64,000 nucleotides of DNA from contig CM106585.1 in the NCBI GenBank assembly GCA_048013815.1, positions 10,478,001-10,542,000 on the forward strand. Reading direction: 5' to 3'. This document shows positions 1-64,000 of the stretch, piece by piece. The DNA is from Setoptus koraiensis. Taxonomy: Eukaryota > Animalia > Arthropoda. The stretch's first letter is position 1, and every line of letters begins with the position of its first letter. Position numbers and translations under genes: made by a program. The notes under the pieces are model-generated. The model was not told the DNA's origin, did no database searches, and saw only the letters and a program-made list of their open reading frames with translations.

Positions 1-131
1 TTGATTTTCACTTGATTTAAATGTTTAAAGTAGCACTGGTGTAACAATTGTCCGCTGAGTTTGTACGCGCTGCGTTTAACCTTTACGAGCTGGCTGTTGT
101 GTGACTTTTGCGTATGAGATACTGTGATATA

Positions 132-138
132 TTGTTGC

Positions 139-190
<52 letters not shown>

Positions 191-206
191 GCTGTTGTCG
201 TTGTCG
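132..206. repeat. (GTT)n microsatellite
   Basis: Long near-perfect TTG run. Confidence 0.95.
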
Positions 207-886
207 TGCTTGTCGTCGGCTAGACAATATTAAATAACAATTGTTGTTTTATTATATGTTGGGCTGGCCAGATTTTTATATTGTCAAATGTTGGTGTTGA
301 GAAGGATGTGAGCAAATAAAAGAGCTGCCAGAGTTTTAGTGGTAACAAACAATGGCGCATCATTGATAATAACTTGATAATGTCTGAATATAACTTGAGT
401 CATATATTTAAACATCACGGCACTGAACGGCTTACAAATGGTGGCGCATTGTGCACAATAATGCGCGCATTGTGCACATTGCGACAAATGACACATTTCG
501 TGCAAATGAGTTTACAGCTGAGAGAACGGGCGAAATTTTGCACTAATCGCAAATTGGGGCACAGAAATTGGCTCGCTGCCCGCCAGTTGCTCGTTTTCGG
601 CTCGTCCTTGCTTGTCGGCTTGTTAGAGCTTGCCGAGAAGTCGCCTAGAGGCGTTAGAAGGGCGATTAATTTTTGAGTCGCTTGGCGTCTTCCAGACACG
701 GCTCAGACAGAGCAGCTGTTGTTGTTGCTGGCGCTGTTGTTGCTGCTGTTGTTGTCGCTGTTGTTGTTGTACAACAAACAAACGACGGCACGACTAGCTT
801 GCCAACACTGTGGCAATGACATTGAGCGAGCGAAAAACAAACAACTGCTTGGCAAGCTAGCAACAGTGTAGACCATTGGCGCTAGC

Positions 887-930
887 TTGCCAGTGAGTTG
901 CCAGTGAGTTGCCAGTGAATTGCCAGTGAA
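887..930. repeat. 11-bp tandem repeat TTGCCAGTGAR, 4 copies
   Basis: Read directly from the sequence. Confidence 0.9.
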
Positions 931-1573
931 TGGGAATCGTAGATGAGAATTGAAGATGAATTAGGGCAAAACGCTTGCTGTGGCTCGGCGACGGCGGCCA
1001 CAGCGCCAAACGTTGTTGCAGCAGATACACTGTTGTCGACTGCGCCGACGACGCTATCAAATTAGCAGAGCGCTGATATAACGCTCACATATAATATATA
1101 TATATATATATATATCTATTTATATAATGCTGCTATACTGGTATTACATAATATGTTGGTATTACATAATATATTGGTATTATATCGTGTATTGGATCGT
1201 GTGCGCGATGCTGCGGATATCGGGCTGCTGCAACTGGGACTAGCCAAGGCGATTTTGATGACAGAGGCTGTTTTTTCAATCACGTCGATGAAACAGTGCG
1301 CCAAATGAGTATATCCGATCGATCGGCCATCGCTCGCAATTGGCGAGCTTTTGCTTTTTATTTCTTTTTGTTCATCCCTTTGGTGCTTTTTGTGCGCTCG
1401 CCAGTCGCCACTCTGCGAGATGGTGTCTGCTGTCACATTTTTTGCCCCACACCAACAACTTGCAAGCCAGTCGGGCTCTTCAAATTGCAGTCTCGTTTAA
1501 GCTCGTTAATTGTCTCGTTAATTATCTCTAGTACTGTTATAATCGCCATTGTTACAATCGTCATTGTCGTCGG

Positions 1574-1703
1574 CAACAACAGCCGCAACAACAGCACAAC
1601 AACAGCAACAACAGCACAACAACAGCGACAACAACAACAACAGCGACAACAACAGCGACAACAACAACAACAGCGACAACAACAACAACAGCGACAACAG
1701 CGA
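1574..1703. repeat. Compound (CAA/CAG/CGA)n microsatellite just upstream of the GMC ATG
   Basis: Read directly; it produces spurious polyQ, polyN and polyC ORFs in several frames. Confidence 0.9.
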
Positions 1704-1747
1704 CAAGCTCGAAAGCTCATTGGTAATTAATTCGCCCCCTCACACAC

Positions 1748-3772
1748 ATGATAAGCTACCCCGGTTTGTCGTCGCTCATACCCCTGGTGACTGCCATACT
1801 GTGGATCAGGAGTCCCGAGCAAAGGTTCGAGGTGAAGACGACAGGATGGAAGAGCGAGTACGACTACATAGTGATAGGCGGCGGCTCGGCGGGGGCCACG
1901 GCCGCGGGCCGCCTGTCCGAGATGTTAGATCAGGACATTTTGCTAATGGAGGCAGGCGGCACAGAGAACATACTGTCCGACATTCCCCTGGCGGCGGGCA
2001 ACCTGCAAATGTCGCCCATTGACTGGTCCTATCAAACGGAACCGCAAAATATGTCCTGTTTTGGGCTGGTCAACAAGCGGTCCCGGTGGCCGCGCGGTCG
2101 CGTACTGGGCGGCTCGTCGGTACTCAATTATATGCTGTATCTTAGGGGCAACAGTCGCGATTACGACAATTGGGAACGGCTGGGCGCCTATGGCTGGTCG
2201 TGGCGTGACGTATTTCCGTATTTTTTGCGCTCAGAAGACAACACAGATCCGCGCATCTCCACCAACGGCTACCACTCAACTAAGGGACCGCTGACGGTGT
2301 CGTCGCCGCCCGATCCCACCGACATTGGGCGCGCCCTACCCGAAGCGGGCCGCTACCTGGGCTACACGGGCGACGACCCAAACGGGCCCATTCAGGCGGG
2401 CTTCACAATACCGCAGGGCACCATTAGGCAGGGCTCACGGTGTTCGACGGCGCGCGCCTTCCTAGAGCCGGCGGCAAAGCGCAAAAATTTGGACATTCTG
2501 ATAAATTGTTACGCAACGCGGGTGCTGTTCAACAATCAAAAGCGCGCCATAGCAGTCCAGTTCGAAATGAACGGGCTCAATTATGTTGTGTATGCGCGCA
2601 AGGAGATAATTATTAGCGGCGGTGCAGTGAATTCGCCCCAGTTGCTTATGCTGTCGGGTATCGGGCCGCGCCAGCATCTCGAGGAGCTGGGCATTGCGGT
2701 GCTGAGCGACCTGCCCGTGGGCCAGAATTTGCAGGATCACATATACCCGGGCGGCATGCATTTCACCATTAGTCGGGAGGTGTCGCTGTTGCAAAGCCGC
2801 GTGGTGACGTTTGCCAACATGATGAGGTATTTTGCGCAAGGCCGCGGCCCGCTCACCACGCTGGGCGGCGTGGAGGGCCTGGCCTTCGTGAAGACAAAAT
2901 ACGCCAACATGACCGACGATTGGCCCGACATCGAGATTCACGTCATCAGCGGGTCGCCCACTAGCGACGACGGTACCACCTTCAAGCGGGTGCAGGGCTT
3001 CACCGATCTCATGTGGCACTCGGTGTATTTGCCCTACCTCAACTATGACACATTCAGCCTGTACCCGGTGCTGCTGAGGCCCAAGTCGCGCGGCTACATC
3101 AAGTTGCGCTCGCCAAATCCGCACCATCCGCCCATCATTGACCCGCAGTATTTGACCGATCAAGCGGACGTGCTCACCATGGTGGAGGCCATGAAATTGT
3201 CCATTGCGGTGGGTTTGTCGCCCGCCTACCGGCGCTACAATTCACAATTGTTTCAAACAGTATTCCCTGGCTGTGAAATATACAAAATGTGGTCAGACGA
3301 ATATTTGGCCTGCGTGGCGCGCACCTACACCGCCACCATTTATCATCCGGTGGGCACCTGCAAAATGGGCGCCATCGACGACCCATCGAGCGTCGTGGAT
3401 CCCATGTTGCGCGTCAAGGGCGTGGACGGGCTGCGCGTTGCGGACGCAAGCATCATGCCCGAAATTGTGTCGGGCAACACAAATGCGCCCACTATTATGA
3501 TTGGCGAGCGCGTTGCGGATTTCATCAAAAACAAGCGACTTCCGCCCGCCACTGTCAGCAACGGAGCGGTGCTGCCGGGCGTGTTTTCGCTTCAAATGGA
3601 CCCGTACGTGCAGGAGCGCGTGCAAGCGGCCGTCATAAACAATTTGCGTCAGAGTTACGAGCAACAGGAGAGAGCGGGCCACGGCGAGCCCATCGACATG
3701 CGGAGGCGCGTCAAGCGGATGCCGCGGCCCACGCCCGCGTCGCTGCTCGGGGCAATTCTGGAAAAGGGATAG
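1748..3772 (+). CDS. GMC oxidoreductase, glucose dehydrogenase [FAD, quinone]-like; single exon, 674 aa
   Basis: N-terminal hydrophobic segment; FAD-binding [12 protein letters not shown]; GMC signature [20 protein letters not shown]; [17 protein letters not shown]; catalytic His in [11 protein letters not shown] and Asn in [13 protein letters not shown]. Confidence 0.95.
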
Positions 3773-6700
3773 GCGACACACACCGATGACAGATCATTGC
3801 AGCATATGTAACAATCGAATCTCTAGTCCTCAAAATAACAGCACAACAACAACAACAACAATTTGACAGAAACAATCTCACAATAAATGTCACACACAAA
3901 CAAACAAACAACGGCCAGATAAACGAGCAATCTCTTGTTGATGGCTCGATATCGATCTCCCAGATTGAATCTCGTCAGGTGTCGCGCCGTGATGAACTGA
4001 TAGCCGCTATCAGATAGCGGGACCAATCGTTTGTTGCGCCCGCTTCGGCTCTCACCGGCCCGGTCGACCGGGCCGGCCCGCCGGCGAGCCGACAAACTTT
4101 CGAAACAAACAATCTTTTGGAGCAAACAAACTCTCGAAACTGGCAAACTCTCGAGGCGAGCTTTTGAAACTAGCAAACTCCCGAGGCGAGCAAATTTTTG
4201 AAACAAACAAAGACAAGGACAACTCAATTGGTTGCTCGGGTCGCAGTTAATTGGGTCTAACGGTGACGCGAGCCAGTTGTTGACAGGTTGTTGCCGCTCG
4301 CGACAAACAACCCGCCAAAAAGTGTCGCTATCTGTTGTGTCGAGTAGTTGACGTCAGGGCGCGTGTTTGTTTGTTCGACATCTTGAAACATCTTGAAATT
4401 TTATCAGATTTTATCAGATTTTGTCAGGTTTTGTCAGGTTTTGTCGGACAAGACAATGGTTGCGCTAACTGTTTGCCGCAAAGTTGCCGACTCGAGTCGA
4501 TGTAGCGCAGCTATGCGACTAGTCGCAAGGACACAACAAAATCACTTTCGATGTGTCATAACAACGACAAAATTAAATTGTTGCTGTCGTGTTACGTTTT
4601 GTCAGGCTACCGACATCTGTGAGCTATCGCAAGTGAAATATCTTATCTCGAGTTCATTGCATCGAGGCGTCGATCTCACATATGCTGGCAGTATAGCGAG
4701 ACGCCGCTCAAGGATTGATCGAGAAAAACTAATCCCACAAACGGGCCTTACGGGTCTTATCTAACAAGCATCTTGTAAATATCTTACTAGCATCATTTGT
4801 TATCGTATCGTCATTATTATTATCATTTATTACACTGTAACAGATGCTATTTACGGCGGCCAGAGCAGGGGGCAACAGGTGGCTCCATCTGAATGCCGGC
4901 GATCCGATCACTGCTGGCGAGATGTCAGGCCGGTCAGAGCCTGGCTGACAGTCAGTGACTGTCAGAGCGCCAATAGACTGACATGTGAATCAACTGACAT
5001 GTGAATCAACTGACAGGTCATAGTAGAATTGTGACATCCTGTTGCTGACAGCCGCTGATGCCATCAACGGTCATCGTGACATTGAGCGTTATTTATGACA
5101 GATTGCGCAACAGCGTCACCTGTCGCGTGTGTGTGTGTGTGTCGGGCCAAGTTTGTCAGCAAGTTTGTGAGCCCGACTGTCACTGTTTTGAGATCAACAG
5201 TAGCACAACAAGCCGGCTAACGACGTGACACAACTCGCTTTAGACCAACTTGCGCTCTTCGTTTGGCGCCCTTCATTTCTGGCGACGATTTGGTAAAGAG
5301 GGAAAGACAAAATCTAATCAAATCAAGCAAATGCCATGTCAACCAGGTGAGCCATGCAAAACTCAATGTGCTCAAATCAACGTGCTCGTTGCCACGCTGA
5401 ATTCAATCAAATCAGGAGCGACTAATTATGATAAATTGTGGTTTGTGCAGCATGTTGTTTCGCCCCCACTGACAGAGCCAGGTCAACAAGTGTCGCTCCG
5501 TCGATGCCGTTTGTTTGCGGATAGAGACAATAACAGCAACAACAGCAACAACAACAGCAACAACAACAACGACAGCTTCGGGCAAACAAATCACTGGCGC
5601 TGCCACAGGTGAGCTGCACCTGTCGCACTGCGTTCTGTGCCCTATTGGTTTATACGCAAACAACATTGGCGTTACAACAGCATCACAACTACCACTGTTG
5701 TTTTCGTTTATGAACTCGACCATATTGGCTTGCCACTTGTTGGCTTACGGTTAGTCAATGGCATAGGTGTCCGTGAATAGCGAGTATCTGCAAATAGTAA
5801 TAAATGTTTTTCCACGACAAACATGGCATCTCATTGTCGTTGTTGTTGTCGTTGTTGTTGATGTTGTTGTTGTTGCTGATGTTGTTGTTGTTGTAAAGAG
5901 CTGAACTTGTGCCTGGTTTGTGCCTGCAAAACCCGATGCTGGGTGCACTATTCACGCTCGGCAGTGTATTACTTGCGGCCGTATTATTCACGGTTGGACC
6001 AGGTATTCGCGTTCGGAGTATTTACATTCGGAGTATTCACATTCGGAGTATAAACATTTAGTGCTGCACTGAGTGCATTGGGAATATTCATGCGTGAACG
6101 TGCGGAGGGATGTTGCGCAAGACGACTTTTAATTAATTTATTCACAACCAATATCCGACTGATTGTTGGATTGTTGGATTGTTAGATTGTCGAGGTGGCG
6201 CCGACAAATGAAAGATTTCACATGCGACAAAGGATGCAACCAAAGATTATGCACACATAAAAGAGCGAGAGGACACCCAAGCGAGCGACTGAGGCGCCTC
6301 TTCCGGCCAATGGCACACTCAGTTTGTGGCGGTCTGTCAATGTCAGGGTGGGTTAATTATTAATAATATGAAACATGTAATTAGTAAGTGATAATTAATT
6401 ACATTTGTATATGCGCGCTAATTGGGTTTGTCTGGCTGGCCGACAATTGCACGTTGTGACGCTGCCGAGTGAAATGGATCGAGTGAATTGGATCGAGTGA
6501 AATGGACGGAATTGAATAGATGGAATTGCACCTGTTTGTTTGCGTCGAGCGAAGAGTGTTGAAACATGGTTAATAATTGTGTTGTCACTGGCACACTGAA
6601 GGTTTTCATGTTGGCTGACAATGTGAAAGCCGAGCGACAAGTTAAAAACAGGCTGACACATTGCTGTCAAAAGGGTATTTCGCTGCAAGAGTTGCCTAGA

Positions 6701-8885
6701 TAAACTTTGTAGCTGACAGTGTGTGCCGAATGCCAGATAGAGCGACAACAACAGCAACAACGACAGCAACAGCAACAGCAACAACAGCAACAACAACAAC
6801 AGCAACAACAACGACAGCAACAAGTGGATATAAACAATGATCATCGTGTTGGCGCGAAGAACACAGTCGAATAGTGTGCGCAAGCCAGTCGCGATATATC
6901 GTTATCTGGCAAGAATATAACGCAACGATACACGGCTGGCGAGATATCTTATAATATAATATTATCAATTTAATATTATCAATCGGGCGAGCCAAGCGTC
7001 GCACAGCAAGTAATAGATAGCAATGAACGGCTCGCAAGTCAGGGATAGCTTGCGAGCGATAGCTCGGCTAGATAGACCGACGAGTGGTTGTTGTTGTTGT
7101 TGTTGTCGAGCTCGCAACAGCAACCACGAGAGCGGATAATTAGACATGGTGCAATGAAAACGAAAGCTGGCATGCTAGCTCCATTAGTGAGCCGTTGCCT
7201 TTTCCTCCATTGCAACCACGCGATATCCTTCATTGCTGGATATTGCATTATTGCTGATTGCTATTCACTTGCGTCCTTGCCATTCTCGCTCGCGCACCAC
7301 ATGCGAGCCACATATGGATACCCACATTATGGATACCGACATTATAAATACCGATATACGCGTGAATGCCGATACACGAACGAATATGTGATTGGTGGTC
7401 GTGTGATTGGTGCTCATGCGATCGGTATTCATGCGATCGGTATTCATGTGCTGTGATATCCACTTGCCAGGCAGTGATGTATTCATGCGAGTGGCGGTGA
7501 TATATTGATTCAGGCACAGGTTCACACGTTAGCCTATTAGCGTCGCTATTAATCGCTAATGGTGCGCCGAGGATATTTGTGGTGCAAAAACAACAATCAG
7601 ATTGATAAAATCGCGTCGCGTCGCATCAAATCAATACAAATCAAATCAAATAACATCGCCAATAAATAATAGTATAATATATACACAAGTAATAAGTAAT
7701 CTTGACAACAGCACTCATCACAACAAGCGCCAATTACTGTAGACTTGTTAAGCCAACAGACAGATAAGTCACACCATATCCATTTATATCCGTGCCAGCG
7801 ACTATTGCCGCAAAAAACAACAGCCAGCCAGCCAACAGGCCACAATGCCTGCTGATGCCGCTCCAACGAGATCTTCCGGCGTGCAATTCTCATTCGTCGT
7901 CTAAACAGCAACAGCAACAACAACCTTAGCGGTAGCGGACTCGACAAGCGATCAGAACAGGTTGCCAGCCATCCACTAGCACAATCAAATTTTGATTATC
8001 AACAGGCACATTTAAATATTGTGATATTCGTGATATTTGTGATATTTGCGGCACACATAGCTGCAAATATTGGTGGCACCAACAGTATTTCGCAGCCGCA
8101 GCAGCAGCATTCTGAAGCAGTCGAGAGATATCGAGAGACAATAGCAGCAACAAGCGACGAATAGGTAGCAACAAGCGCCAATGATTTATTTGATGTATTA
8201 TTAATAATTTATTATTGTGAGTCTCTTCGTCGTTGCAGTACAATATTGCAGCACAATATTGTTTGCAATATCGTTTTGTATCGCGCTCATCTGCCATCAT
8301 GGCGACGTTATCTAGCTAGCGATCTGATTTGGCCAAAATGACGCCAATTGACGCTCAATGAGACACAAACAATAAGAAAAAGTGTTGTATTTTACAACTA
8401 CCCTGCACTCTATCGACACTGTTCACTGCTCAACAACCAATCGATCATCGTCGCTACCACCAAAACGATATGTCACCACTGCACACTATTTGACTAATAT
8501 ACCCATACATTATCCGATCCAAACCGATATTATCACTGCTGCTTGTTGCGGTTATCGCATCATTATTGGCTCGAATTATTACCTTTGTTACCTATTGTTA
8601 CCTTACCTATTATTACATCATTACAGTATTGCGCTGTTGCATATTGGCAGCGTTGCATTATTATTGTTGCTGTTGTTGTTGCATTATTACAAATTTAAAT
8701 TTACACCATCGATGTTGCATTTGATGTCGCTCGGCAGCCACTGTCGCGTCGCTCACCTAGCTGAAAATATTTCAATTTTCGACGATTGACGACAACGCAG
8801 CTATTAAAAGACTTTCACATTACACACTCACTCTGGCCACTGTTTAGCCGTCACTCACAGTTTGTATTATCCACGCCAAACACAC

Positions 8886-8990
8886 CTTGCCAACGATACA
8901 ATTAGCTTGCCAACGATACCATTAGCTTGCCAACGATACCATTAGCTTGCCAACGATACCATTAGCTTGCCAACAATACATTAGCTTGCC
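8886..8990. repeat. 20-bp minisatellite CTTGCCAACGATACCATTAG, about 5 copies
   Basis: Head-to-tail copies with no spacers. Confidence 0.92.
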
Positions 8991-9115
8991 GGCTGGTATT
9001 TATTTTAACAACTACTGGCATTCACACTCGCATTTGGTTCTTTTGCCATTTCCAGACACACACACACACACACATTGAGGGGCGACAACAAGAGTGATAC
9101 TCGGATATTATTATC

Positions 9116-11170
9116 ATGTCCAGCAACGCGGGCGCCACCGACGCTATGTCGGCGGGCCTCACAACAGCGACAGCAGCAACAACGACCGACACAAGCGCAA
9201 AACAGGATAAACTGTCTAAATATTCGCACACTGACAGCAACCAAACACAATTGGCCCACCAGGCCAAACTGCTCAGATTGAGCCCAGTTAGTCGCCTAAT
9301 AATACTATATTCGGATCTCATTGATTGTTTCAGCGCCAGTTACGTGATTGGATTTTGTCTGATAATACTATTGCCGCAGGTACATCGTTCGTTCGAGCCC
9401 CAGCACGAAACTGGCGTAATGAACGCCACCACAATTGCAGCCACCAATCAGTCAACCGGCCAACAGCAGGCGGCAGCGGTCAGTGATGAGCCCCATCAGC
9501 ACCATCATCACCACGATCATTTGCCCGTGGGCGAGATACTCATTTGCATAGGATTCTTTGTATTTTATTTTGTTCAATTAATAAGAGTAGACAGAATTAA
9601 TTTATCGTCTGGCCGGCGTTTGCTGGTGGCCGTCAAGAGCCGAATATTGGTCGGAGCGCGACATCTAAAAGCGAGCGCCTTTGCGGGCAGCGCTGCCGGT
9701 TACGTCAATTTGGACCGTGAGGCCGCCGCCGACGACGACGTCGACAACGATGATGTAACGCATGCCGGCCAATTGGGCGCCGACAGTGTGGACGCAAGTG
9801 TAAAAAACAACCACTCAATTGTAGCAACAAGGCAGCAGCAGCACCAACAACAAACAAATGATGATCAGCAGCCACATGTAACAGCAGCAACAAGCGCCCC
9901 AAACGACCTAGCCGGCGGGCCCCACACCGACATCGATTCGGAGATTGAGTCGTGCACAATTGCCGAGCATCATCACGATTGTTGTTACGAGCTGATACAT
10001 CAGATCGGCGATTACAGCAGCAGCCAGCAGCAGCAGCAACGCAAAAAGTCCGTTGTGAGCCAATCGGCGAGCCAAGTGGCGAGACAGCAGCAGCAGCACC
10101 AGTTGTCGTCGTCGCTGGACAAACGCCAGCCGGACCAATCGATGGGCCTGCTGGGCCCGTCACTGGGCGCAACCAAGAAATACTCTTACGGCGCAACAGC
10201 AACTAGTCTAGACAACAATGAGAAAATCATACATCACACCAGCCTGTCCATCGATATGCCGCCGGGCGCCAACCAGCCGCTGCTCGCCGACACCGACACC
10301 GCCGACACCACAATGAGGCGCGCCAGAATAGATTTGTACAAGTGCAATTCGGATTTTGTTCTTCTGTTCACCGTATTATCATCTATTTCCATCATTGACG
10401 GCCTCATGTTTTCTGCCTATTTCAACGCCGCCAACGAAGCCACCGACCAGCCGCAGCAAGCCAACAGCGCCGGCCCCCTCAGCAGCATGATTGACAGCGT
10501 CACACACATGTCCGCTGCAAGCAACCCGCCGGACCCCATGGATCAGTCCGACGAGGCGCACAGCATCCAGTGGATTCAGGCGCCCGATCGGGACGGATTC
10601 ATGGTGCACATCATGTGCTTTGTGTTGCACAAATTAATTCTGGCGCTCATACTGGCCCTCGAGTACAGGTATCACCTAAACAGGCAAACCAACACGGGCA
10701 ACTACAGGCACCAATTGAGGGCCCATTCAGACAGGAAGCTGCTGACGTCGCTGGCCAAAAACAGCGCCCCCCACAATTCGTGCTCCTCCTATCAGCAGCT
10801 CAGTGGCAAAAGCAACGAGGCTCGCTATTTCAAGCCCTCAATTCCTGTTGGGGCCCAGAGCACAACGGTGAGCGTTGTCGTGAAGGAGAACTCGCTCGTT
10901 TGTTTGGGCTTCATATCTGTGGTTTTGTTTCTGTTGACCACCCCGTTGGGCGTTGTTTTTGGGTCGCTGTTCGGCACCAAGGCAAACCTGCACACCGTTG
11001 TCACTATTTATGCCGTCTTGCGGGCCTTTGCCACCGGCTTTCTACTGTACATAGCGTTTTTTGTTATATTGCCAAAGAACGACTCAAAGGATTTGTCGCG
11101 CCCGTTGGCCATGGCGCTGGGCTTTTTACTTTTGTTGGTGGTCGCCATTTACGTGCCCTATCCCGGCTGA
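9116..11170 (+). CDS. Divergent ZIP (SLC39, ZIP1-3-like) metal transporter, 684-aa ORF; true 5' end uncertain because no TM1 is seen
   Basis: ZIP-like helices: DCFSASYVIGFCLIILLPQV (TM2); HHHHHDH then LPVGEILICIGFFVFYFV (TM3); LSSISIIDGL (TM4); LHKLILA (TM5); TTPLGVVFG (TM6); AFATGFLLYIAFFVILP (TM7); C-terminal TM8. Confidence 0.75.
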   Translation: MSSNAGATDAMSAGLTTATAATTTDTSAKQDKLSKYSHTDSNQTQLAHQAKLLRLSPVSRLIILYSDLIDCFSASYVIGFCLIILLPQVHRSFEPQHETGVMNATTIAATNQSTGQQQAAAVSDEPHQHHHHHDHLPVGEILICIGFFVFYFVQLIRVDRINLSSGRRLLVAVKSRILVGARHLKASAFAGSAAGYVNLDREAAADDDVDNDDVTHAGQLGADSVDASVKNNHSIVATRQQQHQQQTNDDQQPHVTAATSAPNDLAGGPHTDIDSEIESCTIAEHHHDCCYELIHQIGDYSSSQQQQQRKKSVVSQSASQVARQQQQHQLSSSLDKRQPDQSMGLLGPSLGATKKYSYGATATSLDNNEKIIHHTSLSIDMPPGANQPLLADTDTADTTMRRARIDLYKCNSDFVLLFTVLSSISIIDGLMFSAYFNAANEATDQPQQANSAGPLSSMIDSVTHMSAASNPPDPMDQSDEAHSIQWIQAPDRDGFMVHIMCFVLHKLILALILALEYRYHLNRQTNTGNYRHQLRAHSDRKLLTSLAKNSAPHNSCSSYQQLSGKSNEARYFKPSIPVGAQSTTVSVVVKENSLVCLGFISVVLFLLTTPLGVVFGSLFGTKANLHTVVTIYAVLRAFATGFLLYIAFFVILPKNDSKDLSRPLAMALGFLLLLVVAIYVPYPG

Positions 11171-11678
11171 GCCGTGTCCAAGCTCGCTTCCGGTCTGGCG
11201 CAATTTTAGCAAATTACCAATCAACTCATGATTACTAATCAACAACAACAACAACAAACATTCAAGCAAACAATAATGAAATGATCTATTGACCCACTAA
11301 CACACCAACACACACACACACAAACCAATTGGGCGCAACAAGCGCCCTGGCAGTTCCTAATTGTAATGTGAGCGAGCAATTTGTTTATTTTGTCGTCGTC
11401 ATCATCGTTAGTCTTAAGTCACAGTTAGTGTGTCACCTGTCCGTCGGCTCACCGTTGTCGTTACTGTCTGCTTTGGTTGGTTGGTTGATGTTGTTGGCGT
11501 GCTTGCCAATGTTGTTGCCGGTGATACATAGTGATAAGCGTGGTCATTTAATTAATATACATGCATTTTAGAGAACTCACACATTTGAGCAACAAAACAA
11601 ACAAACAAACATACATAACACACTTAATATAAACAAATATAACAACTAAATAAAGCAACAATTACCACACAACACAAG

Positions 11679-12395
11679 CTAAGCAATTTTGCATTCTTGA
11701 TATCGATGCGATGGTAATAGGATGTCAAATATGGTGCGCACACTGTACAACATGGTGGTGGTGGTGGTCATACAATAAAACTCTGTCAAACCGTAATCCT
11801 TTCTGTTGTGATCCTGGCGAAATTTCTCCAACGACAACTCAATTATCTTGTCCAAATCTAGCGGCTCATGGTCGAAACGAATCTCCGGATTGCGTTCGCT
11901 AACCACGTGCAAGGCCATCAACAATTCAACATTTATTTGTCTCAATTTGGGCGACTCAATTCGACTGAGCAGCGACTCCACCTTGAGGGCAAAATTTAAA
12001 TCATGCTGCGACATGTGAGTCAGTGTGGGCAACGAGCGCAATATGCGGCCCCCGATTACAATTCCGACACTTGTACAGCCCAACAAGCACCATACCTTGT
12101 CGTAAAAGTCCCTGGGTACGCGACATATTTCGCCCGTTATTTGTCGCCTGTCGCTAATGGGCAGCGACTCGTCGTCTGTCAGCACTTTTATAACCAATTT
12201 GCGCACGTCCGACGGCGACAACGACTCCAAAGGTCTGGCCAGGGCGGCGGCAACGGGTGGCGGCGTTGGGTGCCGGCCCGACTGTATGGACAGATCGGTT
12301 GGCTGGTCGTCGCCCATTGAGCTCAGTGAGTAATTTGAGGCGCTGCTGTGTATGGGTCGTTGGTCGTTGTAGCTATTCATGTTGTTGTTGTTATT

Positions 12396-12429
<34 letters not shown>

Positions 12430-15400
12430 GGCAACAGGAGCGGACTGGCGAGCGGGTCGATAACGCCAACGTGATGATGTCTGACCATATCGAGTGCTGT
12501 CGGGCTGCTGGCGTTAGTGGCAGAGTTAAGTAATGTGTTATATTGTAACTGTTTATGCATATATAAATGATTTGTCTTAATAGTCAAATAGGAGCGCATG
12601 GCCGACATAAAATTGCCAACTCTGATTGTCATAATACCATCAAATAGTTCCGGTTTTGTGCTGATCAAACGGCCAATATATAAGGCAATCTCCTGTTGTA
12701 GGACGGCGTCGCACGAATTACTAGCCGAAACTGTCGAGTATATGAGACAATGTATCTCTGACGGGGTCAATGGATTGTCTATGATTTTCTCATTTTTAGC
12801 GTAGCCCACAGATATGTGTTTGCCATTCACTAAAATAGAGGTTATCCAAGGCGATATAGACTCAACGGATCGCTTCAACAGCGAGCTACAATATCTGACC
12901 GCGGACCAGTAGCGCAATTGACCGGCAACGCGCGATAGACGCTCCAGTCGATCCTCTACGCTGAGATCATCAATTTTGTATTTGGCACCCTCGCGGTGCC
13001 ACAACAAACCTAATAGTTGCGACTGTCCATATAAAGTTTCGCAAGTCTTAAGTGCATCTATTATTGTGGGCCAAGTGGGCGAATTTTTGTACAATTCAAA
13101 ATAATTGACACTTGGCAACGGCTCCAGATAATCCTGCGCCAAATTTGTCATGCTTGTACCTAAAGTGTTTTCGTTGTTGTTTGTTGCTAATAGAGTTTGA
13201 TAATTTAAAAGTGAGTGATTTTGTGTCTCATCCAATTGACGAAACGATTTAAATTGTGGCAAATCCACCTTGGACAATAAATGTAAAAAATCCAAATGTT
13301 CTATACATGACGAACTGATCAAGTTCTGTAAGCGGCCAGTTTTTATCTTGAGGCCAGACTTTTTCAGTTGGCCCTGCTTGAATTCCACTAACAGATCCAA
13401 CAGGTCACGGAAATGAATGTCCTTCAAGTGCTCCTCCCTGATCAGTATGCACACTGTTGGCCTGCCCGACATTCTCCAGTAACGGCCCACAAAATTCAGC
13501 TCATTCTGGATGTCGTCTATTAATAGGGCCATGTCTTGCGACAAATAAAAATCGCTCACCTCAAATATCAACGGATAACACAGTATTGTCTGGCCGCATA
13601 TCCTGTACAATTTACTGGTGCCTAGCGACCCTATGGGCCTGTCTGGTCGGCCACGGAGGCCCAGTTTCTTATTGACTCCGAGCAGCTCGTAAACTTCTAC
13701 CAGTTGCGACGGCGACCAAACCTGAACTGGCTCCACTTCGAGCGGCGTTTGTGTTTGAATGCCATAAGTGGCCATCATGGCTTGCAATCGGATTGACTCG
13801 GTTATAAGGACGGTCTGGACGACGAGATCTGACGAGTTTGCCTGTTTTTATGTGTTTCCGGTTTGGCGATTGCGATCAGAAAAACAAATGATTAGAATAA
13901 GCGTCCGTCAAGACTCAATTGTTGTCATGAGCGTTCATGTGTACTCACAGTAGTTTTGCCCTGTTTTGTCCGCAATAAACAAACGTTATCAACGACAAAC
14001 GTTCGAATGTAAAGGTAATAAATTAATAATGAATTGCATGAAGAAATAGTCTAGTGTTAATGGCCATTATAGACTGGAAGCTACGCGAGGGCCCAGCCCA
14101 GATGAAAGTACATTAAATGTATATAAACACTTGGAATATACGTACCTGAAAAGATGAGTAACGGCCCAGCTTCTTTGGTCGGTCGTGGCTGGGCATGTAG
14201 CGCTTGATTGGGTCCAATTCGCTCGGTTGAACCAATCCATTGAGCAACAAGCGCGATATTAGTAGTAGTGACTGGCCCATCAGATAGATACAATCGGAGC
14301 TGCTGCCCTCGTAACTGGGGCGCCTCTCGACAGAGTCCGGCTCTTGTCGCTCAGATTGAATTAAATCAGTGGGCACATAATAGTATTTTGGTATGAGATA
14401 ATCCTTGTGTTTTGCATCAACTTTCAACAGACACTCAAACAATAGTTTCTCGTTTTCGTGTACCTGATCCAATTGATTCTTGAATATTCCGTCTATTATT
14501 AAAAAACAAACAAACAGTGGCCACTCACTTTCGATGTTCTCAAATTTTTTCGATGTCTTTGCAGCATCGTCAACCTGAATCAACGTGGGACTTGTAGTGC
14601 CGTAGCTAATATCATCGCCATTTTGACTGGAGAAACTAAAATTCAACAAGCTAGTACTACCACTGGGGCTACTCTGATGGCTGATACAATTGGCCTGGTG
14701 TTGATGATAATGTTGTTGTTGTTGTTGCTGTTGGTGACCACAGTTGCTGTCTTGGGCGCAATTGTACAGACACGAGGTCGAAGACGACGACAACGGTGGC
14801 TGATTCAGGTAGGGTCGCGACAACACAGAGCTCTTCCTGTGGCGACTCGAGGCCGGCCTTTGCTGTTGTTGTTGGTGGTTGTGGTGTTGCTGGTGCTGGT
14901 TGTTGTTGTGTTGTTGTTGTTGTTCGGAATCAATAACGGTGCCATAGGCGTCCCGCAGGAAACGTCTCAAGCCGTACTTGCCGCTCAACTTTTTCAATAT
15001 TTTCTTCTTGGTTGTAGCGTATATTAACGGGTCGTGGGTGGCAAAACAGGGCCAACTAATGGTGGCCAACAAATAAGAGTCGGTGTTCTTGGAGCGTGAC
15101 TCTCTCGGCAACAGTGTCTCAAAGATGCTACGATTTCTCGAATGGGCGTCAACGTCAACATATATAATTGACCAATTGGCGCCCTTGTCGCCGAACAGAT
15201 TGCATCCGTTGATGGCTTCCAGTGCCGCCTTGGCCATGCCAATCGATGTGGAATGTATCTCAAGCGATTTGTCTTTGTTGTTGATATTGTTATGCGAATT
15301 GTGTGAAGTATTATTGTTGTCCTGTTCCCAATTGCCATAGTCGGGAGTTCTGTACGCTCGCTCTACGTAATACACTAAATTTTGTACAAATGTCACCTCA

Positions 15401-16176
15401 TCCAAACAATAGATTATCTGAAGGCCACTGTTGATCATTTGAGCCAAAAACAATAGATATAGGCTGACCACATCTATTTGCAAATGAGGATAGTCGGCGT
15501 CGCTGCTGAGCGCGGTATGCAAACTAATAATTGATCGCATTATGTAAATTATATGAATAACAATGTGGAATTGAACAAAGGGTCTGTTAGCCGGGGCTTA
15601 AATAATCACGAATAACCGATGAATCTCGAGCGTTGTGACTCGGGCACTAACCTGAACTTGGAGTGGAGGGCGTGCTTTGGACTTTGGTTGGCCTTGAAAG
15701 ACTCCATCTTCTCTTCGGATTGTCTCATCCATGCAAACAGTATTCCTCGCATACATTTCACCACCGATTGACCCAAGTCGTGGGCCTTGCCCCTGTCGTC
15801 GTCTATTCTTTTTGTGTAGGCGACATAAAGTGACCATACTGCCGCTGCACAATATATACTGTCTCTAATGTGGGCCTCTTGGTGATCGTTGGACAGGCGA
15901 GGAAATAGGCCCGAAGTGGCCGATTGGTAGCGCAGTATCTGACGTTTTACTTTTGATCGGATAGACAGAATAGAGTTAGTCTTTCGTTCTTTCACCAGTT
16001 GGAAAGGGACCCAGCGACTGACACATTATTCAACATGTAAATGTGTTCATACTAAGGATAGATCACTCACCTTGACCGTAGTACTGGCCCAGTTGCAGGA
16101 CAATATCGTCGTGATTGAAAGCCAAGTTGAGGGGTTCGGCTGACCGACTAATAGCAGCACTGCTGCTATGTGGCAT
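11679..16176 (-). CDS. PHKB: Phosphorylase b kinase regulatory subunit beta; predicted exons 16176-16071, 15949-15652, 15523-14146, 13841-11679 (about 1314 aa)
   Basis: Motifs VKRQILRYQS..GLFP, IDDDRGKAHDLGQS.VKCMRGIL, LLPRESRSKNTD, RLQAMMATYGIQTQTP, GRPDRPIGSLGTSK match the beta subunit. The GT-AG junctions keep frame (total 3945 nt). Ends in a CaaX-type CKIA. Confidence 0.93.
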
Positions 16177-17669
16177 GACATGAAATTGTGAATAGTTTCG
16201 AATGTAGTTTGTTTGTTTTTCCTCAATACTCAATACTGTACTACTACAAAACTATATAAATAGTATATATGATGGTTATATTTAAAGTCGCTCGACAACA
16301 ATATCTGTTTTGTTGTATGCTTACAAGCTGACTATAAGGCCATAAGGGCTATACTGTCTGGCTATAGGGTGAACGTGATCTACACGTGGTCTTAACACTG
16401 ATCCAAGTGTCTAACCTTTACAACTTGTTTGTTCTGACGTTAGATATACTGACTGACTAATATTGTTGTTATTGTCATATATTTCTTTCTGAGGAATATT
16501 ATTAATAAACAATTATTCTTGCTGCTGTGGTTTCCAGATTTTATCAAGTATTCTGTGTTCGACGTATCAAAAAATTATTATTACAAAATTGAAATGCGTT
16601 CGATGGGCATCGGTGAATCAGTAATAATTAATTGATTTAATGTTGATAAATATTAATATCGATTTTGGAGATCTTAATAATGGTGACAGTGCGCTGTATA
16701 TATCGGCTGTCTGTAAGTATGAGCTTGTATATGTGTCTGTGTATGCTTGTGTGTCTAGTAGAGATGGATCTAGAGATTTTTTCTCTTGTGGTATATCTGG
16801 TATTTGTTCTTATCAACAACAACAACTAGATAAATACTTCGACGATCCAAACGAATTATGCAACATCTAAACAACGATAGGCTCATCACAACATATCGCG
16901 CACATATATATATAGCAGTCTAACAGATCTATTGTGTCGATAATGTTTCAAAACGATATTCGAGATGATCAGATAAACATCTCATCATCAAACTGTTGTA
17001 AAACTGTTGCTGCAACTAACTTCAAGGATCTTCCTCTAACGACTGACGGAGCTAGCTCACAGGCAGCGAGCTTCATCTTCTATATAACAGTTGTGCGTAT
17101 TGTGATGTTATTTAATGTTAGGATTCAGTTAGATTTGTTTGTAAGATTGCCTCTCCAAATGATGATCAGCTTATCTACCATAGCTAGTTTTTTGCTGCTA
17201 GTATTCTACAAAACTAATTGTGTCAGTGTTATACATCTCATAAACACAGCGTATAGACATGCAAGCAATTAGCCTAGAACGATGACCTTGACAGAATAAA
17301 AAAGATTGTCGCAATCGAAACAGCTGTTATTCACGCTTTTTACTACTAACAACTTGTAAACAACAGTAACACTTTTCCATCCTTCGCAGCAAGTGCTGTG
17401 ATTCGAGGTAATTTTAAAAAATCAAAAAAAAGCAGAAAAACTTGTCAACATATCAGAATATGGAGATGACAACGTATCATTAGGACAAGTTTTCAAATAA
17501 GTAGGAAAAAGTTGGTCGATCCAAGAGTCTGGGGCAGAAGTCTTATCAAATGATATGCGTTAAACATATTGATTGATCCAGATATGACTGCTCAGTGAAT
17601 ATATGTAGCCAGTGTGTGGTAGAGGTCACTTGAGAATAACACACATAACAGAGAACTTCTCTCAATTTA

Positions 17670-20153
17670 TTAAGGTGCCCCAATGAGGTACGCTAACAAG
17701 ACAGTAAGTAGTATAATTATTGGTGGTATAATTGCACAAAGATCAACCTGTAGATGAATTGTAGAAAAGAATGGAAGATGATTAATATTAGAATGATAAT
17801 AGTCCAGTAGAATAGAAGACAGTTCACTTGAGCTTTCATACTTACATCCTTATCTTGGTTACAAAGAATGGTCTCGCGATTCTTATCAGTTTCAATCTCT
17901 GACTTCAGGGACGCGTTTTCTTTATTCAAGCAATTGATGCGCTCAAGCAATTCTTCGTATTGAACCGTTTTTGAATCAACCTGTAGAATTATAGATAAAT
18001 AAATTAGTATTAGAAATTGATGTTACCATGCTAGCTAACTCTTTTAGCACAAGTTTTAAAGGGACCACTAGAAAAGTCTGAGCCATCCTGCAAACTTACG
18101 CGCCAGACTTACCTCTTGTTTGAGCTGTTGATTGTTTTCATCTGCCTGTGTGTATAATGAATTTACAACCATCAATTGATAACGTAAATTAGCTAGTTGT
18201 TTATCTTTAAGTTGTATATCACAAATTTGTTGACTCGCAATCTCCAGCCTATGTTCAAAATCATCTATTTTCTTTTTGGACTCATGAATGGCGTTCTCGT
18301 ATTGTTTTGACAATTGACTATTCGCCTGTTTCAACTCGTCTATATCCTTCATCAATGATATTTTCTCTTGTGTCATCTCTTCACATTGTTTTTGATGCAC
18401 AACATCTTTGGAGGTATTTAATTGCTCTAATCTTTCATTGCTCTCTTTCAAGCTTTGGCATTGTTCCTCACTGGATTTGAGCAAAACTTCGAGATCGTGA
18501 ATCCGCCGAAATGCCAGGTATTCTTTTTGTAATGCTTTTTTTATTGCATCTTTTGCTATAAGCTCATAATTAGCTTTATCTTCAATGTAGTTGAGTACTT
18601 TTTCCTTAAGTTGCAGTTCTAGGTCATTGATCATTTCACTTTCATTTGAGGTATCTTTGCTGACACATTCAGTAGTTTTAGTATCGTTTGTGGTCAAATT
18701 CGATTCAGGGGCATCATTATCCCGAGGTTCATCAACCCTGTGATTATCTTTCAGTGCTTGTTTTGATTTCGCCACTTTACTGGCTCGCATCAGGAATTCC
18801 AACTTTTTTTGTAATGTCTCTATCTTAGAGAGAAGTAGATCTTCTTTTATACAAGCCTTCCAGCCTCTGTCAGCGGCTAAATGAGCCTCTTCCAAGGTTT
18901 GCTCAACAAGTTGTAACTTTTGTCGTAATTGTTGTTCTCTTTGAGCGGCTTCCTTCAATAGACTGAAAAAGTTAATTGTCTCACAATAATAAGAGGGAAC
19001 AACACCCATCATGTTAACAGATGGATGACTATTGCTGGTTGATTGATCATTATTGGACGTTGTAGGTGGACAGAATGGTTGTTGCTGGTTGATAACATTG
19101 TTTGATTCTTGTTTGCGATTAAAATAATTAAAGTTGGAGCTTGTGGAATTGACGTGATTTTCGCTACACATCATATCTAATTTGTCTAATTTTTCCTTAA
19201 TAGATGAATCTCCAGGCTTCTTAAGAATTGTGGCTGTTCCATCATAGCCTATTCTAGTTAGATTTGTTCCATTATCGGTAATAGTTGACTTGTCTGGGCG
19301 TATATTCTTATTGAATAAAGTTGCTAAATTAGTTCTATTGTATGCAGATATAGAACCAGAGGAACCGGTATTGTTTCCATTTAGTGAATTTGCACTATCA
19401 ATTGACTGGTTGTTGTTACTTGTAGTATTGTTATTGTTTGTTGGCCCCAGGAACATATCTACTCTATTATCTGGAAACATGAATGGTAGCATGGAAGCCC
19501 TATCGGGGATCACTGATACATCCGGTTGCATGAATGTAGATGGTTCAAATAACAAATTCGAGGGCATCATTATATGGTTCGGAGGTCTGATGGCCTCGTC
19601 GCCATTAGGATAATATAATGTAATACAAAGGACTATGCAACCGTGCGTCATCTTTTTAGCACTTTCCATAACTTCTACTCCAAATTGAACAATATCACCA
19701 GAAAAAAGTTCCTCAGGGGGAGAATCTTCATTGGCAGGACTCAAGCGATGATTATTGATAAATGTTCCATTGGAGCTGCGAGTGTCCCTGAGTAGAAACT
19801 GTCGCGAGGCAGCACGTTATGAGGAGAAAATAATCGACATAGGCATGTGTTAGACATGTGAATTTAACGATAGACAAATTGGTAGCAATGAATGTGGCCA
19901 CTTGGAGCATTGTCAAGTGTCAACAGTGATCTGGCAACGCAATACTAACCTTTCCATTGTCAAACCAGAGTAGCGCATGGTTCCTTGACAGGACCTTGCA
20001 ATCGAATATGGCATTATCACATAATGGCTTGCATCTAGCAACAGCTCTACCAACCTTGATGGCCTCCTTAAATTCTAGGCATCTATCTTCGAATGGATGG
20101 GAATTGCTACGTTGTTGCAAAACGGCGCTAGCGTATCCGGCATTAGAAGCCAT
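17670..20153 (-). CDS. SLMAP: Sarcolemmal membrane-associated protein-like (FHA domain, coiled coil, tail anchor); exons 20153-19950, 19798-18113, 17980-17846, 17747-17670 (700 aa)
   Basis: FHA motifs KVGRAVARCKP..NAIFDCKVLSRNHALLW and RDTRSSNGTFIN..RLSP; long coiled coil; the last exon encodes the C-terminal TM LCAIIPPIIILLTVLLAYLIGAP. Confidence 0.92.
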
Positions 20154-20679
20154 AACGCGCTTATCTGGCCAAGCTTATTGTCCTGAAGTATGGCTGGTTA
20201 TTATTGTACAAATGTGTGTTCGACTACAGTGGTCCTATATTTGGAGCCGATTCATTAGAATCATCGTGTTGTTAATTCATCGATATCTTCAATGGTTCAA
20301 GTGGTCCAAATGATAATATCAATAATAATTGTTTTAATATATATATCTATGTATCTTGTAAAAACGGTAATTCTGATAATCTTTTCCACCAGCAATCATA
20401 AATGTAAAACAGATAGTTCGTAATGGAGGTGGGACAAACATTGTGCTTTGCCTTGCGCACAACAGAGCGCGAGTTTCAAGTGGCTCAAAAATTTCTGAAA
20501 CACCGCAGCAAACCTTTGTGCGTGTGCGTGTGCGTGTGCATATGAATTATATGACACACCCAGTACGATACGACTCGATGTACAAAGCTGAAAACGAGGA
20601 AAGCCAGGCATTTTTCACCAATTTAACTTGGATATGACGACACTAATAGTTGGTTCACCGTGATATTTTATCCAATAAC

Positions 20680-21276
20680 ATGGCGAACATGGCTACATTA
20701 CATTTGTACTGCAATATTTTCAAGGAGCAGCTGACCAGGTTAAATTACTTCAGTCAAAGATTCGTGGTCAATGTGCCGCCCACAGCAACGGGAAAACGTA
20801 GATTCAGATTGCCAGTAGAGACAGACCCCAAAAAGCTTGTCAATTATTGTTGTGGATTAGACTATAGAACGGATCTAGCCCCCGTAAAGATCAAACCTGA
20901 CAACGAATATCCTGATTGGCTTTGGAACCTCAGGCTACATCCCAAAAAACCTAGTTGGGAACTAACTCGCGGAACGAAAGAGTATTACGAAACGTTACAT
21001 GCCGAGTCTGTTAAGAGGAAAAACATACTCAAGAGAGCACAAGGAAAAACAAAGAAGGTGGTCGGAAAGGTCATGCTCAAACAAATGGAGTGGATTAGGC
21101 ATATTAGATTCCGTGCCTTGGCCCATATGGAAGAAGACCCAGCAATGGAAACTGATTTGTCTGAACCTCCCAGGTTCATGAACAAGAGAGACTATTATCT
21201 GCCTCAACTAGATGGTGTAGTATATGCAGACAAAATAGCAGGCAACTTGTATAGAAAAAATTATTTTAAAGGTTAA
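20680..21276 (+). CDS. mRpL54: Mitochondrial ribosomal protein L54 (mL54), 198 aa, with C-terminal extension
   Basis: LPVETDPKKLVNYCCG..VKIKPDNEYPDWLWNL matches the mL54 core; basic N-terminal targeting-like peptide; first ATG at 20680. Confidence 0.85.
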   Translation: MANMATLHLYCNIFKEQLTRLNYFSQRFVVNVPPTATGKRRFRLPVETDPKKLVNYCCGLDYRTDLAPVKIKPDNEYPDWLWNLRLHPKKPSWELTRGTKEYYETLHAESVKRKNILKRAQGKTKKVVGKVMLKQMEWIRHIRFRALAHMEEDPAMETDLSEPPRFMNKRDYYLPQLDGVVYADKIAGNLYRKNYFKG

Positions 21277-21355
21277 GTCTGACGTTTAGGTGACTTCGTC
21301 TTTACTTCAATTTGAAATGAATAAAACTCATTTATGAGGAATTAGGCTGTCCAAT

Positions 21356-21912
21356 TCAATTGTCCGTCAGATCATAAAGGCTGACACCGGAATCCTCTTC
21401 TAATTTTAGCATGACTTTTACTTTGTCTTCATCATTGGCCGCATCGAAATCTTCATAGTCCTACAAGTGATAACAGAATGAAATTTTGAGTAATCTTATC
21501 AGTTTAGAAGAATGGTAGGTTCAATAAATCAGTATAGTACCCAGTAATGTTTATCACTTACACCACAATATTCGTCATCATTGAAGAATTGTGGAGGTAA
21601 GACAGTTGTGGAATCCCGTTTTTTGCATACCGTCCTCATCAATTCCTTTTCACGTTCATGGCCAGGCTCCGTCACGTCAACTATCTGATAGTCTATCTCT
21701 AGAGCATCTAGAATCATTGTGACTCGCTGTTGGCGCTTCTTTATCTGCAATCAAAAATATGTGAAAATTTGAAGCGATCGATAGTTTTTATTTCACGTGT
21801 AGAATTATTCAAGAGTACATATCAAGTGTATGGGTGCTTGATTGTTGATTATAAGATTAATACTGACCTCTTTACTTGCAGACACCATAGAAACATAAAC
21901 AGAGATAGGCAT
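21356..21912 (-). CDS. SH3BGR: SH3 domain-binding glutamic acid-rich protein (thioredoxin fold); exons 21912-21868, 21744-21562, 21460-21356 (110 aa)
   Basis: Spliced product MPISVYVSMVSASKE-IKKRQQRVTMILDALEIDYQIVDVTEPG..LPPQFFNDDEYCG-DYEDFDAANDED; canonical GT-AG phase-0 introns. Confidence 0.92.
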
Positions 21913-22785
21913 TATTTCAATTTTAAGTAGATGGTTTACAAAAGCAAACAAAAAAAGTTTAGACTACTCCTTGATTAGACAGGTACAAGAATGTTCATCT
22001 GAATTAATAATTGACGAGATTTTGCTTTATCTACATGTATGAAGGTACTGTTGAATTCCTCCTATTAGATGATACTATAGTTGGTCGATAAAAGAACTTA
22101 AGCCGACTGATTGTTGCATCACACTGGTTTGATGAGATAAACATCGGTCCTATGATACAATTCGTTCAGCATTCGCATCATTTTACAAATACTGGGTGTA
22201 AACAGAATTCTTTCATACTTTCTGTGCGGGACAAGAAAACAATTATCCCTATGCTTGTATCTTCGAACGAGCGCTAAGTTTGAATCTCTGCGACTTCGAA
22301 AATCCAATTTCTTACTTAATGATTGGGAAAAATTAGGAGGTCTCACCCCAAGGATCTCCTACCCTCCACCCGTCCATCTTCCTCTAGAATCCATGACAGA
22401 ACAAGAAGCTCCCTTTCCATCGCCATTCGGTGCGATTTTCATCCCTACTCGGTGAGATGATTTGATGTTTCGCATTTATCGTCACTGTGAATTTACAAAG
22501 AGATGACCCGGATCAGTTGAGCTGTTATCAGGTGCAGAGCATGTGGTAAATGCAAATCTGATTTTATATCTTGCTGAAACTAATTAGAACTCATTGTCTC
22601 CCAATCTCAGTAGGTCCTTTTGAAGATCAAAAAATAATCTTGAAATAACTTTTTTTGGCGATTTGAGTTTGGCGCCTCCAAGAAAAAGTGAATGTGATTT
22701 TTAATCAGTGATTCACTGTCAAGTTGGAAATCATTTGTATACTTCTCGGAATACATCTTTTTATTTTGTATTATTACTCTACACC

Positions 22786-22998
22786 ATGGTTCATGTCTTG
22801 CGAGGAGTATTAGTTGAATGTGATCCTCAAATGAAACAATTTTTATTACATTTGGACGCTACTGATGCCTTAAACACAAAATTCGTACTACAAGATTTGG
22901 ACGCAACTCATCTGTTTGTCTCTTCAGACTGCATTGATCTACTCAAGACTAAAATTGATGATCTCATGGAACAGGTTAACTTTGTGGAAAACAATTAA
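22786..22998 (+). CDS. GTF2H5: TFIIH subunit p8/TTDA, 70 aa
   Basis: MVHVLRGVLVECDPQMKQFLLHLD..KFVLQDLDATHLFVS is the Tfb5 family signature. Confidence 0.95.
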   Translation: MVHVLRGVLVECDPQMKQFLLHLDATDALNTKFVLQDLDATHLFVSSDCIDLLKTKIDDLMEQVNFVENN

Positions 22999-23056
22999 GC
23001 AGTTAATTCTCAATTTAGTCAAGTAATAATATTCTTCAGTTCACATACCAGCAACT

Positions 23057-23578
23057 ATGAAAAAAGGAACAAACAAGGCTGGGGTCTTAGCCTCCTTTGT
23101 GGGAGCCGATAATGATGGATCACGAGTCTCTCAAAGAAGCACCGCAAGTTCTAGGCAACTGTATCGGGTTATGGATGATTTGACACGTAAAAGAAGATTG
23201 AGACACGATTTAGAGAAATTGGAAAAAGATAATTTCCATGAAGATCCTCACGCTAACCTTATTCCAAGCAAGAAAGCTCCGAGGTTCGACGATATTAAAA
23301 GTGGTTTGTCTGCTGAGGATAAACGCCGTCGGGCCAACGTGCGCATACGATATTTGTCATTTGCTCAGCTATTAGATGAGGATAGCCGCCGTAAACCACC
23401 CAATTATGCATCGGCCTCAGCCCCACCGCCAGAGGTTTTCCGCCTGCCCAAGAGGCATTTCTGCAGTGTCTGTGGTTTCAAAGCCAACTATACATGTGTC
23501 ACGTGTGGTATGAGATTTTGTTGCATAAACTGTAATTCAATACACAAAGAAACAAGGTGCTTAAAATGGACAGCTTAA
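23057..23578 (+). CDS. ZNHIT1: Zinc finger HIT domain protein 1 (Swc6/Vps71/p18Hamlet; SWR1/SRCAP subunit), 173 aa
   Basis: LEKLEKDNFHEDPHANL motif; C-terminal zf-HIT RHFCSVCGFKANYTCVTCGMRFCCINCNSIHKETRCLKWTA. Confidence 0.95.
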   Translation: MKKGTNKAGVLASFVGADNDGSRVSQRSTASSRQLYRVMDDLTRKRRLRHDLEKLEKDNFHEDPHANLIPSKKAPRFDDIKSGLSAEDKRRRANVRIRYLSFAQLLDEDSRRKPPNYASASAPPPEVFRLPKRHFCSVCGFKANYTCVTCGMRFCCINCNSIHKETRCLKWTA

Positions 23579-23626
23579 TCTTTCAAGCATCAGATTTATT
23601 CATCTTAAACTAAAATGAGCGTGATA

Positions 23627-26071
23627 TCACCAAAACATCCGTTCGTAGAAATAAAGATAACCAAACTCGGTCGGAGGCTCCTCAGATATCGACACTTTGC
23701 TGTCATTGAAAATGACCCACCGATCGTCTTTTTTTATATGACAAACGTAGTGTCCACACATAGTCGATGTTCCCATGTGAGATATGAATGCCTTGAGCTG
23801 GTAAAATTTCGGACCCGTATCTGGCTTGAAAAGTTTAAGCTTGAAAGCATCGTGCCTTATGGCGACTGCAAGATTTTTGTTGCACGTAGGAGGGTTGAAA
23901 ATATAATCTATAGCTCGTTGTGGATCATTTTCTGATTCCTTTAGAGCTGTTATTGCCTGGGTTTCCTCTATTCCCATAGATAATAGAAGTGACATTGCTT
24001 CCGGATCAGGCTCTATCGACGTTGTGCCTCGAGAACTTGTTGGTTGTGAGACTTCTTTGATCTCGCTACTGTCCTGGGGGCTGTCCCCATTAAGCTCTTC
24101 TTCGTCTGGTTGTAAACCAGTGGCAGTTAATTCTGTCAAATCCAGGGTGTGGGGCACGTTAAATGCAACATCCAATTTTCTAGGTACCCAATCATCTCCC
24201 AGTTGAAACTTCTTCATTTGAAATACGAAATATTTGGGAAAGCGCGAAATTTTTGTTGTTTTTTTTGCAGTTGTATGGGAATTGGTAGCTGAAGAATAAA
24301 AGTCTTTCAATGTTTCCGGCCTAGAAAATTGATCAATGCAATCGACAAGATTGATTTTTGGTCTAACAAGTTCTGGCTGCTTAGCATCCGACTTGGGTGC
24401 AGCATCAGCAGCGGCTTTAGCTTCCTTGTAAGCTTCCACTTCGCTTTTGTTTGTGGCACTATCTAGGTCCACATGGAGAGGTAGACAATAGTCAACGCGG
24501 TGAGTATACTTGACCTTCTTTGATACATCACATTCAAATCTATCTTCGACGACAAATTCGAAGGCCTTTGTTGGATTAGTAGTTTTTGAAGATTTTTCTT
24601 CGCTTTGTTCTATTCTTGTTCTGCCATCGCTATCGTTACGCTCGATCAAATCAATGAGGTAGAGGAAGAATTCTTGAGCATCTTGTTGGCGTTTAGTTGA
24701 AAAATTCGGATTCTGCCCACAGACGTGGTGTTTGAACTTTTTTGGTGCAATACCCTGCTGTATTCTAGCGTCTCCTTCGCAAGGGTCTGGATCTGAGTAG
24801 CGTCCACTAAGGAGGCCATAGGCTAACTTGGCCATCTGATGGTTGAAATCGGATGGTCCATCACACAGTTGATAAATTGGAATAGGGGGATAGTAACGAT
24901 CCTGGAACTCTTTAAGGCTGAATAGTACTTGTAACAAAGAGTTCATGTAACAGGAATTTCCCAAATTGATCAAACCGGTATAACCGGGTCCAGATATTGG
25001 TTCCAGTTTTTTGCCTTCCTCTTGCATAATGGACCATTCACCAATTTTCTGATTCATATCTATTTCCAGCTCAACAGTGGATTTTTCTGTTTTCTTAAGA
25101 GACTGGATGTCTATACCAAAGTGAGCTAAATGTTTGGCCAGGTTTGGATCCTCGACCATATCTTCCTCGGGATAGGAATACACATCTGCTCCAGTTTCGG
25201 TAATTGTGCCCAATTTGACTGCAAGCGGATGACGAAATTCTTGATAATGTTCAACGGCGTGATTATTGCCACCAGAACCATCAAAGAATCTTCTACCGCA
25301 CAGTATTGAGCCGTCGGTTAGATTGAGCCAGAGATTTGTGGTGAGTTCACATTTTTCACATTTCCATCCGGAGGGCGGAATTTTGGGTGCCGGTGTCACT
25401 TGCTCCAATGAGTTTGCGTGGATGGAGATCTTTCTCTTTTCGCCGTCCCAAGTTGCACTAAATAGGCTCTGTTCCTGCATATGTTCGTCTGCCGACACCG
25501 CTTTCAAAATTGAATTCACAGACTCTAGAACTAGTTCGGGCAAGTCCGGATTAGGCAATGGAAACTCTGTCCTGGATGGCATGATAACAACAGAATTAAC
25601 GTCTTCATATCGGTATTCCTTGGCCTTGGCGTCAACGTCGAAACCGCCCTCCACTCCGATAGCCAAACGTTTTGGTTTGCTCTCTGAGCTTTCGGGTTTG
25701 TCGATCTGAGAAAGAAAAAGTGTGAGTTTTCTATTAGTGAGCTGCGTGAGAAAGGGGCAGGCAAATTGAGAATGTAACGCCATGACATGGCGAAATCAAA
25801 TCAATGTGCCAATAATTTCAGTTTGAGAATAAAACTGTCAACAAACCTTGTATTTCATCCGTTTCAAATGTAGGTATACTGCGTGCCCGTAACGATGGTA
25901 ATAATAATCGAGAAAATCCCTGCCAACAGCCTGAAAAGTTTTCATACAGATGTACAAGCCTCCCTCTGATTCCGGGGTGTCAAACGAGCACATACACTCA
26001 TCCCTCTGAACGAAGTGGGTCCCACTCAGGGCTATCTTGATGTGCCCGAAGTTGTTTGTCAGAGAATCCAT
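23627..26071 (-). CDS. USP5: Ubiquitin carboxyl-terminal hydrolase 5/13 (isopeptidase T); exons 26071-25847, 25705-23627 (767 aa)
   Basis: N-terminal cryptic ZnF (RDECMCSFDTPE); ZnF-UBP (CEKC..NLWLNLTDGSILCGR..HAVEHY); Cys box GLINLGNSCYMNS; His box HMGTSTMCGHYVCHI; one UBA domain. Confidence 0.95.
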
Positions 26072-27280
26072 ACTAATTAGCTAATTCTCTTGGTGCCTCA
26101 GGTAAGCTTAGGTAATCTTCTTATCTCTTATTTGTCTTGATGCCTCTTTCTGAATATATCTTTGATGGCTGCACTCACAATTGTCAATCGAAAGAAATGA
26201 TAACATGAGACTGTCGACTAATCTGTGATGATATGCACTAAAAAAAGATGCTCTCACTGTTGGTTTCACCTAATCAACTGCGCTGGGTTGAAAGGGGTCT
26301 CTGGCGTGCCGTGAGCTTAACTTATGCTAATCTGTTCCAATTTGGCTGTTAAACTCTCAAGACAAACCGATGCCAACTGTGACTATCATCTATCTGCTCA
26401 CTTTAAATCGATAATTTGTGCAAATGCACACGATACAAGTCACCATCCACTCACAAGCATTGCGGCAGCTGAGATGAATCCATTGCACAAGTACTGAGTG
26501 ATTCGTAAGTTATTGCCCACAATTTGTGCCCAATATTGTGCATAATAATTGGCTAAATAATCTGTGCACCCAAGAATCATGGCGAAAAGTGGCGATTGGC
26601 CATGCCATAAAACACACTTATGCGGCACATTTGTTTTATTTTATTTTTTATTTTTTTACGCAAGTTTCGTTTGCGCCGGTGTGCCACGATCAGAACCGCA
26701 ACTGTTACGCCCTCGCGGTTGTTCCCGCCTCTGTATTTTTATTCAAAACTTTTCGAACCGGGACGGAGCTCTCGGTCCTCACTTAACATAACAATTGTAA
26801 TTCAAAAACGCGACCCTCGATTGTTATGTTAAGATCTTTTTCATTTTTCCCCTTACATTGTTTGTGTTTATGTATGGATGAAAGAAAAAAGGCAACCGCT
26901 CCATTTTCACATGTAAAAACTCCACAGAATTTTCCCCTTCTGAGAGAGACAAATAAAGAAAAATGTAGTACATCAGATATCAGAAAAAGGGCTTTTAATA
27001 TTTCGGGCAATTGCTGCTATACTCAACATGCATTTCCCGATTCGAATTGTTTATTAGTCCATATTGATTAATCATGAGAGAAAAAAAATGATCTGATGAC
27101 TATAACAGAATATATGTATATATATATATATATATATATCTATCACTATTTGTGTGGTTTCGATAGAAGGATGTAATCATAATAGTTGCTTCATAATGAA
27201 AGAAGTTCGAGTGTTTTCGAAAAATTTCTAGCCCAGAAATGCCGACAAAAGATAGACCCTTGATGACCATCACAGTACTA

Positions 27281-29719
27281 TCAGACATGCTTATATTTAG
27301 ATTGGCGCGTTTTAGTAGGTTCGCCAGTTCCAAACACCGGCAATAACTGGCGGTTGACTTTGACTCGGATAGACGCTTCAGAAAGTAGCTCTCCATCAAC
27401 GTTCCAGCTGCTATATCCTTCATCTTCCTTCGCTCGATCTTCGGCGTTTACATTCTGGGATATATCGGGACTGGCAACAAAGTCGAACTGCCTGCAACGG
27501 TAAGCATCGACATACTTGAGATCAAACTTGAGATAAATGTAGAAAAAAAAAGAATTAGTCATTAATATTATAGAAGCTAATGATAAAGTCATTACATGCT
27601 TAAGAATATGTAGACTTACTGGACTTTTCTTTGTCCATCCTGTCCTTAATAGATAGTTTAAATACTGAATCCTAGAACAAGAAGATACAAGTATAAGATC
27701 AGCGCAACCATTTCCGAGGTGATTGTTGGGAGATAAACCTTTTTTAGTCTGAGGACAGCGGCAAGCCATGACTGCAGTGTTCACACCAATGAAAGAGCCT
27801 TTCTTTCTAACTATGACATATTCTTCAGCATTCTCTTGATTACCATCTTCTTTGCAGAGTGGAACATCGTCACATAAATCTTCATTATTATTGACAGTTA
27901 GATGATTATTGTTCATGTGGCATGCTGCATAAACACTAGAAATACTTTTGCTTTGAATGCTTTCGCCACTATTGTTGTTATTGATTCTATCATCACAATC
28001 AGAGTGATTAATACTGTCACTACTAATGTTGGTCTTGCAACTTTCAGAGGCCTGCATTTGTTGGCTTTTCAATTGAGTTGTCTCCTCAGGTTGCGTGGAC
28101 TTTTCAACAATAGAATGGGAACAAATTGAACAATTTTTTTCGCATCGGGAGCCATCAGAGGGTGAGCCATCCTTCGGTGAGAGTACGATTGTGATTTCAC
28201 CAGAATAACTGCGATGCCGTAAAATATTCTGGGCGGCGCAAACGTCATATCTCTTTGGACCCATCCACCTCAAGGAATCTGAGTTCTTGATAATATCACC
28301 GAAGTAACCATAGCTTACAAAAGTACTTACAAATCTGAGTATATTATGATCTTCTTGTAATGAGTGTACTGAGCAAATGTCTATATTGACCGTTCTGCCA
28401 AGAACCATATTGAGAGCCGCAGTTGTTGAGTCATTTGTACCAATAACACCAAAAGAATTTGCATCTGTGGAGCCTGCACCTATAACTCCTATCGGCAATA
28501 TTGGAGACTCGAGCCTCCTTCCAATTCCGCCCAATCCTGATTTTAATTTAGATATCTCGATAGTATTTAGTTTATCCTCTTCGTGAGAACTGTTTTCGTC
28601 GTTTGTCATGTATTTTCTATTTGCTCTAAAAAGGATTCCGTTCATAAGTTCCCCAAACATACCATCACCTCCAACACAGATGATCCCATTGTACCTGTTT
28701 AAATCAGTAGTTGAGTTTTCAATCATTTGGCGAGCATGGTTTGCATACTCTGTCACTATCACCTCAGTATTTATATTTGCAACATCGAAAATGTATTCAA
28801 CTTTATTTTTATATATTTCCAGGGCTCGTCCTTTGCCACCATACGGGTTTATGAAAACGAGCAAACTTTTAGGTCTACCTTCGAATAGAGTCCTGGTGGC
28901 ATGCTTTATTTGCGAAGCCAATTCATCGATCGGAGTTCTCGTAGTATCCTTAGATTTATTGCATATGCTATTATCGAAAGTACTTGAAGGTTCTATGATC
29001 AAAGATTTAAGTATGAGCTGCCGACCTCGAGTAGCTTTCTTTTCAATCACATAATAAAGTTTAACCACTTTGACCGATTCACTTGCTTCTGACAGATGAT
29101 TTTCGCTACCGATATACTGCGACTCCTTGTCTTTCCATTTTTCAGTCTTGTCTCTTTTATCGATGCAAAACCGAGACTGCTCATTAATTTTCCTATCATT
29201 GGTCTGGCTCGGATGCACTGCTAATTTATTCAAAGAAGAGGCAGATTGAGCAGAGAAAGTTCCGCTTTCATTGCTACTTTCCGCATCTACGAATCCAAGA
29301 CTACCGCTTTCACCAGATACAGGGGAAGGCGATTTTGACGACGAGTAAGTAGATGATGATCTTGCAGAGTTGTACTCATCAATATTTTCCTTGTCTACAG
29401 TGGTCGACAATGGTGGACTCGAGTCTTGCGCTAATTTGTCATCTATGTTTGCGCACAAATCACATTGAATTGACTTTTTTAGCTTCAGAGAACTTTTTGA
29501 GCAAAAACATGTCTTGACAGAGATCAAAGAACTAAAATTGATTTTCTTTTGCCTTGAGAGTCTATATTTCGCTGACCGCTTGTGCACTGACTGATTTTCG
29601 CTATCCGCAGTGGGTTCTTGATTGGAATATACCAAAACCAATTCTTTGTTTTCACTTATCGATAGAATACATGGTCGACAATTTATGATGAAATTTCCCT
29701 TAAATGATTGTAGTGACAT
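27281..29719 (-). CDS. CERK: Ceramide kinase; exons 29719-27620 and 27526-27281 (781 aa spliced)
   Basis: DAGK catalytic motifs VFINPYGGKG, CVGGDGMFGEL, IGAGSTD, GYFGD, LRWMGPKRYD; CERK-type CxxxCxxC (CEKNCSIC) and CRCPQTKKGLSP..HLGNGCADLILV. Confidence 0.92.
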   Translation of the reverse strand: MSLQSFKGNFIINCRPCILSISENKELVLVYSNQEPTADSENQSVHKRSAKYRLSRQKKINFSSLISVKTCFCSKSSLKLKKSIQCDLCANIDDKLAQDSSPPLSTTVDKENIDEYNSARSSSTYSSSKSPSPVSGESGSLGFVDAESSNESGTFSAQSASSLNKLAVHPSQTNDRKINEQSRFCIDKRDKTEKWKDKESQYIGSENHLSEASESVKVVKLYYVIEKKATRGRQLILKSLIIEPSSTFDNSICNKSKDTTRTPIDELASQIKHATRTLFEGRPKSLLVFINPYGGKGRALEIYKNKVEYIFDVANINTEVIVTEYANHARQMIENSTTDLNRYNGIICVGGDGMFGELMNGILFRANRKYMTNDENSSHEEDKLNTIEISKLKSGLGGIGRRLESPILPIGVIGAGSTDANSFGVIGTNDSTTAALNMVLGRTVNIDICSVHSLQEDHNILRFVSTFVSYGYFGDIIKNSDSLRWMGPKRYDVCAAQNILRHRSYSGEITIVLSPKDGSPSDGSRCEKNCSICSHSIVEKSTQPEETTQLKSQQMQASESCKTNISSDSINHSDCDDRINNNNSGESIQSKSISSVYAACHMNNNHLTVNNNEDLCDDVPLCKEDGNQENAEEYVIVRKKGSFIGVNTAVMACRCPQTKKGLSPNNHLGNGCADLILVSSCSRIQYLNYLLRTGWTKKSPVSLHILKHVMTLSLASIILMTNSFFFYIYLKFDLKYVDAYRCRQFDFVASPDISQNVNAEDRAKEDEGYSSWNVDGELLSEASIRVKVNRQLLPVFGTGEPTKTRQSKYKHV

Positions 29720-32700
29720 CTTCGAACTTCTTGATTTCTTGCCAACGTTAGAATTGTACTTGTTAATAAATTGGATTCATGTATAATTCATGAGAGCTTG
29801 AAGTATATTATTTTATGTTGATTGCAGTAAATTTCCGGAGGAATGACTGTGAAATCTTAGTTCTTTCACTGGATGATAACAACAACTTCTGATTATTTTG
29901 TTGAGATGTCGATTTCGCATGATGTGTTCAGAAAAATGCTCACTTTCAACTATGAAGAATGATAGTAATACAATTTAACTTGATCATCGATCTTGGATGA
30001 CCTTGAGTATCTTGAAGTTGTACTTCTTTCTTATGTCTGATGATTTAAGATGTTGTCTCCATAATCTATGGAACTCTAAATTATTGATTACTTCAACTTA
30101 AGTCATGATAGATGGTAGCAAATGGATGTTTCACAATGTCTGACATCTAGGCGTTTGAATCTTGCTCCCTCTAAGATGCTACATTCACTAAGTTGCTAGA
30201 ATGCTAACGATATTCAATATGGTGGATAGTCACAATCATGCACACAAAGGTAAAACTTGAGTAATTTTCTGACGCAAATTCTTCTCGAATTGGTTTCACA
30301 TTAGGTAACAATTATTGAGCCTAGAAGCGATAACCTGTCTTGGGTGATGGAGCTAACTCACGTTAGTTCCTTGTTATATCCTTGTTTGCCTAAATCCTCT
30401 GTAGATCTGTGGATACATGCGGTATGCATATGGGTAGTGAGTTGTTGTTTCGTGAAGTTCTAAAGAAGCTAGTTTTACGAGTCTCAATACAAATATAAAA
30501 GGGGTTGACTCAAGATGTTCTTATGTATTTAAAGGTAAATGGTGTGTAGCTGGTTTAAAACTGAAACACTCGGTTATCTAATGTGACATGTTTACATCTA
30601 TAACCGGTTGAGGTATAGGCATGACCTGCTTGAAAGTCAAACGTCTGAGATGTAATGAGTATCTAATGGCTTGAAATTTATGCTGCTTTAAGTTTCGTGC
30701 TCTCTAAAGGTCGAGAGTGATGGTGCAACATGTAGCTCAAAGTGATGTTATTTAGTTTTCACGGATGATGATAATAATAATATCTTGGTGTCAAATAAAT
30801 AAGTAGAAGTATTGAAGTTATGTCGTGGTTAAAAGCCGATTGAGTCAAAACAAGTCACCGAAGTACGTGCCGTGTGATGTATTGTTAAAATATTCCTGAA
30901 TTCTTCAAACAGCAAAACATTGTAATACAACAAAAATGAGATTTGACCCGACACTCAACGAGAGACTTGTTGACTTGTTGGCCGATTGTAAGGTTAATTG
31001 CTTCGCCAATATCTGCAGCTTTTTTATAACGTAGACAATCTAAAATAGTATCAACGTAGCAAGTCTTGGTGTCTGTAACTAAACTTCCTACACGTAGATA
31101 TAATTCAAGTGACTGAAGTAACTTTTCACTAGTCAAGTGTATAACAACTAGAACTCTTAAGATTTACATCTAGTACTTCTATAAGAACAACAAACTTTTT
31201 TGGGCTGTTACTTCCACGTTACACTCCACACGACATTAACCGACGGCCAGCGAATTGCAGAACAAAGAGATTGTTGATTGATAGCTACTATTGATATTGT
31301 TGTGTTGTTATTTGTTGATATAATGAAGAGTATCTGCGAATTTTATGTATCTGCTGACTCAACTAGTCATGCTATGTCAGATTATCGTTGCTTATGTTGC
31401 ATACACTTGATGAATATCTTATTACCTCTTCTTGTAGGATTCAAAAATAGACCTCAGTTTTAACTTAACTGCCAATAATGATGGTATGGACGCCTTGCTG
31501 TTTCTGTTAGATCTAATCGAATGAGGTATGAGAAAGAGTACCGTAACTAACTCCGGACTGTTGTAAATGCAACTCCCGAGATCATTACAGTCGAACTGAG
31601 AGAATATAATAAGCTGTACAAAAACTTCCCTTGTTGTTGTTGCTAACAGTAAGAGTATGTATGTTCTCTTGCGTAGACACTACACTCGTTATAACAACTT
31701 TGTTCAACGGTTAGAGCCAATGTTGAGTTGGCAGCAACAGCAGCACTACCACCACTAGTTGGACTATTCAAATTTGATATTGTTGGAAGAAAACCAGTAT
31801 TTTACTTTAAGCTTATAGTATTCAAAGCGCGCTAGATGTCAGCTACTGAGACAGCTTGGCTGGCTAAATTAAGACTGTTACTCTCTTTCCTTTTTTCCTC
31901 TTCCTTTCGTTTCCCGTCTTTTTTCCAACTTTTCTACTTGAACTTGATTTGTTTGGTTATATTATTGTAGATGGTGGCTAATTCATCTTGGATGCTATAA
32001 TTAGTATAGTATGATCTAAGCGCGCACGCAATGCACGAGGAAGGATAGTTTTTCAATGCAAGTTGTTAAATGTATCATAATGTCAAGACTAGTGTGTGAG
32101 CAGTGTTACAGTTGAAGTTGGGGGAGTAAAAATAAATTCATTTAATAATAATAATATATATATGCGGTTGTATATATAAGTAGTTTGATTGGTAAGCTAT
32201 CTGTTGAGTTTGTCGAGCATTTGTGAGCTAATAAGTGTGAGTTTGTTCTATCAGTTTCCTAGTTACTCATGATCAAATAATAAATATACAACATTTTGAT
32301 GACAGGACGACGACGAAGACGGCAACGGCTAGATCGCGCGCGCATAATTCATGTTTTTTTCTTCTTTTTTCTTTTTCTTGCTGTTTGGCGTTGTCTTGTT
32401 GAATGCTATATAATGATGTGACTTATGCAGTACAAAACAGATTTTTATACGATAGGATGGAGTCACATCACACGGTCATAGTGATCACATAACGATACGA
32501 AGAATATTATGACTGTGATTGTTGTCATCATGAGATAAGCGGTTAGACGTTTCCTTTGAGGGTCGCTGAGTTCGATATTGTTAGCTCACAAGTAAGGCTA
32601 ACTGGTCATCATTTGATTATTAATTCAGGGCTTCGAATTGCCTGTTGACTTGTGCATGAGAGTACAATAACGTCCTAGTGAATAATACTTATAGAGTAGT

Positions 32701-34589
32701 ACTTTGTGCACTAATAGCGATAAAGCGTAGCGTGTTGATTGATAGCAAGGGGGACAGTGTAGGGGCTCTGAAAGGGTTCAGATGACTTGAGATTAGATGT
32801 TAATAATACATGCAGAATGTTGATTTGACAGCATACTCATTTAGAATATACATGTATAACGTGATCTAGTTTTTGACATGATTTGTTAGTGACTCGACTG
32901 TGCTTGTGTTTATCGTCGTGTGTAAGCTATGCAGGCTGCGTTTTGCACTATCGCGTAATGCATTGAACTCATCGATAAGATTATTGTCGGATTGACTGCA
33001 GTGTTGTGATGTTTATCCCAATTTATCAGTGCTGTGCTAATAACGTTCACATTAACTTAAATTAAGTAAGTAATGCAATATTCATCGACAACTTGCCAGT
33101 GGTCGGGTTTAAAGTCTAGCCAAAATCCTATCCAAGTCGCTGTCATTTAATTCAATGTGGCACACGCCAAATTTGTGATTACGCTTGCATGAGCACAATA
33201 CAATATAATAATAATAATAATGGTATCAATGGTACGATTGTGCGGTGGCATTCATCGAGTGTCTCAATCAAATGATAATAATCTTGTCACAACTACTAAT
33301 TACGCCGCTCGTGCTGCCTGCCGTGCGCTTGTCATCCGATCGGTATGGCACATGCCTATCAATTTTAGGCAATTAATGATTTGGCAAGCTGGACAGCGAC
33401 GACGCTAGTGGCCTTCAGTTCGACGATTATTGCTTCTCTGCTCCACGGATTGTCGACTGTTCGACTGTGTTGTTACTGAATACTCAATACACAAAATAGT
33501 GATAATTTAAGTAGTGACGAAATGCTGCTTGCGTGAGAATTAATTGAATTGATCCATCCATCGAGTTCCTCTCTCATTCGAATAAATTGCCGAATGATCC
33601 CTCGAATAATTCCATGGCCCGATCGATGTTCGCTGCTTACCACGCTATACGTTTCGCTGAGCCACGCGAGCTGCTCTACAGCTTGTTCCACGACCCAACG
33701 AAAGGGGAAATAAAGGCGAGATAATTCGATTCTATTGTTGCCGTTCCGTTTTGTTCGATTCTAATAACGCCATTGTTCTATATTTACATTGAATACATTG
33801 AACACATTGAATACATTGAATACATTGGATATTTGCTAGACACTAACAACAAAATTAATCGAATTTTTGCGCAAACACATAGCAGCCATAATTGCTGAGT
33901 ATCGGAGTGTTTATAAACGGCAAGCGTTCACTACACAAACAGTTCACCTACACGTCTAATTTACCACCATGTGTGTGTGTGTGCGTCTACCAATAACAAA
34001 CGAGTGCATGCCGATGTGAGTGTGCGCGGCGCGGCGCGCTTGTTCATCTGTTCCATTGGCGTCTGCGTGATCGGGTGGCTGCTGCAGTTGCCAGTGTAAA
34101 CACTCCGTTTGTCTCCCAATGCTGCCCCCTATTGCATTGCATGCTAGCGGTAAGCAATGAGGCCACTGTGGCGCACAAACTATTCAGCATACGCCAGACA
34201 ACAGAGCGCCACTGTGCACACCCCCTTCGCAAAGAAACAACAAGCGAGGTGCATGAAGCGTGAAGCTTTACTCTACCCACCAACGTGCGCACCTGTGTCG
34301 TGGGGCATTGTCCGCACCCGGAGCCGCTTGCGGCTAAGCGCCAGACCAACCGATCATAATCGCGAATTTGCTTAGCTCATTCGCTCGAGCTGGACGACTA
34401 ATTGCGACTTTATATATACTTTGTGGCCTAACGAACGGGCCGTCTCAACTCTGACAATTGTGAACACTACTGTCTAATACTCCGAAATCTTCGTACGAAA
34501 TCTTTATTAGCTCGGCGGTGGTTGAATAGTCGATATTGTTGTAACCGCATAGCGTGCGGTTTCCGTATATCTCCGGCAAACTGTTTCGC

Positions 34590-34805
34590 ATGGGCGCGAA
34601 CAGTGCCCAGACAACTGTGCCAATCACTGTGGCACACAAACAAACTTGCACAATTGGTGGTAAGTGACTAGGAACTTTTAAACAAAACTAGACAATTATT
34701 TCTAGACAACTCTTTACTGCGAAACTTTTGACAATGTAAATCGTTTTCTTCTGTTCAGCTTCAAGTCAGCCGGAGCCGAATGGTTGCTCGAACAAGGAGC
34801 GGTGA
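34590..34805 (+). other. Candidate spliced transcript or 38-aa micro-ORF (exons 34590-34659, 34759-34805)
   Basis: Strong donor TG|GTAAGT and acceptor TTTTCTTCTGTTCAG around a 99-nt intron; joined frame reads MGANSAQT...NKER*. No homology recognised. Confidence 0.2.
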
Positions 34806-36053
34806 TACATTGAACAATATTGAAGTTCGTCTGACAACAACTGTGAGCTTAATGTATCACTATTTTCTGATGACAATCGAGATGAATGCAACTTTACTTT
34901 ACGACTCTCAGTTCAGATCGTTTATATTGCTTGATGCGTATCGCCATTTCATCAGGCCGACATTCGAGAAACTAGAATGAGAGCCAAAGCTTGTCATGCT
35001 GACATTATCACAACTTAATGAAACGGAACCACCGTCGTCTGATTCACAATCCAAAATTCAACAGTTAGTCTCACTGGGTGCACTGCTTCGGTAAATTAGC
35101 CTTGCGACTTCTCGAATACTCCAAACGAGCAGTTTCATTGATTTATTAGCTACACAACTGTCAGGTATTTCAAAATTCGACCGACAAAATAATTTTTCTT
35201 TAACTCGAGATTCTATGTTGTTTTGTGCACAATGGATGGTCGTTTTCGATTGGACTAATTTTAGCCTTTGAGTTCTTGCTGGACTAGATGGACTACCTTG
35301 CTGCTGACAAATTGTCGCAATGAGAGTGCTAGCATCAAACGGAAATGCTAATACAATTGAACAATATACTCATGTTTTGCTATCTCCAAATAAAAGTTGT
35401 CATTCAGCAAGTCTGAAGTTCAATAGATATACCGGAGCAAAAAAAAAACAGTCAGACATCTGATACTGTAACATAAACCTCGTATGAAAGTAGGCCGCGT
35501 GACTCACTGCTGATCACAAGTGAGCAGTATGGATTACTAATTAGTTCAAACTATCAGTTCAGCGACCCCTTTCTGAAAGCAGTTGATCATTTTATTAAGT
35601 ATCATTGCATATCAATGTATAACAATGCACGAATTAATAGCATGCAGCAACTGATTTTATATTTATAGATGAACAACTCTGAAAAAGGAGACATTTTCTC
35701 ATTAATACATCGCACATCATTGAGGTTAATGATCGATCGTCATTCTCATTGTTTGAGAATAAGATGATAAGCTTTAATACTGGATGACTCTTTGCTGTTA
35801 AACTAGGAGTCATATCAAAGTAAAATTCATTTGACGAGACTTAGTTTATCTTACTGTTGTTATGAAAAATGTTCCGTTGATTTTTTCTAACAGGAGGTTG
35901 TTTTCTCTCTCTAAATAGAGCCACATTTACTGTCTTCTCTGTTCTCGCTCTGGCTTTGTCGCACTTGATACATTTATACCGGTGTTTGTAGTATCGCTCT
36001 ACTTTGTTAAATGATCCGATCCTACGGATGACAATATTGTCTTGAATGCTGCA

Positions 36054-38640
36054 TCAATTCTTTTTTGCTTCATCATTCTTATCTGACTTGGCACTACCAC
36101 TCTTCTCATCATCTTCCTTCTTTGCCTCCGCCTCTTTCTTTTCATCTTTGCTCTCAGCGTCACCTTTCTTCTCATTGCCGAACAGTTTCTTAATACCACC
36201 AACTACAACATTATCTTTCTCACTCTTCTGATTCTCGTCTTTGGCGTCCTGTCCGTTCGTATCAGATCCCAGCAATTTCTTAATGCCGCCAACGACAACA
36301 CCGTCCTTGCCTTCCCCGCTACCATCTCCGGCTTTGTCTTGCTTCTTCGATTGTTTGTCCTCGGAGGCCTCCTTGTCCGAACCGAACAACTTTTTCAGAC
36401 CACCAACTACCGCGCCATCCTTCGTTTCTCCAGAGTCTTTGGCCCCTTCAAGGTGATCTTCTTTCTGACCTTTGGCCTTGTCATCAACCTGTTCGTCAGT
36501 ATCGGATCCGAGCAACTTCTTTATGCCACCGACAACAACACCGTCCTTCTTCGAGTCACTTTTGTTCGCATCTCTGCCATGTCCCGCTGATTGTGCTTCC
36601 TTTGAGGCTCCCTCTTGATCGTGCTCTTCATTTGAGCCAAACAATTTCTTAATGCCACCGACCACGACACCGTCCTTCTTTACATCATGCTTATCCTCGG
36701 CCTCGTCATGGCTATTCGTTTCGTCGTGTTTGGCCTTCTCTTCGTCGTCGTGCTTGTCAGCACCGAACAATTTCTTTATGCCACCGACCACAACGCCATC
36801 CTTCTTTTCCTCATCCTCATCCTTGGCCTCATCTTGTTTCTTGGCCTCACCCTGATGCTCGGCCTCATCTTGGCTCTTCGTTTCGTCGTGTTTGTCAGCA
36901 CCGAACAATTTCTTTATGCCACCGACCACAACGCCATCCTTCTTTTCCTCATCCTCATCCTTGGCCTCATCTTGTTTCTTGGCCTCATCCTGGCTCTGCG
37001 CCTCGTCATGCTTGGCCTTCTCTTCGTCATCGTGTTTGTCAGCACCGAAAAACTTTTTTATGCCGCCGACTACGGCGTTATCTTTCTTTTCGCCATTTTC
37101 ACTTTTGGCCTCGTTCTCTTTCTCCGCCTTGGCCTCTTCTTTGCCCTGTCTCACCTTCTCATCGTTCTGGGTATCGTCCTTTTCGTCCTGTGCGTCGTTC
37201 TTATCTGCTCCAAACAACTTCTTTATACCGCCGACCAATCCAGTATCTTTCTTGTCCTGTTGCTCTTCGGGTTTCGCCTTCTCGTCGTCATCCTGCTTGC
37301 CAGTACCGGACGATCTCTTCGTGCCCCCAACTACCCCTTCCATTTTTTCATCATCACTAGCAGAGGACTTCTGTCCGCCAGAAAATTCACCACTCCTTGC
37401 ATCACTCCCTTTTTGTTCTGAACTGACAGAAATTGGTTTTGAGAACAGATCGATACTTTAGACTCGGGTTGCAAGCTATTCTATACCTTTAATTCTATTA
37501 ATAACACCATCATCGTAATGATAATTATGTACTATTGTGAATAACGTAGGCGTCAATGTCGTCATCGTAGACCATGGTGATCTTACCTTCGCCATTCTCG
37601 CCATCCTCACCATTGTCTTCATCAGGCACCGGTTCACCGAATTCATTTATTCTCTTGTGAAGCTGCTTCCTCAATCTATCAGAGGCCAGACTGATCAACG
37701 GTTTGGCCACTATGGTCGACGGAGCAATCGTATGCAAATACACGGTGCCAGCTCCTAGTCCCAACGACACCGCTTTGTGGAGCATTTGTTTGCCCACGCC
37801 TCCACGATGCTCAGCTAGACATCGTTTGAGAACGTGTAATTGTTGAGACGTGCAGCCGACAGTAGCGAAGGGTATCAACAGAAGACGGATATAAACAACA
37901 ATGTAAATATGGAGTTGACAAAACATTCGCACGTGTGAATATCTCGATCAATACATTGTCTGTACCTACTTTCGAGTAGCTCCTTTTCACTGGCTTTTTG
38001 CAACTCTTCGGCGGCAATTGTTGCGCCCGCATCTTTCGCTTTAGCAACCAAAGGCTTGGCGATCAATGCAGCATTTTTTAGTGTCGCAACTATTGGAGCG
38101 CCCTCAATATCTGTCAGTCATTTGGTATTTATTAAAAGATCAATGATTGTTTATGGCCATTAACGAGTTTCAAGTGTGAAATTGATGTAAGGTCCGTTCG
38201 CAGGTTAGTTAGTGGCATAATTTCCATTAACGATAGCGTTATGCCGGTCACACATCGGTATTATATAAAATAGTCATTCATTGAAATGGCGTGAGTAACA
38301 GATAGGAATATCAAGAGAATGAGAGGGCGTTGTTACTGTTGAGTTTATCGAAACGAGTAGTAGTGTTTGTGTTCAACCGGTAACAGTCAATTAATTAACC
38401 GAACAGATAATCAACTGGATGGCAGCAAGCTAAGCGGTAGCAATCTAATGTATCGCTTAGTGCAAAAACTTCATCGACACAAACAACAACAACAACAAAT
38501 ATTGTCGGAACAAATATCTTTAGCGACAACAGTGAAGCAACAACAGGCGCCTTGGTGTCTCTATCTGGCCTACCTTGACTGGTTAGTGTGAGAGCTACTA
38601 GTAGTAGCAAGCTACTGACTACTACTATCAGAGATCGCAT
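36054..38640 (-). CDS. Orphan secreted protein A (599 aa): signal peptide, two Ala-rich helical modules, then D/E/K-rich spacers between 9 (V)VVGG[IL]KK[LF][FL]G repeats; exons 38640-38574, 38110-37970, 37814-37587, 37417-36054
   Basis: Exon 1 reads MRSLIVVVSSLLLLVALTLTSQ; three phase-1 GT-AG introns join to 1800 nt in frame; the large last-exon ORF is strongly repetitive and hydrophilic. Confidence 0.8.
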
Positions 38641-39490
38641 CTTCTCTTACTCGTGGCTGGCCTGTTTTTTCTTCTCGTTCACTCTAGCTCGTTATTACCG
38701 TCTCTCTAAACAAATATCCCTCTGATATAAGTTAACGAAACCACTATTATAGCTATGCCAGCGCTTGTCCTGATTCGTCTATGATGTGTTATTAAATAGC
38801 TCCTGTCGATGTAATAATAAATTCTCCGATAAAGGGTACAAACAAATATAATGATGATATAACCCTGACTGGCACAAGAAACAACAACAATTATTTTCTT
38901 TTTCTTTTTTCTCTCTATCAGTCTATCTGGCGAACAGCATGCATTTAAGAAATGCATTTGACTAGCTGAAAGCGCCCCGGGTACGCAATCCATATTTAGT
39001 AACTAGCATGAGTGTGTTCGCTTCTCTGGCAGTCACGACAGGCGCCAGACGATGCATATGACTAATTCGCTAGTTTAAATATAGATAGCAAGAATCACAT
39101 GCCTCACCAAAAGTAATGATCGTAATAATCAGGATTTTTGGCGCGAATAATTTCTAGGAACTTTCAAACTGGATGAAAGGTACGACCAGGGCCTCTACAA
39201 AGCACCTGTTATGATTCAAATGTGTGATGTTTAAATGCTGGGATTGGGAACCGGGAAACACGCGACAAACCTACATCAAGCTGGTCTAAAAGCTACAGAA
39301 GCGAAATAGACGATAGCTAATTGGTAAGAAACTTTAGCGAGAACTCAACAAGAGAAATTTTGTGCTTTTTTCCTCTTCGATTTTATTACATCAAGTTGTT
39401 GTTTTGCGCTCTGCCTAGCGCTTTCGGCAACACATCCTTGACGGCGTAACGTCCACTGTCGAGATTTTATCACAGTCGGCCTATTACTGC

Positions 39491-40161
39491 TTACTTTTCC
39501 TTCTTCTCCTCCTCTTTGTTCTCTTCACCTTTGGCCTCTTCTCCCTCCTTAGCCTCACCTTCTTCGGCCTTTTCTCCCTCTTTGGCGTCACCCTCTTTGG
39601 CTTCACCCTCGGCCTTGGCCTCACCCTCTTCTTTCTTTTCTTCACCCTCTTCTTTCTTTTCTTTAGCTCCCTCTTTATTTTCAGCTGGTGCAGCCTCGTC
39701 CTTCTTCTCTGACTCGAAGTGACTGCCGACTATCGGAATTTTGGACATGACTTTTTCGATGGTACCTCCAATTTTGTGCAAAAGCGAACCTGCTTAAAGA
39801 ATTACGAAGAATTGGAAGATGAATATCGATTCATTATTAATTGTCATAAGAGGTGCGATAAAGATTGGTTCTTACCAACTTTCAGTTATGTTTAGAATAC
39901 TTTCTTTAGTGTGATTGGTAGCGGTTGGCATTAATTTGATACTTACTACTATTATTAGCAGCGCTGCCAACGGTTTCGCCTTCGCACATAACTGGTTACA
40001 TGTTTGGTGGATTAGAGATACAGGTTAGCAAGTGTGTAATTTATTCTAGAAATTCTTCGTCATCCAGGTTTATCAATTATCACTGAAATAATTTTAACAA
40101 ACTTACCCTGAGCGACGGCCAGAGCAACCAAGCAGAATAGAGCCAATTTGTACGATGCCAT
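39491..40161 (-). CDS. Orphan secreted protein B (132 aa): signal peptide, amphipathic LLHKIGGTIEKVMSKIPIVGSHF, E/K/G/A tail; exons 40161-40107, 39991-39947, 39789-39491
   Basis: MASYKLALFCLVALAVAQVMC signal peptide; two GTAAGT donors; phase-1 junctions give 399 nt in frame. Confidence 0.8.
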
Positions 40162-41223
40162 TGTTAATATGTGTCGGTTGGTTTTGGATGGGGTTTGGAA
40201 ATTATTGAATAAATATTTATCAATTTGAAATTGACTTATTCTTCAGTTTATCGCAAGAGTTAAGAAAAGGGTTTGGACAGAATTTTGCGAAAGCAACCAC
40301 TATATATAGTCTCTTTTCTCTACACAAACTAGTGCACACTTTTCAACTGGGTCTTTTAATAGTTTTTCGGTGACGTATGCCAACATGTTGTTGGCACCCG
40401 CACAAATATTTCACCAAAATATGATAGTCAGAGAGAACTTGGATTCGCCAGCAACAGTTCGACATTTTATCAAGGTCACGCGAAGCCATTTTTGACTATT
40501 TTCGGTAACACCGAAATCACGTGTGAAGACAATGGCAAAACAAGTGGAAAAATAATGGGACGAATCGTGGTAGTCATGCTGCAAACTTTTGACCATATTG
40601 AACTGGCTTAATGGCGTCATCTCTGGTACACATGCCAAGATAATAGTAGACCATGAGCGTAGATAACTATTTCAATCTATCCACCAATTTTGGACCCCGG
40701 TCAATTTTTTTGCTCGGCGGAATTCGTTGGCCGCGTGACTCTAGTTTTATTTAACACTCCGTCGATTGATATTTGCGGGCGGACTCATAACGCCCAACAT
40801 TACCTGGCATGTGCCTCTACTCTCGGCGGGTGGCGGGAGGCACTTCTTTTGCTTCACCTCGCAGTATTCGCTGATTTCCTTGGAAACACTCTAATTCTCT
40901 GAACTTCACCCGCTCTCTACCAGACTACAGTTTCGGAGCGGTGAGGCTAGTAAGGAAGAGAAAAGTTTTAACTCATCTTTTTGGCCCCAGCAAAAGGCTC
41001 GTCGTGTTTTTCATAAGTTGTTGTGAGTTTATTTTGGGATATATGATACGCCGTGCACACCAATCTTATTCGCTGTCTATACGTCTAGATAACATTTTTA
41101 TCTAGCTGTACAGTTGTGCAATTTGAATGTGAGCTACCAAAATCAACATCTACGTGTTATACTTGACGATCGTATAAAATACAGATTGCTCGATCCTTCC
41201 TGCTGCTACTATTCTCAGTTAGC

Positions 41224-42194
41224 TCATTCTTTTTTGTCCTCGGCCTCGTCCTTCTTTTCTTCAGTCTTTTCCTCTGGCTTGGCCTCTTCCTCTTTGGCCT
41301 CCTCTTTGGCCTCCTCTTTGGCCTCCTCTTTCTTCTCCTCGCCCTCCTCTTTCTTTTCCTCGCCCTCCTCTTTCTTTGCCTCCGCCTTCTCTTCTGGTTC
41401 CGCTTCGGCAGTCTTGGCTTCTTCCTCGGGCTTGGCTGCGTCATCCTTTTTTTCTTCAGCCTTTTCTTCCTCTGGTTTAGCCTCCTCTTTCTTTTCCCCA
41501 CCAGCCTTTGCATCTTCCGGTTTGGCCTCATCAGCCTTGGCCTCTTCCGCCGGTGCCTCTTCGGGCTTGGATTCTGCGGGTTGCTGATTGGTGGCCTGCT
41601 GAGGCGCCCCAGGAGCCGGTTGCTGCGGAATCTGAGCTAATTCGACGCCCTGTTCATTGGTTGCCGGATTCACTGGCGGGGGTGCTATACTCGATCGGCC
41701 CAAGCGGTCGACGCCACGTCCTACAAGGGATTTACCAGAATCAATGATACCTTTTCCAAATTCGCCCACAGTTGACACAATGCCTTTGAGTAGGCCCCCG
41801 GTGTGTCCAGTGACTTCGCGAGCGAATTTTGCACTTCCCGATGCTGCGCTACGTATCAGACTTTTCTGTTGTTGATTGTAGTCGCTAGCTATCTGCTGTC
41901 CCATAGCGCCGGCCTGCTGAACAACGGCCCCGGTTTGGTCTGCGACTTGGGTGGCAGCCGCGCCGACAGTGCTAGCGGCTTGCTGAACAGCCGGTTGTTG
42001 TTGGGGCGCTAGAACGATATAAAATGAAAAGGCGATCGAAAGAACGAAATCAAATCTTCAGTTAATCCATCTTCTAATCTAACATGAAATTTATCTGAAT
42101 GACTGTGTGCCAGTTGCGAATACTCACCCGGTGCATCCTGGCCGTGAGAATATCCGGCTATACAGAATAGTAGCACAAAACATGCGAGAGACAT
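41224..42194 (-). CDS. Orphan secreted protein C (283 aa): signal peptide, Q/A linker, Gly-rich amphipathic core, EEAKPEE tail; exons 42194-42128, 42008-41224
   Basis: MSLACFVLLFCIAGYSHG signal peptide; GTGAGT donor and TTCTAG acceptor in phase 1; core is homologous to protein D. Confidence 0.85.
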
Positions 42195-42725
42195 CGTGGA
42201 CAAATATCGATTTATTACAATCATCGCGTTGAATTGAAATTCAATTTTAATTAACCAATGAATAGTTTATATGAATATCAGTTATATAAATAATATGTTT
42301 GTTGATGTCAGTCTCGAATTAAAACTTTTTATGCAGTCTTGCACGAATCGAACGACAAACAGCATGCCGCTCATCACAAAGTCGCATTCACTGTTTACGT
42401 CATGAAACGTGACGTTCGCGGTCCAAAAATAGATGATGGAGCGAATCATCCTCTCAAAAGTCGCCGTATCACGAGTTAGGTGCACTGGAGAACTCCCCAT
42501 CTGACACTCTCCAACATCTCAAACGCCGATAACGAAGTCTACAAAGAATTCGACGCAACCAAACAAAACAAGATTAGTTCTCGGATAAAATTCAGCACTA
42601 ATTACTGGCCAAACTGTTTGCTGATATTGGAGTCAGCTCAGGCCCTCAACGACGGGCGTTTTTATTTTTTCGCTCATCAGAGCTTCTGGCTCTTAACTGG
42701 TGTTTGGTTGACAATTTCAATCGTT

Positions 42726-43722
42726 TCATTTTCTCTCAGCCTTAGCTTCTTCGGTCTTGGCCTCTTCCGGTTTTGCTTCTTCTGCTTTGGGTTCCTCAGT
42801 CTTGGCCTCTTCCGGTTTTGCTTCCTCTGTTTTGGCTTCGGTCGGCTCAGTGGCGGCATTGTTGGTCTGAGCCACCTGTGCTTCAGCTTCTGGGTGGACG
42901 AGAAATAAAATCAAGTTGTTTCGAGTCAATGGTTTGGGAAAAAAGAATCTCATCGGAACAAAGTTTTCACAAAAACTCTGCAAGTGCTCGATAATTGTGT
43001 ATCGTCATTTCGGACTCACCATTTGCTTGTCCGTTGATCAATTCATTACCTTGATCTGCTGGGGTCGCACTCTCACCGTTCGTCGCTGATGGTACAAAAG
43101 GTTTCATCAATCGCGATCGGCCAATGCGTTGTGCACTACGAGTTACCGCATTGCCACCAGACGATACCATATCTTTGCCGAATTGCATTATGGTTGATGC
43201 GATCCCACCTAATAAGCTACCAGTGTGTCCAACGACTTCGCGCCCTAGATTCACAGTGCCAGAAACTGCACTATGTACAATATTTTTTTGACTATCGTCA
43301 TATTGAGGATGCACAAAATCGCTGGCCATCTGCTGGCCGCTCGCTCTGACCCTCTGAAGCGATTCCATGTCTTTGTGCAACCTTTTCGAAGCGCTATTCT
43401 GGACAGCAGAACCTAAATTTTTCGCAGCTTCCGAAATGGAGGTCTCTTTTGGACTTTCCGCCCCTGTTTCAGCCTTTGCGTCTGTTTCAGCTTTTGTATC
43501 TGTTTCAGCCTTTGTGTCCGCTCCAGCCTTCGTCTCTGTCTCTTCAGGGTGCAGAGGAAAAGATAAGAATGCCTCAGTTTCGCCGCAATCGCCGAATCAC
43601 TTCGAAATCAAAAGAAATGGTGATAACTTACCTGCAGTGGCATCTTCTGCGTGGGAGTAAGTGGAAAATAGGCACAATAGAATAGAGCAGAGCAGAGCGA
43701 GCGCTAGATGATATGTTGACAT
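42726..43722 (-). CDS. Orphan secreted protein D (about 258 aa), tandem paralog of C; exons 43722-43632, 43541-43020, 42889-42726
   Basis: MSTYHLALALLCSILLCLFSTYSHA signal peptide; KAET repeats; core GQQMASD..SAVSG..REVVGHTGSLLGGI..QFGK aligns with C; EAKPEEAK tail. The exon 2 acceptor is the least certain junction. Confidence 0.8.
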
Positions 43723-45121
43723 CTTGTATTGTTTTGTAATTTGACCACTGTATATATTTATTGTATTTAAATTTTACCAGTGATTCGTTTTCGGGAGTGA
43801 TTGAAATAAGTAAAAGATTAGAAACCAATGAGAAGGGTGGTGTTATCCTAGTCCTTACAGGCAAAACCAATTTTAGTTGATAGAAAATGCGTTTTGCCAA
43901 CCATGTTTGAGCTACCCGACGAAACGCTGTTGGTCTGCATGTTTAAAAATAGTTTTTTCTAGATAAATTTTTCACACAAGTTTAGAACAATCCAGGCACG
44001 CTATGACTTTCGCTGGATAGAACAGTCATGCGGTAGATGCGACACGGAAAATAAATGGGCGGCGAAACAATCATATAGCATTATTGATTGAATAGAGAAA
44101 CCGGGGATGTGAGACAAGTGTGGTTGTTTCCGGTGAAAATCGATTTGTCAGATGCCTTTTCCCGCTGCTACACATATTTCAATCTGGAACCTCCGTTTAA
44201 ATGTTTTTCCAGAATTCTATTCGAGATGGGAAATAGTACTCTCGCCTCCATGGATGGAACATACACTGCTTCCCGCAACTTTTTCTCTGCTCGAAATCAG
44301 ATTTTCGAATGCAGAAAAAAAATCTGAAAATGACCCGATTCGGATTCGCTGAAATTGCACTTCTCTGATTAAGATTCCGAAGGTCACTTGTATTACAGCA
44401 TTTCTGAGTAAATTCTGGAAAAAATGACGTCTGCTTTCGATAGAATTTGTCGGTGAGAAATCTAGTTTCCAAGCAACCGGAAGCGACATGGTGAGCAACT
44501 GAAATCGAATAAAAGAACATAATAGATTTGCCGGAACGATTCTCCAGAGAAAATTGCTGCAACTGCACTTTTTATGTTTTTCGCCCATAGCCCATCATGG
44601 AGAATAACGTATGGGCACCTGTAGCGTGATGCCAACGTCATTGTGGCGCGTATGTCGTCATTTCAGACACGTTACGGGAAAGGCTGCAGACGCAACAGAT
44701 TGACCAAACACACTATTTGCTCGTATCAGAGGTGTCTTTCCATAACCAGTTGGGGGGAAAAGAAATACGATGAAAGCCATCTAGGCCTTATTGTTTTGCG
44801 TGATGTGGATCATCGTTTTACTTTATTGGTAGCCAGAGTTTACTTACGATGACGATGACGAGAACACTCAAACAAAACAATTTCCACAGCTGATCAAACA
44901 ATCTGGATTGGCCTCGTAACGAATTGGTCCGAACTTTCGCTCGCACTATCATCATAGAAAATGGTTTATGGCAACTTGGGCATGCTCATCTGTTTATTGT
45001 TGGACCCGAATCCAATGACGTAGTCTCATCATGAGGTAACTTTGGATTTGACACTAGGCAAACAATCACGAGTCAACATGGAGAGATGAATGTCAATAAT
45101 TGCTTATACTAATCTCGTTAG

Positions 45122-45128
45122 TATAAAT
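45122..45128 (+). promoter_or_regulatory. TATA box candidate for secreted gene E
   Basis: TATAAAT about 125 nt upstream of the ATG. Similar TATA-like words lie 90-140 nt upstream of genes A (38745-38751), B (40301-40308) and C (42282-42288). Confidence 0.35.
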
Positions 45129-45249
45129 TGATGTGTCTGGTCTGCAATATAATTCAATCGTCTTTGAATACTCTCGCTGCAATACAACAACCAATCGTCA
45201 ATCATCAATATCTACAGAACATTTCAAGAGTTCTTAAGCACTAAAAAAC

Positions 45250-45833
45250 ATGTCTTCAATGAAAATTATCTCCAGTATATTGGTTGCCTGCTTGGCCCTA
45301 GGAATGGCAGGTAAGATTACTACTCATTTATATCCTCAGGTTTATTGCACTAAACTGATTGCTTGAGCTGAAGCTAATCGTGCACTTTTTCACATCTATT
45401 TGGATACAATTCAAAGTTGCCCAAAACATTCCAACTTCCATCAACGGTATGATCAACAAGGCTGAGGCAAATATGCCAAAGATTCCATCAATCAGAGGAA
45501 ACATTCCAAACATGCCCAACGTTGACTTGCCCAACATGCCCAACATTAACATGCCCAGCGTTGACTTGCCCAACATGCCAAACTTGCCAAGCTTGCCTAA
45601 CATGCCAAGCTTGCCCAGCCTGAGCTTACCCAGCATGCCGCGTATACCCAGTATGCAAGGTAAGTAAATTGAATCTATGAATTGATCAAAGATCTATTTG
45701 ATTATGAATAATCATGGAATCAAGGAACTAACAGTAGAATAACTTTTCGTTAACAAAACCCACTCACACGAATCCATGTCACATAGGTATGATGAACGAC
45801 GTCATGGGAGCGGTCAACAGAATGCTCGGTTAA
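45250..45833 (+). CDS. Orphan secreted protein E (116 aa), Pro/Met/Asn/Ser-rich P-x-x repeats; exons 45250-45310, 45417-45659, 45787-45833
   Basis: MSSMKIISSILVACLALGMA signal peptide; GTAAGA and GTAAGT donors in phase 1; repeats PNM/PSL/VDL; AATAAA overlaps the stop codon. Confidence 0.82.
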
Positions 45834-46255
45834 ATAAAATATTTGTGCTAAGATTTGTAAAACTGGAATGAGAACATGAAAGTATCTCTTATGGATAAAT
45901 AATATTCCGGCAATGGGAATGCACAAAAGTTTCTATCGAGATACCCATGTTCAACATTACGAACGAACATTTAAATATAATAGTTTTACCAAACTTTGAG
46001 ACGTATTTTATATGTAATTTGAACACAACACGATCTACTGGGTGACCAGAGTGATATGCACAATTATTCTTTATTGATTTTATGTATTTTTTCTATAGTT
46101 ACCAGTTAGTTGATATTGCTTCAATCAAAAGACCAATGATGCTTTCAATACATCATCTTTTTCTTTGAATCTATTTGAATATCCTTGATATAAATATATC
46201 AAAGATATTCAAAATTTTCCGACACAAAAGTCACTCGTTATAATAATATCTCTCA

Positions 46256-46837
46256 TCAACACAAAGGATCTACCTCTGAGATTTTTTCAAGATAAAGTGA
46301 TATCATCTCGGGTTTTAGGTGGTTTCTGCTCTTCAACAATGTTTGACGACGATCTTACTTTCAATCTTACAGACTTGATTACAACATCTTTCTTGGAACT
46401 CAGTAGCTTCTTGTCCAGCTTGTCCTATTACCAAATATTTAACAATGTAGACGAACGAGATCATGAAGAATTTCAGTTCAAAATGATCACAGAGAAGAGT
46501 TGGTGATGCTGGTAGTTGTTTGATTACAAATTGACTTACTGGTTTTTCGAATAAGCCCTTCAAGTGATCGTCCCTCTAATTCTAAATCATCTGATTTCAC
46601 CGAGCTGGTTCTACCAGCGTGCCTCCGTTTACGAACTATGCTGATGCCACCGAATGAATTCATAACAAGTTCGGAGCCATTTTGTCGTGCGTGTATACTG
46701 CACAGTTTTTGGAGGTCTCTTTTAATTCCGGTTGTGTCACAATTTTCGAAACGATGCTCTATGTAATAGCAACAAGATGACTTTATAGTGAACAATATCA
46801 CTACCAAAGAGATTAACACATTCGTCCACTGGATCAT
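46256..46837 (-). CDS. Insulin/relaxin-like peptide precursor (127 aa); exons 46837-46540, 46424-46359, 46275-46256. Retaining the last intron gives a stop at 46333.
   Basis: Signal peptide; B-chain-like CDTTGIKRDLQKLC; C-peptide containing RKRR; RKTR formed across the splice junction; A chain CCNQVCKIEKVDPLC* has canonical CC-x3-C-x8-C spacing. Confidence 0.75.
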
Positions 46838-47069
46838 CGCTGTGGATTTGTAGCAGTAGTCGAACAACTCTAAACTGGCAATCTAGGTGATAAGAATTCA
46901 AAATCTATAACGACCTAGGTGCAACTTGAACGATATCTTGTTAGGAAGAGTAGCGTAATGGTGATTAGCTGAGAAATGATAGATATTGCAGTCTATGCAG
47001 TCTTTAAGTTTCCATTAGTACTCTACATCGAAGTTTCCCTCCTATACATTGAACCAACTTTTCAATGTT

Positions 47070-49631
47070 TCAAGTCAAACAATTGTTTATATTTCCATTA
47101 TATTTGACGTCAGCTTGTGAAACTTTGAGCGATTTCAACGATACGCCTGATGGGCTGTTAGGTTGATTTTGCAAAAACATTATATGTTTACGTAACCTTC
47201 GGATCATAATGGGTATCTCGTCAAGGGTATATCTAAACTTCATGGTATGCTGTTTCGGCGAGCACTTACTACACAGTTTGTCTTTGTGTTGTAAACAAAC
47301 CAATTTATACTTTGCACATTCACATGATAACGCAGAGAGAAAACACGTGGTCTTACAGTAATCGCATTGCCTTTCATCGTCAGGATACAACTCAAATTTG
47401 TGTCTGATAGAGTTTGTGACTCCCCAATCTAGTGTTTTGGCTCTGAGTACTTGCTCAATCTCGTTCATTTTAACAATGTCTCTATAGGTGGCTAAGGTCG
47501 ATGCGGCATCCAGCTTGGACGGTTCATTTGCCATTTTGCAGATAAGCTCATCATGACTAAAAACTGGATAACGACGCAACATAGAGTAGTGGTCAATACA
47601 ATTTCGTCCCATAGACAACCAATCGGCGGGGGCAAAATTTACTGCCTCTGCAAAATTCAATCCTTGATTGAAGCCAGTGTGATAGGCTCGCGGAAAAGTT
47701 ACGACAAACTCGCCAGAGAATTGGTCTACTCGATAGATGGGTACTTCATCGCCCATCAATGTGTTTGGATTACAGATAGTAACCAATTGATGGAGGAGGT
47801 CAGGTTGCGATTGGAAAAGATCCGGAGCGACACGCTTCATGGATCGCTCAAATTTTTCCGCTTCTGAGCCAGGAACACCATACCAGGTTTTTGGATCCCC
47901 ATGATGCAAGTAATTGATCGAGTAAGTCCAATGATCTTCATTATGCCAACAAAATGTTGAAAAGCACATACCCACATACATCCATGGTATAATCATACCG
48001 CTAATGTTTGCATTAATGTAACGAAAGACACTACCTTCCGCAATTGGCATATTATTCAAGTTCCACGGATGGTCTATGTACTCACAATCTGACGGGTGTA
48101 GATCTTTTGAGGTGCGCGTGGGAAATCCACTGCCAAATTCATTGCAATGCAGATCGGCGCCATATTCAACGCAAACGTTTTCCTCAAGACACGATACCAA
48201 TCTCCAGTACTCTTGTTCCACTAGATTCAATGGTACCTGATCGCTGGGCATATTGAAGTAGTCACTCTTGAACTGATTAGCCATGTCACCAAACTCAGAT
48301 AGAGTATAGTGATTTTTTGATTGGGTGAAACCAAAGTCAGCGTAATGCTTAGGTCTCGCGCTAACTAAAAGTGCCAGGCACGAATGGCAATGCCACGGGC
48401 CAGTTTTGGGCATATCTTTTAGAGGTGGTATCAAACATGTAATGTGGAATTTGAGATGGCAGTTATCGCAGGTGACTAATAAATGTGATGGCTTAATTTG
48501 GTTACATTGTACACAATCATCGCGTCTCTTAGTTTTGGTCTCATCTTGAGTGCCGTTGTTGTTCACACAGCCGGGCATTTTAGGTCCGGCGCCATAAGTT
48601 CTCAGCTTGAGCAATTCTTTGCTGCCCGTGGATGAGGAGGAGGTGTCGCTGTGGTCGCTTTGATTTAGTATGTGATCAGGTTGTTCGTGTTGTTGCAGAT
48701 CGTGTTGCTGCTTGTTGTCGTTATGTTGGTGTTGCGTTGTTGTGGTGCTGGTGTTGCTGTGGTTACCCTGAGTGTGTTTAGCGGCCATTGTCTTGTCTGA
48801 TTCATTAAGATGATTATCGTTGTGGTCTAAGCCACTACTACTACTGTTAGTGTTTGCACTACTGTGATTAGCATGTGTGCCGTTGTTGTTTGCTGTTGCA
48901 TTGGTGGTTGTAGTCGTTGTGGAGCCGTTGGCGTCTGAGGCGGCGGCGGCCGCCGCTGCTGCTGCCGCTGCGCTTGAATAGAAATCACCTATTGTGGCTC
49001 CGCTTTGAAATATGTCGTGCGGATAAAGAATTTTCTCGTAGTGATGCCGCAACAATGACGCAACAGTTCCACGATTGTTTGTGTTGACTTGATAGCCCAT
49101 TCTGTTTGTCACTTTGGCCCATTTTCGTTCCCTGACGCACACCTCAAAGCCGCCCTCCGCTTTGACGCACTCGTACAATTTGTGTAAATCCAACAGCTGT
49201 CCCTCTATGTATGGCACCTTAATGGTTGAGCCTTGTAATTCCCAAAATTTAAACAACTGATCAATAAAGTTTAACTTAGTCCTAGTGGACGCCTCCAATT
49301 CGTTGAGACGTTGAACGCGTGGCGTGAATTTAAAATAGTTTGTATCGACAGCAAACGGTGGCTTAAATGATTTCGGTGGTACAATCTTACATATTCCATA
49401 TTGTTCTGCCTGAGATCTAATCTTAGTTATATAATCGATGGGGCCACGCTTAAATTCGGCAACTGTCGGATAAAAGACGGGCGCCTCTTGGGGCACCTTG
49501 AACGAATGCTGTTGGGTCCTCATTTGTTGTACGTGTTGTTGCTGTTGCTGTTTGTGTTGGTGGTGGCTTATCTGCTGCTGCTGTTGCTGCTGGTCGCAGT
49601 TAGATAATGGCGGCTGCTGTGGCTGTCCCAT
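47070..49631 (-). CDS. KDM5: Lysine-specific demethylase 5 (lid/JARID1), single exon, 853 aa: JmjN, ARID, PHD1, JmjC, C5HC2; no PLU-1, PHD2 or PHD3
   Basis: EAPVFYPT..ICKIVPP (JmjN); LDLHKLY..GGFE (ARID); CVQC..CDNCHLKFHITCLIPPL..WHCHSC (PHD); catalytic FCWHNEDH and FPRAYHTGF; ERQCDYCKTTCFLS..CLQH (C5HC2). Confidence 0.96.
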   Translation of the reverse strand: MGQPQQPPLSNCDQQQQQQQISHHQHKQQQQQHVQQMRTQQHSFKVPQEAPVFYPTVAEFKRGPIDYITKIRSQAEQYGICKIVPPKSFKPPFAVDTNYFKFTPRVQRLNELEASTRTKLNFIDQLFKFWELQGSTIKVPYIEGQLLDLHKLYECVKAEGGFEVCVRERKWAKVTNRMGYQVNTNNRGTVASLLRHHYEKILYPHDIFQSGATIGDFYSSAAAAAAAAAAASDANGSTTTTTTNATANNNGTHANHSSANTNSSSSGLDHNDNHLNESDKTMAAKHTQGNHSNTSTTTTQHQHNDNKQQHDLQQHEQPDHILNQSDHSDTSSSSTGSKELLKLRTYGAGPKMPGCVNNNGTQDETKTKRRDDCVQCNQIKPSHLLVTCDNCHLKFHITCLIPPLKDMPKTGPWHCHSCLALLVSARPKHYADFGFTQSKNHYTLSEFGDMANQFKSDYFNMPSDQVPLNLVEQEYWRLVSCLEENVCVEYGADLHCNEFGSGFPTRTSKDLHPSDCEYIDHPWNLNNMPIAEGSVFRYINANISGMIIPWMYVGMCFSTFCWHNEDHWTYSINYLHHGDPKTWYGVPGSEAEKFERSMKRVAPDLFQSQPDLLHQLVTICNPNTLMGDEVPIYRVDQFSGEFVVTFPRAYHTGFNQGLNFAEAVNFAPADWLSMGRNCIDHYSMLRRYPVFSHDELICKMANEPSKLDAASTLATYRDIVKMNEIEQVLRAKTLDWGVTNSIRHKFELYPDDERQCDYCKTTCFLSALSCECAKYKLVCLQHKDKLCSKCSPKQHTMKFRYTLDEIPIMIRRLRKHIMFLQNQPNSPSGVSLKSLKVSQADVKYNGNINNCLT

Positions 49632-49869
49632 GGTGTCGATCCACTGCTAGTGCTGCTATTGTTGTCGTCGTGCGTGTAATAATTGCAATCACAGATGCAT
49701 ACGCAACCATGTACAATTGTGATGTGTAATTGTAGCCAAGACGCCAATTCAAATATCGTCGTTCACTGCCGATAGTGATGATAATAGCAATAAAAGATAA
49801 TTATTGCTCGCAACTAAACGATAATAAATATAAATAATGATAATATATTATATAGAGTATCAAATACGA

Positions 49870-49941
49870 GTTTTGTGTGTGTGTGTGTGTGTGTGTGCCG
49901 AATTGTGCGTCTTTCTCTGTGTGTGCATGTGTGTGTAACTG

Positions 49942-49971
<30 letters not shown>
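49870..49971. repeat. Adjacent (TG)n and (CA)n dinucleotide tracts in the KDM5 upstream region
   Basis: Read directly; the two tracts are inverted relative to each other. Confidence 0.85.
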
Positions 49972-49976
<5 letters not shown>

Positions 49977-52010
49977 GCCTACGGGGTGGAAGCTTGGAAA
50001 AGTGCGCAATGGGCCAGTTCAAGCGAGTGTGCAATTTAAACTGTTAACGCTGGCCGCCTTCTGCAAGCCTGGCCCAGCTAGTCGTCGTGGAGGCTGCAAA
50101 CGCACAGTTTGCACCTTTTGCCCGGCGCACACCCACACTGACCGCTGCCAAGCCTGTCGGCAGGCACACACGACCATGCATAGCCAGAGCCATATATAGC
50201 ACGCCAGCGGGCACAGTCGCATCGTCTGTGCTGGCGTGCGGAACAGCGTGCTTTATAGTGAACTTTTTGCCTGACTCACGGCCTATATCAACACACACAC
50301 ACAAATACACGCCAGTCACAGTGTCTGGCGTTTGTCTGCTCAATTGTGCGTATACTGTAGTACTGTAGTACAGGGTGCGACATTCAAGTTCGCAAACTAC
50401 TAAGCCGTGTGCGCTGCACACGGGCACAGAGCGTGAAGTAACACCGGCTGTGCTGCCGCCGCCAGCTATTTCGTATGCCACACCGTGTGCGGCTATTCAG
50501 TGCTCTACTCGCCCCAATATGTGTGCCCGAGCGCAAACTGTGCCCGCCCGGCTCGCCGTGTCGATTTTAAACGACGCACTGCATTATTGATCGTAGCACG
50601 ATCAGTGCAAACCTGCAAACTCGTAAGCCTGGCACTTCACGGGCCAGAGCCCTGCGAGTGTGTGTGTGTGTGTGTTTGCTCACAAAGCACACCTCTCACG
50701 CACACATGCAACATTTAAATGCGTCTCTCATTCGCAAGTCGCGACAATGTCGCTCTGGTCGCTAGTCACAATCCAATGTAACGCACACACACAAGCCCAG
50801 GGACTATTGGGGGCCGAAAAGGGGGCAGGCAGCGCAGTGCGCTTTGGAAAGGACAAGTGTCGCTTTGTGGGCTGTGTGAGACCTGACAAGAGCACACAAC
50901 GCACATGAGTCACACACACACACACGCCAGATTCATCTGTGAATGTTCACGCGGGACGCCCTGCCCGGCGAACGCAAACGGCACGCCCACCACTAATGTT
51001 GCATCTAACATAACGAGGATAAATGTATATATTTTTGCACATATTTTGTCCATTTTATTGACCGCTCACTTTGTATATTTGAAATTAAATGGGAACAAGA
51101 CGTGGAACTGTAACTCGGAATTACCAATTTTGCGGGTTCTTTCGAGGCGATTCTGCAACATCTTTTATCCGCAGCCAGAGAAAAGCCCGGGCCGGCGTGA
51201 TCCGAAAGTGCAGTGCACGTGAACCCGGCCGGCAATGCCGAGCCGCACACGATGAATCACGCGTTTCCATGGGCGGCCAACATCATTTCACGGATATTCA
51301 CGGTCGATATTCACACGATTCACTCATCCGTGCTTTCACCATCTTGGCACGCATGTTTGCATCAGCACCAAGTAAATAGTGCATCAATGAATATTCATAT
51401 CATCAACCGTTCGTGCTTGCTTTATCCCTCTACACTCCAGACCGGATGTGGTTTCCGGTCTGTGAGCTTGCACAGGAATTGAAATGATCCATTCAGGATT
51501 GTCGCGGGATTGGCGCGGGATTGTCGCCGGATTGTCCGGCGCCGGACTCGCTCCAACCCAGCCCCGGATGGACGATCTTCGAAATTGAAAAATGTATGCA
51601 AATTCAGCTAGTGCCAGGGATTTCGATCCTCCGGTAAGGGGCCGTTCTCGTCTGATACATTGGGCGTTCTTATTGCTTGCGTGGATCCAAAGTCACAGGC
51701 ACAAGTCAAACAAACATGGCGACTTGCATTGACAAGCCGAACTTGTGCCGGCATAGTTGCCAGTTGCCGGCCCTGTCGTGGTTGCGAAAATTCGAGTCAG
51801 ACTTGAATATTGGGTCGCAAAAAACTTTATTGAACTTGTCAATCCGTCAATGTTACATACATAGACTATTCGCGTTTAATGAGAATCTTTTAACATGTAT
51901 AAAACATAATAATTTAATTTTCAATATTTTAATTTGTTCGCAGGCAATCAATTAGTCACTTTGGCTATTATTGGATCTTGTTAGTGTGATCTGTTTGAAG
52001 ATCGTGTAAG

Positions 52011-55000
52011 TCATGATAGAGTTATCACCAACCATAAAGTTATTGTGGCAATCACCATTAATTTATCGAATGACATGGCATCTGTTAGTGACGCTTGACT
52101 TCCGTTTTGAGCGTCTGATTTCATTTGCGTTCAGTTGTAGCGATACGAACCATTCATAAGACAATGTATTCAAAGTAATCGTTAATTAGCTACTTTATGG
52201 TTGGTGAGAAATAACTTCATTAGTTAGGAGTGACTGGTGGCGATACTCACTTTTTAATTTCAATCGTTGAACATTCTTATCGAAATTGGAGTTGTAGTTG
52301 TTGGCAGTATTGAGGCTAAGCGTGCGAGCCTTGATAGCCTGAATGTATTTCTCGTCTGGATGAGAGTGATCAATGGCAAAAATGCAAATCAAATGTGTCA
52401 TCAATACAGATGTCTTGTCATGATATATTACACATTAAATATGTATTGTCGTATTCACTCACCGTAAACCTTACTACCCGACGATGCATGATCACCATAA
52501 TAGCTGTTGCCGTATCCCGGATGTTTGATTAGATTTCTATGGGTGGTGTTGATGGCGAGCTTTTTCGGTTGGTTCGCGAACGAGTCTCTCTGCTCTGAGT
52601 ATGAGTCGCTTTGCATCATGTTGGCCGGACGCTGAGGCAAGTACTGAGAAGTTTTTACAATCTCTGGCGTGCGATAAATTGCGTGGATGATAAGTGAGTA
52701 TTGTTAGTATTCTTGGCTAGTTTGCTTGATAGTTGGTGCTTGGCTGGTGCAGCTTCGGTAAATGTTACTCACCTCTTATCACGACACTTGATTGTGACAC
52801 GCCAAGACTGTTGCGTGCAAAGCATGTGTATTTGCCGAAGTCTTGTCGTCGCAACGACGGTATTGTTAATTTTAACTGATTAGTGTATGAATTGACACTG
52901 CTCTGTTTGACGGAAACGTAAACCCTTTCATCGTTGCCATCCGCTAATGATGTTTGCGTTTGATCCGATACAAAATTTGAAGATGTGGCCAACTCACCAG
53001 AGGTGTTTGTTGTGACAATATTTGGCGATTTACTTTTATTAGTGGGCTCGTCGTGGTCTCGTATCACTTTTTCTCTGGTGCCTCTATTGTTTAATCTGTT
53101 GTGCGGATGATATGAGAGATGTATGTGATTTTTATTGGTGCTGTTGTTGTTGGTTGCCGGCGGTTGTTGCTGCTGTCGTTCTGTTCCATCCAAGAGGGTC
53201 CCCTCAACGATTTCACCGTGTTCCGATTGGCCCAGCACGTGAGTCCAGCTCAGCTCTTCGCCGTTCGGCGTCCTGGCCCAGTGATTGCTAGATTTTGGAT
53301 AGGCTTCAATCATACAATCGAGCTCTATTGTGTCGCCAACGTTAGCCGATATGTACTGATTGAGTAGGCTGGTTTTGGGTGGAACTTTTGATAATAGGAC
53401 ACAGTGGTTTGAGTGCAGCAAACAGGTGAGAGAGCGAAAAGTTTCAAAGTTTTAGTAAAGTGATGCCTGTGATTGTAGACAGTGTTGCGTGACAGGAACA
53501 AACAAAGCGACTAAGCAATAATCACCGATTATTCACTTAATCAGTTAAAGTAAAGTAAATGCGTCATTCGATACTCACAGTTTATGAAGAGCGGAATTTT
53601 CTTTATGGCTGCTGGAGGAATTCCATTGGACGAGGTGCAAATGTATACGCCGGTGAAGCTTCTGCTGACATTGGTCAGCGTTAATTTCTCACTCTTGTAT
53701 TGGGTTTCTGCTTTTAGCAATCCATCACCAAATCATCGTGTTTTTTGCAACATTGTGGCACGTGAAGACAATTTGTTATTTGTGATTGTAATTAGTTTAG
53801 TTAGATAAAATAAATAGATGGTGAAGTAAACGGGACGGTAGACTCACCTATGGGCGAAGATATCACAAAGGGTGCAAATTTGCCTTCAGTTAGATTGAGC
53901 CAATTCGACGAAGCAGAGATGGCGCCACCGGGCTCAGGGTGACTCTTTAGCTGGTCATCGTCGACCATCACTGCATGGTGGCTATTTTGTTGCGTAATTT
54001 GGGCCCTCAACAATCTGCTATTGTGAGCGCTAATCGGTTGCTGACTAGTGTGAAGTGAAGTCATGTGATAATCATTGTCATTGTCATTGTCTTGGTTTGT
54101 TGTTGGCTCTAGTGCCATCGGTATGTTGTGATTAACAGCGAGACTATTTATGCTTTGCGACTCATTGTGAGCGTCTTGATCGAGCTGCTGGCTGACAGAG
54201 GCCCCATTGAGTCGAATGGGCAAGCCGTCGTCCCTTTTCCACGTTGTGCTGGCCTTGGGGTGTGCATAGGTTTTACAGGTGAGGGTGACATTTGAATATT
54301 CTTGCACGCTCAATTGTTGGCTAGACTGAGACTCTATTATGGTGGGCGACACTAAGCATGCGATATTTTGCCATTGGTTTGCGATAGTTGCCAGTCATAA
54401 TTTGTGCATCATGAGAAATAATGACAATTTACACAGTGAGAACGATGTGATCAATATGTGATGTGAATTATGCGATGGACAAACAGACTGAGGGTAAACT
54501 CACCAACTACCTCCAGGTGACCGGTGATGCTGCGCATCGGAATGGTGTTCAGCTGGCATTGGTAGTAGCCCTAAAGTGAACGGATGGAGAGAGAAGGACA
54601 AAGGCAAAGATGGGGCCCCAATTGTTGAAACAGTGATTATGATTTTGATATTATCATTGTGGTGATGATTTGATTGGCTTGCTTGCTTACTCTGTCCGAC
54701 TCTTGCACGTCCTTGATGTGCAACACCCATTTGCGTTCCTCTTCGTCCGGAATCAAAAATATCCTATAATTGGTGGTGATAATGTTGGTATCAATGCTCA
54801 ATATGGTCTTGCTTTCGAGCTTCAACCAGGCGACCTGAACAAGCGACACAAATAGCGTGATTAGTGATTGGTGGTTATTATCTGATGATTTACACAAAGT
54901 CGTATGACAAAAGAGAGAAGCTTTGTGGTCTAGCAAACGGAGCCATCTTGGCATTTGTTGGCAGTAGAATCTCTTGGTACCTGGTCTCTATTGGTGTCCA

Positions 55001-55702
55001 CCAGCCGACCTGGGCAAGCAACAAAAAGAGGCAAGCGGAAATGTCGCATTGTGGTGTCGTGGTCAGATACCAGAATTGGTGGTCACCTGCAAACATAATT
55101 AGAACGAGCGCTCTAAACCTGGTACGGCCCCATAATACCCAAATACAATAATCTGAGCGGGAGCCGCAGGGATAAATCCGGTGTGTTACAAAGAGAAACA
55201 AGACACATTTTGTTGTTTTGTTGGCGCTTTTGTGCTGTTGATCTTGGTTGTTGTTGCTCAATTAAGCGGCTCTTTATTTTATTGCGTCATATCCAATTTG
55301 CACAAACGCTACAACAAGCAAACACACAAATTGACCATATTATTATGTTCTTTTGGGCCCAGTTGACCCACAAACACCGGCCCGAACAAGCACGACACGT
55401 TGGCGTTGCTGCAACCGAGTCTAGCTGGTCAGTTGGGCTGACTCAGTTGCAAGTTGGTCCGGTGGCAGTTGACCAGTGGACCGGCTAGTTAGCCAGCGAG
55501 CTGGCAGCTTAATTGGAATGGCAATGCTTTCGTTGGAGCTCTTGAGTTTTGAGCCCGGCTTTTTACCTGTTTATTTGTACACGGTTGCGCGCTGAAACTG
55601 GCACACAAACAAACAAGCGAACCTCTGCTGCCGGCCCCATGTATCAGCGGCCCGGTACCAGGGACAGAGTATCGCGTGCCAACTCTGAATGACGGCGCCT
55701 CT
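52011..55702 (-). CDS. GPI-anchored 3-Ig IgLON-type protein (DIP/lachesin-like); exons ~55702-55567, 54834-54691, 54570-54504, 54351-53848, 53707-53579, 53384-52773, 52663-52463, 52355-52251, 52114-52011; signal exon further upstream not fixed
   Basis: VAWLKLESKTILSI..WVLHIKDVQESDR-GYYQCQLNTIPMRSITGHLEVVV-SPTII..NVTLTC..W..LTLTNVSRSFTGVYIC.SSNGIPP..IELDC.IEAYPKS..W..DFGKYTCFARNSLG. Ends NGS plus a hydrophobic tail (GPI-like). All internal junctions are frame-consistent. Confidence 0.85.
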
Positions 55703-56377
55703 CTAACGCGCCCTTCTCGGGCCGCTTGCCTCAGCTGGTCAGCCGCCACCAGTGGCCCCAGTGGCGGCCAGTAGCAGTGGCCCCAGTGGCGGCCAGTAGC
55801 AGTGGACCGGCAATTGCGCCAATCTGGGGCCAATCAATCTAGACTAAGAGGCCAGCTATGCCAGCGCAGTGTTACGTCCGGCGCGCTACTTGCCGAGCTG
55901 CTTGCAATTATGGCTTGCGAGGGGGGGGCGCCTCTCCGACAAGTTGACAACTTTTTGCTCACATTACATTGTATTTAGCAGCACAGGTATGAGCGGCAGT
56001 GGCACTGGACGGAATTGCATAGACATAACTTATTTGGGGGCCATAAATAGAACGGGGCCAGCCTCATCCAGCCTGGCATTGGGCGAGAGTCCCGCAGTGG
56101 GCCAAACAGCCAATGCGGGCGAACGACGGCGCACCAACGGAAGCGCTCGCTAAGCTGGCCAGCGAGGCGATCCGCGCGCACAAGCCCGATAGCGACAACA
56201 ATGCCCCGCGACGATAAACATAAACGTCAGGCCAAGCGAATGTGGCATAAAAACAAGCTTGTTTCTGTTTCAGTGAGCCTCAAATCACCTGAGCATTAGA
56301 GACCGTGAGCTAAACTGGCTTTTGGGAGCCGTCGGCAATGATCGCTCAGCGTGCATGGATATGGCGGCAAGTCGCTA

Positions 56378-57951
56378 GTTATGTAAGCGTGATCCCGGTC
56401 ATTAGTGGCAACAGGGAGATAGTCAATTGGCTGGCTCGCCAGTTTACAGTTATTCGCTTGGCCTCATAACGGCAGCATGCTTTGTTTTGCCACTATCGCC
56501 TTACCATTATATTATATATCTATTTATGTGTAATATGGCCGTGCAATACGGTGTATATGTGGCACTGTATATCTATGGTACGGTGCGGCATATGTGTAAC
56601 AGGGGGTTAATAGAGGGTGCTAGTGGCGCCCCGTGCGGCTCTGTTGTCGCGTAATGAATTTGTGTGTAACACGTAATGTTATGTAATGCTGTTGTTGTTG
56701 TTGCTGTTGTCGATGTCGATGTCGTTGTCGTTGTTGTTTTGGTGCCTATGCAAGCACATAATGGCAACTTTATGAGCAACAACAACAACAAGATGCTATC
56801 ATGTTTCACCTGGCCGCTGGTGGCGTGTTTTGGTGGCCTGTCTCGACGCGCTGATATCTGACGATGCAAGCGCATTAGAGATAATGATTCAAAAACATAT
56901 AAATCGTTTTGTGTTTGCTGCTCGTTTTGTTGCTCGTCGGCTTGCGAGATTCGCACAGTTGCCAGGCTGTCGCCGTGAGAGGCGCTCGGGGGCGACACAA
57001 GACGGTGGCAGTAAATCTCCATTTGGGCGCCGCATTTGGCTCGCTCAGGCAGCCAAACGCGGCCCAATCTATAGTTCATTACTAATGAATCATTAGTGAG
57101 CGGGCCCCACTGGCGCGCAGATGACTTTTTGAGGAATCACTTTTTACAATTGATAGTGCCGAGCCAATGCGGCGGCCGCCGATGTAACCGATCGACAAAT
57201 AATGATCTTATGCAAATTAGCCGCTGCGCACAGTGGCACAAACTTGCGTTTAGCAGGTTGCCCGATTCTCTGGCAGCGGCGTTTGATTCTTTCATTGGGG
57301 CGATTCTTTTATAAGCGAGACGCGAGGGCCGAGCTCGCCATGTCAGATATCGCTCAATTGTTGTTGGCGCGGGCGCTCGCTGTGCCCACTGTGCCAACAA
57401 CAACGCAAACGAAAAAGGCAACCAAGGAAGCCAACGAAGAGCCCCAAACGGCGACGCGCGCGCCAGCATGTGGCGCGCCAACAACAATGCGGGGGCCCCT
57501 AATGATAATTTAATGCAATTCAATCCATCGCTGCGCACAGCCGTGTCACCTGTGTGTTCTTTGGGGCGCCGTTCTTTTTATTCATTGGCCCTCTGTCGGA
57601 CGTCTGGCCGGTATGGGGCGCCACACGAGCAGCAAAGTGGCCCCGCTGAAAGTGCCTCTGGCGTGTTTGTGTGCGTGTGTGTGCGCGTCGCGTTTGCAGT
57701 GAATCAATTCAAAATTACGACAGCACCAACGACTTGATATATGTGGCTGCAAAAAGCTGCCGAGTAGGCAAACGCAGCGGTGCGCTCATGTAACCGTTAG
57801 ATGAGCGAATAATTGCGTGCTCTCATTACTATTACTGTCGCCGTTATTATACCGCCGCCGCCGCCGCTGCTTGTTGCAATTATAATCGTCAATGGGTTGC
57901 TACAATGATGATGTTACGTAACAACATTAGTTGTGTTCGCATTCAATTCGA

Positions 57952-57983
<32 letters not shown>

Positions 57984-60900
57984 TGTTGTGGCTCGATACA
58001 CTTGCTGCTCGGCGTGGCATGCGTGCACAAAGTGTGGCGAGCTTCTGCAAGATTACACAACAAACACCCTCGCCGTTGCTCGGGGCCCGCCATTGATGAT
58101 GATAATGAAAAGATGGTGTTGTTGCGGTGCCAACTGGCCAGCACTGCAGCGGCTGTTGGCGTCGTTGCCGCTGTCGTTGCCGCTGTTGCCGCTGTTGTAG
58201 CTGTTGTTGCCGCCGCTGTTGTTGCAGTTAGCTGGCCGCACCAAAATACAGCAACGGCCAAAATACACACATCATAACGTTGGCCGGCTAATAACGTTCG
58301 CTGCTGGCAAGCTCGCAAACGCAATTACACTGGCGCTCGATAACAACAACTTGTCAGTGCCAACTCCAGGCCATGGCGGCCAGCGCCACAGAGCTACACA
58401 GTGAGCCGGTCAGCAAAGGGCGCCAGCCCGAACGTTACGCAGGCCGCCCGCGCTTGTGAGTCCCGGCGCTCGCAAGTCCCGGCGCTCGCAAGTCCCGGCG
58501 CTTGTAAGTCGCGGCGCGGTCTCTTAGATCGCGCGCCGGGGCTTGCAACTTACTTGTTAGGTGACCAGTGACCGCTCTCTATCCACTAGAAAGTATCTGC
58601 GGTGCTAGCGTTACTGGTGGCGCCGGCAGCAAGCAGTAATGTTATGTATAGCCGGTGCAGTTGATATTCAATGAGTCAAGGATCCCGAGCGAAATGACAC
58701 AATGACGCACATCAATTGACAAGTGCAAGCCCGAAACAACAGCAACCTAGCGTATATATTTATTATGTAACAACAACCGAACAATGGCGGCCGCCAACAC
58801 AAACAACTTGACGACCTATTGTGTTGTCTCGTCAGACCGACAATGATACGACGGCAACATCGACGACAACACCGACGACGACAACAACAACAACACCGAC
58901 AACAACGACAACACCGACAATAACGACAACAACGACAAAATTAAGCCACAGCTAGCCCAGGGAATAGGTCGCGAACGTCGCTAGGCGCTCCGGCGGCAGT
59001 GGCCGCGTGTTTGTGTTTGCGCTCGCTGCGTTCGTGTGCCATATGGGAGCGCACAAACACGCGGGCGGGGCCAACAACCAAACAACATTGTGCAAACACA
59101 AACAAACAATGGGCCCTCGTCTGCTTGTTTCACAATGGGCTCGGCCCCACACTCGAACATGAGCGCCGTAAAGCATCAACAAGTATCGCACGCGGCCAGT
59201 GGTCAGTTTGCCGGTTGCAGCGGCCGCGAGCTGCACTTGTGACTGGCGAGTTGTGACTGGCGAGTTGCGACTGGCGAGTTGCGACTGGCGAGTTGGGGCC
59301 CGCCTGAGCTGCGGGCCTCAGCCTTACCGACGGCCAGTGTGCGTGTGTCAATAATAAAACGGGCCGCCGTGATGCCTGGCGACCTGACAGGCTGGCACCA
59401 GCAGCAGATGGCCGGCCAAGAGTGGGCATCAATTTAATATGCAAATTAAAACAGTTTGGCGTCGCTGGATAAATTGGCCTGTTTTGGCGCCGCGCAACAA
59501 ACTCGTTCGTGTGACGCTTTATTTCATCTGATCATCTGATCTGGCGAGCCGTCATGACCGATCCATTCTGTAATAATATCCATGGGTCAGCGACACAAAG
59601 CTATTGATGGAGACGCGCCGATTGCAGCTCCTGCTCCAATGCTCCAATGCTCCAATCTGACGCAATCTAGTGCCAAAATCTCTGGTCTGCTGGCCAGCAA
59701 ATGGCCGAGCCAGCGCTTCGCACGGCCGGCCAACAGCAAATCTTTTTGCCGCTCTGGCTTGTTGTTCATTTGCACAAGACGCTTGGCGGCTTCAGTTGGC
59801 GGCCGTGAGCCAAGTGGTCAGCGCAATCGATGCAATTGCAACTGACCATCATGCCAGACAATGTGTCAGCGAGTGACTGGCTGTCGCTCCGGCAGCGCCG
59901 ACAATGAATGAATCTCTCTCGTCAATTGGCTGCAAGCGGCCAATTGGCCTGCCCTAAGTGCACCGGCCACTGGGCAAGTGGCCGCAACCAGCCAGCCAGC
60001 CACTGCCGCTGCTGCAGCCAATTTAACATTACGTAACACAGTGTTGTGATAACGGTGTGTCATGTAATGTATCGGGCGGTCGGACAGTCGGGCGGTCGGA
60101 CACATGGACAGCTCGACAACGGCGGCCAAGCGAGTCAAGCGAGCCGGTTAGACGAGCCGAGGGTGAGTCGAGCCAAGTTGCGCATTGCGTAACAGACCTT
60201 GTTGTGCAACTTCGAAGCGTCGGATAGTCTCTGGCAGCCAGAGTCTCTGAAGGGAAGCGGCTCTTAGACGGTGTCTAGTTAACAATGGCGCAGCAGTTAC
60301 CACGACGGGCCATGCAAATTAAAATTTTGCACAAAGCAAACTGGAGCAAAAACAATGCCCAATGCCCCGGCTAACGTGCCCCCGGAGAGCTACGGCGAAT
60401 TGCTAGTAGAGATAATAGACGCGCTGCAAACAATGCGCCTTATTGGCCGCTGCCTATCGAGCCATTTGGCGAGCCAGCTTCTTGCGGGCTCGCCAAGATG
60501 TTGCGTGGGCTCGGCGGGGGCTGCAAGTTGGCGGCTGGGCGCGCCAGTGAAACCTCGCTCGGCGGAGCCGATGCGTCGAAGGCGCCCGAGCGAGCGCCCG
60601 AGCGACTTCAAATCAATCAAGCAAACAGTTATCAGCGCCGTTGCGTAACAGCGACACGCAACCAGCCAACAGGCAGCAAAATATCTCGCTGGAGTGGGCC
60701 CGAAAACAGCCGAATTAATACAACAACTCCTTTCGCTGGGGAGGCGAGCGGGTTAGCGTGATAAAAACTACAACAACATTACGCTATCTACATCAAAATC
60801 TGGCCCCAATCTCGCCAGACGTCCCGGCGGCAGCATCTTCTTCTGTCTTTATCTCGATAGCGTAGCGGCAGCTCTGACAGCTCAGCCGGTTTCGCAGCCA

Positions 60901-63417
60901 CGAACGCCGCCGCGGCCCCAGAAAATGTGAGTCGCAAGTTGAGAGCGTGCAAACTCTGCAAACTTGGCATGCACGAGTTGGCTGTGGTCTCGCCAGTGTT
61001 GCCAATAATGGCGAGGCGCAATTAGAGCAACAATAATAGTAATAATAATAATAATAGTCATACTAACAAGACTCGATGAGCTGAGATGAAGCTTGTTTGC
61101 ACGATTATGGGGCCCGCTTTTGATTAGGCGCGCGCTGCGTTCACGCGCGTCTTAGCGGCGCCTTAACGGGCCCCCGATATTTAATTCAAGCGTCGTCTAA
61201 TGATCGCCGGCCCGCATTTTGGGGCCGCGCCTAGGCTGGCCCGCGTGATCCAGAGAAGCGAGCAGCCAGAGCACCAAAAAGCCAATTTATTGCCGCCCGC
61301 TCGCCAGAGCAACATTGCTAACATTGCTCTGGGCTGTTTATTGGGTTGTTTGGCCCGCTGCGAGGGAGATATTTTGCTGGGGCCAACAGTCAAGTGTTAA
61401 GCACGTTCCGATTTTGCTTGCGCCTGATCGGGCCGCGAGGGGCCCGATTCAATGAGGCGTTGCGAGGCATCATCGGATCTATCAATGCAAGTCTCGCATA
61501 CAAGTCTGCGTATTACGAGGGCCATTTATTGCGCCAGCTCAACAGTGGGCCAATCGGAACAAAGCTAGCTGGCTCTTGTTGGGCCGTCTGACAGTTTTAC
61601 AGAGTTTTAGAGCCCAATCTGACTGGGCTAATTAGTGGTCTCGTTGAAAGCGGAAGTGGCAGCCAGGTAGACAGGGCCGGCGTTGTTTGGGAAGTGTGGG
61701 CCGCCGAATCGATTCGAAGCGGAGATTGTCGTCTCGGCAGGGCACAATTTAGCACAATTGTTATTATAAAAACGTGGGCCCAAACGCACACACAAAACCA
61801 AAATAAACTACTCAAAACTGGTGTGCGAGATTTGCGTCTGGCACGCACGTGGCAGTTCGCGGAAGCTGGGCCGGTTGCCACGAGCACAGCTTCCGCGAAC
61901 TCGAATTCGAACGGCAATTCGAAGAGGCCCCGCGCGGGCAGTGCAATGGGTTCATTGTTTTCGCTGATATCTCATCAGCGATCCGTCACTGTGTCCCAGT
62001 GGCGAGTCGCTAGCGCCGGCAGGGTCGTCTCCATTTGCTGCACGTTATTCAACTCAATATAGAACTCAATTCGAGCGCTCGAATCCCCCTTCGAATTGGT
62101 TGCATCGCTAATCGGCACTGAAAATACGCAAACAGCCAGCCGCGTATTATGGATATTGTGGGCACAGCGACGATGGGGCCCGTCGGACGGAACAACAAAT
62201 TCAAAATCAATTTAGTTAATTATAGCGTGCGCGCGGGCCCCAGTGAGCGACTCGCCAGTATCGGTCGCCTGTCTCAATCAGATAGTGCGTTGGTTGCGCG
62301 TCTTGCTGGCTGCGTCGCGCCGACTATTAATAAAATTGTGCGACAAGTAAATTGGCAATGGTAATATTATCTTTATTATAAACAGGCGAGCCCGTTTTAA
62401 TTTGCGTCTGCTCGATGCCGAGGCTGTCTAACAAACACACCGGGCGCCCCAACGCGATCGCTGGGCGCATACTCGGACGGTGGGCGCGTACGCGCGCGGT
62501 GGGCCGACCGACGGGCCGTGGCGCTGTTAGGCGAGCGAGCGCCATTTGCACTGAGCCGCTTGGACTCGAAAGATTAGGGGCCCGCTTGTTGGGGCGCAAT
62601 TAGGCGCGCCAATAATCAGCTCTAAAACGCAGCTTCGAGGGCGCTGTCGGAGGCACTGCAAACAGCGATTTGCAGGCCGGGAGGCGGGGGGGGGGTACGG
62701 TTAGCCGGTCGCGCGGCTTTGCGACAACAGACTGTGTCGCCAACAGAGACAATGGAGCGTCTTATTGTCCATGTCTAATCTCACCACTGCCACTGCCACT
62801 AATCTATTCAAGCGGCTCGGCGGGCGCCCATTGTTTGTTGAGCGCCCGCCGCTCTGCTGAGCGGGGCGCTGAAAATTTATCCGCTGGCCTTTTTGAATGA
62901 TGACAAACAAGCATTGTGTGTGTCACCAATTTAGTTGGCTGCCCGAGCTGCTCAGTCAAAGGTTGACTGCTCGCCGGGTCCCGTCATCGGGGCCGCTTGT
63001 TTGACGGCTGCAAACAGCGACCCCTGTCAACCGGGCCCGGCTAATAGCGATCAATAGCTGAAAAGCGAACGTTGGGGCGACGGGCGACGGGGGGATAATC
63101 TCTAGCGGCAGCTCTATTTAAATGCGATATCCGCGTTTAAAGTGCGCACATCCGCACAACGAGCGCTTGTGCTCGTTCGCGATAAACTGTCCCCCACCGG
63201 CCCGTTTGTTTGTGCTCCGTTTTGCACTGCGGGCGCTTGTTACGTAGCGCACCAAATGTTACGTTGATGCTGTCGCCGGCCGCCTCATTAGGTCTGCGCG
63301 GCTCGGCGCGGCGGGCTCCCGCGACCGACGGCCCGCGACTCGGAGCAGCCGCTCGCTCCATGCTACGTAGCGCAGCATCCCGATGTTACGTAACGCTGCA
63401 TCGCGATGTTACGTAAC
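56378..63417. promoter_or_regulatory. Cluster of TTAYGTAA (PAR-bZIP/NFIL3-type) sites at 56378, 56678, 57913, 58762, 60028, 63385, 63408
   Basis: Motifs read directly: GTTATGTAAG, GTTATGTAAT, GTTACGTAAC (three copies), ATTATGTAAC, ATTACGTAAC. Function is inferred. Confidence 0.35.
59237..59295. repeat. 14-bp tandem repeat TTGYGACTGGCGAG, 4 copies
   Basis: Read directly from the sequence. Confidence 0.9.
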
Positions 63418-64000
63418 GCAGTATCGCCATGTCAGTTGACAAACTGACATTCGGTGCGCCAGCCGAGCGCCCAGTGTATGCATATAATGAGTAGTCATAG
63501 CTGATTGAAAAACGATAATAACCAGCCAATATCGCAATATGCCCGCCACGTCACATGACGCTCGCCCATGTTGACTGTTGGCCTTTGATTAAAAAGCGGC
63601 GCCCCCATCGGGCCCGTCGGCTGACTGGCGCCGCCGCCCGCCGCTCGCCGCCTATCGCCCTGGCGGCCAATGGCGCCTCCTTATGGGGCTTATGGCGGCA
63701 GTATGTCGACAGTTTGCATAGTGCTAGTGCGCATACCGGCCCGCAATGGTGAATGGTGGCCAGCCACGGGTACTGATAGCGGCGATATTACGCAACAAGC
63801 GACCATTCTACTGGCCCGGCCACAAACAGGCGCCGAGCCAGTCGACGGGCTGCTCGTCACTTATCGTCGGCTTATCGATCTTGTCGGCCGCTGTCGCGTT
63901 TGCCGCCCGCCGACGGTCAGCCGACTCGTGCCCGAGTTGGCCCGCTCGCTGACGCCCGCCTGACGAACAAGCGCTGAACGGGCACCGAACGCCCGAGCCC

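Follow-up and report, generated by a model that had tools for sequence, protein, structure and literature searches.

Five small genes (A to E, 36054-45833) were initially annotated between CERK and KDM5 in the window, that is, the whole 64,000-nucleotide stretch of DNA analysed here. They raise the questions of whether such genes exist as drawn, whether they form one family, and what their products might do. The flanking genes were borne out (CERK at 27284-29719 and a KDM5 open reading frame at 47073-49631, both on the minus strand), and the interval between them also contains an unassigned 6 kb stretch and another small gene at 46.3-46.8 kb. No further cluster members were detected when the five proteins were compared by tblastn with the whole 64-kb window.

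Gene structure and transcription

The five genes are real, spliced, expressed and protein-coding. The claimed positions of all of them hold, as judged by RNA joints for A to D and by conservation on a related contig (L001) for D and E. Their features are as follows.

A exon 1: 38574-38640, minus strand; ATG and signal-like MRSLIVVVSSLLLLVALTLTSQ, phase 1; joint 38574/38110 in run X5; RNA contig to 38815; TATATTT at 38850-38844
A exon 2: 37970-38110, minus strand; N-terminal domain, part 1; 5' boundary by RNA joint, 3' boundary (GT at 37969) predicted
A exon 3: 37587-37814, minus strand; N-terminal domain, part 2; 3' boundary by a loose end in X5 (CGAGAATGGCGA) that continues at 37419/37417; acceptor at 37814 predicted
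A exon 4: 36054-37417, minus strand; acidic, predicted disordered region with nine (plus one degenerate) copies of KD[GN]VVVGGIKKLFG[AS]D; run of six A at 37343-37348
B exon 1: 40107-40161, minus strand; signal-like MASYKLALFCLVALAVAQ, phase 1; joint 40107/39991 in X1, X5 and X6; RNA 5' end at 40266-40267; TATATAT at 40308
B exon 2: 39947-39991, minus strand; 45 nt, VMCEGETVGSAANNS; both flanking joints (the second 39947/39792) supported by three RNA runs, with a depth of as much as 204
B exon 3: 39491-39792, minus strand; one amphipathic helix, HKIGGTIEKVMSKI, and a G/E/K/A tail; AATAAA at 39387; RNA end at ~39363-39370
C exon 1: 42128-42194, minus strand; signal-like MSLACFVLLFCIAGYSHG, phase 1; joint 42128/42008 in X6
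C exon 2: 41224-42008, minus strand; Q/A-rich stretch, core at ~41656-41907, P/Q linker and acidic E/K/A/P tail; AATAAA at 41033; poly(A) from 41007
D exon 1: 43632-43722, minus strand; signal-like MSTYHLALALLCSILLCLFSTYSHA, phase 1; ATG, peptide and GT donor kept in L001
D exon 2: 43020-43541, minus strand; T/E/K/A repeats, pre-core and core at ~43078-43344; aligned with C; ortholog P0001 on L001
D exon 3: 42726-42889, minus strand; acidic PEEAKTEEAK tail; AATAAA at 42666; joint 43020/42889 in X5 and X6; acceptor kept in L001
E exon 1: 45250-45310, plus strand; signal-like MSSMKIISSILVACLALGMA, phase 1; conserved word GTATAAAT at 45122
E exon 2: 45417-45659, plus strand; P/N/M-rich repeats (PNMPN...), kept in L001 apart from in-frame indels; present in RNA-labelled runs at exon-like shares
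E exon 3: 45787-45833, plus strand; GMMNDVMGAVNRMLG and stop; acceptor and peptide kept in L001

Runs X5, X6 and X1 behave as RNA, with zero depth in introns and intergenic DNA, and depth in the DNA run X2 stays level at ~139. The RNA joints are exact to the base, and in A, B and C the junction from signal exon to body is seen at the predicted bases. In A, the junction 37587/37417 is given by a 12-nt loose end in X5 that is identical to the end of exon 3, and the junction between exons 2 and 3 is a prediction. The first junction of D and both junctions of E are supported by GT/AG sites and by a frame kept in L001. E is present in RNA-labelled runs at shares of 0.15-0.39, against an exons-only ceiling of 0.47 and shares of 0.72-1.0 in DNA runs. 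B had been drawn with two exons but has three: a 45-nt exon was missed and the last acceptor lies at 39792, so that the protein is 133 aa long and carries one Cys after the signal region.

The genes had been described as co-expressed. A to D are indeed found in the same RNA runs, but their contig depths differ by a factor of ~50 (B 170-204, C 13-38, D 9-10, A 0-5), these being assembler word depths and a poor proxy for expression. The genes are independent and TATA-driven, although the TATA-like word of D falls within the transcript; at -34 it is therefore not a TATA box. Words of this kind were said to lie 90-140 nt upstream in four of the five genes, which proved too generous, with three of the five roughly within that range (the words other than that of D lie at -210 in A, -147 in B, -94/-77 in C and -128 in E). 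In A and B the RNA 5' end follows the word by 35-40 nt, and the AATAAA and TATA words are correctly positioned relative to the RNA ends. A search for an upstream motif common to A-D or A-E gave promoter k-mers not above shuffles.

In all five gene models the first exon is short and hydrophobic and ends at an intron of phase 1. Signal peptides, assessed purely by n/h/c architecture, were claimed for every gene, and a signal-like hydrophobic exon is present in 5/5, with a Kyte-Doolittle 10-mer maximum of 2.8-3.25 within residues 1-20. Plausible AxA-type cleavage sites follow in B (AVA|Q), C (SHG|Q), D (SHA|E) and E (GMA|V), but that of A is ambiguous. The mature proteins are Trp-free and strongly hydrophilic. 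Their description as almost free of Cys is right insofar as they are Cys-poor overall, B carrying the one Cys noted above.

Sequence relationships and conservation

As a single family the proposed module does not stand: homology is demonstrable between C and D alone, and neither A nor E is related to the others. Judged by their sequences, C and D belong, as tandem paralogues, to a lineage-restricted family not described before (blastp E = 2e-38; 51% identical across the core). Both share a layout of signal, ~80-residue Gly/Ser/Ala-rich helix-prone core, P/Q linker and acidic E/K/A/P tail. The core has an arginine face, terminates in a conserved RxxR-S, and in both proteins fits the family consensus HSA[AV]SG...REV[TV]GHTG.L..G...FGK...R..R[LIM][GA]RS. 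Net charge is +1 to +4 for the cores and -7 to -25 for the tails. A profile of the core matched P0001 (8e-41) and P0002 (1e-21), with no other credible match among 1.84 billion representative proteins. These come from two unannotated assemblies, in keeping with the lineage restriction proposed initially, and P0001 is the D ortholog, on the syntenic contig L001 adjoining KDM5.

The layout of C and D recurs in B, a short and highly expressed protein of one amphipathic helix followed by a G/E/K tail, and B is possibly related to them. With hhalign, neither exon 3 of A nor exon 3 of B showed a relationship to the C/D profile. E is a small P/N/M-rich protein, unrelated to the others. Between the window and L001, D and E have each kept their ATG, their splice sites and their frame, with dN/dS of 0.19 for D (0.13 in its core) and 0.21 for E, in a comparison with a relative at dS 0.7-1.0.

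Behind the N-terminal domain of the 599-aa protein A come 9-10 copies of a 16-residue hydrophobic-basic motif. The motif, KDGVVVGGIKKLFGAD, occurs in nine copies and one degenerate copy within acidic, His-containing linkers that are predicted to be disordered. It is under strong purifying selection (pS 0.74 versus pN 0.088 across nine copies), while the spacers vary freely. The protein has a GRAVY of -1.29 and neither Cys nor Trp. Because of the RNA joints, the dN/dS values and the constraint on this motif, a reading of the locus as non-coding DNA or chance ORFs is ruled out.

Known families offer little further guidance. As the initial annotation held, none of the five proteins has a recognisable domain: no Pfam family was found for any of them in eight exon translations, which were used in place of the spliced full-length proteins, and in the same translations no chitin-binding or other cuticle family appeared at E <= 1, which removes cuticular-protein membership. 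Word-indexed homology searches with exons 3 and 4 of A and exon 2 of C gave no matches in a database without this genome, so these blanks are weak; those of A exon 4 and C exon 2 probably arose because low-complexity words swamped the search. The C/D profile had no match among PDB sequences. In a language-model atlas, A exon 4 and E exon 2 scored 0.60-0.63 at best, which is meaningless. The closest neighbours of the C core were synuclein, phasin, chlorosome-envelope and LEA-type surface binders, at 0.68-0.78, values that shuffles reach too. A literature search with peptide strings from these proteins and with the run accessions matched no papers.

Possible functions

The function assigned here is a guess built on composition and architecture. 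We put a probability of about 0.4 on A to D being secreted 'anchor-and-brush' proteins, disordered coatings or protectants analogous to LEA proteins and dehydrins. A to D would be secreted and disordered; short amphipathic or hydrophobic-basic segments would adsorb, and probably fold, on an extracellular lipid or other hydrophobic surface, and the charged tails would remain hydrated and hold surfaces apart. The net effect would be an extracellular coating or protectant role. The amphipathic helical segments originally claimed for A to D are supported by hydrophobic moment in C and D (core moments up to 0.72-0.80, reached by 0-1 of 200 shuffles) and in B (matched by 7 of 200), but not in the repeats of A, which are not clearly amphipathic by this measure; this counts against the proposal. 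AF2 models of the C core and A exon 4 both have pLDDT values of ~45-51, the former as a single long helix at low confidence and the latter (44.6) without secondary structure.

The likeness of A to plant dehydrins (LEA group 2, PF00257) is one of form. A is long, Cys- and Trp-free, His-containing, hydrophilic and predicted to be disordered, and repeats a short hydrophobic motif with Lys and a final Gly (KKDGVVVGGIKKLFG) within variable linkers. Its motif core, however, is VVVGG and not charged, Y, S and F segments are absent, and A is an animal protein with a signal-like exon spliced on. The canonical dehydrin K-segment is EKKGIMDKIKEKLPG (PMC5415607). A agrees with it at ~5/15 positions, and membership of the family was rejected, since hmmscan found no PF00257 at E <= 1 in A exon 4 or the other exons. 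Alpha-synuclein, apolipoproteins and group-3 LEA proteins resemble C, D and B in having an N-terminal Gly/Ala/Ser/Val-rich amphipathic, helix-prone region and a disordered acidic tail. C, D and B differ in bearing putative signal peptides and so would act extracellularly; LEA_4 or Synuclein membership was likewise rejected, with no Pfam match, no 11-mer repeats and a language-model similarity of only 0.68-0.78. The A repeats collectively match the C-terminal membrane helix of FtsA (PF11983) weakly (E = 0.0013, 20.1 bits), but the score lies under the curated cut-off of 27.4 bits, no single stretch passes, and the context is entirely different; the match is only a hint that the A motif may bind membranes. 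A bolder form of the proposal, which we consider doubtful, would hold that an animal has convergently evolved its own equivalent of the plant dehydrins, protein A, and rerouted it into the secretory pathway; that A to D together protect against water stress or cold from outside the cell, coating the membranes or the body surface of a tiny arthropod; and that the C/D core is a new lipid-surface-binding domain. Should the anchor-and-brush proposal be true, the locus would yield a small group of secreted disordered proteins amenable to testing, among them one with a dehydrin-like repeat architecture and two sharing a new core, and with it a means of asking how very small arthropods shield their surfaces from drying or cold.

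Whether the repeats of A are secreted at all may depend on one homopolymer. The sole RNA contig across the site has seven A instead of six before ATG 37343 (insertion at 37342), and the long ORF breaks ~22 codons later. The extra A would end the signal-bearing ORF, so the repeats would be uncoupled from the signal peptide and would start at ATG 37343, which the indel leaves unaffected and which has a good context (AAAATGG). The repeats would then be a cytosolic hydrophilin of 429 aa, and exons 1-3 of that mRNA would encode a short secreted protein of their own; the agreement of the three exon frames with the repeat frame is expected by chance with a frequency of 1/3. We regard this alternative, which concerns A only, as improbable if serious. 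Both the genome and the DNA run (depth ~139) have six A and give one unbroken 599-codon ORF, the residues preceding the ATG (SASDDEK-MEGVVGG) resemble the acidic linker and motif of later repeats, and animals rarely have translated dicistronic mRNAs. The seven-A contig has a depth of just 4.7, and its coverage stops 23 nt before the predicted stop, leaving room for a compensating change.

For the cluster as a whole, it is nearly as likely as the anchor-and-brush proposal, and clearly possible, that A to E are the main constituents of, or effectors in, a gland secretion (saliva, silk, glue or cement) delivered outside the body, their tails forming a hydrated matrix or binding host or substrate. 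Lineage-specific secreted clusters of arthropods (salivary, glue, immune-induced or cuticle) likewise consist of small tandem TATA genes, each with its own phase-1 signal exon, of low complexity and with homologues confined to close relatives, and B is abundant in the RNA contigs. A to E nevertheless have no demonstrable sequence relationship to any such family, they have neither a Cys framework nor an enzyme domain, nor the Gly/Ser/Tyr blocks that mark silks and cements, and D and E are under purifying selection (dN/dS ~0.2) instead of the rapid diversification frequent in host-facing effectors. As gland products, A to E would become candidate saliva or silk components.

It is distinctly unlikely that the proteins are precursors of antimicrobial, toxin-like or signalling peptides, with C and D cut at RxxR-S to free a basic membrane-active peptide from an acidic neutralising pro-tail, and A a polyprotein of 9-10 VVVGGIKKLFG peptides. 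C, D, P0001 and P0002 all have R-[LIM]-[GA]-R-S at the core end, C and D join a basic core to an acidic tail, and a constrained motif among free spacers in A is the pattern of a multi-copy peptide precursor. Yet the C/D arginines are spaced i, i+4, i+7 on a helix face, which would explain their conservation without cleavage, B lacks an RxxR-S site, and the A motif has no flanking dibasic or RxxR site and no basic residue after its C-terminal Gly. As a classical dibasic-flanked polyprotein, A was rejected: its repeats read ..KK-D-G-VVVGGIKKLFG-[AS]-[DN]..., and the repeat region has neither RxxR nor KR. A structural role in the cuticle, the eggshell or the lining of the gut, proposed above all for E, seems very unlikely. 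Tandem clusters of low-complexity secreted proteins are typical of such matrices, and the repeat number of E shifts between species by in-frame indels, but the Pfam result speaks against this role, and known arthropod cuticle proteins are rich in Ala/Pro/Gly/Tyr/His, unlike the E/K-rich acidic tails of A to D.

The gene models are also useful for annotation, as ORF-based callers put these genes in the wrong frame (e.g. P0001). Such callers even predict genes on the antisense strand of the A repeats.

Gene structure and transcription

The 36-46 kb stretch contains five small intron-containing genes, A to E, each of which was rebuilt from the sequence:

Gene A: exons 38640-38574, 38110-37970, 37814-37587 and 37417-36054, minus strand, 599 aa
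Gene B: exons 40161-40107, 39991-39947 and 39792-39491, minus strand, 133 aa
Gene C: exons 42194-42128 and 42008-41224, minus strand, 283 aa
Gene D: exons 43722-43632, 43541-43020 and 42889-42726, minus strand, 258 aa
Gene E: exons 45250-45310, 45417-45659 and 45787-45833, plus strand, 116 aa

The five spliced genes proposed in the initial annotation are real, as judged from RNA joints (A-D) and from conservation in a related species (D and E). They lie, as had been stated, between a CERK gene (27284-29719, minus strand) and a KDM5 ORF (47073-49631, minus strand). Each first exon encodes ∼18-25 residues, including a strongly hydrophobic segment (10-mer Kyte-Doolittle maximum 2.8-3.25), and ends in a phase 1 intron in all five genes. 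Small-residue cleavage sites are plausible in B (AVA|Q), C (SHG|Q), D (SHA|E) and E (GMA|V). This first-exon architecture, together with the candidate sites in B-E, makes signal peptides plausible for all five proteins.

Four sequencing runs were compared with window positions 37300-43299. Depth in run X2 was flat at ∼139, identifying it as DNA, and runs X1, X5 and X6 are RNA because they contain spliced contigs and have zero depth both in introns and in the intergenic stretches. In the RNA, exact GT..AG joints mark the A exon 1/2 junction (38574/38110), the two introns of B (40107/39991 and 39947/39792), the single intron of C (42128/42008) and the D exon 2/3 junction (43020/42889). The A exon 3/4 junction is placed at 37587/37417 by a loose end of 12 nt at 37419 that is identical to the last bases of A exon 3; the A exon 2/3 junction is a prediction from sequence. 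The RNA thus bore out all the predicted junctions that it reached except in B, where the original two-exon model was wrong: a third exon of 45 nt is present and the last acceptor is 39792. Closely spaced alternative acceptors occur in B (39789-39794, CAG|CAG-type) and A (AG sites 5 nt apart at 37417-37424), and RNA shows only 39792 and 37417, respectively.

Transcript ends were also recovered. The poly(A) tail of C appears as a 21-T run at 41007, 21-26 nt past an AATAAA at 41033, and the RNAs of B and D end 13-20 nt past an AATAAA. In A and B, TATA words (38850 and 40308) precede the RNA 5' ends (38815 and 40267, respectively) by 35-40 nt; the TATA-like word assigned to D is at -34, within the transcript. 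An in-frame ATG at 42224 precedes the C start by 10 codons (MIVINRYLST-MSLACF...); if the C transcript begins where the TATA word predicts, translation from this ATG would give the signal peptide an n-region that is longer and positively charged. Summed assembler word depths, a poor measure of expression, were 170-204 for B, 13-38 for C, 9-10 for D and 0-5 for A. For E, shares in several RNA-labelled runs were 0.15-0.39, compared with an exon-only expectation of 0.47 and 0.72-1.0 in DNA runs.

Over 41100-41770, DNA run X2 contains extra short contigs 90-99% like the acidic-tail coding repeats of C, with depths up to 614 against the baseline of 139, and one of them diverges from the window at 41763. 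They may come from further alleles, or from paralogues at other sites in the genome or in the sample. RNA runs that match the window at 99% identity or more (among X1 and X5-X13) carry the organism labels A, D and E, and DNA runs X2-X4 the labels B and C; the same species seems to have been deposited under more than one name.

Conservation and distribution

A 6.7-kb contig from another species, L001, is syntenic with window positions 49524-42724. For D and E it preserves the start codons, the signal peptides, every GT and AG splice site and the intron phases, which supports D exon 1/2 and both E junctions. Introns have diverged by indels, and the E repeats differ by in-frame indels only. At a dS of 0.7-1.0, dN/dS is 0.19 for D (0.13 in its core) and 0.21 for E, so both genes code for protein under constraint.

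Among the five proteins, only C and D are significantly similar (composition-corrected, E = 2e-38), with 51% identity over about 84-89 aligned residues of an amphipathic core. An HMMER search of 1.84 billion cluster representatives with the C/D core profile matched three proteins. P0001 is a mis-framed D orthologue on L001, in which the second intron was read through and the third exon, the acidic tail, was called in the wrong frame; P0002, of 147 aa, comes from a 1-kb contig in a different run. The remaining match, to a long repetitive protein resembling a phage tape-measure protein, was rejected as due to chance. By this sequence search, the C/D family is real, undescribed and narrowly distributed. 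The claimed orphan status therefore holds for the C/D core, with two relatives only; that of A, B and E rests on weaker negatives, among them those from a word-indexed database that does not include this genome.

B is only possibly a paralogue of the C/D genes. It matches the D segment directly before the core weakly (E = 0.012), the start of its signal peptide is also similar (MASYKLAL and MSTYHLAL) and its tail resembles the C tail at the nucleotide level, but profile comparison found no relationship between its last exon and the core. None was found for the N-terminal domain of A either, E is unrelated to A-D, and the window yielded no further cluster members.

Protein features and the repeats of A

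As initially described, the mature proteins are almost Cys-free (a single Cys, in the small exon of B); they are also Trp-free and very hydrophilic. They lack a recognised domain, as Pfam assigns none of the exons to a family at E ≤ 1; the A repeats have a sub-threshold match to the FtsA C-terminal membrane helix. The amphipathic helices described for A-D were upheld in the C and D core segments (hydrophobic moments 0.72-0.80, reached by 0-1 of 200 shuffles) and in B (0.60; 7 of 200), but the A repeats are not outstanding. The charged tails are strongly acidic (net charge -7 to -25) and the cores slightly basic (+1 to +4). AlphaFold predicts a single long helix of low confidence for the C core (pLDDT 51) and complete disorder for A exon 4 (pLDDT 45).

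Nine good copies of KD[GN]VVVGGIKKLFG[AS]D in A differ by a pS of 0.74, near saturation, and a pN of only 0.088, indicating that the motif is translated and under functional constraint, with the spacers free to drift. An A6 run at 37343-37348 (minus strand) ends in the ATG at 37343. The sole RNA contig across 37342 (X5, depth 4.7) has seven A, whereas the genome and DNA run X2 have six. With seven, the signal-bearing ORF would stop ∼22 codons later, and the repeats could start only at ATG 37343, without a signal. That contig, however, departs from the examined stretch before the predicted stop, and a compensating change is possible. Since the residues before this ATG mimic the linker-plus-motif pattern of A, and dicistronic mRNAs are rare, the continuous six-A ORF is more likely than uncoupled repeats.

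Possible functions

The locus is cleanly defined: a lineage-restricted set of expressed genes whose products are disordered, highly charged and carry predicted signal peptides. It holds one new conserved family (C/D) and one dehydrin-like repeat protein (A). As a type it is a well-known one, a cluster of orphan genes for secreted low-complexity proteins, with a function that we infer. In A-D, short surface-seeking segments would be joined to long, hydrated, charged tails, an 'anchor-and-brush' layout that recalls dehydrins, other LEA proteins, synuclein and apolipoprotein-like surface binders. On this likeness we tentatively favor an extracellular coating or protectant role (probability about 0.4). 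For A, the resemblance to plant dehydrins is an analogy and does not make it a family member: A fails to match the family model, and only about a third of positions agree between the K-segment and the A motif.

A gland secretion (saliva, silk or glue, for example) is nearly as likely as the coating role; the co-expressed module initially envisaged gained no support from promoters, as no shared motif was found among the cluster genes. Processing of precursors by cleavage at RxxR, with A as a peptide polyprotein, is improbable. An R-x-x-R-S (RLGRS in C, RIGRS in D) is invariant at the core end in all four family members (C, D, P0001 and P0002); it could be either a convertase site or simply the arginine face of a helix. 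A structural matrix role, proposed mainly for E, is the least probable of these.

Neighboring genes and annotation of the region

The KDM5 ORF (47070-49631, minus strand) encodes JmjN, ARID, PHD, JmjC, KDM5 C-helical and zf-C5HC2 domains and stops at 47070 after 853 aa; in L001 the ORF stops at the corresponding position (L001 2159). The ORF lacks a PLU-1 or C-terminal PHD part, and neither was seen along the minus strand as far as 29.7 kb; either KDM5 is short here or its remainder is located elsewhere.

ORF-based gene calling on these repeats is misleading. In L001 (3606-3935 and 5787-6686) it produced the mis-framed P0001 and a supposed gene that is E read on the opposite strand, and in the window long antisense ORFs lie over A (36687-37421, plus strand) and E (45328-45636, minus strand). 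A small gene between E and KDM5 (46256-46867, minus strand) is kept in L001 (ORF 2443-2910); its 126-aa ORF has no Pfam match. The E 3' flank (45840-45990) is ∼93% identical to L001, compared with ∼69% for E itself, and may be a 3' UTR or regulatory element shared with this convergent small gene at 46.3-46.8 kb.
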